IMG/VR virus record: IMGVR_UViG_3300009609_000018
Coordinates: 1-42,412 of that record
Strand: one strand, 5' to 3'
Source: a virus
Length of the DNA stretch: 42,412 nucleotides
Part shown: one piece after another, positions 1 through 42,412 of the stretch
How the letters are laid out: every line of letters starts with the position of its first letter
Numbering within the stretch: position 1 is the stretch's first letter
Position numbers and translations under genes: made by a program
The notes under the pieces: model-generated
Databases searched by the model: none
What the model saw: the letters and a program-made list of their open reading frames with translations, nothing else
What the model was told of the DNA's origin: nothing

Positions 1-123
1 CCATTGCGCCAAGTATTTTGATGAAGGAATGAAGTCTGCCATTCTGGATAGGCTGGTCCCCGGCATGGGTACTGTATGGATGACGTTTAAGCCGCCCGAA
101 GAGGGCAAGCCGGAAGAGGTTGC
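1..123. repeat. Terminal overlap copy 1: identical to 42290-42412, marking a circular or permuted contig
   Basis: Base-by-base comparison of the two window ends. The overlap lies inside the portal ORF and the frame is continuous. Confidence 0.95.
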
Positions 124-1750
124 AGTAGACTTTGTTCACTGGAAAGACCTGATATACGAACCCCGGCGAAAGTGGGAAGAGTGCATGTGGGTTGGCCGCA
201 AGCTGCATCTTGACCACGACGAGGCTAAAAAGCGGTGGGGCGAGCGGGTGGCTGAAATGCCCACTCAAAAGAACAACAATTATATCATCGCACCGGACCT
301 GATCGACAAGGGTAAGGTATGCGTAATCCAGATGTGGGACAAGGCGAAGAAGGAAGTCCTGCATTTGACGGAACAGGGCACGATTCTGGATCGGGTGAAA
401 GACCCGTACCAACTTCACAACTTCTATCCATGCCCGAAGCCCCTGATTGCGTCGCCACCGACGAGTAAATTCCTGCCATTGCCTGATTACTATATGGCGC
501 AGGATCAATATACCCAAATGGATACCATTTACGCGCGCATGAACCTCATTGTAGAGGCGTGCAGAGTCGCTGGTATCTATGATGCGTCTCAGCCCGAGAT
601 AGGCCGGATGCTTTCCGGCACTGAAAACAAGCTAATTCCGGTCGATAATTGGGCAATGTTTGCTGAAAAAGGCGGTGCCAAAGGTACAATTGATTGGTTC
701 CCCGTTGAAGTCATTACCGGAGTGCTGCAACAGCTAGTCGCAACATATGGATTCCTGAAGGATCAGCTATTTGAAGTTACGGGCATGGCGGATATCATTC
801 GCGGCTCGTCAAATCAGTACGAAACACTAGGCGCGCAGCAGATTAAAGCGCAGTTTGCTTCTGTTCGCATGACTGCAATGCAAAGGGACGTGGCTTTTTT
901 CGTCCGAGACAGCCTAAGAATCATCGCAGAACTGATGTGCCAACTTTATACTGATGAAAAGCTATCTGCGGTATGTGGAACGTTGCCCCAGACAGATCAG
1001 CAGTTCGTTCAAGCTGCTTTGGAGATACTGCGCGACGATTTTCAGACAAAATATACCATTGATATCGAGGCTGATTCACTTACTCAGGCGGATTGGGCGC
1101 TTGAACAGCAGCAAAGGATGGAATTGACGCAGACTCTATCGCAATTCCTCGCATCGGCAGTTCCGGCTATCGAAAGCAACCCAGCACTAGCACCTTTGAT
1201 GATGCAAATTCTCAAATTCTCGCTTGTAGGATTCAAGGGTAGCGCGGAACTGGAAGGTGCATTGGATTCTGCTATGGCGGCGCTGGAACAGGCTGGCGGA
1301 TTGCCAGAAAAGCCGGACCCGGAAGCTGCAAAGGCACAAATGGAGGCTCAAAAGATGCAGCAAGAGCTACAATTGGCTCAGCAAAAGCAGGCCGGCGATA
1401 TGCAGATGGCGCAGCAGAAAGCAGCACTGGAAATGCAGCTCAAGCAACAGGATATGCAGCTACGCCGCGAAGAGCATATTATGGAGATGCAATTCCAGCG
1501 TGAAAAGCACGAACAAGAGATGCAATTTGAGCGTGAAAAATTCGTGGTTGAGTCTCAGAAGCAGGCCATTAAGGGCGCACAGGAAATGCGGCAAAATGAG
1601 CAGAGATTTGAGCATGAAAGATTGCAGGATGACGCACGCCTAGGAGCGGAACTGGCAGAAGGCCAGCAAAGGACGGCGGCAGAGGTAGCAAGTAAGAAGG
1701 CGGTAGCGAAGGCAGTTCCGAAACCCACCACAACCCCAAAGGGGAAGTAA
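1..1750 (+). CDS. Portal protein, 3' part. The full CDS is 41964..42289 joined to 1..1750 (691 aa).
   Basis: Sits immediately after terL. The central region looks podovirus portal-like (FYPCPKPL, LIPVDNWAMFAEKGGAKGTIDWFPVE). The C-terminus is a long Q/E/M-rich helical tail. Position 2 starts a codon, in frame with track ORF 29..1750. Confidence 0.85.
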   Translation, partial: HCAKYFDEGMKSAILDRLVPGMGTVWMTFKPPEEGKPEEVAVDFVHWKDLIYEPRRKWEECMWVGRKLHLDHDEAKKRWGERVAEMPTQKNNNYIIAPDLIDKGKVCVIQMWDKAKKEVLHLTEQGTILDRVKDPYQLHNFYPCPKPLIASPPTSKFLPLPDYYMAQDQYTQMDTIYARMNLIVEACRVAGIYDASQPEIGRMLSGTENKLIPVDNWAMFAEKGGAKGTIDWFPVEVITGVLQQLVATYGFLKDQLFEVTGMADIIRGSSNQYETLGAQQIKAQFASVRMTAMQRDVAFFVRDSLRIIAELMCQLYTDEKLSAVCGTLPQTDQQFVQAALEILRDDFQTKYTIDIEADSLTQADWALEQQQRMELTQTLSQFLASAVPAIESNPALAPLMMQILKFSLVGFKGSAELEGALDSAMAALEQAGGLPEKPDPEAAKAQMEAQKMQQELQLAQQKQAGDMQMAQQKAALEMQLKQQDMQLRREEHIMEMQFQREKHEQEMQFEREKFVVESQKQAIKGAQEMRQNEQRFEHERLQDDARLGAELAEGQQRTAAEVASKKAVAKAVPKPTTTPKGK

Positions 1751-1751
1751 A

Positions 1752-2198
1752 ATGGGATTCCTCAAGAAATTGAAAAAGGTAATCAAGAAAATTGATCCAA
1801 TTGGGTCAAAAATTCACGAAAAAACAGGCGGCAAAGTTCAACAGGCTGTAGCTAAAGCTACTAGCGGTGGCGTACTCGGTAAATTGGCAAAACTGGACCC
1901 GGCAATGTCGGCTGTTAGGCGGTCTTCACTAGGGCAGGCTTTGCGTAGTGGTGTGGAGCCAATGCGACGGCCAGCGGCACCCCCGGTAGCCCCTCCTGTA
2001 GCCCCTGCGGCTATGGGTGCGCCTGCCCCAGCAATGGCAGCCCCGCCAGTTCCCATGAGTGCGCCTGTTATGGCCCCGCCAATGGGTGGCGTAATGCCCC
2101 CGGCCGGTCCTATGGGTGGAGCGGCCCCCCGTGCGCAGGCTCTTCGTGGCATGGGTGGTGGCATGGGTATGGGTAGGATGAGAAGGCCAGGATATTGA
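1752..2198 (+). CDS. Low-complexity Pro/Ala/Met/Gly-rich protein with a basic N-terminal helix
   Basis: Starts 1 nt after the portal stop, with a purine-rich RBS (AGGGGAAG). The overlapping antisense ORFs are compositional shadows. Confidence 0.6.
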   Translation: MGFLKKLKKVIKKIDPIGSKIHEKTGGKVQQAVAKATSGGVLGKLAKLDPAMSAVRRSSLGQALRSGVEPMRRPAAPPVAPPVAPAAMGAPAPAMAAPPVPMSAPVMAPPMGGVMPPAGPMGGAAPRAQALRGMGGGMGMGRMRRPGY

Positions 2199-2199
2199 T

Positions 2200-2349
2200 A
2201 TGCCGTACAAGTCGGAAAAACAGGCGCGGCTTATGCGAGCGGTAGCCCATAATCCTAAGTTCGCAAAAAAGGTGGACATTCCGCAGTCTGTAGGCCGTAA
2301 ATTTGAGCAGCATAAGAACCCTAAAGCGAAGGCTTTGCGGGGGTACTAA
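2200..2349 (+). CDS. Small conserved phage protein, DUF3008-like (49 aa, MPYKSEKQARLMRAVAHNPKFAKKVDIPQSVGRKF...)
   Basis: The ATG is 1 nt after the upstream stop, and the stop overlaps the next ATG (TAATG). The KSxKQxRLM...AHNPKFAKK motif is recalled from the DUF3008 family. Too short for the ORF track. Confidence 0.6.
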   Translation: MPYKSEKQARLMRAVAHNPKFAKKVDIPQSVGRKFEQHKNPKAKALRGY

Positions 2350-2768
2350 TGATCTATCCATATAAGTGCAGCCGATGTGGAGCGTCATATGACAGAGTAT
2401 GCTCACTGGCGGAATACGAGCGAAACCCGTCCATACCCTGTCTATGTGGAGCCGATATGGGGCGTGTCCTCACTGCCCCTTCAATGCTTCTACATACTAA
2501 ACCATTTGAGCCATTCAAATCGCCCGTGGATGGCTCCCTCGTTTCCTCACGGCGGGAACTACAGGAGCACAACAAACGGAATAATGTCGTCAACACGCAT
2601 GACGGCTATGATGAAAAAGCAATACTCGGATGGACAAATAAAGACCTACAAAAGCCGCTTGATGAGGAGCGGAAGAAAGACCTAAAAGATGACATGCAAA
2701 AGGCTATCACAAAGCTGGAAGAAGGTTACACTCCCCATCCTGCCCGCGAAGATGAGATTATCCCATGA
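2349..2768 (+). CDS. Zinc-ribbon protein (FmdB-like CxxC...CxC N-terminus)
   Basis: N-terminus is YPYKCSRCGASYD...IPCLCGADMG. TAATG coupling upstream and ATGA coupling downstream. Confidence 0.7.
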   Translation: MIYPYKCSRCGASYDRVCSLAEYERNPSIPCLCGADMGRVLTAPSMLLHTKPFEPFKSPVDGSLVSSRRELQEHNKRNNVVNTHDGYDEKAILGWTNKDLQKPLDEERKKDLKDDMQKAITKLEEGYTPHPAREDEIIP

Positions 2769-3871
2769 ATGGCGAATTCGACAACATTAATGATGACGTA
2801 AGGGCTGCATTCAATAGTGTGGCCGCAGCAGAGAATGTTCCGGCCGCCCCTGAACCGACTACTTCTGATGTTATTCCTCCCCCGAAAGTAGAAAGCAAGA
2901 CGGAAGGCCAGCGCGACGCGCATGGTCGGTTTTTGCCTAAGGACAAGGACAGTAAAGACGAAATCCCACCTATCACTGAACCGAAGGCCCTTGCCGCCCC
3001 GGTAACGCCCCCTGTATCTGCGACACCGCCCGATCCAAATGCTCCAGTTAAACTGGACTCTACGAAACCCCCTCAGGGGTGGACGCCTGCATTGAAAGAA
3101 AAGTGGGGCACTATTCCTGAGGATATTCGGGGTGAAATTATCCGACGGGAAGAGGATATGGCGGCTGGCGTACAGCGCCTAATGCAACAGACGGAACCGG
3201 CACGAGAAGTATGGAATGTGCTAGAGCCTTATGCACAGTATTTTGAGCATATCGAATTGGAACCGGCTGAATATCTCACTCAGATGATTGCCTCTGAGCA
3301 GGTATTGGCCCTAGGAAATCCTGCCCAGAAGTTCACCCAGCTTTTGGAGATTGCTGATGGATATGGCATTCCGATCCGGCAGGCTTTGGATCAAGCCATG
3401 GGTGGAAAGCTGCAAGCTTTTATAGAAGAATCCCATAAGCATCATCGCACGCCTCCTAGCCTCCCCCCTGAGGTAGCTAGGGAGCTACAGGAACAGCGGG
3501 ATTGGCGCGCAAATCTTGAAGCCACAGCAGCTAAGAATGAGCTAGAGGCATTTGCAGCAGATAAAACAAAGCATCCGTTCCTAGATCAAGTGCGGGATCA
3601 GATGGCGGATGTGATTGAAAATGGTATCTGTGAAACCTATGAAGATGCCTATGATTATTGTGTATGGAAAAATCCTGATCTGCGCGCACGTGCAGCGGCA
3701 CAGGCAAATGGCGGTAGCCAATTGAATGGCGTTCAACAGCGCCAAGTAGCGGCGGCGGCAGTCGTGCCCCCGGCTTCGTCCGGGCTATCGACCACGGCAG
3801 GCGACGGCCTAGGGGACGATATCTACGCGGACGTTCGCAGGGCTATTGCAGCGCAGTCGCAAGGGGTGTAG
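2765..3871 (+). CDS. Putative scaffolding protein
   Basis: Lies between portal and major capsid. Pro-rich N-terminus followed by a helical, acidic body. The call rests on position only. Confidence 0.5.
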   Translation: MNGEFDNINDDVRAAFNSVAAAENVPAAPEPTTSDVIPPPKVESKTEGQRDAHGRFLPKDKDSKDEIPPITEPKALAAPVTPPVSATPPDPNAPVKLDSTKPPQGWTPALKEKWGTIPEDIRGEIIRREEDMAAGVQRLMQQTEPAREVWNVLEPYAQYFEHIELEPAEYLTQMIASEQVLALGNPAQKFTQLLEIADGYGIPIRQALDQAMGGKLQAFIEESHKHHRTPPSLPPEVARELQEQRDWRANLEATAAKNELEAFAADKTKHPFLDQVRDQMADVIENGICETYEDAYDYCVWKNPDLRARAAAQANGGSQLNGVQQRQVAAAAVVPPASSGLSTTAGDGLGDDIYADVRRAIAAQSQGV

Positions 3872-3887
3872 GATGCAAAAATCGGGT

Positions 3888-3914
3888 GGGGGCTATCGAC
3901 ACCGTGTAGCCCCC
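3888..3914 (+). other. Stem-loop between the scaffold and capsid genes (8-bp stem GGGGGCTA/TAGCCCCC, 11-nt loop)
   Basis: Perfect inverted repeat read from the sequence. No T-run follows, so it is more likely an RNA stability or processing element than a strong terminator. Confidence 0.35.
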
Positions 3915-3985
3915 ATCACGTGAGGCTGACCCTCGTAATGCGAAGTGAACGCACCTTCCATTAACCTCTTCTGAGGACAGCCCAA

Positions 3986-4945
3986 ATGGCATTCCCGAAC
4001 GTAAGCGATATCATCGCTACGACAATCGAATCCCGTACCCGCAAGATCGCGGATAATGTGACGAAGAACAACGCCCTACTGATGAGGCTTTCCCAGAAGG
4101 GCAAGCAGCGTACTTTTAGCGGCGGCCGACTCATCTATGAAGAGCTGAGTTTTGCCGAGAATGGCAATGCCGGTTGGTACAACGGCTATGACCTGTTGCC
4201 CGTTGCGGCGCAGGATGTGCTTTCGGCGGCACAGTTCGATATCAAGCAGGCTGCATGTCCGGTCGTGGTTTCTGGCCTGGAAATGTTGCAGAATGCCGGC
4301 CCCGAACAGATGATCGACCTGATCGGCGCACGCATCGACGTGGCTGAGTCCACAATGCGCAATCTGGTGTGTGGCGGTTTGTATAGCGACGGCACCGGCT
4401 CAGGTGGCAAGGAAATTACCGGCCTTAATGCCGCTGTTCCGTTGGACCCAACTACTGGCACGTATGGCGGCATTGACCGTGTTACTTGGACCTTTTGGCG
4501 CTCCAAGCTGGTCAACGTCACTTCGACTGCCACGATTCAAGCGAATTTTAATGCCCTATGGGCACAGCTTGTTCGCGGCGCGGATCGCCCCGACCTCATC
4601 CCTGTTGACAACGTTGTTTGGCAGGCATACGTGGCCTCGCTACAGGCGCAACAGCGGTTCAATTCGCCAGAAGTCGGCCAGCTAGGGTTCCCGTCCATTA
4701 AGTACATGGATGCCGATGTGGTACTCGATGGCGGTATCGGCGGTTTCTGCCCTGCTGGTACTGGCTTCATGCTCAATACCGATTATATCCGCTTCCGTCC
4801 GCACAGCGCGCGTCAGTTCGTACCGCTGTCCCCGAACAAGCGGTATTCGATCAATCAGGACGCCGAGGTTCAGATCATGGCATGGGCCGGAAATCTGACG
4901 ACCTGCGGTGCGCAGTTCCAAGGCCGGCTCGACGTGAATCCGTAA
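3986..4945 (+). CDS. Major capsid protein
   Basis: 319 aa, downstream of the scaffold, with a GAGGA RBS. The N-terminus (MAFPNVSDIIATTIESRTRKIADNVTKNNALLMRL) is typical of epsilon15/BPP-1-type podovirus coat proteins, as recalled. Confidence 0.8.
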   Translation: MAFPNVSDIIATTIESRTRKIADNVTKNNALLMRLSQKGKQRTFSGGRLIYEELSFAENGNAGWYNGYDLLPVAAQDVLSAAQFDIKQAACPVVVSGLEMLQNAGPEQMIDLIGARIDVAESTMRNLVCGGLYSDGTGSGGKEITGLNAAVPLDPTTGTYGGIDRVTWTFWRSKLVNVTSTATIQANFNALWAQLVRGADRPDLIPVDNVVWQAYVASLQAQQRFNSPEVGQLGFPSIKYMDADVVLDGGIGGFCPAGTGFMLNTDYIRFRPHSARQFVPLSPNKRYSINQDAEVQIMAWAGNLTTCGAQFQGRLDVNP

Positions 4946-4957
4946 GGAGAGTAGGTC

Positions 4958-5125
4958 ATGGAAACCAATCCCGACACTCTGCCGGATGATGGACCGGAAA
5001 TTACCCCTGAGGAAGAAGTACCGGCAACCCCGTCAACGTACTGCGGTCCACCTTCTGGATTGCCTCAAAGTGTGGAGTACCAATCTGGTGAAGTCCCGCT
5101 GTGCGGGAATGAGCCTCTGCCATAA
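4958..5125 (+). CDS. Small acidic/Pro-rich protein (55 aa)
   Basis: AAGGAG RBS 6-7 nt upstream of the ATG. Preferred over track ORF 4986..5273, whose product is Arg-rich and lacks an RBS. Confidence 0.45.
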   Translation: METNPDTLPDDGPEITPEEEVPATPSTYCGPPSGLPQSVEYQSGEVPLCGNEPLP

Positions 5126-5214
5126 GTTCTCCGAGCGGGCGGCTCGCGGGTACAGGTTTTCGGTTATCCTGACATTAAAACCGTCTTTATTTAGCCCACT
5201 AGGAGGACGCTCAA

Positions 5215-5817
5215 ATGCCTGCATCCAACATGGCTGGCCCGCTGGTAGTTCCGGCCAATCCCTCTGCCGGTAAGTTCGTGCTGATGAGTCCGTTTAGCGG
5301 CCCTGATGGATCGCCAAAGGACACCGATCAGACTGGCAATCATTCCACAGGCGCGTTGAATACCGGTATTGGTATCAATGCCACCCGTAGAATTAACGTA
5401 TCTACGGGTACGTCACCGTTCACAGCCCCCGGTGCCATTAAGGCTGCTGGTTTTACCGACGACTATACCCCCGGTGTGACCATGCCAAATGGCACGGCTG
5501 CAACGCTGGCGATTCTCACTGCCATTGGTGGCGGCAAGAGTGTCATCACTCCTGGCCCCGGTAATACAGGTCTAGGGGTGTCCACAGTTTCCCCATATCT
5601 CGTCCAGCCGCTTCTAGGCTTCGGTAATGGCGGCTCGCGGGATGCTGGTGCTGGCCCTGCTTTCACTGGCTTCCCGGTGAAGATGGTAACGGCGGCTGCT
5701 GGCGTTGCGGTCGGTGCGGTTATTGAGACTGGCTGGGTGAACCGTTCGGAATCGGCTTTGGTGACTACGGACTCTGTATTTGGGTCGGGTACAACGGCCT
5801 CCGCAGCGGTTACGTAA
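5215..5817 (+). CDS. Gly/Thr/Ala-rich virion protein, possibly capsid decoration or cement
   Basis: AGGAGG RBS. Sits directly after the capsid gene, and its stop abuts the next ATG (TAAATG). The function is a positional guess. Confidence 0.55.
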   Translation: MPASNMAGPLVVPANPSAGKFVLMSPFSGPDGSPKDTDQTGNHSTGALNTGIGINATRRINVSTGTSPFTAPGAIKAAGFTDDYTPGVTMPNGTAATLAILTAIGGGKSVITPGPGNTGLGVSTVSPYLVQPLLGFGNGGSRDAGAGPAFTGFPVKMVTAAAGVAVGAVIETGWVNRSESALVTTDSVFGSGTTASAAVT

Positions 5818-8800
5818 ATGTCAACGCTGAATGACAGCATTTTGACGGCCACTGGCGGGCCTACAGTAAATGATGGTCTGCTGGATTGGTTTCGTGATGG
5901 GGGGGCGGGTGCAAACTCGCCCCTTCAAGATGCAGAGCGGGAGTGGCTAATCATACAGCTACTATTCCCCGTCGTTGTGCTCGATACAAATAATGATTTG
6001 TGGATGAAGTTTCTGCCCCCTCCGGGCGCTATTAATGACCGCCAATTTGCCTACTGGTTGGCTGGTCCTCAACTTCCCACAGCCCTCCTGATTCCGATTG
6101 GTGAAACGGCCAGTGCCGTTAGTCCTGCGGATGCGTCCGTATTTATTACGGTTGCAACTGACCAATTTGTCAAAAAGCAGATCAACGGCGGCGCTCTTAT
6201 TAACCTATATGATTGGGTTATTCAGGGTGTAGCGGCTGACTTTGAATTGATGGCTTCTGGCGCTTCCGGTGACACTGGAAACCTGTCCGGATCGGCCTTT
6301 AATACATGGCTACCTCCCCCGGTGTCATGGACGTTTCTAAACTCCGACGATACACCTAATAATAAGGCTATTAGCTTTACCCTGTCTGTCCGTAGAGCTT
6401 CGGACGGTCTTTTGCTCAGTCAAGCCCCAGTCAGTTTGCAGGCGAATGTGACTGCGGCTCCGATCATCCCAACTGCCGATTTGCAGCCCGTTAGTCAGAC
6501 GGCGGCGGCGGTTGCTCCGGCTGACGCTTCCGTTGATGTTTCGATTAGTAGCGATGGCTTCGTCAAGCGACTGCTAAATGGGGCTTCGTTTGCGAACCTA
6601 TATCAATGGCTATTGACTGGTGTTAATACTGACTTTGAATTCAGGGCTTCTAACCTCACTGGTGACACTGCAAATCTCACTGGATCGCCATTTAATGTGT
6701 GGCAGCAAGCCCCTATCGGCTGGACAATTCTAAATTCTGACAATACGGCTGGCTCCAAAGCGTGTAGCTGGACGGTTGAAGTTCGTAGAGTCTCCGACTT
6801 CATCGTATTGGATACGACGACGTTTACCATTCAGGCTGATGTTACGCCACAGCCAGCGAACGCTGATTTGCAGCCGATTAGCGAAACGTCTTCTGCTCAA
6901 AGCCCCGCCAATTCTACCATTAACATTCAGGTATTGACTAATGGCACTGTTACCAAGTCGGTTAATGGTGGCGCTGCTACGGTCCTATATACGTGGATTG
7001 TTAATGGTGTAGCGGCCGATTTTGAGTTCCGGCCCTTCGGCCTTACTGGCGACTCGGGGAACCTTACTGGTTCAGCCTTTGGATCGTTCATTGCACCCCC
7101 GCTTACGTTCACATTGACGAATAATGATGATGCGGCAGGCACTAAATCTGTCGATTTCTCGCTAGACGTTCGCCGGGTTGTGGGTAGTGTGCTACTGGAT
7201 ACCACAACGGTTAGCCTAGATGCGACGGTCACGCCCCCGGCTCCGAATGCCGATTTGCAGCCTATTTCGGAGACTGCTGCAACCAACAGCCCGACGGATG
7301 CAACCGTCTACATTGAGGTAGCAGCGGATGGGTTTGTCAAGCGTTCCATTAATGGCGGCGCGCTGACTAACCTATATCAATGGCTGGTGACAGGCACTTC
7401 TACTGACTTTCAATTCCAAGGTTCTGCTGCTACTGGTAATACTGGAAACATCGTAGGTACGGCCTTCGGATCGTACTTTGCTGCGCCTGTGTCGTGGACG
7501 CTGACAAATCCCGATAATGCTACCAGTTCCAAGGTAGTCGATTTTACCCTGTCCGTGCGCCGGGTTCCGGACAACACGGTTTTGGATACGACGACGGTTC
7601 ACATGGTAGCTAATGTGACCCTGCTTCCGAATGCGGATTTGTTGCCCGTCAATCAGCAAGCTACGGCCAATAGTCCTAGTAACTCTTCTGTCACCCTCCG
7701 GGTTGAATCAACTGGTTTTGTGACTGTTTCGCTCAATGGCGGGGCGTTTACTAACCTCTACAATTATATCGTAAATGGCGTAGCGGCTGACTTTGAGATT
7801 AGAGGCTCTAATCTTACTGGCGATACTGGCAATATGTCGGGGGATGCTTTCAACGTATGGTTGCCTATTGCACCCGTAACATGGACGCTTACTAATCCTG
7901 ATGATATTGCTAGCACTAAGAACACTAGCTGGACGGTGGAGATTCGTAGGGTATTGGATCAAGTGGTATTGGATACAACTACGTTCCAAGCTACGGCTAT
8001 TATTCAGGCGGTTTCGGATGCTGAATTGTTTTTCACGGAAGCGCATTCGACGGCCGTTAGTCCAGGCAATGCGACCTCTAAGATCGAGATTGCTACGGAC
8101 GGGGATGTAAAGGTTCAGATTAATGGCGGGTTGAATGTATCCCAATATACATGGCTATTGGCTGGCCTAGCATCTGATTTTCAGTTCTTTGCTTCTACCC
8201 CTAATGGTGATGCTGGAAACGTTACCGGTTCTGCCTTTAATACATGGTTGGCCCCTCCAGTGTCATGGACACTAACGAATTCCAGTGATATACCGGGCCT
8301 CTTGGCGGCTGACTGGCAGGTGCAAGTTCGTAGGGCCTCAGATAGTGTTGTAATTGACGCTGCTACCTTTGACACTACGGCTGAAGTTACGCCCGCTGCG
8401 TTCAATCCCGCTGCTGTGCTATTCGGTGCCGGTGAACTTGGCTGCTGGTTCGATGCTTCTGACCTGTCAACCATGTGGCAGAATTCGGCGGGAACTACGC
8501 CTGTTACGGCCGTCGAACAGCCGGTAGGAAAATGGAATGACAAGTCCGGTCGTGGTGTCTCGGCTACGCAAGCTACGGCTGCATCGCGGCCTACTCTCAG
8601 CGCACGTAAGAATCATCTTACATATAGTGAGGACTTTAATCAGTCTTATTGGACAAAGACCGGATGCACTACCAACATTGCTGGACAGGAGCTATTTGAA
8701 ACCTCTGCCAATAGCGTTCACTCCTTTAGCCGTGCTGCTGTTATTGCGGCCGTTCCTAACCAAACGGCTCTATTCGGTGCAACTGCGTCTTTCCAGATAT

Positions 8801-9741
8801 TCCCAGATGGCAGAACTAAGTGCGCTGTATTGATCGGTAACAACACACTCGCTAGGTTCTATCGGGTGATGTTTGATCTTACAGGTTCCGGATCGGTAAT
8901 AGGTACACCGGAGAATGTAGGGCCGCTGGCGAATGTCTCCCACTCCATTACCAATATCGGTGGCTCTTATGTTTGCACTGTTTCGGCAGGATTTGCCGCA
9001 GAGACAGGTGGCATAGGAACTGCTGTATATGCCGTTGATGACACCCCCTCTATTACGTATACTGGTTCGGCTGGATTGACTGCACTATCTATTGAAAAGG
9101 CGCAGTTTGAGTGGGGGTATACTTCCACCCTCGCGGGGCCTGCCGGCAACCTCACTACTGGCTATCAGTCAAGTAGCGGCGCACTAAGCTATGATACTGT
9201 TGGATTCCCGCACTATCTCCGTTGTGATGGCGTCGATGATTGGATGCAGACTACGGTAATGAATTTGACGGCATCCAATGAACTCACTTCGATGGTCGGA
9301 GTATTCAAGCTAAGTGACAATTCACAGGCTGTCATCTATGAGTTCTCCAATTCAACCGTTAGCAATGCCGGTGTCTTTGGATGGGTTTGCCCGCTAACCG
9401 CTGGCCCTAATATTGTATGGCGGTCACGCGGAACCACGACGGCCGATGCTAGCCTTACGTCTGGGTTTGCTTCGCCTATTGCTATTGTGGCAACTGGTGA
9501 GTCCGACATATCGGCTCCGCTATCTAGAATCAGAGCCAATGGCCAGACGGCTCAGAATGTGGCTACACAGGGCACAGGTAACTTCGGTAATTTCGCAGCC
9601 TATTTTGCCCGTCGTGGCGGTTCCACGAACACATTTACAGGAGGGCTGGGACAGATCATAATTAGAGGCACAGCTACAACTCTTACAGACATCCAAAACA
9701 CAGAAGCGTTTATTGCAGCAAAGATGGGAGTAATACCATGA
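5818..9741 (+). CDS. 1307-aa structural protein: N-terminal ~88-aa anchor, six tandem ~129-aa domains, then a C-terminal LamG/concanavalin-like region
   Basis: Repeat register read from the translation (ADLQP... starts at aa 220, 349, 478 and 606). C-terminal motifs WFDASDLSTMWQNSAGTTPVT...GKWNDKSGRGVSATQATAASRPTL and LRCDGVDDWMQT are typical of LamG-type phage fibre and decoration proteins. Confidence 0.85.
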   Translation: MSTLNDSILTATGGPTVNDGLLDWFRDGGAGANSPLQDAEREWLIIQLLFPVVVLDTNNDLWMKFLPPPGAINDRQFAYWLAGPQLPTALLIPIGETASAVSPADASVFITVATDQFVKKQINGGALINLYDWVIQGVAADFELMASGASGDTGNLSGSAFNTWLPPPVSWTFLNSDDTPNNKAISFTLSVRRASDGLLLSQAPVSLQANVTAAPIIPTADLQPVSQTAAAVAPADASVDVSISSDGFVKRLLNGASFANLYQWLLTGVNTDFEFRASNLTGDTANLTGSPFNVWQQAPIGWTILNSDNTAGSKACSWTVEVRRVSDFIVLDTTTFTIQADVTPQPANADLQPISETSSAQSPANSTINIQVLTNGTVTKSVNGGAATVLYTWIVNGVAADFEFRPFGLTGDSGNLTGSAFGSFIAPPLTFTLTNNDDAAGTKSVDFSLDVRRVVGSVLLDTTTVSLDATVTPPAPNADLQPISETAATNSPTDATVYIEVAADGFVKRSINGGALTNLYQWLVTGTSTDFQFQGSAATGNTGNIVGTAFGSYFAAPVSWTLTNPDNATSSKVVDFTLSVRRVPDNTVLDTTTVHMVANVTLLPNADLLPVNQQATANSPSNSSVTLRVESTGFVTVSLNGGAFTNLYNYIVNGVAADFEIRGSNLTGDTGNMSGDAFNVWLPIAPVTWTLTNPDDIASTKNTSWTVEIRRVLDQVVLDTTTFQATAIIQAVSDAELFFTEAHSTAVSPGNATSKIEIATDGDVKVQINGGLNVSQYTWLLAGLASDFQFFASTPNGDAGNVTGSAFNTWLAPPVSWTLTNSSDIPGLLAADWQVQVRRASDSVVIDAATFDTTAEVTPAAFNPAAVLFGAGELGCWFDASDLSTMWQNSAGTTPVTAVEQPVGKWNDKSGRGVSATQATAASRPTLSARKNHLTYSEDFNQSYWTKTGCTTNIAGQELFETSANSVHSFSRAAVIAAVPNQTALFGATASFQIFPDGRTKCAVLIGNNTLARFYRVMFDLTGSGSVIGTPENVGPLANVSHSITNIGGSYVCTVSAGFAAETGGIGTAVYAVDDTPSITYTGSAGLTALSIEKAQFEWGYTSTLAGPAGNLTTGYQSSSGALSYDTVGFPHYLRCDGVDDWMQTTVMNLTASNELTSMVGVFKLSDNSQAVIYEFSNSTVSNAGVFGWVCPLTAGPNIVWRSRGTTTADASLTSGFASPIAIVATGESDISAPLSRIRANGQTAQNVATQGTGNFGNFAAYFARRGGSTNTFTGGLGQIIIRGTATTLTDIQNTEAFIAAKMGVIP
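6082..8406 (+). repeat. Six in-frame tandem coding repeats with a period of 384-387 nt (~129 aa)
   Basis: Unit starts at nt 6082, 6475, 6862, 7249, 7633 and 8020. The conserved skeleton is ...SPxxAxVxIxV...G.V.K..NGG....LY.W...G.A.DFE........GD.GN..GS.F..W...P..WTL.N.D.....K......V.VRR..D..VLDTTT......V. Confidence 0.9.
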
Positions 9742-9902
9742 ACATGCTGGTCACTGCACTAATGCTGGCTGGCTTGATTTCCTTAGCAGCCGCAGCCTTC
9801 AATCTCTCCATTACCCCCCGGATTAGTATGGGGTGGTTGGGAGTATCCCTTTTCGCCTTGGTCGCATTCCTGTGTCAAATGGGAATGGTAATGGTCAAGT
9901 AA
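9738..9902 (+). CDS. Small membrane protein with two predicted TM helices (54 aa), holin-like topology
   Basis: ATGA overlap with the stop of the 1307-aa gene. Sequence is MNMLVTALMLAGLISLAAAAFNL...GWLGVSLFALVAFLCQMGMVMVK. Too short for the ORF track. Confidence 0.45.
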   Translation: MNMLVTALMLAGLISLAAAAFNLSITPRISMGWLGVSLFALVAFLCQMGMVMVK

Positions 9903-9927
9903 CCCCCCGCCCCGCAAGGAGTATTTT

Positions 9928-10500
9928 ATGTCAACTGTTGCCGATTTCGATGTTGAAGATTTTGAATCCCGCGATAAGGGCAAAGAGAAGAACTATGTCC
10001 GGTTCTATATCAAGGCTAAGGAAGACACTGCAAAGTCTGCCGAAGAAGGCCGTCCGATCTATGTTGATAAGGAGTATATTGAGATTCGTGCTCCGGGTAA
10101 TCAGACTAATATCGTAGACCGCCCGGTTTCGGACAAGGATAAGCAGGACTATAGGCGCGCATATGCGATGTTCAAGTCTGGTGATGCAGAGCAGGTCATT
10201 GGAACGCCTCTTTCCGAGGTTACTTGGATCACTCGCTCGCAAGTCGAAGAACTGGCTTATTGGCGTGTTCGTACTTTGGAGCAGCTTGCCGCTGTTGGCG
10301 ACGATGTTTGCTCCCGTCATCCGGGCCTTACTACACTGAAGAACAAGGCTGTTCAATTCGTGGCAAAGTCCGAAGCAAATGCCCCGTTTATCGCACTGCA
10401 TGAAAAGAATAAGAAACTGGAAGAGGAAATGGCTGCAATGAAGCTGGCTATGGAAGAGCAAGCAGCCATCATTAAGGGCCTACAAGCCGCTAGGAAGTAG
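9928..10500 (+). CDS. Hypothetical virion-module protein with a C-terminal coiled coil
   Basis: AAGGAG RBS and a 190-aa ORF with ordinary composition. The antisense ORF 9931..10461 is rejected. Confidence 0.7.
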   Translation: MSTVADFDVEDFESRDKGKEKNYVRFYIKAKEDTAKSAEEGRPIYVDKEYIEIRAPGNQTNIVDRPVSDKDKQDYRRAYAMFKSGDAEQVIGTPLSEVTWITRSQVEELAYWRVRTLEQLAAVGDDVCSRHPGLTTLKNKAVQFVAKSEANAPFIALHEKNKKLEEEMAAMKLAMEEQAAIIKGLQAARK

Positions 10501-10511
10501 GGAGTCTGGTC

Positions 10512-11225
10512 ATGGCACAGTCCGTCCTCCAATTGGTCAACAAAGCCCTGCAAGAGATTGGCTTGCCGCAGGTGCTTACTATTGTGTCTGCCCCGGACGA
10601 TCAAACCGGATTCCAGACACTCGGCCTCTTGAATGCGCTGGGTAATCAACTTATCAAGGTACATGATTGGCAGTTCCTTGAGAAGACTCAGACGTTTACG
10701 GGGAACGGTGTGCAGACTGAATTCGACCTACCTGCCGATTACAAAAGGATAGTTAACCAGACCCAATGGAGCAGTAAGAACAAGCGGCCGATGTATGGAC
10801 CCATGACCCCGCAAGGATGGTCATGGGTCCAGTTCGGTATTGTGTCGGTAGGAGTGTACTATCGCTATCGCGTACTGCGTAACAAGTTCACTGTTTTCCC
10901 TACGCCCGCAGATCAGGAGCAACTTAACTTCTTCTATATCTCTAAGCATTGGGTATACGATCCGCTTACAGATACGTATAAGGATAATATCACGGCCGAT
11001 ACTGATGAGACTGTATTTGAAGACTATTTGATGATCGCCGGTATCAAGTTTAAGCTATGGGCCGCTAAGGGTATGGATGCGACGGAACTGAAAGATGAAT
11101 TCATGTATATGCTCAACAACGAAAAGGCTCAGAATCAGGGGGCCCCTGTTATCCAGCTAGATAAGCGTTGGGACTACCTGTATATCTCCGGGCAAAATGT
11201 GCCGGATGGGAGCTGGAATGTTTAA
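10512..11225 (+). CDS. Putative head-tail adaptor (P22 gp4-like position)
   Basis: GGGAG RBS, 237 aa, immediately precedes the large nozzle-like gene. The assignment is positional. Confidence 0.45.
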   Translation: MAQSVLQLVNKALQEIGLPQVLTIVSAPDDQTGFQTLGLLNALGNQLIKVHDWQFLEKTQTFTGNGVQTEFDLPADYKRIVNQTQWSSKNKRPMYGPMTPQGWSWVQFGIVSVGVYYRYRVLRNKFTVFPTPADQEQLNFFYISKHWVYDPLTDTYKDNITADTDETVFEDYLMIAGIKFKLWAAKGMDATELKDEFMYMLNNEKAQNQGAPVIQLDKRWDYLYISGQNVPDGSWNV

Positions 11226-12831
11226 GGCCAATGCTCAGATTCGGCAGGTATCACAGGCGCTTGCCTTGCTTGCGCCAACGGGTGGTATTAATGACCTAGA
11301 CCCGCTGGCAAAGATGGGTCCAGAGTTTATGATCGACGCCATGAACCTCTATCCCGACAATGGGTTAGTGGTAGTGCGCCCCGGATACCGTGAATATGCG
11401 ACTGGCCTTAATGGTGCCGTTAAGACCATTTTATCTTTTGCCGCACAAGACGGTACTTTTCACAAGTTCGCGGCTGTCGATGCAGGCATCTATAATATCT
11501 CCGCTGCGATACAGAATCCAGTCATCGTAACTCCCTCCACCTTTGGAGAATGGGAGTTTACTAATTTTGCCACTTCCGCAGGTCAGTTTCTTATTGCCAC
11601 AAATGGCGTAGACCCTGCCAAGCTATACAACGGTACGACGTGGATCGACTTTACAGAGGTTGCCACCCCTGCCGGTCCAGGTCAGATCAAGGGTGTGAAT
11701 CCAGCCACGTTTGACTATGTAATCTCGCATAAGGCTCGCCTATGGTTCATCCAAAAGAACACAATGACGGCGTGGTATCTCCCCGTTGACTCTGTGGGCG
11801 GTGAAGCGAAGCCATTTTATGTGGGAGGTATCTTCAATCGTGGTGGCTACCTGCGAATGATGGCACGGTGGTCTTCTGATACAGGAGAAGGGCTAGATGA
11901 TCGCCTTATTTTCTTCACGTCAACCGGGGAGATTGCTTCGTATGCTGGTAATGACCCTGCGAACGCAGCAGACTGGACACTGGATTCTATCTTCTTCGTG
12001 GCATCGCCTCTTAGCAAAAGGTCGGTGGCTTCCTATGGCGGTGACATTATGCTTCTATGCCGTCGTGGGCTGGTTCCTCTTTCATCCCTCATAACCGGGC
12101 AGGCAACCGAAGTAGTGTATTCGGGGGGTCTAACCAAGCGGATTTCAAGGACGCTTTTGCGTCTATCTTCGCTAGGCGCACCCCCCTTCCCGCCAGAAGT
12201 GCGGTTGCATGAAGACGCTGCTTGGGTGGTCATAAACATCTTCGATCCTGCGGTGGCAGGTGGACGGTTTGATGGTACGAATGCACCTATCCAACTGGTA
12301 ATGAACGTGCTTACCGGAGCATGGGGCAAGTTTAACTATCCTGTTCGCACCGTGCGCAGCATTGATTCTACTTTGTATATGGGCACGGACGATGGCCGCG
12401 TACTAGCCGTTACCCCGGATGCGTATGTTGATAATCGCTTGTTCAATGGTACTGGTGGTGTTCCTATCGAAGCCTATGGCATGGGGGCCTATACGTATCT
12501 TGAGCAGCCGACTACCAATAAGCACGCCAAGCTAATTCGCCCCGTGTTTCAAGCAGAAGTGGTGCCCTCCTTTGTCATGCGTATACTGCCAGACTTCCGG
12601 CTGGATCGCTTGATCCAAACTCCCCCGCCTTCGTTCTCGATTGGTAATGCGCGCTGGGACGTAAGTTTTTGGGACCAAGCAAATTGGGCGGGAACTGAAA
12701 ACGTTTACAGGCCATGGCGTTCCGCTAACGTACTAGGCTACGCATTTGCCTGGCAGATGCGCATATCAACGTCATCTGCACTTGGCCTATCGGACCTTGA
12801 GTGGGTATGGGAGAATGGTGGACTCGTATGA
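11218..12831 (+). CDS. Putative tail tube/nozzle protein (P22 gp10-like or tail tubular B-like position)
   Basis: 537 aa. I chose the start MFKANAQ (GGGAG RBS, 8-nt overlap ATGTTTAA) rather than the track start at 11197. The function is positional. Confidence 0.45.
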   Translation: MFKANAQIRQVSQALALLAPTGGINDLDPLAKMGPEFMIDAMNLYPDNGLVVVRPGYREYATGLNGAVKTILSFAAQDGTFHKFAAVDAGIYNISAAIQNPVIVTPSTFGEWEFTNFATSAGQFLIATNGVDPAKLYNGTTWIDFTEVATPAGPGQIKGVNPATFDYVISHKARLWFIQKNTMTAWYLPVDSVGGEAKPFYVGGIFNRGGYLRMMARWSSDTGEGLDDRLIFFTSTGEIASYAGNDPANAADWTLDSIFFVASPLSKRSVASYGGDIMLLCRRGLVPLSSLITGQATEVVYSGGLTKRISRTLLRLSSLGAPPFPPEVRLHEDAAWVVINIFDPAVAGGRFDGTNAPIQLVMNVLTGAWGKFNYPVRTVRSIDSTLYMGTDDGRVLAVTPDAYVDNRLFNGTGGVPIEAYGMGAYTYLEQPTTNKHAKLIRPVFQAEVVPSFVMRILPDFRLDRLIQTPPPSFSIGNARWDVSFWDQANWAGTENVYRPWRSANVLGYAFAWQMRISTSSALGLSDLEWVWENGGLV

Positions 12832-13307
12832 GATGGCTTAATTCAGACCCGCAATTCATGTGTCATCTGGCTAACTTGCTAGAGATAGCGCCTACTCCAA
12901 ATGCGGTGGTCATTGCAGAGTTCGATGATGTGGTGCCCATTTGTGGAGTGGTTTTCGACGGCTATAATGGCAAGTCTATCCATGCACACATTTGGATTGC
13001 ACCGGGCCGTAGACCTTCGCGTATGTGGTGGTTCGCCATCTATGATTATATGTTTCGGCAGTGTGAAGTGACGAACGTTATTGGCACTGTACCTAGTAGT
13101 AACCTTGCCGCCAAAAAGCTGGACGAGCATCTAGGTTTCAAATTGAATAGTGTGATACCGAATTATTACCCCAACGGTGACGATATGCTTCTGTATATCT
13201 GCACCGCTGAATCGGCCATAGACTGGCAACGTTTCCGGCCCGCCAGTTTCCGCTTTGAGCAGGAGCAGGATAATGGGAAGCAAAAAGAAAGCGCCGCCGC
13301 CTCCTGA
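12828..13307 (+). CDS. GNAT-like (acyl-CoA N-acyltransferase fold) protein within the virion module
   Basis: ATGA overlap with the upstream stop. The C-terminal half (NVIGTVPSSNLAAKKLDEHLGFKL...DDMLLY) resembles the GNAT alpha4-beta5 region, but no canonical R/QxxGxG/A motif is visible. Confidence 0.4.
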   Translation: MRWLNSDPQFMCHLANLLEIAPTPNAVVIAEFDDVVPICGVVFDGYNGKSIHAHIWIAPGRRPSRMWWFAIYDYMFRQCEVTNVIGTVPSSNLAAKKLDEHLGFKLNSVIPNYYPNGDDMLLYICTAESAIDWQRFRPASFRFEQEQDNGKQKESAAAS

Positions 13308-14421
13308 TTATAAGGCACTTGCCCAACAGCAGGCGGAATTGCAGAATCAAATGCTAGCGACGCAGACCGAGGCTAATCGCCCCGATCAAATCACTGCATA
13401 TGGCTCACTTAAATGGTCGCAAGACCCGACCACGGGAAGATGGACCCAAACCGAAGAGCTATCGCCTGAGGCAGCACAGGCCCTAAAAGAGTCACAGGGC
13501 CTACAGTCACAGCAAATCGGTCAGATTAGTGAATTGATGAAGCAAGGCGGGTTCCAAGGTGGACCCGCTATGCCCACGTATGATCCGACAACTGGTGAGC
13601 AGTATGCCCAGCGGTTTACTGAGTCACTTATGGGGCGGCTACGGCCGCAACAGCAGCAGGCACAGGAACAGATGCAAACTCAGCTACGGCTACAGGGTTT
13701 GCAGCCCGGTACAGAAGCCTATAATCGGGCCTATCAAAACCTGCTTACCTCGCAGGGTGATGTGAATACACAGGCTAATCTACAAGGGCTGTTGGCTGGC
13801 GGCAAGGAAGCCCGCGATATCTACCAGACTCAGCTAGGTGGTCAGCAGCAGGGTTATTCACAAGCCATGGAACAGTATTTGTTGCCATGGCAAACTGCCA
13901 GCATGACACAAGGATTGGCTAGTGGTATCCAGCGGCCTGAGTTCCAAGGATTCAGCCAAGCAGGGGCAGGCGAAGCCCCAAAGGTCATGGATGCTGCACA
14001 GCAGCAGTATGCACAGCAAATGCAGCAGTATAATGAGGCTGCACAATCCAAGCAGGGTAAGGGACAGGCTATCGGCTCCATTGCTGGCGGCGTCCTAGGT
14101 AGCGTTATTCCCGGTGCTGGCACCATGATTGGTGCCTCGCTAGGTGGTGCGGCTGGTGGTGCCCTGTTCTCTGATGCTACATTGAAGGAAGATATTGCAG
14201 TTCTTAGCGATGAAGATTGCTACAATGCTATGCTCCATATCTTCCCGCACACGTTTGCATGGCCTAATGGCAAGCGTGATACTGGCCTGATCGCACAGCA
14301 GGTAGCAGAGCATTTGCCAGACCTTATCCAGCGTGCGGAACAGGGCTTGCTGATGGTCAATTACGCTAAGTTTGCCACGCTACTACTTGGTGCTTTCCGG
14401 CATCTAGCGAAGGGGGCCTAA
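13273..14421 (+). CDS. Gln-rich coiled-coil protein with a glycine-zipper segment and a C-terminal S74-type intramolecular chaperone-like domain; candidate tail needle/plug or ejection protein
   Basis: AGGAG RBS 7 nt before the ATG at 13273 (the track ORF starts at 13255). The C-terminus from nt 14170 (SDATLKEDIAVLS...TGLIAQQVAEHLPDLI...VNYAKFATLLLGAFRHL) matches the S74 chaperone motif also seen in the tail fibre. Confidence 0.7.
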   Translation: MGSKKKAPPPPDYKALAQQQAELQNQMLATQTEANRPDQITAYGSLKWSQDPTTGRWTQTEELSPEAAQALKESQGLQSQQIGQISELMKQGGFQGGPAMPTYDPTTGEQYAQRFTESLMGRLRPQQQQAQEQMQTQLRLQGLQPGTEAYNRAYQNLLTSQGDVNTQANLQGLLAGGKEARDIYQTQLGGQQQGYSQAMEQYLLPWQTASMTQGLASGIQRPEFQGFSQAGAGEAPKVMDAAQQQYAQQMQQYNEAAQSKQGKGQAIGSIAGGVLGSVIPGAGTMIGASLGGAAGGALFSDATLKEDIAVLSDEDCYNAMLHIFPHTFAWPNGKRDTGLIAQQVAEHLPDLIQRAEQGLLMVNYAKFATLLLGAFRHLAKGA

Positions 14422-14422
14422 A

Positions 14423-16321
14423 ATGGCTACCTACGATCAGCGAACCCTAGAAGCCCTGATGCAGTCCCTACCCGACTTGAAGAAAAAGCAACGTCGAGCA
14501 GAGCAATTGCGGGGTGAACAAGAACGGCTCAGGGAATTGAGTCAAAAGCCGGGTACAGGTAATTATGTTCCTACTCAGCAAGGCGGCCTATATCAGACTG
14601 TTGCTAGATATCGTCCTGACTATGCCCAGATGGCTAATCAAGGGGTAGGTGCGCTAGGTGAATTCCTTACCGGCCGAAAGGCAGATGAGGCACAGGGGCT
14701 ATATGATGAGGCACAATCACAGGCCGTTCTAGGTGGCGTTCAGCAGTATAGCCAGCCGCCTCCCCCACAAGCCCCGCCCCCGCCTGTACCGGGCCAGCAA
14801 TTGGGCAATCAGGGTTTGACGGCTCCGGGTATGCCTCCTATGCCTACTCAACAGCCAGCAGCCCCCTCCCCATTCGGGCCGCCTTCTGATATGGCCCCCC
14901 AGCCACCGGGCCTAGGCACTCAGCCGGGGGCCATGGGAGGGCTAGATGCAGCCGCACAGGAACAAGGCGCGTCCCCGACACAGGAAACGCTGCGTGCTTA
15001 TCTAGGTATGATCGGCGGTCCTGATCTAAAGGATTTCCTACCAAAAGACAGGAGCGATATTCGCGTACAATCCACATTCACCGATGACTCAGGCGAAAAA
15101 TATCTGGTGATGAATGATGGCGAAGTTCGCGGCACCGGAAAGAGGGCTGACTTCGGTGGTCAGATTACTACAGATGAGACTACTGGAAAGCAATACATCA
15201 CGGTGAAGACTGGCCGCTTCCGTGGACAGTCTATACCTTTGGATCAGATCGGTAACTTTATGGAGGGTGGTATGCCGGGGGCTTCTGCGCCATCTGCGCC
15301 TAGCCCTGCACAAGTTCAGCCGGTGGATCGTGAAAGCTTGCACCAAAGGCAGAAGATGGCTGAGTCTGCCGGTGATCCTAATGCCGTATCGCCAGTAGGT
15401 GCGCAAGGGCTTATGCAAATTATGCCTGCTACGGCCGCTGAACTGGAACAGGAAATGGGTGTACCTCCGGGTAGCATTGCGGCTGATCCTACTATTAATG
15501 AAAGGGCTGGTCGGTTGTATATGGACAAACAGCTTGAAAGATTCGGTGGCGATCAGGAAGCCGCATTGGCCGCTTATAATTGGGGTCCAGAGCGGGCAGA
15601 AGCCTGGGTCGCGGGCGGCAAAGATAGAAGCCAATTGCCGGAGGAAACACGTGGATACATCGAGAAAATACTTGGCCCCGGACCCACGGCAACTGGAACT
15701 GCCATTTCCCCTGCCATCGCTGTACCGGGAGGCCCACGAAAACTCACCGCCGGAGAGAAGAAATTTAGCGAAGAACAATCCAAAGCGCAGGTCGAAGCGC
15801 AGGCGGCACTAGGCAAGGTAGAAGGTAACGCAGAAAGTGGTCTACGCGCGGTCGAAGATTTGTTGAAAGATACAGAAGGATTGGAGGCTATTGTTGGTGA
15901 TCCAAGTGATCTTCTAAGCTATGGCCGTATTCCCGATGCGTTGGCGCAGTTTGCTATCCCGGCTCTTAGTGCGGGTAAACCGGCTGCGCGCGGGTTTGCT
16001 AAGTGGCAAACTGTGACTGGATCAGCTTTCCTATCTGCCTTTGAAAACTTGCGCGGTGGTGGTCAGATTACAGAAGCCGAAGGCAACAAAGCCACGGCTG
16101 CTGCGGCTGCTCTTAATCGTGGTCAAAATGCTGAAGAAGTTAGGACTGCTCTGCGCGATTTGCGTGATGTAATTCAAGCTGGATTGCGTAGGGCTAGAGC
16201 ACGTGCAAAGGGAGATTTCTCCGGCGATAACGCTTTGAGTGCCACAGGTGGGGCTGCTTCTGTAGCCCCGGCTGCAAGCCCAGAAGATGATGCGCTAGTT
16301 AATAAGTGGCTCGGAGGCTGA
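14423..16321 (+). CDS. Internal virion/ejection protein with a lytic transglycosylase (SLT) domain
   Basis: SLT motif MAESAGDPNAVSPVGAQGLMQIMPATA...AAYNWGP at about nt 15335-15610. Pro/Gln-rich N-terminal half. Confidence 0.85.
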   Translation: MATYDQRTLEALMQSLPDLKKKQRRAEQLRGEQERLRELSQKPGTGNYVPTQQGGLYQTVARYRPDYAQMANQGVGALGEFLTGRKADEAQGLYDEAQSQAVLGGVQQYSQPPPPQAPPPPVPGQQLGNQGLTAPGMPPMPTQQPAAPSPFGPPSDMAPQPPGLGTQPGAMGGLDAAAQEQGASPTQETLRAYLGMIGGPDLKDFLPKDRSDIRVQSTFTDDSGEKYLVMNDGEVRGTGKRADFGGQITTDETTGKQYITVKTGRFRGQSIPLDQIGNFMEGGMPGASAPSAPSPAQVQPVDRESLHQRQKMAESAGDPNAVSPVGAQGLMQIMPATAAELEQEMGVPPGSIAADPTINERAGRLYMDKQLERFGGDQEAALAAYNWGPERAEAWVAGGKDRSQLPEETRGYIEKILGPGPTATGTAISPAIAVPGGPRKLTAGEKKFSEEQSKAQVEAQAALGKVEGNAESGLRAVEDLLKDTEGLEAIVGDPSDLLSYGRIPDALAQFAIPALSAGKPAARGFAKWQTVTGSAFLSAFENLRGGGQITEAEGNKATAAAAALNRGQNAEEVRTALRDLRDVIQAGLRRARARAKGDFSGDNALSATGGAASVAPAASPEDDALVNKWLGG

Positions 16322-16322
16322 A

Positions 16323-17861
16323 ATGCCTACACGTGACCAGATTCTACAGGCCCTAAAAGCTGCGGATGCTGCGGCAACGGCAGGTGATCCTTCGGCTGCG
16401 GTAGAAGCCCGCAAACTAGCGCAAATGTATAAGACTTCTTCGGAGGCTCCTGAACCGGCTGCGCCGGCTCCACAGCTTTCGATGGATGAACGCATGGCAA
16501 AAGCTGGTATTACTCCGGTTGATCCTACCGAGGGCATGAGTACCTTTGAAAAGGTGGCGGCGGGTGCTGGCTCTTCCTTCATGGGAACCGCAAGGCAAGC
16601 AAGGCGACTAGGTAATCTAGGAGTTCAAAATGTACCCGGAGTGTCTCATCTGGCTCGTTATATGGGGTTCAATCCCGAGGAAAATTTGGCCGCGTTGGAT
16701 GAGGAAACGGCAGAGGCTCGTAGGCTAGAAGCCCCACTAATGGCAACCAAGGCCGGCAAGGCTGGTCAAATCGGCGGTGATATTGCGCAGGCTCTAGCAC
16801 TCACTGCGGCTACTGGTGGTCTAGGTGCGGGGGCTGGTGCTGCTACAGGCGCACGGGCACTAGCTAATGTGGCTGCGCGTGATGTGGCTGCGGGTGGCAT
16901 ACAAGGTGCTTTACAGGACACCGGAGCGGGTGAATCTATTGGCAAGAATGTCCTTACTAATGCACTACTAGGTGGCGCTCTTCCTGTAGGCGGGGCTGCC
17001 TTGCGTAAGGGCAAGCAGATAGCGGATGAAATTGGACTGAGTGGGGCTGCGAGGCTTGGTGTCGAGGCTATCGGTGCTATCCCGGTTGCTGGTGCCCCGG
17101 CACGTGGCCTATTGAATGTTGCGGAACGGCGTGAAGCCAACAAGCTAATGGCCCATGCTAATGCCCTACGTGAACACGCAGCGAAAACAGCCCCAGCACG
17201 TGCGGCGCATACAGAGGTCAAGCGTGAGGCAACTGCGGTTGCTAAAGAACAGACAAAGGAAGCCAACAAAGCGGCTGCCGAAGCCTATCGGGCACAGGTC
17301 GGTAAACTCAATGCAGCAGCGAAGGAAAAAGCTGGCAAGGCTTTGGAAGACATTACCACTAGCTTCCACGTCAAAATTACCCCGCAAGTGGCTACCAAAG
17401 CGAGGAACCTAAAAGCAAAGTATGCTGGCATACTGAAAGACAAGCCGGACCTTGCAAGGGCTTTGGATCAAATGACGATCCACGGTGCTAAGATGCCGGG
17501 TAAGGTTGCTGCTAGCATTAAGAGTAGTACAGGTGAAGCGGCCCGTGCCTCTAGGGAAGGTAGACAAGCCCTGCATGAAATTGAGCGGTTTGTTACTGAA
17601 TCTATGTATGAGAATCTTCCAAAGGCTAGGGCTGATGCCCTACGCGAAGCTTTTGAGTCTTATGGTAGGGGCGCACGCTCCGAATTGCTGCCTCCTAAAC
17701 CTAGTCAAATTAGAATCAAGCCTAATGTGCCTGAATTGAAGCTTCCGCCAGTGCCAATTAAACCCGGAACCGGCCCCTATTCAAGAACGAAAGCGCAGGC
17801 CGTTCGCACGGCGGCTCTTCGTGGCGCTGCCTTGCAGCGTGATCGTAAAAAGGAGGATTAG
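16323..17861 (+). CDS. Ala/Gly-rich internal virion (ejection) protein
   Basis: GGAGG RBS, 512 aa, Gly/Ala-zipper-like hydrophobic stretches. Lies between the SLT protein and the tail fibre, as ejection proteins do in P22-like phages. Confidence 0.55.
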   Translation: MPTRDQILQALKAADAAATAGDPSAAVEARKLAQMYKTSSEAPEPAAPAPQLSMDERMAKAGITPVDPTEGMSTFEKVAAGAGSSFMGTARQARRLGNLGVQNVPGVSHLARYMGFNPEENLAALDEETAEARRLEAPLMATKAGKAGQIGGDIAQALALTAATGGLGAGAGAATGARALANVAARDVAAGGIQGALQDTGAGESIGKNVLTNALLGGALPVGGAALRKGKQIADEIGLSGAARLGVEAIGAIPVAGAPARGLLNVAERREANKLMAHANALREHAAKTAPARAAHTEVKREATAVAKEQTKEANKAAAEAYRAQVGKLNAAAKEKAGKALEDITTSFHVKITPQVATKARNLKAKYAGILKDKPDLARALDQMTIHGAKMPGKVAASIKSSTGEAARASREGRQALHEIERFVTESMYENLPKARADALREAFESYGRGARSELLPPKPSQIRIKPNVPELKLPPVPIKPGTGPYSRTKAQAVRTAALRGAALQRDRKKED

Positions 17862-17863
17862 TC

Positions 17864-20809
17864 ATGCCTCGTAACGGCTCTGGTGGATACGACCTTCCGG
17901 CCGGTATCAACCCTGTAGTAACGCAGACGCTTATCACGTCTAATTGGGCAAACACGACCCTCAATGACGTGGCGGTCGCGCTTACCAATAGTATAGCACG
18001 TGATGGACAGACCCTTCCTACGGCTAACCTGCCTATGGGCGGGTTCGCTCACACAGGTGCGGGTGATCCTGCATCCCGTGATATGTATGACACCCTAGGC
18101 TACGTGCAAGATGGTAGGCATTTCCGTCTTACTAACGTGGCTGGTGTAAACCAGATCACGGCGACGCTTCCCGGTGGCGCGGTGGCGCTATCCGTGGGGC
18201 AGATTGTCCAGCTACTTCCGGCTAACAATAATACCGGTGCCGTTACCCTGAATATCAATGGCATCGGTGCGCGGCCTGTCACTACCGACCTAGGCAATCC
18301 ACTTGCCACCGGAAACCTAGTCGCCAACAGACCCTATTTGCTATCCTATACTGGCACGTCATGGGTAATGATTACTGCCGGTGGTGGTAGCTCGGGCATC
18401 GCTCAGGCCGCCATGAGCGGCTGGGACAGGCCCACGGCGAACGGCCCGTACCCTCCGATCACGGCCGTAGACGCGACGACTGTAGCCATTCCTGCGGGCA
18501 CTGGCAGAATCATCCGTCCATCGGCCCGCGATTTGTCGGGTGTGACAGAGGTTTCTTGGGCGGCCCAGAATGTGGCATTGAGCTTTGTGGCTACCTCATG
18601 GAATACCATTCTGGGTATCAATGCGCTGGGTCAAGTCGTGCAATTCACGGGCAACTTTAGCCCGGTGTGGGCACGTGAAAATATCCTGATCGGTTCCGTT
18701 GCGCATGTGAATGGTCAAATCAACGAAATCAATACCGTCCCCGCGATCTTTGGAGATATGACTTACGCCTCATACGACGTAAGTAGCCTGTTGCACAATA
18801 CGCTAATCAGTGGTGGGCGGCTGCTAGCAAATGCGGTTAGTCCGTTCCATGTGGACTTGCAGGCGGGTGCTATCTTTACGTTAGGTGGCGATGCTAACGA
18901 TGTTAACGATCCCAATAAGCGGGATTTCCCTTCTTCCTTTGACCTGAGTTTCTTCCCGGTCACAGGTAACAATACGGTAGCGGCGATTACCCAAAACGTT
19001 CCGGTGACGAACTACGACCCAAATGGGGCAGGCGCAATCGTAGCTATCCCCGGTGGCGCTACTACTACTTCCATTCACCGCATGTATCTACTGGCCGGGG
19101 AGTTCATATTCCTGTACGGTCAGAAGACCTATACGGACCTTACCACGGCGCTATCTCAGCTAGGTGTGGATGACTCTGCTACTATCTTCCCATCGAAGCT
19201 GACTAATGCCACCTTCCTGAGCTACATTGTAGCGCAGAAGAATAACCTTGATCTAAAGGACACAACTACTGCGCGCCTTCTGACTAGGGGCGGCACCAGT
19301 TTCAGCATCGGTTCCGCTAGCTCCATTTCCGAAGCCCCGATCAATGGTCTTATCTATGGCCGTAAGGATGCAGGCTGGTCGGAAGCTGTGCCCGCTCCAA
19401 AGGGGCCATCGTCTACGCTACGTCAAATCTTCTTCAATACTAACCTGCTTCCCCGCTGGTCACTGACGGTAAATGATACGCCAGAGGGCGGCGGTAATAC
19501 CGGCTCTAGTCTTGAGATTCGTCGGTATGATGATGCTGGCGTCTTGATAAATTCCCCGGTTGCCATTAATCGCACCACAGGAGAGGTTTTTACAACTGCT
19601 TCTCTTACGGTTCAAGGTGCCGCTAGCCACATCACTGCGGGGGGTGACGTAAGGGCGAATAGCAACTTTGCATCTACCAATACTTCTGTAGTGCTGGCAA
19701 CGTCGGCGGCCGGTAATGTATTCCTGCGGCCTAGTGGTGCTGCATCTTCGGTCGGGCAAACTACCATTGCTTCCACTGGCCTGATGAACGTTGGCGGTAA
19801 TGTCAATGCTGCTGGCCTTATTGCTAGGGCTTCCGGTGGTGGCGAGGGTGGCGAACTACAGCTTCTCGGCGACGGTGGTGCGAGTACCGCTATCATTGAC
19901 AACGTGGGGCCGCAAACCCGGTTCTTCGGTGGTGCCGCTGCACCGATGACTTTCGACCGGGAAACTGGTGCCTTGACTGTGCCTCTGTCAATCACAGCCG
20001 GGCAAGGGGTCATTGCGAACCAGAATTTCGGTTCTTCCACTAATGTCGCTGTGCTGGGTCCGGTTGCTGCTGTTGCGGGCACGGTTCTACTGCGGCCTAA
20101 TGGCGTTAATGTCTCTACAAATGAGGTAACGATATCCAATAACGGTAATGTTACTGCACCGGGCAGCTTGTTCGGTTTCTCTATTGTCTCCCAACAAGAC
20201 TTTACGGCTACTGGTGTTAACTGTGTATTAGCTGCGCAAGGCGGCGGCATATTCCTGCGGCCAAATGGTGCTGGTAGTGCGGTAGGTCAAGCCATTCTTG
20301 GTGCTGCTGGTAATTTCTCTTGCGCTGACGTTACTGCTAGTAACAATGTCAATGCCACGGGACGGGTTACTTCTGGCACTCACTTCAATGGCCTAGGAGT
20401 CACTACCGTTCTGTCTGCAAATGGCGGTGGCGGCGGCTCCATCCTGTTCCGGCCGCAAGGTGCCGACAATGGCACCAATCAAGCCACGCTCGATGCTGCT
20501 GGTAATTTTAGCTCTGTAAATCAGACTGCAACGTCCGACCAAATTCTTAAAGAAAATATTTCTCCGAAAGCCCCGCGTAGAAATCTGGCTGATCTAATCG
20601 CCCTGTATACCTACGTTTGGAAGAGCGATGGCCGTGCTGGCATGGGGCAAATTGCGCAACAGGTTCGGGAGCACGCGCCGGAGTATGTCCACGAAGGAAC
20701 TGATGGTATCCTGAGTATTGATAAGGCCAGTCTGGCAATGGAGTGCATACTAGGTCTAGCGGAGCGGGTAAAAGAACTAGAGGATAAAGTCAATGACCTT
20801 GCCGGCTAG
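17864..20809 (+). CDS. Tail fibre/spike with a C-terminal peptidase S74 intramolecular chaperone domain
   Basis: AGGAGG RBS. N-terminus is YDLPAGINPVVTQTLITSNWANTTLNDVAVALTNSIARDG. There are four (F/L)(L/F)RPxG repeat units at nt ~19722, 20089, 20253 and 20443. The S74 motif SDQILKENISP...GQIAQQVREHAPEYV...SIDKASL starts at nt 20534. Confidence 0.9.
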   Translation: MPRNGSGGYDLPAGINPVVTQTLITSNWANTTLNDVAVALTNSIARDGQTLPTANLPMGGFAHTGAGDPASRDMYDTLGYVQDGRHFRLTNVAGVNQITATLPGGAVALSVGQIVQLLPANNNTGAVTLNINGIGARPVTTDLGNPLATGNLVANRPYLLSYTGTSWVMITAGGGSSGIAQAAMSGWDRPTANGPYPPITAVDATTVAIPAGTGRIIRPSARDLSGVTEVSWAAQNVALSFVATSWNTILGINALGQVVQFTGNFSPVWARENILIGSVAHVNGQINEINTVPAIFGDMTYASYDVSSLLHNTLISGGRLLANAVSPFHVDLQAGAIFTLGGDANDVNDPNKRDFPSSFDLSFFPVTGNNTVAAITQNVPVTNYDPNGAGAIVAIPGGATTTSIHRMYLLAGEFIFLYGQKTYTDLTTALSQLGVDDSATIFPSKLTNATFLSYIVAQKNNLDLKDTTTARLLTRGGTSFSIGSASSISEAPINGLIYGRKDAGWSEAVPAPKGPSSTLRQIFFNTNLLPRWSLTVNDTPEGGGNTGSSLEIRRYDDAGVLINSPVAINRTTGEVFTTASLTVQGAASHITAGGDVRANSNFASTNTSVVLATSAAGNVFLRPSGAASSVGQTTIASTGLMNVGGNVNAAGLIARASGGGEGGELQLLGDGGASTAIIDNVGPQTRFFGGAAAPMTFDRETGALTVPLSITAGQGVIANQNFGSSTNVAVLGPVAAVAGTVLLRPNGVNVSTNEVTISNNGNVTAPGSLFGFSIVSQQDFTATGVNCVLAAQGGGIFLRPNGAGSAVGQAILGAAGNFSCADVTASNNVNATGRVTSGTHFNGLGVTTVLSANGGGGGSILFRPQGADNGTNQATLDAAGNFSSVNQTATSDQILKENISPKAPRRNLADLIALYTYVWKSDGRAGMGQIAQQVREHAPEYVHEGTDGILSIDKASLAMECILGLAERVKELEDKVNDLAG

Positions 20810-21356
20810 CCCCCCTATTACCAAGCTACAAATCTATACGGAATTCGGGGTTCCGTTAAACACGCCCTTTACCCAACTGGTGAGGGGCGGAATCTACGTG
20901 CCCAATACACCGGCTAATGCGGCCATTCCTACGACCCCGCCACTCAATATGTTGCAGTTCCTAGGGGCCTCTGCGCAGCCACCGATTGACTTCCAGAATG
21001 CGACTTGTAGTGCTGGGGCGCTAGCTCCAAACGATGCTACGGCAACGCTTAATATCAATGCTGGTGGCACGGTTACACGCGGCATTAATAATGGTGCGCC
21101 ACAGACCCTTTATACGTGGCTGCTATCGGGGGCCGCAAGTGCATGGGAAGTGGTGGCTACTTTGCAGTCGGGCAATACCAACCTAGGCACATACGGAACG
21201 CCCCTGAATCTGGGGTCCGGTCGGTCGTGGGGATGCTTCTTCGGCGGCAACTCAGGATCGCAGTCCGCTACAGTGCTGCTACAGTTCCGGCCAGCCGGGG
21301 GCGGGGCCTTCGTGGATTCCTGCACGTTCAGCCTAGACGCCACGGTCGAGAGCTAA
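20793..21356 (+). CDS. 187-aa protein whose C-terminal ~108 aa is a seventh, stand-alone copy of the repeat domain in the 1307-aa protein
   Basis: GAGGA RBS and a 17-nt overlap with the fibre gene. ATLNINAGGTVTRGINNGAPQTLYTWLLSGAASAWEV...FSLDATV aligns by eye with the repeat skeleton. Confidence 0.75.
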   Translation: MTLPASPPITKLQIYTEFGVPLNTPFTQLVRGGIYVPNTPANAAIPTTPPLNMLQFLGASAQPPIDFQNATCSAGALAPNDATATLNINAGGTVTRGINNGAPQTLYTWLLSGAASAWEVVATLQSGNTNLGTYGTPLNLGSGRSWGCFFGGNSGSQSATVLLQFRPAGGGAFVDSCTFSLDATVES

Positions 21357-21371
21357 AGTGCCAGGCACAAC

Positions 21372-21402
21372 AAAGCCCCCGGAGTCAGGGGCCGGAGGCT
21401 TT
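21372..21402. terminator. Bidirectional hairpin between the convergent blocks
   Basis: AAAGCCCCCGG / CCGGAGGCTTT: 11-bp stem with one C-A mismatch and a 9-nt loop. A/T runs on both flanks give a U-tract on either strand. Confidence 0.55.
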
Positions 21403-21539
21403 GAGGGGCAGTTTAGGGGCCTGCCAACCCTACACCTAGGGCGGTGCCGGTTACGGAGGAAACCGGGCCGTGCGTCGGTGTTCAGAAGGGGCCATGACTG
21501 AGGGAGTAACGCCGGCACCTACCCCCAATCACAGCCCCT

Positions 21540-21785
21540 TTAATCGACCTTTACATACATCGGTTTTGCGGTGGCGTAATTGTGGTCCCGCATGGTTGCA
21601 CCAAACTCGTCTTCCGTTTTGGCATAGCCTAGAACCCGGTCCTCATCGTCCATGATGGCCCAACCTACTCGCATTAGGGGGGATTCACTGTACCCCTTTT
21701 TCACTATCCATGCGACGCCCACTAGGACACCGATCGCAAAGATCAGGATAATCATTGTGAGAGTGACGGCAATTTCAGGGGTCAT
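21540..21785 (-). CDS. Small membrane-anchored protein (N-terminal TM helix)
   Basis: TM segment IAVTLTMIILIFAIGVLVGVAWIV. 4-nt overlap with the upstream gene. Last gene of the minus-strand block. Confidence 0.65.
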   Translation of the reverse strand: MTPEIAVTLTMIILIFAIGVLVGVAWIVKKGYSESPLMRVGWAIMDDEDRVLGYAKTEDEFGATMRDHNYATAKPMYVKVD

Positions 21786-22165
21786 TTGATTCCTTTTTCC
21801 TTCCGGTATTCATGGTATCCATTTACCACTTCCGGGTCAATATTTTCTGTTTTAATCCCCATTTCGACATTCAGCCTTACAATCTCATAGCAGAGGGCTG
21901 TAATTCTGCTATCAGGAAGACGGGGTAGTCGCATACGCTTTAGCTCATACTTAACCCCGGTAACTTCCTTAGCCCCGAGTAGATTATGCCGGGTTACATT
22001 GAATTCTAGTTCTTTACTGCACAGCTTTTCGGCCTCTTCTACTGTTAGACCGTCTAGCTTTTGTGAATGCTGCATTAGCCACATTTGAAGCTTAAACTTT
22101 TGCGGGGCCAATAGCTGGTTTATGTTGTGTCCGTCGGGGCTTTTTTGTACTCTTGTCTTTCTCAT
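21782..22165 (-). CDS. Hypothetical protein (127 aa)
   Basis: Clean ORF that looks AT-richer than its surroundings, coupled to the downstream TM protein. Confidence 0.65.
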   Translation of the reverse strand: MRKTRVQKSPDGHNINQLLAPQKFKLQMWLMQHSQKLDGLTVEEAEKLCSKELEFNVTRHNLLGAKEVTGVKYELKRMRLPRLPDSRITALCYEIVRLNVEMGIKTENIDPEVVNGYHEYRKEKGIK

Positions 22166-22195
22166 GGCACGTTTCCTGCGGGCGGCGGGTCACTG

Positions 22196-22342
22196 CTTTA
22201 GTCTTCATTCTCTGACCTAAGTACGCTCACGCGGGATAGGCCGGTTACGTGGTTTCGGGAGCCAGTTCCTAGCATACCCTAGTGGTTACTTATCAGGGGG
22301 CGAGTTCGCCAGTAAAGATATGCCGAGAATGAAGACTAAAAC
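22196..22342. mobile_element. MITE-like insertion: perfect 16-bp terminal inverted repeats (22197-22212 TTTAGTCTTCATTCTC; 22325-22340 GAGAATGAAGACTAAA) around a 112-bp core, flanked by direct GGTCACTG copies (22188-22195, 22343-22350)
   Basis: Read directly from the sequence. Removing the element and one direct-repeat copy would leave a ~25-nt gap with an AGGAAA RBS between two genes, matching the compact spacing elsewhere. Confidence 0.35.
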
Positions 22343-22344
22343 GG

Positions 22345-22593
22345 TCACTGATTGTTGGGGTTTTGAGAGTCAATCCAGACCTTGAATGCAGGCTTTGCTA
22401 TTGGCTCAAGATCAGTCGGCAGGGCATAATTTAGCTGTGCCATTAGGGCCTGCGTGGCATCCACGGCCAACTGCATTACCAATGGGCCGGGGGCGTAGTT
22501 ACCGCTATTAACCAACGCTTGGAACGTTTCAATCAACGTCCGATCATAGACGGTCAATTGTTCATATCGGGAATCAGCGGCTTTGAGTGCCAT
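22345..22593 (-). CDS. Hypothetical protein (82 aa)
   Basis: AGGAGG RBS 4 nt upstream of the ATG. Sits immediately after the terminator of the secreted-protein cassette. Confidence 0.65.
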   Translation of the reverse strand: MALKAADSRYEQLTVYDRTLIETFQALVNSGNYAPGPLVMQLAVDATQALMAQLNYALPTDLEPIAKPAFKVWIDSQNPNNQ

Positions 22594-22613
22594 AAATCCT
22601 CCTAGAAAACATG

Positions 22614-22639
22614 GCCGGGGGGTGCGGAATCCCCCCGGC
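22614..22639 (-). terminator. Intrinsic terminator after the curlin-like gene
   Basis: Perfect 9-bp GC stem GCCGGGGGG/CCCCCCGGC with an 8-nt loop, followed on the minus strand by CATGTTTTC. Confidence 0.55.
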
Positions 22640-22697
22640 TCTGAACCTATCGGCTATGATCCCCCACATAGGAGGGGAGCCAACAGGTTTTTACTGG

Positions 22698-23081
22698 TTA
22701 CGGTGCGACGTAGATATAGACCGTCTGCATCTGGTTCTGGCCGAAGCCGATACCCGTCTGCACGGCAACGTTCTGGTTCGCAGAAGCGGCGAGGCCGAGG
22801 GCTGCGGCCGAACCCTGCTGCTGGGTGAAGCCGATGGAACCCGACTGTGCGGCACTGTCATTGCCGGAAAGCTGGGTGGCGCCGAACGACTGATTGCCGG
22901 CGATGGCGGACGACTGCTGGCCGGTGACGCCGATGAGGGCGGCGGTACTGCCACCAACCGACGAACTGCCAACCTGCGACTGTGCGCCGGACTCGAAGGA
23001 GCCAGCGGCGATGCCCAGATCAACGGCACCGGCCGAGAACGAAGCGGCGGCGAGTGCAATTGCGAGTGCGATGAGCTTCAT
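22698..23081 (-). CDS. Secreted Gly/Ser/Gln/Ala/Asn-rich repeat protein (curlin/functional-amyloid-like composition)
   Basis: Sec signal peptide MKLIALAIALAAASFSAGA|VD. The mature part has ~22-aa quasi-repeats rich in Q, G, S, N and A and ends in VYIYVAP. The overlapping ORFs 22611..23144(+) and 22691..23059(-) are shadows. Confidence 0.7.
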   Translation of the reverse strand: MKLIALAIALAAASFSAGAVDLGIAAGSFESGAQSQVGSSSVGGSTAALIGVTGQQSSAIAGNQSFGATQLSGNDSAAQSGSIGFTQQQGSAAALGLAASANQNVAVQTGIGFGQNQMQTVYIYVAP

Positions 23082-23162
23082 GGTAAATCCTCTTTTTTTG
23101 AGGGGCGGGTAATACTAGCTATAGGTGCCCCGATTCCCCTATAGCCTAAGGGGGAGGGTTAG

Positions 23163-23945
23163 TTACCTTACTTTCTTGCCCTCTTCATCCAGTTCAAGAG
23201 TCTGGCCGTTGCTACCCTTGATAGTGGTAGCAGCCAGCTTCTTGCTATCCTCTGACGGCTGGGTCACTTCACCGCGCGGCTGGCGGGGCTGATAATCCTG
23301 CGGGGCCGTATGCTGTTGTGGCTGCGGCGCAGAGGGTGCGCTTTTCGGCTGCGCCACCGGCACATCCATACCAAGCAACCCAAGCTGTTCACATGCGCCC
23401 TGCGTGCGGGGTTCCTTGTCCTGCTTGGCATTGGTTTCTGCCATGCAGATTTCCCACACTTGCATGACGATCAGGCGGCTAGCCATATCATGCAAGCCTG
23501 CATTGTAGGCATTGGCGGCGGCAGTACCGAACTTTTCCGCCCTGCGGAGAGACTGGCAATTCCCGTCCATTTTCGGGCCAGATGCGCCGAGGCTCAAACC
23601 GAAGCCAGATGCACCCGCTGAAACAGTGCCGCCGCAATAGTCGGACGAGAACGATACTGCGGCTGCCAGAGGGACGGCGGCATTCGTCTTGATCTTCTGG
23701 GTGGTTGTGGTGGGGATTCGGCTGGCCTCAAAGGTCTGGCTCAGGCCCACACCAACTGACAATTCGGTGGACTGGTTTGGGTTGACCACGTTCCTGTTAT
23801 CGGAACTGGCGGCGGCACCGGAATTGCTTTCGGATACTGCGATGGCGTCGGATGACGAATTGGTGTTGACAGTGTTGTCAACTTCGACGGCGCTAGCGGC
23901 CCCGACAAACAGCAACAGCGCGGATGCAAGAATGGTCTTGCGCAT
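23163..23945 (-). CDS. Secreted protein (260 aa): Ser/Asn-rich N-terminal region, four-Cys central domain, Pro/Gln-rich linker
   Basis: Signal peptide MRKTILASALLLFVGAASA|VE. First gene downstream of the promoter-like element at 24020-24048. Confidence 0.7.
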   Translation of the reverse strand: MRKTILASALLLFVGAASAVEVDNTVNTNSSSDAIAVSESNSGAAASSDNRNVVNPNQSTELSVGVGLSQTFEASRIPTTTTQKIKTNAAVPLAAAVSFSSDYCGGTVSAGASGFGLSLGASGPKMDGNCQSLRRAEKFGTAAANAYNAGLHDMASRLIVMQVWEICMAETNAKQDKEPRTQGACEQLGLLGMDVPVAQPKSAPSAPQPQQHTAPQDYQPRQPRGEVTQPSEDSKKLAATTIKGSNGQTLELDEEGKKVR

Positions 23946-24019
23946 GATGGGATTCCTATGAGTCGGGGCGGGTAGGTTTCCGGTGGGCCTGCCCCCAAGC
24001 CCCCCGGATTAGTCAGACT

Positions 24020-24048
24020 ATATTAAGGTAAGTGATCGCCGGGGTCAA
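24020..24048 (-). promoter_or_regulatory. Sigma70-like promoter TTGACC-N17-TAATAT driving the secreted-protein cassette
   Basis: Hexamers and spacing read on the minus strand. The -35 element abuts the stop codon of the VRR-NUC gene. Confidence 0.5.
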
Positions 24049-24522
24049 CTACCGTTCGTCGGCCAAATCTGGCGGACTATCCCCCTGCGAGTCGCTCAGA
24101 ACTCGCGCAGGGGCGTACATGAACAGGGCTTGCCGTATGGTCCGAAGCATGGCGGCCGGGTCGTCCATCGAATACCGGTGCCCCCAACGCCATTGCTGGC
24201 TGATAGGGGAAAGGTCTGCGGCTATGTGCCCCGGAAGCAGGGTGTAGTAGCTATCAATCCAGCAGACGACGAAGGAAGCCCCTCCTATGAGCCTCCTAGC
24301 CCGGTGCCAGCGCCTTTGGGATGGCAACATATGGATTCCGTCGCGCCAGACTTTAACCTCTAGCCAAATGTCTTGCCCCGCTTTCGCTAGGTTCAGGTCA
24401 GGGATTCCGGGGCTGGTTTGGGGGCTTTCAATGTGTGATACATGGTAGCCCATTTCCTCTGCCGATATATGAAGAAATCGGCGGAAGTCATTTTCGTTAT
24501 TGATCGTCGTCGGTTTCTTCAT
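24049..24522 (-). CDS. VRR-NUC family nuclease (PD-(D/E)xK)
   Basis: GIPDLNLAKAGQDIWLEVKV followed by LPSQRRWH matches the VRR-NUC D...ExK...Q core. Confidence 0.75.
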   Translation of the reverse strand: MKKPTTINNENDFRRFLHISAEEMGYHVSHIESPQTSPGIPDLNLAKAGQDIWLEVKVWRDGIHMLPSQRRWHRARRLIGGASFVVCWIDSYYTLLPGHIAADLSPISQQWRWGHRYSMDDPAAMLRTIRQALFMYAPARVLSDSQGDSPPDLADER

Positions 24523-26800
24523 CTTCGTAGTATCCTGCGAATAGTTTATACCTCTTAGCTAGTGCGTCTTCCAGTGTGTCAGGGGGTAGGCGGCGCACAA
24601 TTCGTATCTTAGACTCAGGGCTTCCGGGGTACTTACCGGGCCCCACTTTCAATAGCTTTTTCTTGACCCTGTTTACTGGCATCCCTAGTTCAGCTAGACG
24701 TAGCTTGAAATCCTTATCTGTACCACAACCCCGGCCTTGAGCATGGTTGCGCTTGTAATATGCCCTGAAATCAGCAAACATATCCTCAGTCTCAACCCAT
24801 GCCTCATTCTTATACGTCACTACGGGGAAAGTAAAGTCCTTGCTGAGTCCTTCAATCATGCTTTCATCTTCCTTTGATCGGATGAATACTCTGCGTACCC
24901 ATTCCGCAAAGGCGGCATCCATGGAATCGGCACTCGTTAGCTTGCGCTGTTCCAGCAATTCATCCGTCACCATGGCTTTGGAAAGGCTGTGCGTAATTTT
25001 TCTGGTTAGAAAAAAGTGCAAAATCTTGCCTAGGTATTCTGGGTTATATGGCACCCCATTATTATCGGACCCCATGAGTGCTCGCCATGGAAGCCAATAC
25101 TCATCATCCCCGCCGGGATGTATGTCACTTATTTTCAGTACGAAGAATCGACGACTATCCATGCCTGCCGGGATGGCCCAATCCTCATTAGTCGTGAACA
25201 TAAGCATTAGGCAATTCTTCTGGCTCCATTGCTTGATATTCTTATTGTTCCAATCTAGCGGGCTTTCGGTAATTAGAGCCTTTAGCCTTTCCGCTTCGCC
25301 TTTATTGGCTGAGAATACGGCTTCCTCGCCCACTACCAGAATCTTACTTGCCATGCCGCCAGAGTATTGACCTAGCAGGGTACTACGTGAGGTAGCTATG
25401 CCGGTATGGGTAGGGCCAATAATTAGACTGAATATATTGCAAAATGAAGACTTGCCAGTGCCTTCCTTTCCCTTTAGTACAAGTGCGATTCCCAAAAGGT
25501 CGAGCGGCTGTTGTAGCTTTTGAGCAAGCATATCGAGTAGAAATTCACAATGCTCCCTGTTGCCACTACAGATGACGTTTAGGGTATGGTCTAGGAATAG
25601 CTGTATTTCCTCAGGGCGGCATGGCACGGGCTTGATATTGAAACCCTTATATACGTTAACATCCCCCTCATTCTCAGTGCCGGGGTATTCCATCACAATT
25701 CTACCCTCACGCCGGTACTTGCTTTTGAGCCAGTATTCAGCGGCAGGAACGTATCGCTCACCCACCAGAATAGGGGCGATATTAGCGGCTACTTGTACCT
25801 TGAACTGTGTAGCAGTAGTATGGATAACTTCCCCTTTGTCCAGTGTGAGGATAGAGGGGCCGCCTTGCAAGGTGCATACAAACCTTTTATTCATATCCAT
25901 CACGGCGGCATAAGCATCCATGTTGATGCCGGAATACTTCATATCAGCGGCGGTAGCTTCGCGGCCACGTTGCTTGGCCTCATATATCATCCATGCTAGT
26001 GTGACTTTGCGGCTACGATCAGCATTAAATGACTCCCACTTGCCCTCACATTCACCCGGCTTAAACTTTGCGCTTTGTTCGCTCCATTCGATCCACAGGT
26101 CTAGGTGTCCTTGCCCGTGGTCGTTATCGTGCAAAGCCATACCGACAGCGCGCCACTCATCGTAGGGGCCACCGGGGTCAAAATAAGATAGCAATTCACG
26201 AATGAAGTCATCCGGTGCAATGCTACCGAATTCCTCCACTTCCTTCTTTTTCTTGCCACTCTTCCCGCCTAGGGAATCCAGCATTTTTTCAGGAATAGAA
26301 CCGGGTTCGCCACCACTACCCCACGTATAGCGTACTCCGTTGACAATGGATGGCGGCAATAGGACGGCAGTTTTCTTCTCTAGACCGGGTATTTTCTTAA
26401 AGAATGTGACCTTATGATCTAGGGTATAGAAGTGTGCGCCCCCGCCTGAGGTAAAGACGCACAGCCCATCTAGCAAGTCACGCTTAGTTAGGCCGGTTGC
26501 TTCAAATACGTCTTCCTTGCCCGGATGATGGTCAAAGTCCAGTACCACAACCCCGTCAGGCAATACGCCTAGAAGATTATAGCCCTCATAAGGGCCACCG
26601 GGGCCGAACCAATGCTTGATTACTTCCGGGCTAAGTGTGGCGTGTTCGATACCTAGGTTTTTGATGTATCCCTTAGTATCTCTTTTCTGCGGCAGAATCT
26701 TAATGCCAACCTTGATATAGAAGAGGGCGCTTTCATATATAGCGCGGTCCTGTTCACATTCGTCTATATTCTTAAAGAATCCTAGGTCAATGTTAAGCAT
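24497..26800 (-). CDS. Bifunctional primase-polymerase (AEP prim-pol) fused to a D5/P4-type SF3 helicase
   Basis: Prim-pol motifs VVVLDFDHH and TSGGGAHFY. Walker A is KGKEGTGKSS and Walker B is ILVVGEE. Confidence 0.85.
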   Translation of the reverse strand: MLNIDLGFFKNIDECEQDRAIYESALFYIKVGIKILPQKRDTKGYIKNLGIEHATLSPEVIKHWFGPGGPYEGYNLLGVLPDGVVVLDFDHHPGKEDVFEATGLTKRDLLDGLCVFTSGGGAHFYTLDHKVTFFKKIPGLEKKTAVLLPPSIVNGVRYTWGSGGEPGSIPEKMLDSLGGKSGKKKKEVEEFGSIAPDDFIRELLSYFDPGGPYDEWRAVGMALHDNDHGQGHLDLWIEWSEQSAKFKPGECEGKWESFNADRSRKVTLAWMIYEAKQRGREATAADMKYSGINMDAYAAVMDMNKRFVCTLQGGPSILTLDKGEVIHTTATQFKVQVAANIAPILVGERYVPAAEYWLKSKYRREGRIVMEYPGTENEGDVNVYKGFNIKPVPCRPEEIQLFLDHTLNVICSGNREHCEFLLDMLAQKLQQPLDLLGIALVLKGKEGTGKSSFCNIFSLIIGPTHTGIATSRSTLLGQYSGGMASKILVVGEEAVFSANKGEAERLKALITESPLDWNNKNIKQWSQKNCLMLMFTTNEDWAIPAGMDSRRFFVLKISDIHPGGDDEYWLPWRALMGSDNNGVPYNPEYLGKILHFFLTRKITHSLSKAMVTDELLEQRKLTSADSMDAAFAEWVRRVFIRSKEDESMIEGLSKDFTFPVVTYKNEAWVETEDMFADFRAYYKRNHAQGRGCGTDKDFKLRLAELGMPVNRVKKKLLKVGPGKYPGSPESKIRIVRRLPPDTLEDALAKRYKLFAGYYEDEETDDDQ

Positions 26801-28589
26801 GATTTATAGCCTCCCACCAATTACTTCCGGTCCCAGATAGCTCTAGGATTAGGGGGACTCTGAACCACGGGTAGTTATCTCGTATAGCTTCCTGAATTCT
26901 AGCCCAGATCGGTTGCCAGTCTTCGGGTACGGACATACCATAACTATCGTGAGTGTTTAGGAGCAATCTTCCCTCACTCCCCAATGCCTGTTCAATCAAC
27001 TGCCAATTTCGCTTATTGATATCGGCGGCAGTGGCCTGCACTACAACGGCCTGCGCCTTATGGTTGCTCATCCCTTTGGGAAAGCGCAGCCGTCGCCCCA
27101 TATAAGTTTCGATGTATCCGAATTTATCAGTCGTGGCACGTGCGCGCCTTGCAAATTCCTTGACACCGGGAAGCATCTTATGGTATTGTGCGATTAGCTT
27201 TTTAGCTTCGGGTCCAGCATCACGATAGCGAAATGTATTCTTGCCTTTCTTGAACTCTGCCCACTCCCACGGGAGCCCCAGTTTCATAGCCACTAGGCCA
27301 TCCCCGCATCCCATGATAATGGATAGGTTCAGTTCCTTTGCATTCGGCTGGCCTGCATAGTGCGCTTTCCGGGGCAAGCCGGTCATATCTGCTACGTACT
27401 GGTGAAAGTCTAGGCGGGGGTCGGCATTGAACGCTGCAATAAGGTCTTTGTTGTTGACCAGATGGGCAAACGTGCGTACCTCAAAAGAGTGCATATCCCC
27501 GTCCAGCCATATCTGCCCCTCTTCTGGCAGGAAAATAGGCTTTACAATACAGGCCACGTCTAGGTTACGTGAGGGGATTTGTTGCATAGCTGGCTCGGTA
27601 TAGCTAAACCGGCCCGTACCTGTACCGCCATCCTCGCCCTTTGTCTGGTGAATGGAGGGGTAAACTCGCCCATTGATTGCGTTACTTAGGATATGTCCTT
27701 TCAGGAAGGTATCACGGGTCTTTTGTAGTGAACGGGTTTCCAGTATACCTAGCGCCAATGAGTCATTAATGCGCCTGAGGGCATCGGCACTAAAGCTAGG
27801 ATCGCCACCGGGGGTAGAGGGTAGCGGAGTGCCGTATTGCGTGAACCATACCCCGTCAATCTGGCGCGGCTTATACAGCGCGCGAACCTGCAAGGGGGAG
27901 TCTAGGTTAAAGACGCATCCGGCAGTCTCAAATAGCCGTGCCTTCTGTGTGTCGATTTGCTCTGTTAGACGGTCCACAGCCGCATGGGCGGCCTCTTCAT
28001 CTACCCTAATACCCTTCATTTCCGACCGGATAATGGTGGGCATTACAGAATTTTCAAAGTCTACAATTCTGGAAATTCCCTGTTCCTGAATTCGCTTCTC
28101 CTGATCTTGCCACAAGTCATGGCACAATTCAGCGTCAGGAATAGCATAGGGCTGTACCAAAGCCTTTGGAGCTAGGTGTATGCGTCCGGCTTGCGCTGCA
28201 CGGGTCGGCTTGCCCCCAAACATATCAGCCAATTGTTGCCAGATTTCAGACTCTTTCTTGCGGCCTAGATACTTCTCGCCCTGATTGTCAAGAGAATAGC
28301 TAATCTCATGTTCATTTAGCAGGGTGGCTCGGATGACAGTATCCTGCATCCGTTCTAGTGGCATGTGAATACCGGCATTGCGCGCCATGCGATAATCATA
28401 AGACGCATTGTGACACACTACCGGGATACCGTTTGTGCGGTCCAGTATATTAAGGAATTCACCGGCCCCGTCTTCGCGGAGGTCTATGTATCGGGCTTCC
28501 TGCCCGGTCACTTGCCACGAAACGCCTATAGCGCGGGAGTCCGCGCTAAGGCCGGTTGATTCCGTATCAACTGCGAGGATATCGGGCAT
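26793..28589 (-). CDS. Family A DNA polymerase with a 3'-5' exonuclease domain
   Basis: Exo I motif LAVDTESTGL. Pol motifs are DGDMHSFEVR (A), QPNAKELNLSIIMGCG (B) and LNTHDS (C). The start is set at MPDILAVD (TAATG coupling); the track ORF extends to 28637. Confidence 0.9.
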   Translation of the reverse strand: MPDILAVDTESTGLSADSRAIGVSWQVTGQEARYIDLREDGAGEFLNILDRTNGIPVVCHNASYDYRMARNAGIHMPLERMQDTVIRATLLNEHEISYSLDNQGEKYLGRKKESEIWQQLADMFGGKPTRAAQAGRIHLAPKALVQPYAIPDAELCHDLWQDQEKRIQEQGISRIVDFENSVMPTIIRSEMKGIRVDEEAAHAAVDRLTEQIDTQKARLFETAGCVFNLDSPLQVRALYKPRQIDGVWFTQYGTPLPSTPGGDPSFSADALRRINDSLALGILETRSLQKTRDTFLKGHILSNAINGRVYPSIHQTKGEDGGTGTGRFSYTEPAMQQIPSRNLDVACIVKPIFLPEEGQIWLDGDMHSFEVRTFAHLVNNKDLIAAFNADPRLDFHQYVADMTGLPRKAHYAGQPNAKELNLSIIMGCGDGLVAMKLGLPWEWAEFKKGKNTFRYRDAGPEAKKLIAQYHKMLPGVKEFARRARATTDKFGYIETYMGRRLRFPKGMSNHKAQAVVVQATAADINKRNWQLIEQALGSEGRLLLNTHDSYGMSVPEDWQPIWARIQEAIRDNYPWFRVPLILELSGTGSNWWEAINHA

Positions 28590-28933
28590 TAGTGTTGTGC
28601 GACGGACGGAGCCTCTTGCATGGCTTCTTCCATACACACGTCAAAGTTATAGTGAATTGTAGCCTCTAGATGATGGCGCATTCTGCGCTGCACCGTAAGA
28701 GGAACCTTCGGCCTATTGTGCATCCGAATGGTGGCAGGAATCTTGCTGTAGACTTCGGGGGTATCGGCCCATTGTAGAACAGTCTTAAACGGGGCGCGTC
28801 GGTTGCCAAACTCACGCTGCTCTAGGATCATGCCAGCAAGGCGAATATGCAGGCCCCGCGAATCCAGCACGCACACAAACTCCCAACGCTTTTTCTCATT
28901 GGAAGATAGAGCCTCAATCACTTCAATACGCAT
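28589..28933 (-). CDS. Hypothetical protein (114 aa)
   Basis: Start at MRIEVIEAL, just after the terminator. The stop overlaps the polymerase ATG. The longer track ORF (to 29080) would overlap the upstream gene. Confidence 0.55.
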   Translation of the reverse strand: MRIEVIEALSSNEKKRWEFVCVLDSRGLHIRLAGMILEQREFGNRRAPFKTVLQWADTPEVYSKIPATIRMHNRPKVPLTVQRRMRHHLEATIHYNFDVCMEEAMQEAPSVAQH

Positions 28934-28949
28934 GGTACACCCCAGAGAT

Positions 28950-28992
28950 AAAAAGCCCCGGACACCCCGGATATACCGGGGGCCGGGGGTGT
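28950..28992 (-). terminator. Intrinsic terminator or attenuator inside the replication operon
   Basis: On the minus strand, nested CCCCGG/CCGGGG stems (CCCCGGCCCCCGGTATATCCGGGGTGTCCGGGGC) are followed by TTTTTAT. Confidence 0.6.
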
Positions 28993-28997
28993 GGAAA

Positions 28998-29741
28998 TCA
29001 GATGACAGCGGATTCAGGCTCTTCGGCTTCGTCTTCCAGCGTGCCATAGGCCACGTTACGCTCGCCAGCCTTGATCGCATTGAACAGATTTTCAGCCTTG
29101 CGGTAGATGCCTTCCGACACGTAGCCTAGGGGCTTGACTTCATAGCTGTAGTATTCGCCCTTTTTGCCCTTCTCTTCAATGGCGCGCAGCTTGTAGGCTT
29201 TGGAGAACCGATCCCCCACGCCCATCTGCACCAACGCATTGAGCTTGCGCGATACTTTGAGCTTGGAACGGGACCATGACAAAACAGCCTCTTCCAAAGC
29301 GCCATCATCGCGGACAAGGTAAACAAAATTGACGGCATGGAGGTTTACCTCATGGTCATCAGGCGATTCCAGATTCGCACGCTCGGCTTCTGCCTCTTCC
29401 TCAGTAGCGAAAGTGCCGACGAAGCCACCCCCACTCTTGCGGCTCTGCCAGATAATCCATTCCTTACGGAAGACGATGGGGATGAATACGATTTCCCCAC
29501 CATACAACTCGCCGGAAATGGTATTGAAAATCATACCCTGCTCGGCCCCTTCGATATACTTGGGGTCGTTGCGCTTGATTTGCGGGCTAAGGGCCTGCAA
29601 AACCTCGATTCGCGGGAGGGTAATGTCTTCCTGCGTTACATCTTCGGAACCACGACGAGATTCCGGGTCCAAATACGCGGGGCGGTCCTGGGTTACAAGG
29701 GCACCCATTCCGTCATTCTTTTTCAGGTCTTTGTTAGCCAT
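28998..29741 (-). CDS. Hypothetical replication/recombination-module protein with an acidic C-terminal tail (possibly SSB-like)
   Basis: AAGGA RBS placed for the second ATG. The C-terminus LEDEAEEPESAVI resembles the acidic tails of phage ssDNA-binding proteins. No fold was recognised. Confidence 0.6.
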   Translation of the reverse strand: MANKDLKKNDGMGALVTQDRPAYLDPESRRGSEDVTQEDITLPRIEVLQALSPQIKRNDPKYIEGAEQGMIFNTISGELYGGEIVFIPIVFRKEWIIWQSRKSGGGFVGTFATEEEAEAERANLESPDDHEVNLHAVNFVYLVRDDGALEEAVLSWSRSKLKVSRKLNALVQMGVGDRFSKAYKLRAIEEKGKKGEYYSYEVKPLGYVSEGIYRKAENLFNAIKAGERNVAYGTLEDEAEEPESAVI

Positions 29742-29767
29742 TGTCATTCCTTAGTTCGTCAGGAAGG

Positions 29768-30190
29768 TTACTTAGTGTAGATCACAGCGCGGGAGAAAGG
29801 CGTAACCTTCAAAACCTCTTCCGGCGGTAGCACTTTTGCGGCCTCTTCTGGGTCTTCGATCTTAGCAGCCTTAGCAAGCTGTTCCTTGCAAAAGGCTTTC
29901 AGGGTTTGCGCGTTGACAGTGGGCACAATCATGGCCTCATTATCCGTATCATTCAGCCACATGTGCATGGCACCCTTATTCTTCACAGTGACGTACAGGT
30001 CACTGGTCAGGGTGCAACGCCCGAATCCGCCAGTCATGGAACGGATATCCTCTTCGGCCATTTCGGACGGTATCAGATTCAGGCGCAAATCATCGTATTC
30101 TTTCTGGATGGGTTTCTTTTCCTCTTCCAGTGCATCCAGTTCATCCCCCAATTCCTTCATACGTTCGATCAGATCAGTGAGCTTACTCAT
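29768..30190 (-). CDS. Hypothetical protein with an N-terminal coiled coil (140 aa)
   Basis: Start at MSKLTDLIERMKEL, downstream of the promoter-like element. The track ORF's upstream extension overlaps the SNF2 stop region. Confidence 0.6.
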   Translation of the reverse strand: MSKLTDLIERMKELGDELDALEEEKKPIQKEYDDLRLNLIPSEMAEEDIRSMTGGFGRCTLTSDLYVTVKNKGAMHMWLNDTDNEAMIVPTVNAQTLKAFCKEQLAKAAKIEDPEEAAKVLPPEEVLKVTPFSRAVIYTK

Positions 30191-30221
30191 GTTGTTCTCT
30201 TGGGCGGTTGCGGGTAGGGTC

Positions 30222-30252
30222 ATTATACAACATAGTCCAACTAGCTTGTCAA
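30222..30252 (-). promoter_or_regulatory. Candidate sigma70 promoter TTGACA-N19-TATAAT
   Basis: Both hexamers are consensus, but the 19-nt spacer is long. The -35 element overlaps the SNF2 stop codon. Confidence 0.35.
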
Positions 30253-31811
30253 GCCTCGTCGAACATAGCGAGCAACGCACGCGGATTCTCCAGCGATTGT
30301 GATACGAAGTCTGCTAGACTCTTTTTACCCTCTGCAATGTCCTTCATGTGATGGTCAAGAAAGACATTGGCTAGCAGGTCAATTACCATAGTCGGCTCAT
30401 CTTGTCCGATACGGTCGATACGCTTCTCGGATTGTACCAATTCCTCATAGTTAAAAGTACCTGAGTACCTTACCATAAGTTTACCCGCCGTCATCGTGAA
30501 GCCTCTTGAGCCACGCGCATACGTCGAAACAATTATCCGCACGTCTGGATCGGTCTGAAACCGGTTAACGGTATCAATCGGCGGCTCAATATCTGGGTCC
30601 AGTCGAACGGCTCCATAATCCAGCAGCGAGCGATGGATCAATTTAACCTCTGGCACAAATCGGCAGAATACAACAATCTTTTGCCCGGTGCCATCGACTA
30701 TCTCTTTCAGTTCATCCAGCTTTGGATTCTTTTCAAGCGGCACAAGTATACCGGAATCCGTAGCGAAATGTCCACCAATAATCTGCGCGCCACGGGTGTA
30801 GAATGACAGGGCATTTTCAACGGTTAGCTCTTCGTTATCCAGCATCGTAGCCATCTGCGTTTTCAGTTCACGCAAAAGGCGCTTCTGTTCTGCGGATACG
30901 TTAACGTTACGGGTTTCGTGCGCCTGAGGCGGCAAGTCTACTGGATTCGTAACGGTATGGCTATAGGGTTCGATAGTGGCTAGCAGTTCATTCATATTCT
31001 GATAGCCGATAATCTGCTTACCTTCAAAGCCTCCCATCACGCAATAACGATTGCGGAAACTGTAATAGCTTTTGAATCCCAGAATCCTAGGATCAAGAAA
31101 CTGGAATTGACTATACAAATCCCCTACGCCTTTGGTAATAGGCGTTCCCGTGAGGATGTTATTAACGACAGTCTTAGCGCCTAGCTCCTGCACTACTTCT
31201 GATCGACGGGCCTTGAAATTTTTGATAGACTGCGATTCGTCTATGCCTAGCGCCAGATGGTCATGCAAACGGTGCCTGAGGCGGTCAGGAAGCGAGCCAG
31301 ACTGTAGGGACGCGATCCCAAAGACTTCCATCTTCTCGTTAATACCCGGTGCCCACAGGCGCATTTGCTCATGCCAATTGCCCGTCAGAGTGTTAGGGCA
31401 AAACATCCAGCCTTCGGCAATCCGACCCTCTAGCAAATACTGCGACCACAATTCCAGCAAGGTGCGTGATTTGCCGCTACCCATTTCGTGAAAGAATGCG
31501 AATGCCCTTTTGCCGTATGCTTTATCTAGGGCCTCACTCTGGTGCGATAGAAGGCCGGCAGGCTCTACGGGAAATCGACCGGGGGCGAGGATTCCTCCTA
31601 CGCTTTGCGAGCCTACCGGCTTGGCTGCTTCCCATGCCCTCGCGTCAAACTCTGCGCGTGTGAAATTGGCACGGAGATAGTGCTTATTTGCCGCATTGAC
31701 AGAAAGCCTCCAATAACGCTTAGAGGCTAGGTATTTCCTTTCGGGAGCGCCCCTAGCCCGCGCGGACCATTTTCCGGGCAGGATGAAAGAGTCTTTATCT
31801 AGCAGGATCAT
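30249..31811 (-). CDS. SNF2-family (SF2) helicase/ATPase
   Basis: Motif I is HEMGSGKSRT and motif II is LGIDESQSIKN, with C-terminal helicase motifs (TYARGSRGFT, QSEKRIDRIGQ). The start is placed at the ATGA overlap; 31820 is an alternative. Confidence 0.85.
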   Translation of the reverse strand: MILLDKDSFILPGKWSARARGAPERKYLASKRYWRLSVNAANKHYLRANFTRAEFDARAWEAAKPVGSQSVGGILAPGRFPVEPAGLLSHQSEALDKAYGKRAFAFFHEMGSGKSRTLLELWSQYLLEGRIAEGWMFCPNTLTGNWHEQMRLWAPGINEKMEVFGIASLQSGSLPDRLRHRLHDHLALGIDESQSIKNFKARRSEVVQELGAKTVVNNILTGTPITKGVGDLYSQFQFLDPRILGFKSYYSFRNRYCVMGGFEGKQIIGYQNMNELLATIEPYSHTVTNPVDLPPQAHETRNVNVSAEQKRLLRELKTQMATMLDNEELTVENALSFYTRGAQIIGGHFATDSGILVPLEKNPKLDELKEIVDGTGQKIVVFCRFVPEVKLIHRSLLDYGAVRLDPDIEPPIDTVNRFQTDPDVRIIVSTYARGSRGFTMTAGKLMVRYSGTFNYEELVQSEKRIDRIGQDEPTMVIDLLANVFLDHHMKDIAEGKKSLADFVSQSLENPRALLAMFDEA

Positions 31812-32038
31812 GGTGGGCAAACCTCTTCCGTATCGTCGTCTTCAAACGTCACTTCACGGATAGCCACTTGCTTATGGCACTTAGGGCACATTATGGGGCT
31901 TCCATTTATGGGCCGTCTGCCAGTCTCCACTAGGATGAAGTCATTTGACTGAACTAGCATCCCCGGAATGGCGCAGAAATTCGGATCAACTGCGGTTGCG
32001 ATATGGCCCCCGCAATGCTTATGGAGCATCCTAATCAT
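31808..32038 (-). CDS. Small Cys/His protein, possibly a zinc ribbon (HKHC...CPKCH)
   Basis: 76-aa ORF with stop/start coupling on both sides. Confidence 0.6.
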   Translation of the reverse strand: MIRMLHKHCGGHIATAVDPNFCAIPGMLVQSNDFILVETGRRPINGSPIMCPKCHKQVAIREVTFEDDDTEEVCPP

Positions 32039-32241
32039 ATACCGTGTCCTCTTTTGATTAGTTTACAGGGGCCACGCCGGCATTCCATACAGACCTTAGG
32101 AACTGGCATTCCCTTCGCACGCATTTGGATGGAGCATTGAAACTGGCGGGAACTGATGGAGATTCGATTCAGAATCATGGCGACAAGTTTACCACAAGAA
32201 AGCCAACGGGTGTCGTTACTCATTGGCCCCTCTTCGCTCAT
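32035..32241 (-). CDS. Small Cys-rich hypothetical protein
   Basis: ATGA coupling at both ends. Contains a CMECRRGPC motif. Confidence 0.55.
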   Translation of the reverse strand: MSEEGPMSNDTRWLSCGKLVAMILNRISISSRQFQCSIQMRAKGMPVPKVCMECRRGPCKLIKRGHGI

Positions 32242-32486
32242 GCCAGATCAGGTTTAATAGCAGGCTTAAAAAACCTCTTGAACCGTTCGCAAAAAGAGTT
32301 ATAGTGGCGGCCGTGCAATTCATCGAACCGATAGCCTAGCTCCCGATAGTTCAGGATAAGCTGCGTTTTATCGTTCGCACAATTGCGGATGCAATCGGCT
32401 ATGTCCTGCAACTGATCGCCCCGTTCCGGGTGCATCGCTTTCAGGTGCATAAGAGCTAGATAAGCCTCGCCAGATTCGATAGGCAT
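32238..32486 (-). CDS. Hypothetical protein (82 aa)
   Basis: Operon packing and ATGA coupling downstream. Confidence 0.6.
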   Translation of the reverse strand: MPIESGEAYLALMHLKAMHPERGDQLQDIADCIRNCANDKTQLILNYRELGYRFDELHGRHYNSFCERFKRFFKPAIKPDLA

Positions 32487-32488
32487 TT

Positions 32489-32755
32489 CTAAGCCTCCAC
32501 GGTTACGGGGCTGGTCTGAAACCGGCCCGCTTCGATATATCGCAGGAATGCAATAGAGGCAGCCAAGCCACCGTTAACCCGATCTTGCCAACCTAGGCCA
32601 CACTCCTGAGTCATGTAGTTACGCAAATCGGCATTATCTTCTCCGATCCTATGCGCTTCCGTAGCCAGTAGGGAAAGGGCCACGGCTACGCGATGCGCCC
32701 CTGATACAGTCCCACATAGATGAAAAATGCGGTCAACGGTCGGATGCTTTTCCAT
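32489..32755 (-). CDS. Hypothetical protein (88 aa)
   Basis: Operon packing. The start overlaps the stop of the upstream micro-ORF (TAATG). Confidence 0.6.
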   Translation of the reverse strand: MEKHPTVDRIFHLCGTVSGAHRVAVALSLLATEAHRIGEDNADLRNYMTQECGLGWQDRVNGGLAASIAFLRYIEAGRFQTSPVTVEA

Positions 32756-32850
32756 TATCTGAATCCTAGGAAGTAGCCGAGAATTACCCCGGCTACTAGG
32801 GTGAGAATTGATAGCCAGATTATAGCCCGTTTGATTAGCTTTCCGTACAC
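32755..32850 (-). CDS. Micro-ORF encoding a 31-aa single-TM peptide
   Basis: AGGAGG RBS 7 nt before a GTG start. Hydrophobic core AIIWLSILTLVAGVILGYFLGF. TAATG coupling to the next gene. Confidence 0.4.
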   Translation of the reverse strand: MYGKLIKRAIIWLSILTLVAGVILGYFLGFR

Positions 32851-32891
32851 GTCTAATCCTCCTGAACTATAGAACCAGACACCGGCCAGAC

Positions 32892-33122
32892 CTAACATGA
32901 AAGCAACACGTGAACGCAGCCCTTACGCTGGCTGCATGGATTGCGTTCCGGGCTGCCATCGGTCATTTCATCGGCTCGCACAATGCGCCAGCCATGATCC
33001 AGCCCGGTACGGTGATTGTGGTCTGCGAATTCGATCACTTCCGCATCCGTATATTCTTCCGGTACGCATACCTGCAAATTCAGCAGCGACCAACGTACAA
33101 TTTCGGGAACCTTACCAGTCAC
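32892..33122 (-). CDS. Hypothetical protein (~76 aa)
   Basis: GTG start preceded by GGAGGG. The track uses a TTG at 33134. Confidence 0.5.
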   Translation of the reverse strand: MTGKVPEIVRWSLLNLQVCVPEEYTDAEVIEFADHNHRTGLDHGWRIVRADEMTDGSPERNPCSQRKGCVHVLLSC

Positions 33123-33140
33123 GACACCCTCCAAAGTGAG

Positions 33141-33164
33141 GGGCCGCCTTTGGTAGCGCGGCCC
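33141..33164 (-). other. Intergenic stem-loop (7-bp GC stem GGGCCGC/GCGGCCC, 10-nt loop)
   Basis: Read from the sequence, directly after the stop of the 184-aa gene. No clear U-tract. Confidence 0.3.
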
Positions 33165-33172
33165 GTCTGGGA

Positions 33173-33727
33173 TTACAGGCCGATGATTGCCACCCGGATA
33201 TCCCGGCCGCTATCGGGGGCCGGTTCGCCATTGCGCGCGGCTTCCTTTTGCTTACGCACCCGTGCAACCTTATCGGCTACGGCCTTCTGCACTTTCGCGC
33301 GATGGTCTTCCGGCATTGCCTTACCGGCATCCTCGATTGCATCGCACAATTCGATAGTGGCGGCACGGTGATATGCGGGGGGCACGTTCCGGGCCAGATC
33401 ACGCAGGCCAGTAATCCATGCTTCGATGGGGGTCGTTTCGATGACGGTATCCAGTTCATCGTCAGTGACGAATTGCAGGGCCGTATCCACAAGCCACGAC
33501 GGCAGGTGAACGTTCGTGAAGTCTTCACCGATTTCGACGGTGAAGAGGCGCCAATCGGCGGAATCGGCGGGGCCGATATATGGGCTAACGCAAGCGCAGT
33601 AAACGATTGCCTTATCCAGTGCTTCGGGGGTGGGGGTGATCTTCATGCCATTCAGCACGATAAGCGCACGCACTTCTGCGACGGTCTTGAACTCTTCCAC
33701 GACTTCGGCGAAATTGACGGTTTCCAT
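33173..33727 (-). CDS. Hypothetical protein (184 aa)
   Basis: Long ORF with ordinary composition. The antisense ORF 33248..33778 is rejected. Confidence 0.65.
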   Translation of the reverse strand: METVNFAEVVEEFKTVAEVRALIVLNGMKITPTPEALDKAIVYCACVSPYIGPADSADWRLFTVEIGEDFTNVHLPSWLVDTALQFVTDDELDTVIETTPIEAWITGLRDLARNVPPAYHRAATIELCDAIEDAGKAMPEDHRAKVQKAVADKVARVRKQKEAARNGEPAPDSGRDIRVAIIGL

Positions 33728-33736
33728 TACACTTCC

Positions 33737-33991
33737 TCAGGCTTCTACAGCAGTGGGCGGGGTGGGTTCATTGTCTAGCACTTTCAGGGCCGCAATCGCG
33801 GTCTTGAATGGTTCGTCTTCGTTGATCGGAACGTCAGCGAACAGGGTGCCCGAATTGCCGGGATTCTTTTTCAGTTCGGCGGCGGCATCGCAAACCAACG
33901 CGGCCCCCAGAATCAGACGGTCAACGGTAGACAGTCCGAGGCGCGCGATGATATGCGCTGCAAAATCGTGAGCGGGATTAATGCGATTCAT
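33737..33991 (-). CDS. Hypothetical protein (84 aa)
   Basis: Start at MNRINPAH with an ATGA overlap to the upstream stop. Confidence 0.55.
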   Translation of the reverse strand: MNRINPAHDFAAHIIARLGLSTVDRLILGAALVCDAAAELKKNPGNSGTLFADVPINEDEPFKTAIAALKVLDNEPTPPTAVEA

Positions 33992-34215
33992 TTGTGCCCC
34001 CAAGCGGCTGGAATGTTGCGGCGGATAGATTGAGCTAGGGCCGGAATGTCGGCCAGTTCTGGCAGGGGCGGAACGATACCAGAAACCACGCCCCTAGATT
34101 GCCAGAAATAACGGATTGCGTTTTCGATCTTTTCGCGGGTGTAATGTTGCGGCTGGTCAGACGTGCGAATTAATGGGCGGCTCATGGGTCCGGTTTCTCG
34201 GTTGCGGACGTTCAT
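33988..34215 (-). CDS. Hypothetical protein (start uncertain: 34215 or 34185)
   Basis: The track start at 34242 is a TTG. The first ATGs are at 34215 and 34185, and both have weak RBSs. Confidence 0.45.
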   Translation of the reverse strand: MNVRNRETGPMSRPLIRTSDQPQHYTREKIENAIRYFWQSRGVVSGIVPPLPELADIPALAQSIRRNIPAAWGHK

Positions 34216-34281
34216 CGTACACTCAGGTAGCCCCCCGGTCAATGCTGAACAGGGGGCGGCCCGACAGACGGTAGAACAGAT

Positions 34282-34794
34282 TTATGAACGGGGTGAAGTG
34301 GACAGTACCCACTTAATGACTTCGATATCCCCTGCCATCGCGTACATAGCAACCAAGCCGGCACACTTTTCGCGGCGTTGCGCTTCGGTGAAACGGGGGT
34401 AAGCAATCCCATACTTTTCGTATGCGAACGTTTCCAGTTCCATCGTGGAGCGGTTGCGCAAAACGTGTTCAACCATTGGCGCGCAGTCCCAAAGGGTTGC
34501 GCCTGCGGACTTCGGGCCGCCTTCAAGTCGGCATCCGCTGTTATATGGCGGGGCCACTTCTAGGCGCTCACACTCCCACGCTTTGGCTTGCTGCCCTTGA
34601 GCGGGGCCGATATCATGGTCCGGCGTCGGGTCCGGTCTACCAATACCGACAAAATCGAACTCCGGTTGAGTAGGCGCGGCCTCTTCCAGAATCTCCGGCT
34701 TGATCCTGGCCCTTGCCTGCTTCCCCTCGCGTACCCTTTTAACGGCTGCGGCTTTGCGTACCGGCTTGCGGGCCGGTTTCGTGGTCTTGCGCAT
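34282..34794 (-). CDS. Hypothetical protein with a strongly basic N-terminus (170 aa)
   Basis: AAGGGGA RBS. N-terminus is MRKTTKPARKPVRKAAAVKRVREGK. Confidence 0.6.
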   Translation of the reverse strand: MRKTTKPARKPVRKAAAVKRVREGKQARARIKPEILEEAAPTQPEFDFVGIGRPDPTPDHDIGPAQGQQAKAWECERLEVAPPYNSGCRLEGGPKSAGATLWDCAPMVEHVLRNRSTMELETFAYEKYGIAYPRFTEAQRREKCAGLVAMYAMAGDIEVIKWVLSTSPRS

Positions 34795-34812
34795 AGTGGT
34801 ATCCCCTTAGAG

Positions 34813-34837
34813 GAATGGCCCCGCGTGGGGGCCATTC
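34813..34837. other. Perfect 10-bp stem-loop GAATGGCCCC-N5-GGGGCCATTC
   Basis: Read from the sequence. Lies between the 166-aa and 170-aa genes, 8 nt upstream of the RBS of the latter. No U-tract. Confidence 0.4.
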
Positions 34838-34903
34838 GGTTTGGCCGTTAGAATGACGTGTCATGCTACGGCGGCGTATTGGGCCGCCGTCCATGGCGAC
34901 TAA

Positions 34904-35404
34904 TCAGGCTTCTTCGGCAATCGCTTCTTCGGCATCCTGCGGGCTGCACTCGGCCAGCAGGCTTTCCAGTTCGTACACGCGGGCCTGCGCGGCATCGCGG
35001 GCACTGCGGATTGCGGCCTGCACCAGATCGTCACGCTTGGCGATGGCGGCGATCAGGGCACCGTACACCTTATAACCCTGCTTCGTGCCCTTCGGGGCGT
35101 CGTCGTCCAGCGGGGTCGAATCCAGCACGTTACCGGCCAGATCATAGGCGACAATCTGGTAGCCCTTTTTATCCTCGCCCTTCTCGTTTTGCGCGTCCAG
35201 ATTCACGCGGGACAGGGTAACGAAAGCCACACCGTTAACGGCGGTCGCGGCGACGAGCTTGCGGCCCGTGTCCTTGAACGAGCCGGAAACGAAAGCGGCT
35301 CCACGGTTCGCCATCTGAGCGGCGGCGTATTCGGCTGGCGGCTGGCCGATGTTGTCGGTATAGACGGAAAGGCCGGCGGCTACGAGCAGGTCATTACGGT
35401 TCAT
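34904..35404 (-). CDS. Hypothetical early protein with an acidic C-terminal tail (166 aa)
   Basis: First gene after a near-consensus promoter. AAAGGA RBS. The C-terminus is QDAEEAIAEEA. Confidence 0.65.
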   Translation of the reverse strand: MNRNDLLVAAGLSVYTDNIGQPPAEYAAAQMANRGAAFVSGSFKDTGRKLVAATAVNGVAFVTLSRVNLDAQNEKGEDKKGYQIVAYDLAGNVLDSTPLDDDAPKGTKQGYKVYGALIAAIAKRDDLVQAAIRSARDAAQARVYELESLLAECSPQDAEEAIAEEA

Positions 35405-35449
35405 GGCAGTATCCTTTTGATAAGAGTGTCGCGCGGGTGCGCATATGTG

Positions 35450-35477
35450 ATATTACGGACTTTGGAACAGGTGTCAA
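35450..35477 (-). promoter_or_regulatory. Sigma70-like promoter TTGACA-N16-TAATAT
   Basis: Hexamers and spacing read on the minus strand, in a 104-nt intergenic gap. Confidence 0.5.
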
Positions 35478-35508
35478 TAGCCTAATGCAATTTTCTTACA
35501 ACTATTTT

Positions 35509-35745
35509 CTAGCGTCGCGGTCCTTTGCAATCGGACTCCCTCACTACGGTAACGCCCCGGCCCGTATGGTGGTAGCCGTGACCTATTAGAACGTGATGTG
35601 TTGCCTGATCCACTTGGCCGTCATATGTCCAGCTATCAGGCATCCATTGAATGACGATACAATCCCCCACTAGAAACAGATCAGCGACTACGAAAGCCCC
35701 ATATTCAGGGAAATGGACTACTGCGCCAGTATAGATACAGGACAT
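35509..35745 (-). CDS. Hypothetical protein (78 aa)
   Basis: Start MSCIYTG with TAATG coupling to the upstream stop. Confidence 0.5.
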   Translation of the reverse strand: MSCIYTGAVVHFPEYGAFVVADLFLVGDCIVIQWMPDSWTYDGQVDQATHHVLIGHGYHHTGRGVTVVRESDCKGPRR

Positions 35746-36053
35746 TAGAAAAGGTACTCCGGTTCGTTGGGTTCGTCGCAGCATTCGCGGGGGTAGCATT
35801 CGGAATAATTGAACTCCCCCGGTCCAGCCATATAAAGACGGTTTGCGATTTTGTCCAGACCGTGGGGCAAATCGTCAACGTCTACCGGCTCCCCATCCAG
35901 ACTGTAACGGGGGTCGGTAACGTCTAGCTCATCCGGGTATCCGGGGTCGCCATTGTGTAGGGTATGAATACCGGGGGTGACAGTCACGGCATAATCACAT
36001 GCCAGCACGCGGCCATCGGCGAGGGTGAACGTAGTGCGGACAAGGGTAGTCAT
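35745..36053 (-). CDS. Hypothetical acidic protein (102 aa)
   Basis: Start MTTLVRT with an ATGA overlap. Confidence 0.55.
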   Translation of the reverse strand: MTTLVRTTFTLADGRVLACDYAVTVTPGIHTLHNGDPGYPDELDVTDPRYSLDGEPVDVDDLPHGLDKIANRLYMAGPGEFNYSECYPRECCDEPNEPEYLF

Positions 36054-36274
36054 TGCGGGTCCAGTATAGCGGCAGGGGCGGCGGCGTAGGGCACGCCACA
36101 ATCAGCGAGGAAGCGCGGCACGTCGAAGCTAGGATTATCGGCTTTAATACAATATGCGATTGTACGCGCAACCCCATAGATAACCTCAGTCCTAGGGGCC
36201 TCCCTTAGCAGGGGCGCAACGGACAATTCAGCCTTGAAAACGGCGTGTAGCAAAACGTAGTCGCGGCGTGTCAT
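36050..36274 (-). CDS. Hypothetical protein (74 aa)
   Basis: Start MTRRDYV with an ATGA overlap. Confidence 0.55.
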   Translation of the reverse strand: MTRRDYVLLHAVFKAELSVAPLLREAPRTEVIYGVARTIAYCIKADNPSFDVPRFLADCGVPYAAAPAAILDPQ

Positions 36275-36648
36275 TTGAAGCCCTCCCAACGGCGGAGTTC
36301 TTGATACATTTCCGGGTGATCGGTGCGCAGTTCGTTCATCATTTCCCGGTACACTTCCGGGCTATCCGTGCGCAGCTTAAATGCCTGCCAGCGCGGCTGA
36401 ATCTGTCCATACCAAAGGCTAGCCCCGACGATATATGCCCAAATCAGACCGGAAAAGGTTAGGGATTCGTTTAGGGACTGGTCGCCCCATTCCACAAACC
36501 CCCAGACCGTCAACCCGTAAGCAATAGCGAGGAACAGAAGCCACGCAATCGCCCCTAGAATACAGCGCACGGCACGGGGCCACACAAGGGCTAGGAATAT
36601 AAGCCCTAGCAGCCATGCAATCACGGTCACGGCTTGGCACTCCCGCAC
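36271..36648 (-). CDS. Integral membrane protein (3-4 TM helices)
   Basis: Hydrophobic helices VTVIAWLLGLIFLALVW, ILGAIAWLLFLAIAYGLTVWGF and GLIWAYIVGASLW. An alternative GTG start at 36630 overlaps the upstream stop. Confidence 0.65.
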   Translation of the reverse strand: MRECQAVTVIAWLLGLIFLALVWPRAVRCILGAIAWLLFLAIAYGLTVWGFVEWGDQSLNESLTFSGLIWAYIVGASLWYGQIQPRWQAFKLRTDSPEVYREMMNELRTDHPEMYQELRRWEGFK

Positions 36649-36866
36649 GTGGGGAAGATTAGACCACTAGCGGCCTTGCTATCGGTGAAACCGCGCCCCT
36701 TGCGAAGCTGGTAAGCCGTGAAGCCTCGCGCGCAGCATTCGCGGGCTGCGATGCTATGCCAAGCGGCGTCATTGTTGCGGCCGTCCAGAATCACTAGGGA
36801 ACGGTCGCCTACTCCCGGCGACAGGTTCCCGGCTAGGTCGGACTTGTAAAATTCAGCGTAGATCAT
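36627..36866 (-). CDS. Hypothetical protein (79 aa)
   Basis: Preceded by the conserved leader AGGACTAAAGAGCC-ATG. Confidence 0.55.
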   Translation of the reverse strand: MIYAEFYKSDLAGNLSPGVGDRSLVILDGRNNDAAWHSIAARECCARGFTAYQLRKGRGFTDSKAASGLIFPTCGSAKP

Positions 36867-36931
36867 GGCTCTTTAGTCCTGGGGTTTTGAGTGACGGAGG
36901 GGGGCCAGTTTCCCAGCCCCCCCGGTTTGGA

Positions 36932-37762
36932 TCACGCGGCCTTCAATTCCGCCATGCGCTCGGCGAGGGTCCAAAGTGCGCGATTGATCTTGACGTTCTG
37001 GTCAATGCCGTTAACCTCGCGGGTGCTAGTGCGACGGCCGTTAGCATTGCGGCCCCGGATGCCGCCCTTAATCATGTTTTCCTGAACGCGGTTAAACGTG
37101 CTCCACAAATCCTGTTCGTTATCTTCCCAACGGCGGGGGCGCAGGATATCGCGGGCCGTGATGGGGGCCGGGGTTTCATCGTCATACTTGAGGGTAAGCG
37201 CGGCCTCAGCGAATGCGGTTTGTTCGCTACCCAAAAGCTTAACCCCGGTCATCTGGTCGCGCCGGTCTGCGATGGCCTTAAACCCGTCCACGACCGTAAA
37301 TGCGCCCTCGATAACGTCGTCTACAATGTTGCCCTTGTGGCGGATGCGGATATCGTTAAACGTGTCACCGCAAACAAGGCCGTTCATGCAGACGAAACGG
37401 AACATGCCCGCAAGCATTTGGTAGGACGACGTTCCATCGTGGCTGTTAATCAGGATAATTTCGTTAGCTTCTCCCGCGTTGATTTGCGAGGCGTGACGCA
37501 GGCGAATCATATGCTTTGTGAATTCGCGCTTATCTGCAATCCGGGTGCGCGACTGGCCGACCATGAACGGCTGGAATCCCTCTTTCCTAAGGCCCTGCAA
37601 AACGTCAACGGTGGGCACGAAGGCATAACGATCGGAGCGGCTATGGTGCGCGTCGGTGGCAAAGATGGAGGGGGCAACGCGCATGATTTGGGCGTCGGAA
37701 AGGGGGCTATCAGCGCGGAACTGAATGGGGGCGGCGAAACGAGCGGCGAGGGCGGTAGACAT
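36932..37762 (-). CDS. DUF932-family protein (YfjQ/YafZ-like; typical of plasmid, ICE and prophage leading regions)
   Basis: 276 aa. The core LINSHDGTSSY...FRFVCMNGLV is recalled as the DUF932 signature. The 297-aa antisense ORF 36887..37780 is rejected. Confidence 0.7.
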   Translation of the reverse strand: MSTALAARFAAPIQFRADSPLSDAQIMRVAPSIFATDAHHSRSDRYAFVPTVDVLQGLRKEGFQPFMVGQSRTRIADKREFTKHMIRLRHASQINAGEANEIILINSHDGTSSYQMLAGMFRFVCMNGLVCGDTFNDIRIRHKGNIVDDVIEGAFTVVDGFKAIADRRDQMTGVKLLGSEQTAFAEAALTLKYDDETPAPITARDILRPRRWEDNEQDLWSTFNRVQENMIKGGIRGRNANGRRTSTREVNGIDQNVKINRALWTLAERMAELKAA

Positions 37763-37805
37763 GGCTATTTATTCCTATGAGATGAATGTTGCGGGGTGAG
37801 TGGCT

Positions 37806-37834
37806 AGATTAGGGGTTTAGGGGCTGGGTGTCAA
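37806..37834 (-). promoter_or_regulatory. Sigma70-like promoter TTGACA-N17-TAATCT upstream of the DUF932 gene
   Basis: Read on the minus strand. The -10 element is 44 nt from the ATG. Confidence 0.45.
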
Positions 37835-37867
37835 CCCCTTTTTTACCACATTTTTATGAATAGGGAT

Positions 37868-37951
37868 TCACTGCCAGAGGTAACGGCGGAACATGGCACG
37901 GTGAATGGTGAGGGCCGACACTATGCAAAGCCCCACGATAACGGCGGCCAT
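37868..37951 (-). CDS. Micro-ORF encoding a 27-aa hydrophobic peptide (MAAVIVGLCIVSALTIHRAMFRRYLWQ)
   Basis: TAATG coupling to the stop of the upstream 167-aa gene. Fills an otherwise empty 190-nt gap. Confidence 0.35.
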   Translation of the reverse strand: MAAVIVGLCIVSALTIHRAMFRRYLWQ

Positions 37952-38454
37952 TAGTAGTCCGTCCCGGCCGCCAGATGGGCAGCCACAATGCCGAGATATG
38001 CCAGTTTGCACTCTTTCACTTGTTCCGGGGTGGCATTGTATATGTTATCAATCCCCAATTCTGCGCGCTTGTTTTCGTATGCCTCTTTAACGGCCCGATA
38101 ATATGCGAGGCTAGCGGCAGCATCGACGTTCAATGCGTCACCGTGCGCGGCCGTGAAAGCGGCGTATTCTTGGAGGTCCGAATATTCGGACAGGGCAGCC
38201 GGGTAAAGATGGCCGTTAGCGTCTACCGCTATCGCCATGGATACGCGGGAGTACGTGCCGGCCTTTGGCTTGTTCCAAACTAGCCCCGGCTTTTTGGGGT
38301 TGCTGGTCTGGGTGCAATAGCGGAAGCCTTTACCCTTGCGAAACTCCACCCATACGCGCATCGTGCAACGCAAGCGGAAACCGTAGGGGTAATCCTGCAC
38401 GGTCACGGCGGTTTCAGGGGATACGGCGGCGGCTCGGTTTGCGGCGGTTGTCAT
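37951..38454 (-). CDS. Hypothetical protein (167 aa)
   Basis: Preceded by the conserved leader AGGACTAAACAGCC-ATG. Ordinary composition. Confidence 0.65.
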   Translation of the reverse strand: MTTAANRAAAVSPETAVTVQDYPYGFRLRCTMRVWVEFRKGKGFRYCTQTSNPKKPGLVWNKPKAGTYSRVSMAIAVDANGHLYPAALSEYSDLQEYAAFTAAHGDALNVDAAASLAYYRAVKEAYENKRAELGIDNIYNATPEQVKECKLAYLGIVAAHLAAGTDY

Positions 38455-38530
38455 GGCTGTTTAGTCCTATGGTGGCGGGTGGGGGTTTAGGATACTGCCC
38501 CCTCATGCGAAGGGGCAGCGGCCTAGGCCC

Positions 38531-38863
38531 TCAGACGCGCGCCACAAGGGCCGCCATTTCATCGCCCCCGGTATAGTCGGCGATGAGTTCCGAACCGTCG
38601 TGCGCGTTGCCATAAATGAGGTATGCGGTTCCGATGCGCTCGCCGGTCGCCTTACGAAAGCGAATGCGATCCTCGCCAGTGGTCGCCATCGCGGCCAGAA
38701 TGGTCATGCGGTCTGCGGACTGTTTAACCGTCCATTCCTCGCCGTCCTGAACGCTTACCACATAGCCGGCCTCTAGGGCTAGGCGGATCAGGCGACGGGC
38801 TTTCACGGCCTCGCCGGGGCTGGCAAAGCGGTCTAGGGCGATGCGGGTATCGGCTACGTTCAT
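38531..38863 (-). CDS. Hypothetical protein (110 aa), first gene of the minus-strand block
   Basis: Preceded by the conserved leader AGGACTAAAGAGCC-ATG and a promoter-like element ~75 nt upstream. Confidence 0.65.
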   Translation of the reverse strand: MNVADTRIALDRFASPGEAVKARRLIRLALEAGYVVSVQDGEEWTVKQSADRMTILAAMATTGEDRIRFRKATGERIGTAYLIYGNAHDGSELIADYTGGDEMAALVARV

Positions 38864-38937
38864 GGCTCTTTAGTCCTATGTTGTTTGAGAGGGTGGGGCG
38901 GTTGCCGGTTTCGGCGGTGTGGTCGTGGTGCGAAGCC

Positions 38938-38967
38938 ATTATCTGGGCGTCACGTTATTTCGGTCAA
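38938..38967 (-). promoter_or_regulatory. Sigma70-like promoter TTGACC-N18-GATAAT (candidate early leftward promoter)
   Basis: Hexamers and spacing read on the minus strand, in the divergent control region. Confidence 0.45.
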
Positions 38968-39016
38968 TGCCGTTCGTCATGCCAGTTTGTGCCGTTCGTC
39001 GGTTGCGAGGGTCTGA

Positions 39017-39231
39017 GGGGTCCGGGGCGGTTCCAAAGGTCGGCGAGGCTGGACCCCCTTGTATGTCATTGATTGCGCTAGGTTTTATGTAGTGGGGTCC
39101 AGGGGGTCCGGACCCTTTTAAGGTAATATATGAGATTGAGAGAGTTACAAAAAAGAGGCTTTTTTAAGGGCAAAACTGTGTAGCGAGTTAAAAGGGGGGC
39201 GGACCCCGGACTTCCGGACCCCCTGCGGGGG
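39017..39231. promoter_or_regulatory. Iteron-like array of GGGGTCC/GGACCCC heptamers bracketing an AT-rich ~80-bp core (candidate origin or regulator-binding region)
   Basis: GGGGTCC at 39017, 39094 and 39103. GGACCCC at 39051, 39201 and 39216. GGGTCCGGACCC palindrome at 39104-39115. AT-rich tract at 39116-39195. CCCCC-TGC-GGGGG hairpin at 39219-39231. Confidence 0.4.
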
Positions 39232-39473
39232 ATTTGGAGCGGCCGGGGCGTCGGGCTTTGGTAGGGCCGCCCTCGCGCCCCGGCTCGCGCGTGGAATCCC
39301 CCTTGTTTTCAGCCTCGCGCGCCAAATTTCAACGCGCAGCCCCCCACCCGCCACCCTCGTACCTGAGAGGGGGGGCAATCGCAGCCACGGGCCGCGCAGG
39401 CCCGGCTTCAGGTTCCTGAACGACGGCCGGGGGGCTTCCGTCGCATGAGTATGCAAGTATCATGCCAACAAAT

Positions 39474-39524
39474 ATGTTCCACGTGGAACATGCGCCGACC
39501 ACGTGCCCACGTTCCACGTGGAAC
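39474..39524. promoter_or_regulatory. Operator-like palindromes: an 18-bp perfect palindrome ATGTTCCACGTGGAACAT (39474-39491) and a 14-bp one GTTCCACGTGGAAC (39511-39524), with a third CACGTG half-site at 39500-39505
   Basis: Read directly from the sequence. The centres of the two full sites are 35 bp apart, upstream of the packaging/structural block. Confidence 0.5.
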
Positions 39525-39589
39525 CATACCCATACGTAGGGGTACGGTCAGAGGTCCGCTATTCAGATACCTTAACAGGAGGCCGGGGG

Positions 39590-39622
39590 ATGCCCGAAGA
39601 AGTGCCGGGCCTAGCTAGCTAG
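39590..39622 (+). CDS. Candidate 10-codon leader ORF (MPEEVPGLAS)
   Basis: Perfect AGGAGG (39577-39582) 7 nt before the ATG. The ORF terminates inside the CTAGCTAGCTAG palindrome. Confidence 0.3.
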   Translation: MPEEVPGLAS

Positions 39623-39625
39623 TAG
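39611..39625. other. CTAGCTAGCTAG+TAG: a 12-bp palindrome placing amber stops in all three frames of both strands
   Basis: TAG at 39612, 39616, 39620 and 39623 on the plus strand. Because the 12-mer is a palindrome, the same holds on the minus strand. Confidence 0.8.
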
Positions 39626-39676
39626 CACCCCCGGACTTAGGAAGAAGCACAACCAAAAAAGCTCATCTCATCCCCT

Positions 39677-39979
39677 ATGAGACTTCATGTGCCGCGCCAT
39701 CACTTTACGTCGGACCCCAATCGAGTTAATCTCTACCATATGAACCCGTACCGCGTCGAAGCCTTTGGAGAGTTAGTAATCCCCAAAGATTGGGTATTCT
39801 ATACGGCACTGGCCGCACGCTTGCATCGCGCGAATAACGAGGAAGCCTTGCAGGATTTGATTAATATAATTGCACGGATTAGAAGGACACGTGCAACAAG
39901 ATACTATGCCGCCCTAGGCGATGATATTACGACAACACTCGCAGGACGCGAACGATCAGTAAGAGGGATCAAAGAATGA
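39677..39979 (+). CDS. Hypothetical protein (100 aa; start uncertain)
   Basis: The stop overlaps the terS ATG (ATGA), which supports translation. No good RBS at 39677, and there is an internal ATG at 39740. Confidence 0.5.
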   Translation: MRLHVPRHHFTSDPNRVNLYHMNPYRVEAFGELVIPKDWVFYTALAARLHRANNEEALQDLINIIARIRRTRATRYYAALGDDITTTLAGRERSVRGIKE

Positions 39980-40542
39980 ATAACCTTCCGGCACTCCTGA
40001 TTGATGAATCCCCTGAGGCAGAATGGGCACTCGCTGACCCTAAAAGCATCGCGGGGCGGGTAACGCGCGCACGTAATGAAGGGTTCGTAAACCTTACCCC
40101 CTACCAACGCCAGTTTGCACTGGAATTCGTGCTGTCCGGCGCTAGCCTCAAGAAGATCGCACGGGTTATGGAACTGCCCCGGCCCATGATTCAGAAAATG
40201 TATAACGATCCAGTAACTCGCGCGTATATAACCGATTTACAGAAAGAAGTAGCCGCGCAACGCGTTATTAATGACCAGTGGGTGGAGAATCAGATTCTAC
40301 AGAATATGCCCAAACTACTCGGCGAAGAGCCGGTAGATATTGTGACCTCAAAGGGCTGTCATATTAAAAAAAGAAAATACCACGCGGCAGAACTCACTAG
40401 CCTATTTAGGCACTTCGGTGGGGGCCAGGAATCCAAGCAGGCTGGGGCCGGTGGAGTTAATGTGCAAATCAACTTCGGGGATATTCTGTCAAAGCCGCCC
40501 ACAGTGACGCTCAACATGGACGATCAAAACGAAGATGCGTGA
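39976..40542 (+). CDS. terS: Terminase small subunit
   Basis: 188 aa immediately upstream of and overlapping terL. HTH-like segment LTPYQRQFALEFVLSGASLKKIARVM. Confidence 0.7.
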   Translation: MNNLPALLIDESPEAEWALADPKSIAGRVTRARNEGFVNLTPYQRQFALEFVLSGASLKKIARVMELPRPMIQKMYNDPVTRAYITDLQKEVAAQRVINDQWVENQILQNMPKLLGEEPVDIVTSKGCHIKKRKYHAAELTSLFRHFGGGQESKQAGAGGVNVQINFGDILSKPPTVTLNMDDQNEDA

Positions 40543-41962
40543 CTATCGCCCGAATAAGAACGTACAGCTTCCCAATAACTGGTTCCCAATGGCCCACCAG
40601 AGGGAATTCTTCGACTACCTGTTTGAAGACGGTAAATTCCCGGAGAAGAAACGTGCGTTTCTCACATGGCATCGACGGGCAGGTAAGGACTCCTGTTCTA
40701 TTAACGGATTGGCAATCGCGTCGCAGCTACGGACAGGTACATATTGGCATCTTCTTCCCACCCTTAACCAAGGCCGGAAAGTCGTCTGGAACGGCGTGGA
40801 TTCGTCTGGCCGCCGCATTATCCACCAAGCATTCCCGAAAGAACTCATCGAGGTATCCAATGAAAATGAAATGAACCTACGGCTTAAGGGGGGTAGTTAT
40901 TACCAAGTAGTGGGCAGTGATAACTACAACTCCCTTGTAGGCTCCAATCCCGTAGGTGTCATTTTCTCGGAATGGGCGCTTTCGGACCCCGCTGCATGGG
41001 ACTTCGTTCGTCCCATTTTGCTGGAAAATAAAGGGTTCGCTGCATTCATTACCACGCCCCGAGGAAAGAATCATGCGTACAAGCAATGGAAGACGGCACG
41101 GAAGCCCGGTTCTAATTGGTTTACGAGCACGAAAACGATTCGTGATACTTTCCGCAATAACGGTGAGCGCATCATTACAGAAGCGGATATCCAATCGGAG
41201 CGCGATGAGGGTGTTGCCGACGAGATTATCGAACAAGAGTATTACTGTTCATGGGAAGGCATTAATTTCGGTAGCATATTCGGACGGCAACTTGGTAAGT
41301 GCGAAAATCAGCAGATCGACTATGACGAACCATTCATCCCTGATCTTCCGGTATTCTCGGCGTGGGATTTGGGTCACTCGGACGCCACTGCAATCTGGTT
41401 TTACCAGATAGTAAATGGTGAGGTCCATATAGTCCACTTTCTGGAAGGCACTGGACGGGATGCAGACGATTGGCTGGATGAGCTAGAAACACTGCCCTAC
41501 GCTTTGGGAACTCCGGCCCTCCCCCATGATGCCAAAAACAAGACCTTTGCTACTAAGCTTTCTGCCCGTGAAAGATTTATCCATAGGGGTCTTACTCCCT
41601 ACATTGTCCCAAATATGTCCGTCGCTATGGGCATACAGGCGGCACGTGCATTAATCCCCTCAGTATGGTTTAATACCGCCAGTAAGGCGGTCGAAAAGGG
41701 GTTGGAACACCTAGAAGCCTACCATTATGAATGGGACGAAGAGGCTAAGGTATTCAGCACTACGCCTGAGCATGACGAACACTCCCACCCGGCAGACGCC
41801 TTTAGAATGCTGGCGCTTTCCAAGAATGTAACCGAACAGTGTAACAAAACCCGTCGTACTACGCAATCCTCCCCCAAGTATTTCAACACCCCCCTAGGTC
41901 GCGCACTGAACCTAGAAAACCTCTGGCAAGACCGCAAGGATCGCAATAACCGGAGAGTCTAA
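40535..41962 (+). CDS. terL: Terminase large subunit
   Basis: Walker A-like WHRRAGKDS, Walker B-like VGVIFSEWA, and the nuclease motif AWDLGHSDATAIWF. Its size and its position before the portal fit the call. Confidence 0.85.
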   Translation: MRDYRPNKNVQLPNNWFPMAHQREFFDYLFEDGKFPEKKRAFLTWHRRAGKDSCSINGLAIASQLRTGTYWHLLPTLNQGRKVVWNGVDSSGRRIIHQAFPKELIEVSNENEMNLRLKGGSYYQVVGSDNYNSLVGSNPVGVIFSEWALSDPAAWDFVRPILLENKGFAAFITTPRGKNHAYKQWKTARKPGSNWFTSTKTIRDTFRNNGERIITEADIQSERDEGVADEIIEQEYYCSWEGINFGSIFGRQLGKCENQQIDYDEPFIPDLPVFSAWDLGHSDATAIWFYQIVNGEVHIVHFLEGTGRDADDWLDELETLPYALGTPALPHDAKNKTFATKLSARERFIHRGLTPYIVPNMSVAMGIQAARALIPSVWFNTASKAVEKGLEHLEAYHYEWDEEAKVFSTTPEHDEHSHPADAFRMLALSKNVTEQCNKTRRTTQSSPKYFNTPLGRALNLENLWQDRKDRNNRRV

Positions 41963-41963
41963 A

Positions 41964-42412
41964 ATGGCTGATAAGCAGCAAGAGAAAAACCCTTGGCCGA
42001 CTAGACTCAATTCGTGGAACGAGTTTAGCCGCAAATTCCATGAGCGGGGCTGCAAGATAGAATCACGCTACGAAGACGACCGGGAAGCGATGGGACAAGA
42101 TGACCCATCTTCCCTAGGTGGGCAGTATAAGCGTGTGAACCTGTTTTATAGTAACACTACAATCCTTAAAGAAAGCCTCTATAACAGTCTTCCAAAGCCC
42201 GACGTGTCGCGCCTGCATAAAGGCGAGTTCGATAACGACCCCTCTCGCGTCGCGGCATTAATCGTACAGCGCGGACTCACATACGAAGTCCATTGCGCCA
42301 AGTATTTTGATGAAGGAATGAAGTCTGCCATTCTGGATAGGCTGGTCCCCGGCATGGGTACTGTATGGATGACGTTTAAGCCGCCCGAAGAGGGCAAGCC
42401 GGAAGAGGTTGC
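41964..42412 (+). CDS. Portal protein, 5' part (continues at window position 124 via the terminal overlap)
   Basis: GGAGAG RBS. The frame is open to the window end and in frame with ORF 29..1750 ((42318-41964) is divisible by 3). Confidence 0.85.
   Translation, partial: MADKQQEKNPWPTRLNSWNEFSRKFHERGCKIESRYEDDREAMGQDDPSSLGGQYKRVNLFYSNTTILKESLYNSLPKPDVSRLHKGEFDNDPSRVAALIVQRGLTYEVHCAKYFDEGMKSAILDRLVPGMGTVWMTFKPPEEGKPEEV
42290..42412. repeat. Terminal overlap copy 2 (identical to 1-123)
   Basis: Base-by-base comparison. Confidence 0.95.

Follow-up and report, generated by a model that had tools for sequence, protein, structure and literature searches.

A modular phage fibre with a five-motif anchor, six beta-sandwich repeats and a lectin-type head, probably a capsid adhesin

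We analysed a 42,412-nucleotide stretch of viral DNA (IMG/VR record IMGVR_UViG_3300009609_000018, positions 1 to 42,412; hereafter the window), in which one gene encodes a modular phage fibre: a small anchor with five motifs is followed by six copies of a beta-sandwich and a lectin-type head. Orthologues of this protein (P0001-P0004) fill the corresponding slot in the sister phages L006, L007 and L022. The features discussed are as follows:

5215..5817, + strand: 200-aa Gly/Ala/Thr-rich protein; its stop ends at 5817, directly abutting the fibre ATG at 5818
5818..9741, + strand: whole fibre gene, ATG start, 1307 aa; anchor, six beta-sandwich units, ConA-like pair
5818..6081, + strand: N-terminal anchor, aa 1-88; five [T/S]-hydrophobic-[N/Q]-D-x4-aromatic-hydrophobic motifs
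6082..6474, + strand: repeat unit 1, aa 89-219
6475..6861, + strand: repeat unit 2, aa 220-348; the modelled unit (AF2 pLDDT 96.6, nine strands)
6862..7248, + strand: repeat unit 3, aa 349-477
7249..7632, + strand: repeat unit 4, aa 478-605
7633..8019, + strand: repeat unit 5, aa 606-734
8020..8406, + strand: repeat unit 6, aa 735-863; more diverged than the other five, within the mosaic patch
8064..9354, + strand: mosaic patch, about 87% identical to L022, within an 8.4-kb block of about 99-100% identity
8407..8601, + strand: strongly conserved N-terminal part of the lectin head, aa 864-928; GE.G.W.D.SD...AGTTPVTAVEQPVG..DKSGRG
8602..9114, + strand: GTA_spike_fiber domain (NCBIfam NF048003), first ConA-like sandwich, aa 929-1099
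9169..9732, + strand: LamG/Laminin_G_3-like sandwich and C-terminal helix, aa 1118-1305; PF13385 in homologues
9738..9902, + strand: 54-aa ORF that overlaps the stop codon of the fibre gene (ATGA) and has two hydrophobic stretches
20793..21356, + strand: seventh, stand-alone repeat copy (aa 66-186 of a 187-aa protein), overlapping the end of the tail-fibre gene at 17864-20809

The earlier note, made from the sequence alone, had reported a 1307-aa protein at 5818-9741 with a six-fold array of one domain. The ORF is present, and the six unit starts (6082, 6475, 6862, 7249, 7633 and 8020, corresponding to aa 89, 220, 349, 478, 606 and 735) are all in frame; the period of 384-387 nt given there applies to every interval except the first, which is 393 nt (131 aa). 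No long linkers separate adjoining units. The copies, judged by eye in that note to be roughly half identical, have pairwise identities of 39-52% in a MAFFT alignment, and BLASTP recovers all 15 unit pairs with 96-135 bits (E 1e-31 to 3e-47), against a top score of 21.9 bits in 100 shuffles. The "strict skeleton" attributed to the repeat is looser than described: in 21 units drawn from four proteins, G70 and R104 are the sole invariant positions, and about 16 further columns are at least 90% conserved. The repetition is visible at the protein level only, as Tandem Repeats Finder detected no long-period DNA array.

By sequence profile the repeat is, as had been suspected, not a standard Ig-like or fibronectin domain. 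Searches of a unit against Pfam (E <= 1) and NCBIfam were empty, with no match to the Big_2, I-set, FN3, PKD or He_PIG profiles; PHROGs returned nothing for a single unit and the weak, unknown-function phrog_26106 for the whole protein, and a sequence search of the PDB with the repeat gave nothing at E <= 10. The AF2 model of the unit (pLDDT 96.6) is a confident nine-strand beta-sandwich. Its best matches among PDB folds are PapD/ASH and pilins, with TM (TMq) no higher than 0.48 and E values of at least 1.7e-3, and its good matches are confined to uncharacterised phage models of BFVD (TMq 0.58-0.72 for the ten best). By these searches the domain is an undescribed one.

The C-terminal 445 aa are modelled as two ConA/LamG-like sandwiches in tandem (AF2, pLDDT 89.8). 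The segment that opens this region (aa 864-928) has near-invariant columns in a 66-sequence alignment of the head family and a pLDDT above 90. What had been taken for a "middle region" is no linker; it is the already named GTA_spike_fiber domain, a further ConA/LamG-like sandwich, with aa 929-1099 scoring 39.4 bits against NF048003 and passing the curated cutoff of 36. The LamG/concanavalin-like C-terminus is borne out by PF13385, recorded in many head homologues (P0006 among them), and by the match of the head model to the laminin LG4-5 pair (Foldseek E 7e-9); Pfam itself gave no family for aa 863-1307 of the window protein at E <= 1, LamG model included. The model also matches single LG5 (TMt 0.59), the sialic-acid-binding module CBM40 (TMt 0.54-0.60), the BoNT Hc lectin domain and the structural protein gp45 of phage E217, and the LamG-like region (9169..9732) has a tblastn match in Pseudomonas phage vB_PsaM_M1.

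The head family as a whole leads to the gene transfer agent RcGTA. A profile of the family matches Rcc01080, the RcGTA head spike fibre (PDB 6tb9_F3, E 9e-33), which is attached to the pentons of the capsid through its N-terminus and has capsule polysaccharide as its ligand (PMC7296036; PMC10218006). This match and the GTA_spike_fiber score directly support the idea, already raised from the sequence, of a carbohydrate-binding capsid fibre. Stand-alone head homologues of about 450 aa number more than 750, and in all three contexts examined (L008, L010 and L012, unrelated sipho- and podo-type contigs) they lie between capsid and connector genes. An RcGTA-like (hydrophobic-Gly)n N-terminal motif occurs in 10 of 65 stand-alone homologues, compared with 10 of 827 background windows, and one protein bearing it (P0041) has a spike-base gene immediately upstream (NF048002, E 5e-19; PDB 6tb9_E3, E 9e-5). 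A phmmer search of all ORFs with the L010 base protein gave matches in L010 and L011 only, and no spike-base gene of the Rcc01079 family (NF048002) in the window, L006, L007 or L016. The (Ile/Leu-Gly)n "five-point star" peptide, which docks on the base pentamer, is likewise absent from the window protein, whose N-terminus is MSTLNDSILTATGG.

The N-terminus of the window protein belongs instead with a set of small proteins. Its five motifs contain aspartates that are invariant in the anchor alignment (D6, D19, D38, D60 and D74), and it is homologous to stand-alone proteins of 76-88 aa in sister phages (P0273-P0285), one of which (P0277) occupies the slot of the fibre gene in L016. The anchor is present in cultured Vibrio phages too: K300 gp9, which is preceded by a Big_2 protein, matches it in hhalign at 98%, and in phiVC8 p10 it is split by an insert of about 190 aa. 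In L016, L027, L006, L007, L022 and K300 the anchor gene is the second one downstream of that for the major capsid protein. The five-motif "ND" anchor defines a new family comprising P0273-P0285, K300 gp9 and phiVC8 p10; PDB searches gave no relative of the anchor, and none of the capsid protein, of the adaptor or of the 200-aa protein next to the fibre gene. Because the anchor exists on its own, a decoration protein fits better than an attachment module for tail fibres. Proteomics of phiVC8 covered four gel bands only and is silent on p10.

The genomic placement noted earlier, between capsid and tail genes, is correct: the major capsid gene lies at 3986-4945, and p50-like and SU10-type adaptor genes (the latter at 10512-11225) are just downstream of the fibre gene. 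The tail-fibre locus is indeed separate, with a Peptidase_S74 tail fibre at 17864-20809; the window contains a second Peptidase_S74 ORF at 13255-14421. The fibre gene is part of a structural operon, abutting the gene upstream and overlapping the one downstream. The upstream 200-aa protein, conserved in L006, L007, L016, L027 and BUCT555, gave nothing in family and PDB searches; it is a candidate capsid-surface partner of the fibre. The downstream 54-aa ORF, which we read as having two transmembrane segments, has a conserved counterpart at this position in L007, L022 and L027.

A comparison of repeat number among related phages, also proposed in the earlier note, gave a range of 0 to 6 with the head retained. 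Within one lineage, in which the capsid protein is 75-100% identical, the slot holds a graded series: an 84-aa anchor alone in L016, anchor and head (521 aa) in L027, and anchor, four to six repeats and head in the window, L006, L007 and L022. Of the 214 differences from L022 over the 8.4-kb block, 165 fall inside the 1.3-kb patch at 8064-9354, in which repeat 6 and the spike-fibre domain lie; units 1-5 are 100% conserved. Codon changes in R6, the N-terminal segment and the first ConA domain number 87 synonymous and 37 non-synonymous. The clustering of differences in this patch is typical of a receptor-binding determinant.

We propose that the fibre gene product is a monomeric, bead-on-a-string glycan adhesin on the virion surface, most probably a capsid (head) fibre, and we give this reading a probability of roughly 0.6. 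The anchor would fix the fibre to the particle, and the six units of about 129 aa would form a semi-rigid stalk, probably adding weak multivalent binding of their own. The head, with its two ConA/LamG-like sandwiches, is predicted to bind a host surface polysaccharide. Binding would be reversible and may concentrate virions at the cell envelope or capsule, after which the two Peptidase_S74 tail fibres would commit the particle.

The contribution of the repeats can be viewed differently, as that of an inert spacer that determines how far the lectin head extends and has no binding activity. This is possible but the less likely role: the units are contiguous without long linkers, their number varies from none to six among sister phages that keep the head, and the first five are identical in L022 while the head patch varies. 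Repeat 6, however, lies within the variable patch, and the other occurrences of the domain suggest more than spacing. It is a large uncharacterised family, found chiefly as the sole globular part of small proteins that adjoin tail fibres and end tail modules. The 187-aa protein at 20793..21356 is one of these, matching the repeat alignment in hhalign (98%, E 1.7e-13) and hmmsearch (E 2e-14) and being 50% identical to P0125, encoded downstream of a Peptidase_S74 fibre in L003; in the relative L015 the same 60-aa N-terminal module bears a different, unmatched C-terminal domain in place of the repeat domain. Phage-tail_3 (J-like) proteins also have the domain, as the terminal module at their extreme C-terminus, as does one tail-collar fibre, and in P0002 and P0003 an extra copy forms the very tip, past the lectin head.

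The stand-alone repeat domain is thus associated with tails, not heads, so it gives no pointer to the capsid, and its other homes in tail proteins lend something to a second alternative: a side fibre of the whisker or collar type near the neck or tail, anchored on the portal, adaptor or nozzle and still a glycan adhesin. The fibre gene is closely followed by the p50-like and SU10-adaptor genes, the stand-alone head homologue in L010 sits after two adaptor-like genes, and two or more sets of appendages are common in podoviruses. We nevertheless consider a side fibre rather improbable. Anchor-only proteins in the same slot would be odd for fibre docking, five anchor motifs do not match the 6- or 12-fold symmetry of a tail, and the N-terminal motif and spike-base neighbour tie the head family to the capsid-penton system of RcGTA. 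Trimerisation features and an intramolecular chaperone were not seen, unlike in the two Peptidase_S74 fibres; no Peptidase_S74, collar or fibre model matched the window protein, and its gene is outside the tail-fibre locus.

Some glycoside hydrolases and lyases are also built on the ConA-like fold, and the only long match in a cultured phage is inside a 2823-aa protein of XacN1 annotated as a phosphodiesterase. That the fibre protein is an enzyme (a ConA-fold glycanase, lyase or depolymerase) and not a lectin is nonetheless very unlikely: the XacN1 annotation covers a much larger multidomain protein, the best fold matches (laminin LG, CBM40, BoNT Hc and E217 gp45) are non-catalytic, and Rcc01080, the closest characterised relative, binds and does not cleave (PMC10218006). 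Slimmer still is the chance of a non-virion, moron-type gene for a secreted or superinfection-related product in a permissive slot, for although the slot is variable (a lysis cassette in BUCT555, nothing in Mx8) and a gene for a small membrane protein follows, the fibre gene abuts a structural gene and overlaps the next, no promoter or terminator of its own scored above shuffles, no signal-peptide-like N-terminal stretch was seen by eye, and all homologies are to virion proteins.

Within the capsid-fibre reading, we offer a more specific model, speculative and, as a whole, doubtful. The anchor might be a single-chain adaptor with a five-fold pseudo-repeat. At a five-fold vertex of the capsid each Asp-centred motif would contact one subunit, either in a penton of the capsid protein or in a pentamer formed by the 200-aa neighbour. 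It would then solve a 1:5 symmetry mismatch in a manner analogous, but unrelated, to the RcGTA "five-point star", and could serve as a plug-and-display scaffold that takes cargo at its C-terminus (the window) or within the loop joining motif 2 to motif 3 (phiVC8 p10). In the same model the repeat of about 129 aa would be a new glycan-binding fold that head fibres have in common with J-type tail tips and with RHS-type toxins of bacteria.

Among known systems, RcGTA is the nearest, with Rcc01080 (GhsB) on its base Rcc01079 sharing a homologous ConA-like spike-fibre domain (NF048003) with the window protein. Rcc01080 has 325 aa, however; the window protein is four times longer, adds six unrelated beta-sandwich copies and a LamG domain, and has an 88-aa five-motif anchor in place of the 10-residue star motif. 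T4 Hoc and T5 pb10 are monomeric capsid decoration proteins that combine a capsid-binding domain with Ig-like domains, and for which a weak role in adhesion has been proposed. The window fibre would resemble them in projecting a string of beta-sandwiches from the shell after a small capsid-binding module, and Hoc of T2 and CF1 is among the weak BFVD fold matches of the repeat model (marginal, TM 0.32-0.36). Hoc and pb10 nevertheless lack a lectin head, PDB profile searches found no sequence homology of them to the window protein, and the repeat of the latter matches no Big_2, I-set or FN3 profile. The head fibre gp8.5 of phi29, a dispensable fibre that projects from the capsid and whose gene directly follows the capsid gene, is trimeric and helical; the window protein has neither these features nor any sequence relationship to it. 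K300 gp9 (106 aa) and p10 of phiVC8/VP5 (282 aa), both uncharacterised, share the five-motif anchor and are also encoded two genes past the capsid gene, but have no repeats and no spike-fibre domain; phiVC8 p10 too is loaded with an extra domain, between motifs 2 and 3, whereas the cargo of the window protein is appended. The window fibre is a variant, not previously described, of an already known type of virion adhesin.

The window resembles a podovirus genome and is of the Mx8/BUCT555 type, with a capsid protein 84% identical to that of Stenotrophomonas phage BUCT555 and about 60% identical to those of Mx8 and Mx9. The 1307-aa protein encoded between its capsid and adaptor genes consists of an N-terminal anchor (aa 1-88), six repeat units and a lectin head (aa 863-1307), and we regard it as a modular virion-surface adhesin in which the repeats form a stalk or an adhesin array. 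The features that bear on this reading are as follows.

29-1750, portal
3986-4945, major capsid protein
5215-5817, + strand, 200-aa Gly/Ala/Thr-rich protein, directly abutting the 1307-aa gene
5818-9741, + strand, ORF of the 1307-aa protein
9738-9902, + strand, 54-aa ORF with two hydrophobic stretches, overlapping the stop codon of the 1307-aa gene (ATGA)
After the 54-aa ORF and before the adaptor, p50-like 190-aa protein
10512-11225, SU10-type adaptor
13255-14421, + strand, Peptidase_S74 fibre
Between that fibre and the 981-aa tail fibre, SLT-domain protein
17864-20809, + strand, 981-aa Peptidase_S74 tail fibre
20793-21356, + strand, 187-aa protein with a stand-alone seventh copy of the repeat domain (repeat-profile match, aa 66-186)

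Both fibre genes (13255-14421 and 17864-20809) end in a Peptidase_S74 intramolecular chaperone domain and, with the 1307-aa protein, bring the number of candidate adhesins to at least three. The slot of the 1307-aa gene is variable, as it is occupied by a lysis cassette in BUCT555 and by nothing in Mx8. The preceding 200-aa protein is conserved in BUCT555 and in all sister contigs, has no relative in Pfam, PHROG, NCBIfam or the PDB, and is unrelated in sequence to Mx8 p49, which lies in the same place. The 54-aa ORF, by its hydrophobic pattern, is probably a two-transmembrane protein; similar small ORFs follow the fibre gene in three of the compared contigs (L007, L022, L027). A reading of the gene as a moron under the control of a separate promoter and terminator was rejected, as consensus scans did not rise above shuffled background.

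The six repeat starts proposed in the earlier note are all in frame, falling at aa 89, 220, 349, 478, 606 and 735. The units are 128-131 aa long and 39-52% identical in pairs; BLASTP recovers all 15 of the 15 pairings at E 1e-31 to 3e-47 (96-135 bits), compared with a peak of 21.9 bits for shuffled sequences. Tandem Repeats Finder saw no long-period DNA array in the window, which indicates that the repeat array is old. The units also show positional orthology: the first is 66% identical to unit 1 of the homologues P0002 and P0003, the second and third are 65% and 72% identical to their counterparts in sister proteins, and the fourth is 84% identical to one unit of P0004.

Searches of the whole protein, one repeat, the anchor and the 200-aa neighbor against Pfam, PHROGs and NCBIfam returned nothing beyond a weak PHROG of unknown function, a weak "virion structural protein" PHROG for the head, and GTA_spike_fiber. 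PDB sequence searches were empty or meaningless for the whole protein, the repeat and anchor profiles, the capsid protein, the adaptor and the 200-aa protein, and the repeat unit remained without a match in Pfam, NCBIfam and the PDB profile search. Modeled with AlphaFold2 from an alignment of 21 units, it is a nine-strand beta-sandwich (pLDDT 96.6). Foldseek found nothing in the PDB for this model at E <= 1e-3, the highest query-normalized TM being 0.48, to PapD/ASH/pilin-type folds; in BFVD it matched about ten uncharacterized phage models (TM 0.58-0.72). One BFVD fold match is A0A292GIJ2, which from its accession series we take to be a protein of the jumbo phage XacN1.

This beta-sandwich domain is widespread and has neither a family assignment nor a solved structure. 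An exhaustive profile search over 1.84 billion representatives matched 743 cluster representatives at E <= 1e-3 (a few false positives included) and 50 at E <= 1e-10. The majority are single-domain proteins of 125-195 aa with the repeat domain at the C-terminus. Among the larger carriers are a tail-collar fibre (P0128) and a J-like Phage-tail_3 protein with the domain at its extreme C-terminus (P0172); the domain has the same position in P0253 and P0265, which are J-like by our reading of their sequences. In P0127 (1533 aa), five copies alternate with Big_7 Ig domains ahead of a C-terminus that looks RHS-toxin-like, and the domain may therefore also occur outside phage virions. Two apparent giant arrays were rejected and are treated as false positives from summed weak scores: P0137 (3587 aa, 25 matched stretches) reads as an FN3-type array, and Pfam assigns Y_Y_Y repeats to P0126. 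Neither the 187-aa protein nor P0131, a small member of the family, had a tblastn match among 50,697 phage records, so cultured phages supplied no annotation for the domain.

The best small match to the profile, P0125, is encoded by a gene overlapping the end of a 1121-aa Peptidase_S74 fibre gene, and further small members sit at the ends of tail modules. The window itself repeats this arrangement: the 187-aa gene overlaps the stop of the 981-aa tail-fibre gene, its product is 50% identical to P0125, and its aa 66-186 match the repeat profile (hhalign 98%, E 1.7e-13; hmmsearch E 2e-14). The same protein begins with a 60-aa module (MTLPASPPIT..LQIYTEFG..) that is kept in a relative on contig L015 (77% identical), where the C-terminal domain is a different one without a repeat-profile match. 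We conclude that virion proteins carry the repeat domain as a distal module that is exposed on the surface and can be swapped.

The N-terminal 88 aa are homologous to stand-alone proteins of 76-88 aa. Their alignment has five invariant aspartates, each within [T/S]-hydrophobic-[N/Q]-D-x4-aromatic-hydrophobic, and it is tempting to speculate that five motifs give a pentavalent fit to a five-fold vertex. Within one phage lineage, the slot holds a graded series. In L016 (capsid protein 75% identical) the 84-aa P0277 takes the exact place of the 1307-aa gene; in L027 (capsid protein 89% identical) it is P0006 (521 aa), an anchor and head with zero repeats; and L007 and L006 carry four or six repeats, the head and one extra C-terminal repeat. 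Among cultured Vibrio phages, 38 carry the anchor, including K300, VP2, VP5 and phiVC8. The K300 anchor is a 106-aa protein two genes past the capsid gene, after a Big_2 protein, while in phiVC8 and VP5 the anchor is split after motif 2 by an insert of ~190 aa. The anchor can thus accommodate cargo inside it as well as at its C-terminus. In phiVC8 the split protein is p10 (3495-4343 of L026), and its insert has no Pfam match. None of the Vibrio phage anchors has a solved structure or appears in a proteomic record, and the proteomics papers on phiVC8 and phiRIO-1 hold no information on the anchor homologue. PDB matches of the anchor to enterovirus VP4 (E 0.2-1) were judged chance, and an 80-aa ORF with a hydrophobic N-terminal stretch in the equivalent slot of BUCT555, considered as an anchor homologue, proved unrelated. 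PhiXacm4-11 (cryo-EM preprint), checked as a possible structural relative, was set aside.

The C-terminal 445 aa have more than 750 homologues or protein clusters, mostly stand-alone proteins of ~450 aa, some annotated as PF13385. A profile of 66 head sequences matches PDB chain 6tb9_F3, "Head spike fiber Rcc01080" of the Rhodobacter capsulatus gene transfer agent (RcGTA), at E 9e-33 and, more weakly, three phage tail or baseplate proteins; NCBIfam NF048003 (GTA_spike_fiber) matches aa 929-1099 above its cutoff. The AlphaFold2 model (pLDDT 89.8) consists of two ConA-like sandwiches; Foldseek places a laminin LG4-5 pair (E 7e-9), CBM40 modules that bind sialic acid and BoNT Hc at the top of its matches. 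Stand-alone homologues are encoded between capsid and connector genes on unrelated contigs of the sipho and podo types. An N-terminal (hydrophobic-Gly)n motif, such as MLGLGLS or MSFGFGFGF, is found in 10 of 65 head homologues versus 10 of 827 background windows, and upstream of one of these ten, P0041, lies a gene for a spike-base protein of the Rcc01079 family (NF048002, E 5e-19; PDB, E 9e-5); genuine head spike fibres of phages are thus among the members of the head family.

Immediately behind the gene for the stand-alone head fibre, L008 (sipho-type, 11445-11852) and L012 (podo-type, 11317-11730) encode a nearly identical protein of ~135 aa, suggesting a mobile two-gene cassette of fibre and partner; L010 has a related 97-aa version. 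A ConA-like pair 36% identical over 450 aa lies within ORF384 of the Xanthomonas jumbo phage XacN1 (L020), a 2823-aa protein annotated as a glycerophosphoryl diester phosphodiesterase.

Receptor-binding determinants typically undergo local replacement, and one such patch is visible here. Between nt 3900 and 12300 the window is about 99-100% identical to the sister genome L022, which encodes P0001, over 8.4 kb, except for a 1.3-kb patch (nt 8064-9354; about 87% identity) that holds 165 of the 214 differences and spans repeat 6 and the GTA_spike_fiber domain. Of the codon changes in repeat 6, the N-segment and the first ConA domain, 87 are synonymous and 37 non-synonymous; the abundance of synonymous ones indicates that recombination exchanged repeat 6 together with the spike-fibre domain, and the patch points to this part as the likeliest determinant of specificity.

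The search of phages for hosts in capsules, biofilms and mucus is affected by head fibres and decoration adhesins, few of which, to our knowledge, have been characterized. NCBIfam already names the lectin head, which has been characterized in RcGTA; what is new is how the modules are combined, the unassigned repeat and the family it belongs to, the anchor family with its five motifs and the graded modular series. The locus joins a barely studied lectin head to the beta-sandwich repeat and to an anchor that occurs by itself, extended by a head or interrupted by an inserted domain, and the series is a natural experiment in building a long adhesin by module accretion. Since cultured Vibrio phages carry the anchor, its location in the virion is directly testable, and, should it prove to be on the capsid, phage engineering could use the anchor as a display scaffold.

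In RcGTA, one Rcc01080 chain per capsid penton binds the Rcc01079 base pentamer via residues 2-10 (IALGLGLGL), and the rest of Rcc01080 is flexible and mediates capsule attachment (PMC7296036); a tagged RcGTA fibre bound far better to cells with a capsule than to a mutant lacking one (PMC10218006). This penton link of the head family, the gene position and the anchor-only proteins, which suit a decoration protein more than a fibre-docking module, lead us to favor putative attachment of the 1307-aa protein to the capsid. The window differs from RcGTA in having neither the Rcc01080-type N-terminal motif nor a spike-base gene, a point against capsid attachment. A fibre attached at the neck is a less probable alternative. 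What the 1307-aa protein shares with RcGTA is the spike fibre domain in its head, homologous to that of Rcc01080.

Follow-up and report, generated by a model that had tools for sequence, protein, structure and literature searches.

The window analysed here (IMG/VR virus record IMGVR_UViG_3300009609_000018, 42,412 nt) carries a discrete accessory cassette at positions 22614-24048, which encodes two Sec-type exported products that the virion does not need, as an earlier note on this DNA had proposed. The two proteins, ORF-A and ORF-B, form an obligate pair. Judged by sequence, they represent two previously undescribed small families, absent from known families. Our tentative explanation, to which we give somewhat less than an even chance, is a moron-type cassette whose obligate exported pair remodels the envelope, with a self-assembling ORF-B docked by ORF-A. 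The proposed layout of a promoter-like site, two ORFs, and a hairpin was confirmed, and all of the features lie on the minus strand:

24048-24020, minus strand: sigma-70-type promoter-like site TTGACC-N17-TAATAT (-35 at 24048-24043, -10 at 24025-24020), abutting the stop codon of a 157-aa gene
23946-24019, minus strand: 5' leader, about 74 nt, rich in G+C and strongly conserved in close relatives, with an RBS-like AGGAA ahead of the ATG
23945-23163, minus strand: ORF-A, 260 aa
23889-23945, minus strand: ORF-A signal peptide, aa 1-19, MRKTILASALLLFVGAASA, cleaved before VE (heuristic)
23715-23888, minus strand: ORF-A Ser/Asn/Gly-rich low-complexity region, aa 20-77 (alignment; AF2 pLDDT 31-37)
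23361-23714, minus strand: ORF-A conserved core, aa 78-195, with four invariant Cys and a helical hairpin at aa 128-171
23163-23360, minus strand: ORF-A Pro/Gln-rich linker and short C-terminal beta-hairpin, aa 196-260, plus stop (alignment, AF2)
23082-23162, minus strand: A-B intergenic spacer, 81 nt; contains the ORF-B RBS, AGAGGA, and an imperfect inverted repeat, CTATAGG...CCTATAG
23081-22698, minus strand: ORF-B, 127 aa
23025-23081, minus strand: ORF-B signal peptide, aa 1-19, MKLIALAIALAAASFSAGA, cleaved before VD (heuristic)
22698-23024, minus strand: mature ORF-B, 108 aa plus stop, G/A/S/Q-rich, with conserved hydrophobic terminal strands VDLGIA... and ...M..V[YW][LIV]F..P
22639-22614, minus strand: intrinsic-terminator-like hairpin GCCGGGGGG-ATTCCGCA-CCCCCCGGC, with 9 G-C pairs and an 8-nt loop; with its tail it extends to 22604

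The dN/dS values are low (0.09-0.14 for ORF-A and 0.18-0.29 for ORF-B), indicating purifying selection; ORF-A and ORF-B are therefore real genes. The cassette is located in a variable region 3' of the replication genes. The upstream 157-aa gene, whose stop codon occupies 24049-24051, had been called a nuclease. Such an activity is plausible from its GIPDL...WLEVK motif, which is of the PD-(D/E)xK type, although the sole match of this gene in PHROGs (phrog_2165) is labelled 'DNA helicase'.

On its own, the promoter match is weak (9/12), and seven such sites occur in 4 kb against 2.7 +/- 1.9 in shuffled sequences. The exact TTGACC-N17-TAATAT pattern occurs once in the window; with at most one mismatch, three sites are present against 0.46 expected. 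One of these sites lies upstream of a DUF932 gene (37834-37806). The hexamers at the cassette are kept in the related phage contigs L016, L017/L011, and L018, in which the spacer diverges. The terminator-like hairpin is directly followed by the tail CATGTTTTCT, and is maintained by compensatory changes in L018 and L019. A strong hairpin with a T tail is found 3' of ORF-B in about 20 of 27 loci. The description of the cassette as self-contained was not confirmed: the promoter-like site and the terminator-like hairpin are both present, but there is no terminator between the upstream operon and the cassette. The RBS of the next gene starts about 10 nt past the hairpin, and no promoter-like site was found ahead of that gene, just past the ORF-B hairpin. 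Given the lack of an upstream terminator and the position of this RBS, read-through into and out of the cassette is possible. There is no support for a regulatory RNA in either the 5' leader or the A-B spacer: the predicted leader hairpin is no more stable than shuffles (z = +1.18), the spacer fold does not significantly exceed shuffles in stability (z = -0.70), and no Rfam family was matched by the leader.

The Sec signal peptides predicted for both products were recovered by a simple heuristic. Each has a K/R n-region, a hydrophobic core, and an A-x-A site (ASA before VE in ORF-A; AGA before VD in ORF-B). The heuristic was passed by 28/28 ORF-B and 20/26 ORF-A relatives; the six failing ORF-A relatives appear to have mis-called starts. 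There is no Cys in the signal peptide of ORF-A, which is thus not a lipoprotein. Neither ORF-A nor ORF-B shows the features of a spanin: there is no lipobox Cys and no retained N-terminal transmembrane segment, and the signal peptides end in A-x-A. Spanin identity was also rejected from the AF2 models, which show disorder over most of ORF-A, apart from a single helical hairpin, and an all-beta ORF-B, and from the lack of a PHROG lysis match. In the neighbour census, the pair was not consistently beside lysis genes.

ORF-A contains the expected S/N-rich N-terminal region, four-Cys domain, and P/Q-rich linker. The low-complexity region is highly variable in length among the homologues, with QGQ repeats in the bacterial and larger phage versions. 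The core is characterised by the motif TNxAVPLAAxxSFSSDYCGGTxSxGAS..GxSxG..P..D..CQSLRRAEKFGxAAANA...W.IC...AC, and its four invariant residues (C104, C130, C167, and C185) fit an oxidising compartment. The AF2 model is mostly disordered (pLDDT 48.7), and only the helical hairpin at 128-171 is confident. More than 130 relatives of ORF-A were found; the core profile identified only 94 clusters among 1.84 billion representative proteins.

The G/S/Q/A/N-rich composition and the VYIYV end ascribed to ORF-B were both found (G 16.7%, A 16.7%, S 14.8%, and Q 13.9%; C-terminus VYIYVAP). The mature protein has no Lys or Arg. The GC3 of the gene (0.766) is the highest among the sampled window genes. All 28 relatives are 126-138 aa in length, and the family alignment is gap-free. 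Invariant G/S/Q/N residues are spaced i, i+2, i+4, and hydrophobic clusters are located at residues 20-26 and 118-125. AF2 predicted an all-beta structure of four long strands with low confidence (pLDDT 64.2). The claimed quasi-repeats of about 22 aa were not found, as the self-similarity of ORF-B is not above that of shuffles. The best 18-aa window scored 35, against 27.3 +/- 4.6 in shuffled sequences, and was equalled by 19/200 shuffles; the whole-diagonal sum was equalled by 170/200. The same test on E. coli CsgA gave 0/200 shuffles and peaks at offsets 22-23, 45, and 67-68. A dot-plot of the ORF-B family profile showed weak offsets only.

Searches of Pfam, NCBIfam, PHROGs, PADLOC, and the PDB sequences gave no meaningful match for ORF-A or ORF-B, and searches of the first four with the bacterial and distant relatives gave nothing meaningful either; in PADLOC, neither protein nor the bacterial homologues were matched. 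Library matches were limited to a sub-threshold YadA_anchor and the compositional New_glue, Extensin, and ser-rich. The YadA_anchor match (PF03895; E = 0.013, 16 bits, cut-off 22.7) was obtained for the window ORF-B only. A trimeric autotransporter anchor was rejected, because the match is below the cut-off, a passenger domain is lacking, the family terminates in Pro, and the other members are unmatched. A single-sequence match of ORF-A to M. tuberculosis FabH (E = 1e-4) was gone with the family profile, and was thus treated as spurious. An ORF-B-like segment inside ORF-A, comparable to the resemblance of CsgB to CsgA, was likewise rejected (hhalign, 5 columns, probability 0.4%). Foldseek found no match at E<=1e-3 in PDB or BFVD. 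No link of the pair to exclusion or defence was found, and no description of the pair was found in the literature.

In 36/40 fetched loci, of which some are redundant, ORF-B directly follows ORF-A on the same strand. Among the 40 loci are about 25 viral contigs of IMG/VR, further phage-like contigs, and five alphaproteobacterial genomes or MAGs. One of the remaining four loci is cut by the contig end; the other three carry a divergent variant, in which a secreted Gly/Ser-rich protein is encoded upstream instead. A small secreted protein rich in Gly/Ser/Thr again adjoins the ORF-A-like genes that are more distant. The 25 pair-bearing IMG/VR contigs (6-65 kb) have differing neighbours, with replication genes in several, and structural genes or peptidoglycan hydrolases in others. 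No lysis or defence module was enriched in the neighbour census (Pfam, 136 ORFs). Three Novosphingobium genomes contain GerE-A-B in three different chromosomal neighbourhoods, with an orthologous small GerE/LuxR regulator gene that is divergent and upstream of A-B. Neither 50,697 records of cultured phages nor 72,556 of plasmids yielded a relative, and only six loci were found among 185,579 species genomes. The pair has apparently been exchanged with sphingomonad chromosomes. A neighbour-joining tree of the ORF-A cores looked unreliable, probably due to uneven domain envelopes, and was not used for the direction of transfer.

The closest cultured phage, Stenotrophomonas phage BUCT555, is otherwise syntenic and has no such cassette, which therefore behaves as a mobile moron. 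In sequence terms, the cassette has the marks by which phage morons are recognised: flanking promoter-like and terminator-like signals, conserved or compensated, and variable presence. The classical morons (lambda bor and lom, P1 sim, T5 llp, phi80/N15 cor, and T4 imm/sp) share with it the bracketing promoter- and terminator-like signals, the insertion between core modules, the variable presence among related phages, and the exported non-virion products. However, the cassette encodes two co-evolving proteins instead of one, neither of which is a lipoprotein or an 8-stranded OMP. They belong to novel families, common to many unrelated phage backbones and to bacterial chromosomes, and the carrier has no integrase among the window ORFs scanned. 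Lysogenic conversion in the classical sense would not apply if the phage is lytic.

An envelope- or surface-directed role is the natural reading of an accessory cassette with Sec-type exports, located in a variable region and absent from BUCT555. In the explanation that we tentatively prefer, ORF-B, which is probably abundant, would be exported and then self-associate as a beta-sheet polymer or oligomer, located in the periplasm or on the outer membrane. Its most hydrophobic and best-conserved segments are the first and last strands. ORF-A combines an S/N/Q-rich disordered arm and a Pro-rich spacer with an invariant segment rich in Gly and Ser that has a helical hairpin stapled by disulfides; it would dock, nucleate, or anchor ORF-B. 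The envelope of the infected cell would thereby be remodelled. The most likely payoff for the phage might be the exclusion of further phages, or masking against them, at adsorption or entry, or else adhesion and aggregation. On the sphingomonad chromosomes, the pair under its dedicated LuxR/GerE regulator might serve as a conditionally expressed envelope or matrix factor. Several observations argue against the assembly model. The AF2 confidence is low (64 for ORF-B and 49 for ORF-A); the ORF-A core and ORF-B have no profile similarity, unlike CsgB and CsgA; and the pair has no PADLOC match and is accompanied by no outer-membrane secretion component. The lack of a dedicated component of this kind leaves surface exposure unexplained.

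Exported accessory proteins of phages decide who infects already infected cells and how the infected cells behave, and most of these proteins are unannotated. The present pair defines a tightly coupled two-protein module, which recurs across many unrelated uncultured phage genomes. Should the pair assemble itself into a structure of the envelope, it would be a fibre system both minimal and mobile, and could be useful as a two-gene part in the engineering of surface materials. Should it instead serve exclusion or lysis, the mechanism would be new in either case. The pair is small and can be cloned, and cultured Novosphingobium strains contain it, so that the question is directly testable.

The two long beta-hairpins in the AF2 model of ORF-B might also suggest an outer-membrane pore or envelope-permeabilising module, in which ORF-B would form a beta-barrel from these hairpins with the help of ORF-A, and act as an accessory to lysis, in place of a spanin or disruptin, or as a channel for release or uptake. 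We consider this unlikely. The sole structural neighbours, all of them non-significant, are the stems of pores that form oligomers (phi29 and Andhra tail knob, anthrax PA, iota Ib, CDTb, lysenin, MACPF, and CsgG); every Foldseek match had E>1e-3 and TM<0.35. The four long antiparallel strands predicted by AF2, and the weak YadA_anchor and Foldseek matches, recall the beta-hairpin stems of oligomeric pores and the YadA anchors. However, none of the matches is significant, and ORF-B has no transmembrane hydrophobic belt, as its conserved hydrophobic positions are sparse and lie at the strand ends. Some divergent B-like partners end in ...GFSF or ...VAGF, which resembles the OMP beta-signal, whereas the ORF-B family ends in an invariant Pro and not in an aromatic residue. 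No holin, endolysin, or spanin is recognisable in the window, which leaves room for a lysis role of the pair, and an unrelated 1307-aa ORF stands in place of the lysis block of BUCT555. A peptidoglycan hydrolase is located within three genes of the pair in 4/24 loci, but by a rough estimate this is about the chance level for a six-gene neighbourhood, and the cassette adjoins different modules in different phages. The LuxR-type-regulated chromosomal copies and the host-type promoter by the replication genes also fit a lethal lysis factor poorly.

Another explanation dispenses with both the pore and the polymer. The two products might be a soluble periplasmic pair for superinfection exclusion or injection blocking, of the P1 Sim or T4 Imm/Sp type, which binds an envelope component that incoming phages need. 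The Sec-type signals on both proteins, the moron architecture with its variable genomic position, and the absence of an outer-membrane export partner are consistent with such a role, and phage accessory genes commonly encode exported proteins for exclusion. However, neither protein has homology to a known exclusion or defence protein. The extreme G/A/S/Q composition of ORF-B, its lack of K/R, and its fixed length give it the look of a structural protein instead of a ligand binder. Moreover, the occurrence on many unrelated phage backbones and in regulated chromosomal copies would be unusual for a receptor-specific factor. The probability of this explanation is judged to be low.

Alternatively, ORF-B might be a bacteriocin-like toxin that is secreted, and ORF-A its cognate helper or immunity protein. 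This would agree with a small, Gly/Ala/Ser-rich, exported protein that is strictly paired with a second gene, and class II microcins are compositionally similar to ORF-B. Such a toxin system is very unlikely, as ORF-B has a Sec signal instead of a double-glycine leader, no ABC exporter is present nearby, no known route across the outer membrane is encoded, and ORF-A, being secreted, largely disordered, and twice the size of ORF-B, is unlike the small membrane immunity proteins.

The earlier note had also suggested kinship of ORF-B with the curli and Fap subunits. Like ORF-B, the curli subunits CsgA and CsgB are small, Sec-exported, and rich in Gly/Ser/Gln/Asn/Ala, and the genes for the minor and major components are adjacent. 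The bacterial A-B copies also have a LuxR-family regulator alongside, across a long intergenic region of about 500-750 nt, as curli has CsgD; the GerE-A-B order recalls the layout of csgD and csgBA. However, no Curlin_rpt (PF07012) or other Pfam/NCBIfam match was found at E<=1, either for phage or for bacterial members, among the window ORF-B, three relatives (P0132 and the partners of L001 and L002), and three divergent B-like partners. The hhalign comparison of the ORF-B family profile with E. coli CsgA aligned the signal peptide only (probability 3.9%). The pair has none of the five repeats of about 22 aa (S-X5-Q-X-G-X-G-N-X-A-X3-Q), the fold that AF2 predicts for ORF-B is not a beta-solenoid, and ORF-A is unrelated to ORF-B and is not a subunit paralogue. 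No CsgE/F/G or FapF-like partner was found among the called genes with Pfam annotation in the 40 loci, nor among the 136 ORFs of the neighbour census. The Fap system of Pseudomonas (FapB/FapC with FapF) shares the Q/N/G/S/A-rich exported subunits and an operon that is sporadic across genomes. It differs in its repeat-linker architecture, which A-B lacks, and in the FapF barrel, the FapD protease, and the FapA/FapE genes, which are absent from the loci examined; just two genes are conserved together here. The Cys-X-X-Cys tail of Fap is absent from the pair. Membership of the curli or Fap families is therefore refuted, with next to no probability left for it, and 'amyloid-like' remains a compositional analogy for ORF-B.

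A-B might even be a third independent bacterial extracytoplasmic fibre or functional-amyloid-like system beside curli and Fap: two genes, for a disordered nucleator or anchor stapled by disulfides and for a beta subunit free of Lys/Arg, no dedicated channel, mainly phage-borne, coating or cross-linking the envelope of infected cells, and domesticated by sphingomonads under a LuxR-type regulator. This wider proposal is rather doubtful. Phages carrying part of a bacterial extracellular-fibre toolkit have been described before, namely the csgGF curli pore genes in the Methylophilales phage Melnitz and the pelagimyophages, whose role in infection is unknown (PMC9004378). Those phages have the channel without the fibre subunits; the present cassette, which has no curli homology, would be the converse, with candidate subunit-like proteins and no channel.

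The cassette encodes a new two-protein family, small and phage-borne, and is carried by a podovirus-like genome of ~42 kb. Most of what the earlier note observed holds up, but its curlin interpretation is not supported. Genes for the portal, major capsid, internal virion transglycosylase, tail fibre and terminase lie on one strand; those for the SNF2 helicase, PolA and Prim-Pol lie on the opposite strand. Among cultured phages, the closest relative is BUCT555, a Stenotrophomonas phage that shares the gene order (capsid protein 84% identical) and carries different accessory genes at the position of the cassette. The cassette and the gene before it are arranged as follows, all on the minus strand:

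24522-24049, minus: 157-aa gene, whose stop codon is abutted by the promoter-like site
24048-24020, minus: promoter-like site TTGACC-N17-TAATAT
23946-24019, minus: G+C-rich 74-nt leader, from the -10 element to the ORF-A start codon
23945-23163, minus: ORF-A, 260 aa
between ORF-A and ORF-B, minus: 81-nt spacer with a good RBS
23081-22698, minus: ORF-B, 127 aa
22639-22614, minus: hairpin of nine G-C pairs with an 8-nt loop, then CATGTTTTCT, about 58 nt past ORF-B

The promoter-like site was present as the earlier note had described it. The match by itself is at chance level, but both hexamers are kept in related loci (L016, L017/L011 and L018), where the spacer and flanks have diverged. The 9-bp GC hairpin was confirmed; it is unchanged in three relatives, and in L018 and L019 it is swapped for different stems with perfect pairing. 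Among 27 non-identical bacterial and viral loci, about 20 have a GC-rich hairpin of 10-12 bp and a T-rich tail within 110 nt past ORF-B; thus, wherever the pair is present, ORF-B appears to close a transcription unit. A transcriptionally self-contained cassette is plausible but unproven, because read-through from the replication genes upstream meets no barrier, and a search for a promoter-like site serving the genes downstream found none. The hairpin is followed within about 20 nt by the next small gene, with its RBS and ATG.

The 74-nt leader is nearly invariant in close relatives, although the promoter spacer upstream varies; its predicted fold is no better than those of shuffles, and it has no Rfam match. 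A second promoter-like site built like that of the cassette, TTGACA-N17-TAATCT (37806-37834, minus), lies ~44 nt upstream of a DUF932 gene (37762-36932); the two may share a promoter class. The upstream 157-aa gene, taken for a nuclease in the earlier note, matches only phrog_2165, labelled "DNA helicase" in PHROGs. Its product is plausibly a PD-(D/E)xK nuclease because it contains a PD...EVK motif; given this motif and the protein size, the helicase label looks like a mis-annotation. The gene overlaps the Prim-Pol primase gene (26800-24497) by 26 nt (24497-24522), which suggests translational coupling.

The ORF-A family is small. More than 130 relatives were found in a 5.8-billion-protein collection, nearly all metagenomic and without a Pfam domain, and an exhaustive profile search with the core identified only 94 clusters among 1.84 billion representatives (clustered at 50% identity). 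Cultured phage and plasmid records contained no relative. Only six loci were found in 185,579 species genomes: two Novosphingobium genomes, a Caenibius MAG, an alphaproteobacterial MAG, and two short, apparently phage-derived MAG contigs. The protein search added a third Novosphingobium chromosome (sp. 9), and IMG/VR supplied 25 gene-bearing contigs of 6-65 kb. Family HMMs were run on every ORF of 40 fetched loci, some redundant. ORF-B lies directly 3' of ORF-A on the same strand in 36 of them; one is truncated by the contig end, and three carry a divergent variant, in which a shorter ORF-A-like gene is preceded by that of a secreted, Gly/Ser/Ala-rich protein of 145-180 aa. More distant ORF-A-like genes also adjoin a small Gly/Ser/Thr-rich secreted protein. 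On this evidence, the two families are functionally coupled. Reversed-order modules were located at:

L008, 5371-6483
L039, 3278-4351
L040, 3341-4711
L041, 5476-6783
L042, 3728-5118

In these, a 109-194-aa Gly/Ser/Thr/Ala-rich secreted protein lies directly 5' of a shorter ORF-A-like protein. Several of the secreted proteins end in ...GFSF, ...VAGF, ...GFGR or ...GWSR. The ORF-A-like proteins retain FSSDYCGG, and some share the C-terminal tail DPxIRxRLG(L/M)PPL.

The neighbours of the pair vary by locus: several phages have replication genes there, others structural genes or peptidoglycan hydrolases. LuxR-type genes accompany it at four bacterial loci:

L001, 6984-7244, minus: GerE/LuxR-type HTH gene, Novosphingobium
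L002, 7185-7493, minus: GerE/LuxR-type HTH gene, Novosphingobium
L013, 5211-5438, minus: GerE/LuxR-type HTH gene, Novosphingobium
L004, 4738-5430, plus: 230-aa LuxR-type gene directly 5' of the pair, alphaproteobacterial MAG

The three Novosphingobium regulators are orthologous (75-102 aa, 64-72% identical) and divergent from the pair, from which they are separated on its upstream side by 500-750 nt of intergenic sequence. Each of the three genomes has different chromosomal genes around them, which suggests a mobile three-gene unit.

Both proteins have canonical Sec-type leaders ending in A-x-A, as predicted by sequence features and as the earlier note had stated. Such features occur in 28/28 ORF-B and 20/26 ORF-A relatives; the remaining six appear to have mis-called starts. 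Both genes are under constraint against four related contigs (dN/dS 0.09-0.14 for ORF-A and 0.18-0.29 for ORF-B). The cassette is very probably a genuine two-protein module, mobile and exported, whose families are new.

Mature ORF-B has 108 aa (G 16.7%, A 16.7%, S 14.8%, Q 13.9%); three residues are acidic and none is Lys or Arg. At 0.766, its GC3 is the top value among the sampled genes of the genome. The 28 relatives (126-138 aa) align nearly gap-free, with invariant G/S/Q/N at i, i+2, i+4 spacing; the first strand (V-D-L-G-I-A) and the last strand (M-x-x-V-[YW]-[LIV]-F-x-x-P) are hydrophobic and conserved. AF2 gave four long strands (21-46, 51-71, 76-96, 101-126; pLDDT just 64), lacking a continuous hydrophobic belt. 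Weak Foldseek matches were to the long hairpin stems of oligomeric pores; no match was significant for either protein.

In ORF-A, the Ser/Asn-rich region, four-Cys core and Pro/Gln-rich spacer of the earlier note were all seen. The leader is followed by a region rich in Ser/Asn/Gly(/Gln), which differs several-fold in length between homologues. The core is nearly invariant (TNxAVPLAAxxSFSSDYCGGTxSxGAS..GxSxG..P..D..CQSLRRAEKFGxAAANA...W.IC...AC), with four invariant Cys; the Pro/Gln-rich spacer and a short C-terminal hairpin follow. Only a helical hairpin (128-171) was confidently modelled by AF2 (overall pLDDT 48.7).

Strict pairing with ORF-A, fixed length, conserved polar ladders, conserved hydrophobic end strands, absence of basic residues and high GC3 are the traits expected of an abundant self-associating beta subunit, which we infer ORF-B to be. 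ORF-A, with its disordered arm, its Pro-rich spacer and an invariant segment that is rich in Gly/Ser and has a disulfide-stapled hairpin, looks like a partner that docks, nucleates or anchors ORF-B. From these features, an envelope assembly is tentatively proposed, at somewhat less than even confidence. Once exported, ORF-B would assemble on or together with ORF-A, either in the periplasm or at the outer membrane, and the assembly would remodel the envelope. The most plausible payoff for the phage would be exclusion or masking, or else aggregation; to sphingomonads, the pair would be a regulated envelope or matrix factor. The genetic layout matches that of a classical moron, and the nearest mechanistic analogies, neither homologous, are the csgBA/csgD arrangement and exported phage exclusion proteins. 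No description of the pair was found in the literature.

An outer-membrane pore or lysis accessory is unlikely. In its favour, the window ORFs scanned include no recognisable holin, endolysin or spanin, and an unannotated 1307-aa ORF (5818-9741, plus; no Pfam or PHROG match) occupies the site of the holin, endolysin and two small genes of syntenic BUCT555. A spanin reading fails, as neither leader has a lipobox, neither protein retains a transmembrane segment, and the pair lacks a fixed lysis context. A periplasmic exclusion pair that does not polymerize is also improbable, and a bacteriocin-like toxin with its helper is very unlikely.

True membership of the curli or Fap families, to whose subunits the earlier note likened ORF-B in composition, is rejected as barely credible, because there is no family match, the family profile aligns with CsgA (E. 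coli curli subunit) at the leader alone, and no csgE/F/G or fapF-type gene lies alongside the pair in any of the 40 loci; ORF-A and ORF-B also do not resemble each other. The claimed ~22-aa quasi-repeats were not significant in ORF-B; CsgA was overwhelmingly positive in the same test. Pfam, NCBIfam, PHROG and PADLOC gave no above-threshold match, and PDB sequences no match, for ORF-A, ORF-B or the bacterial and distant relatives tested. A FabH match from a single sequence was lost with the family profile. Phages with csgGF, the curli pore genes, but no subunits have been reported (PMC9004378); the cassette is the converse case, unrelated in sequence.

Downstream, the leftward operon ends with an 81-aa protein (21540-21785, minus), which has a single transmembrane segment at its N-terminus (MTPEIAVTLTMIILIFAIGVLVGVAWIV...) and matches no family, and which may be holin-like or a membrane accessory protein. 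Where the structural and leftward operons converge (21374-21393, minus, and 20793-21356, plus), there is a terminator-like hairpin, GGCCCCTGACTCCGGGGGCT, with TTGTTGTG after it.
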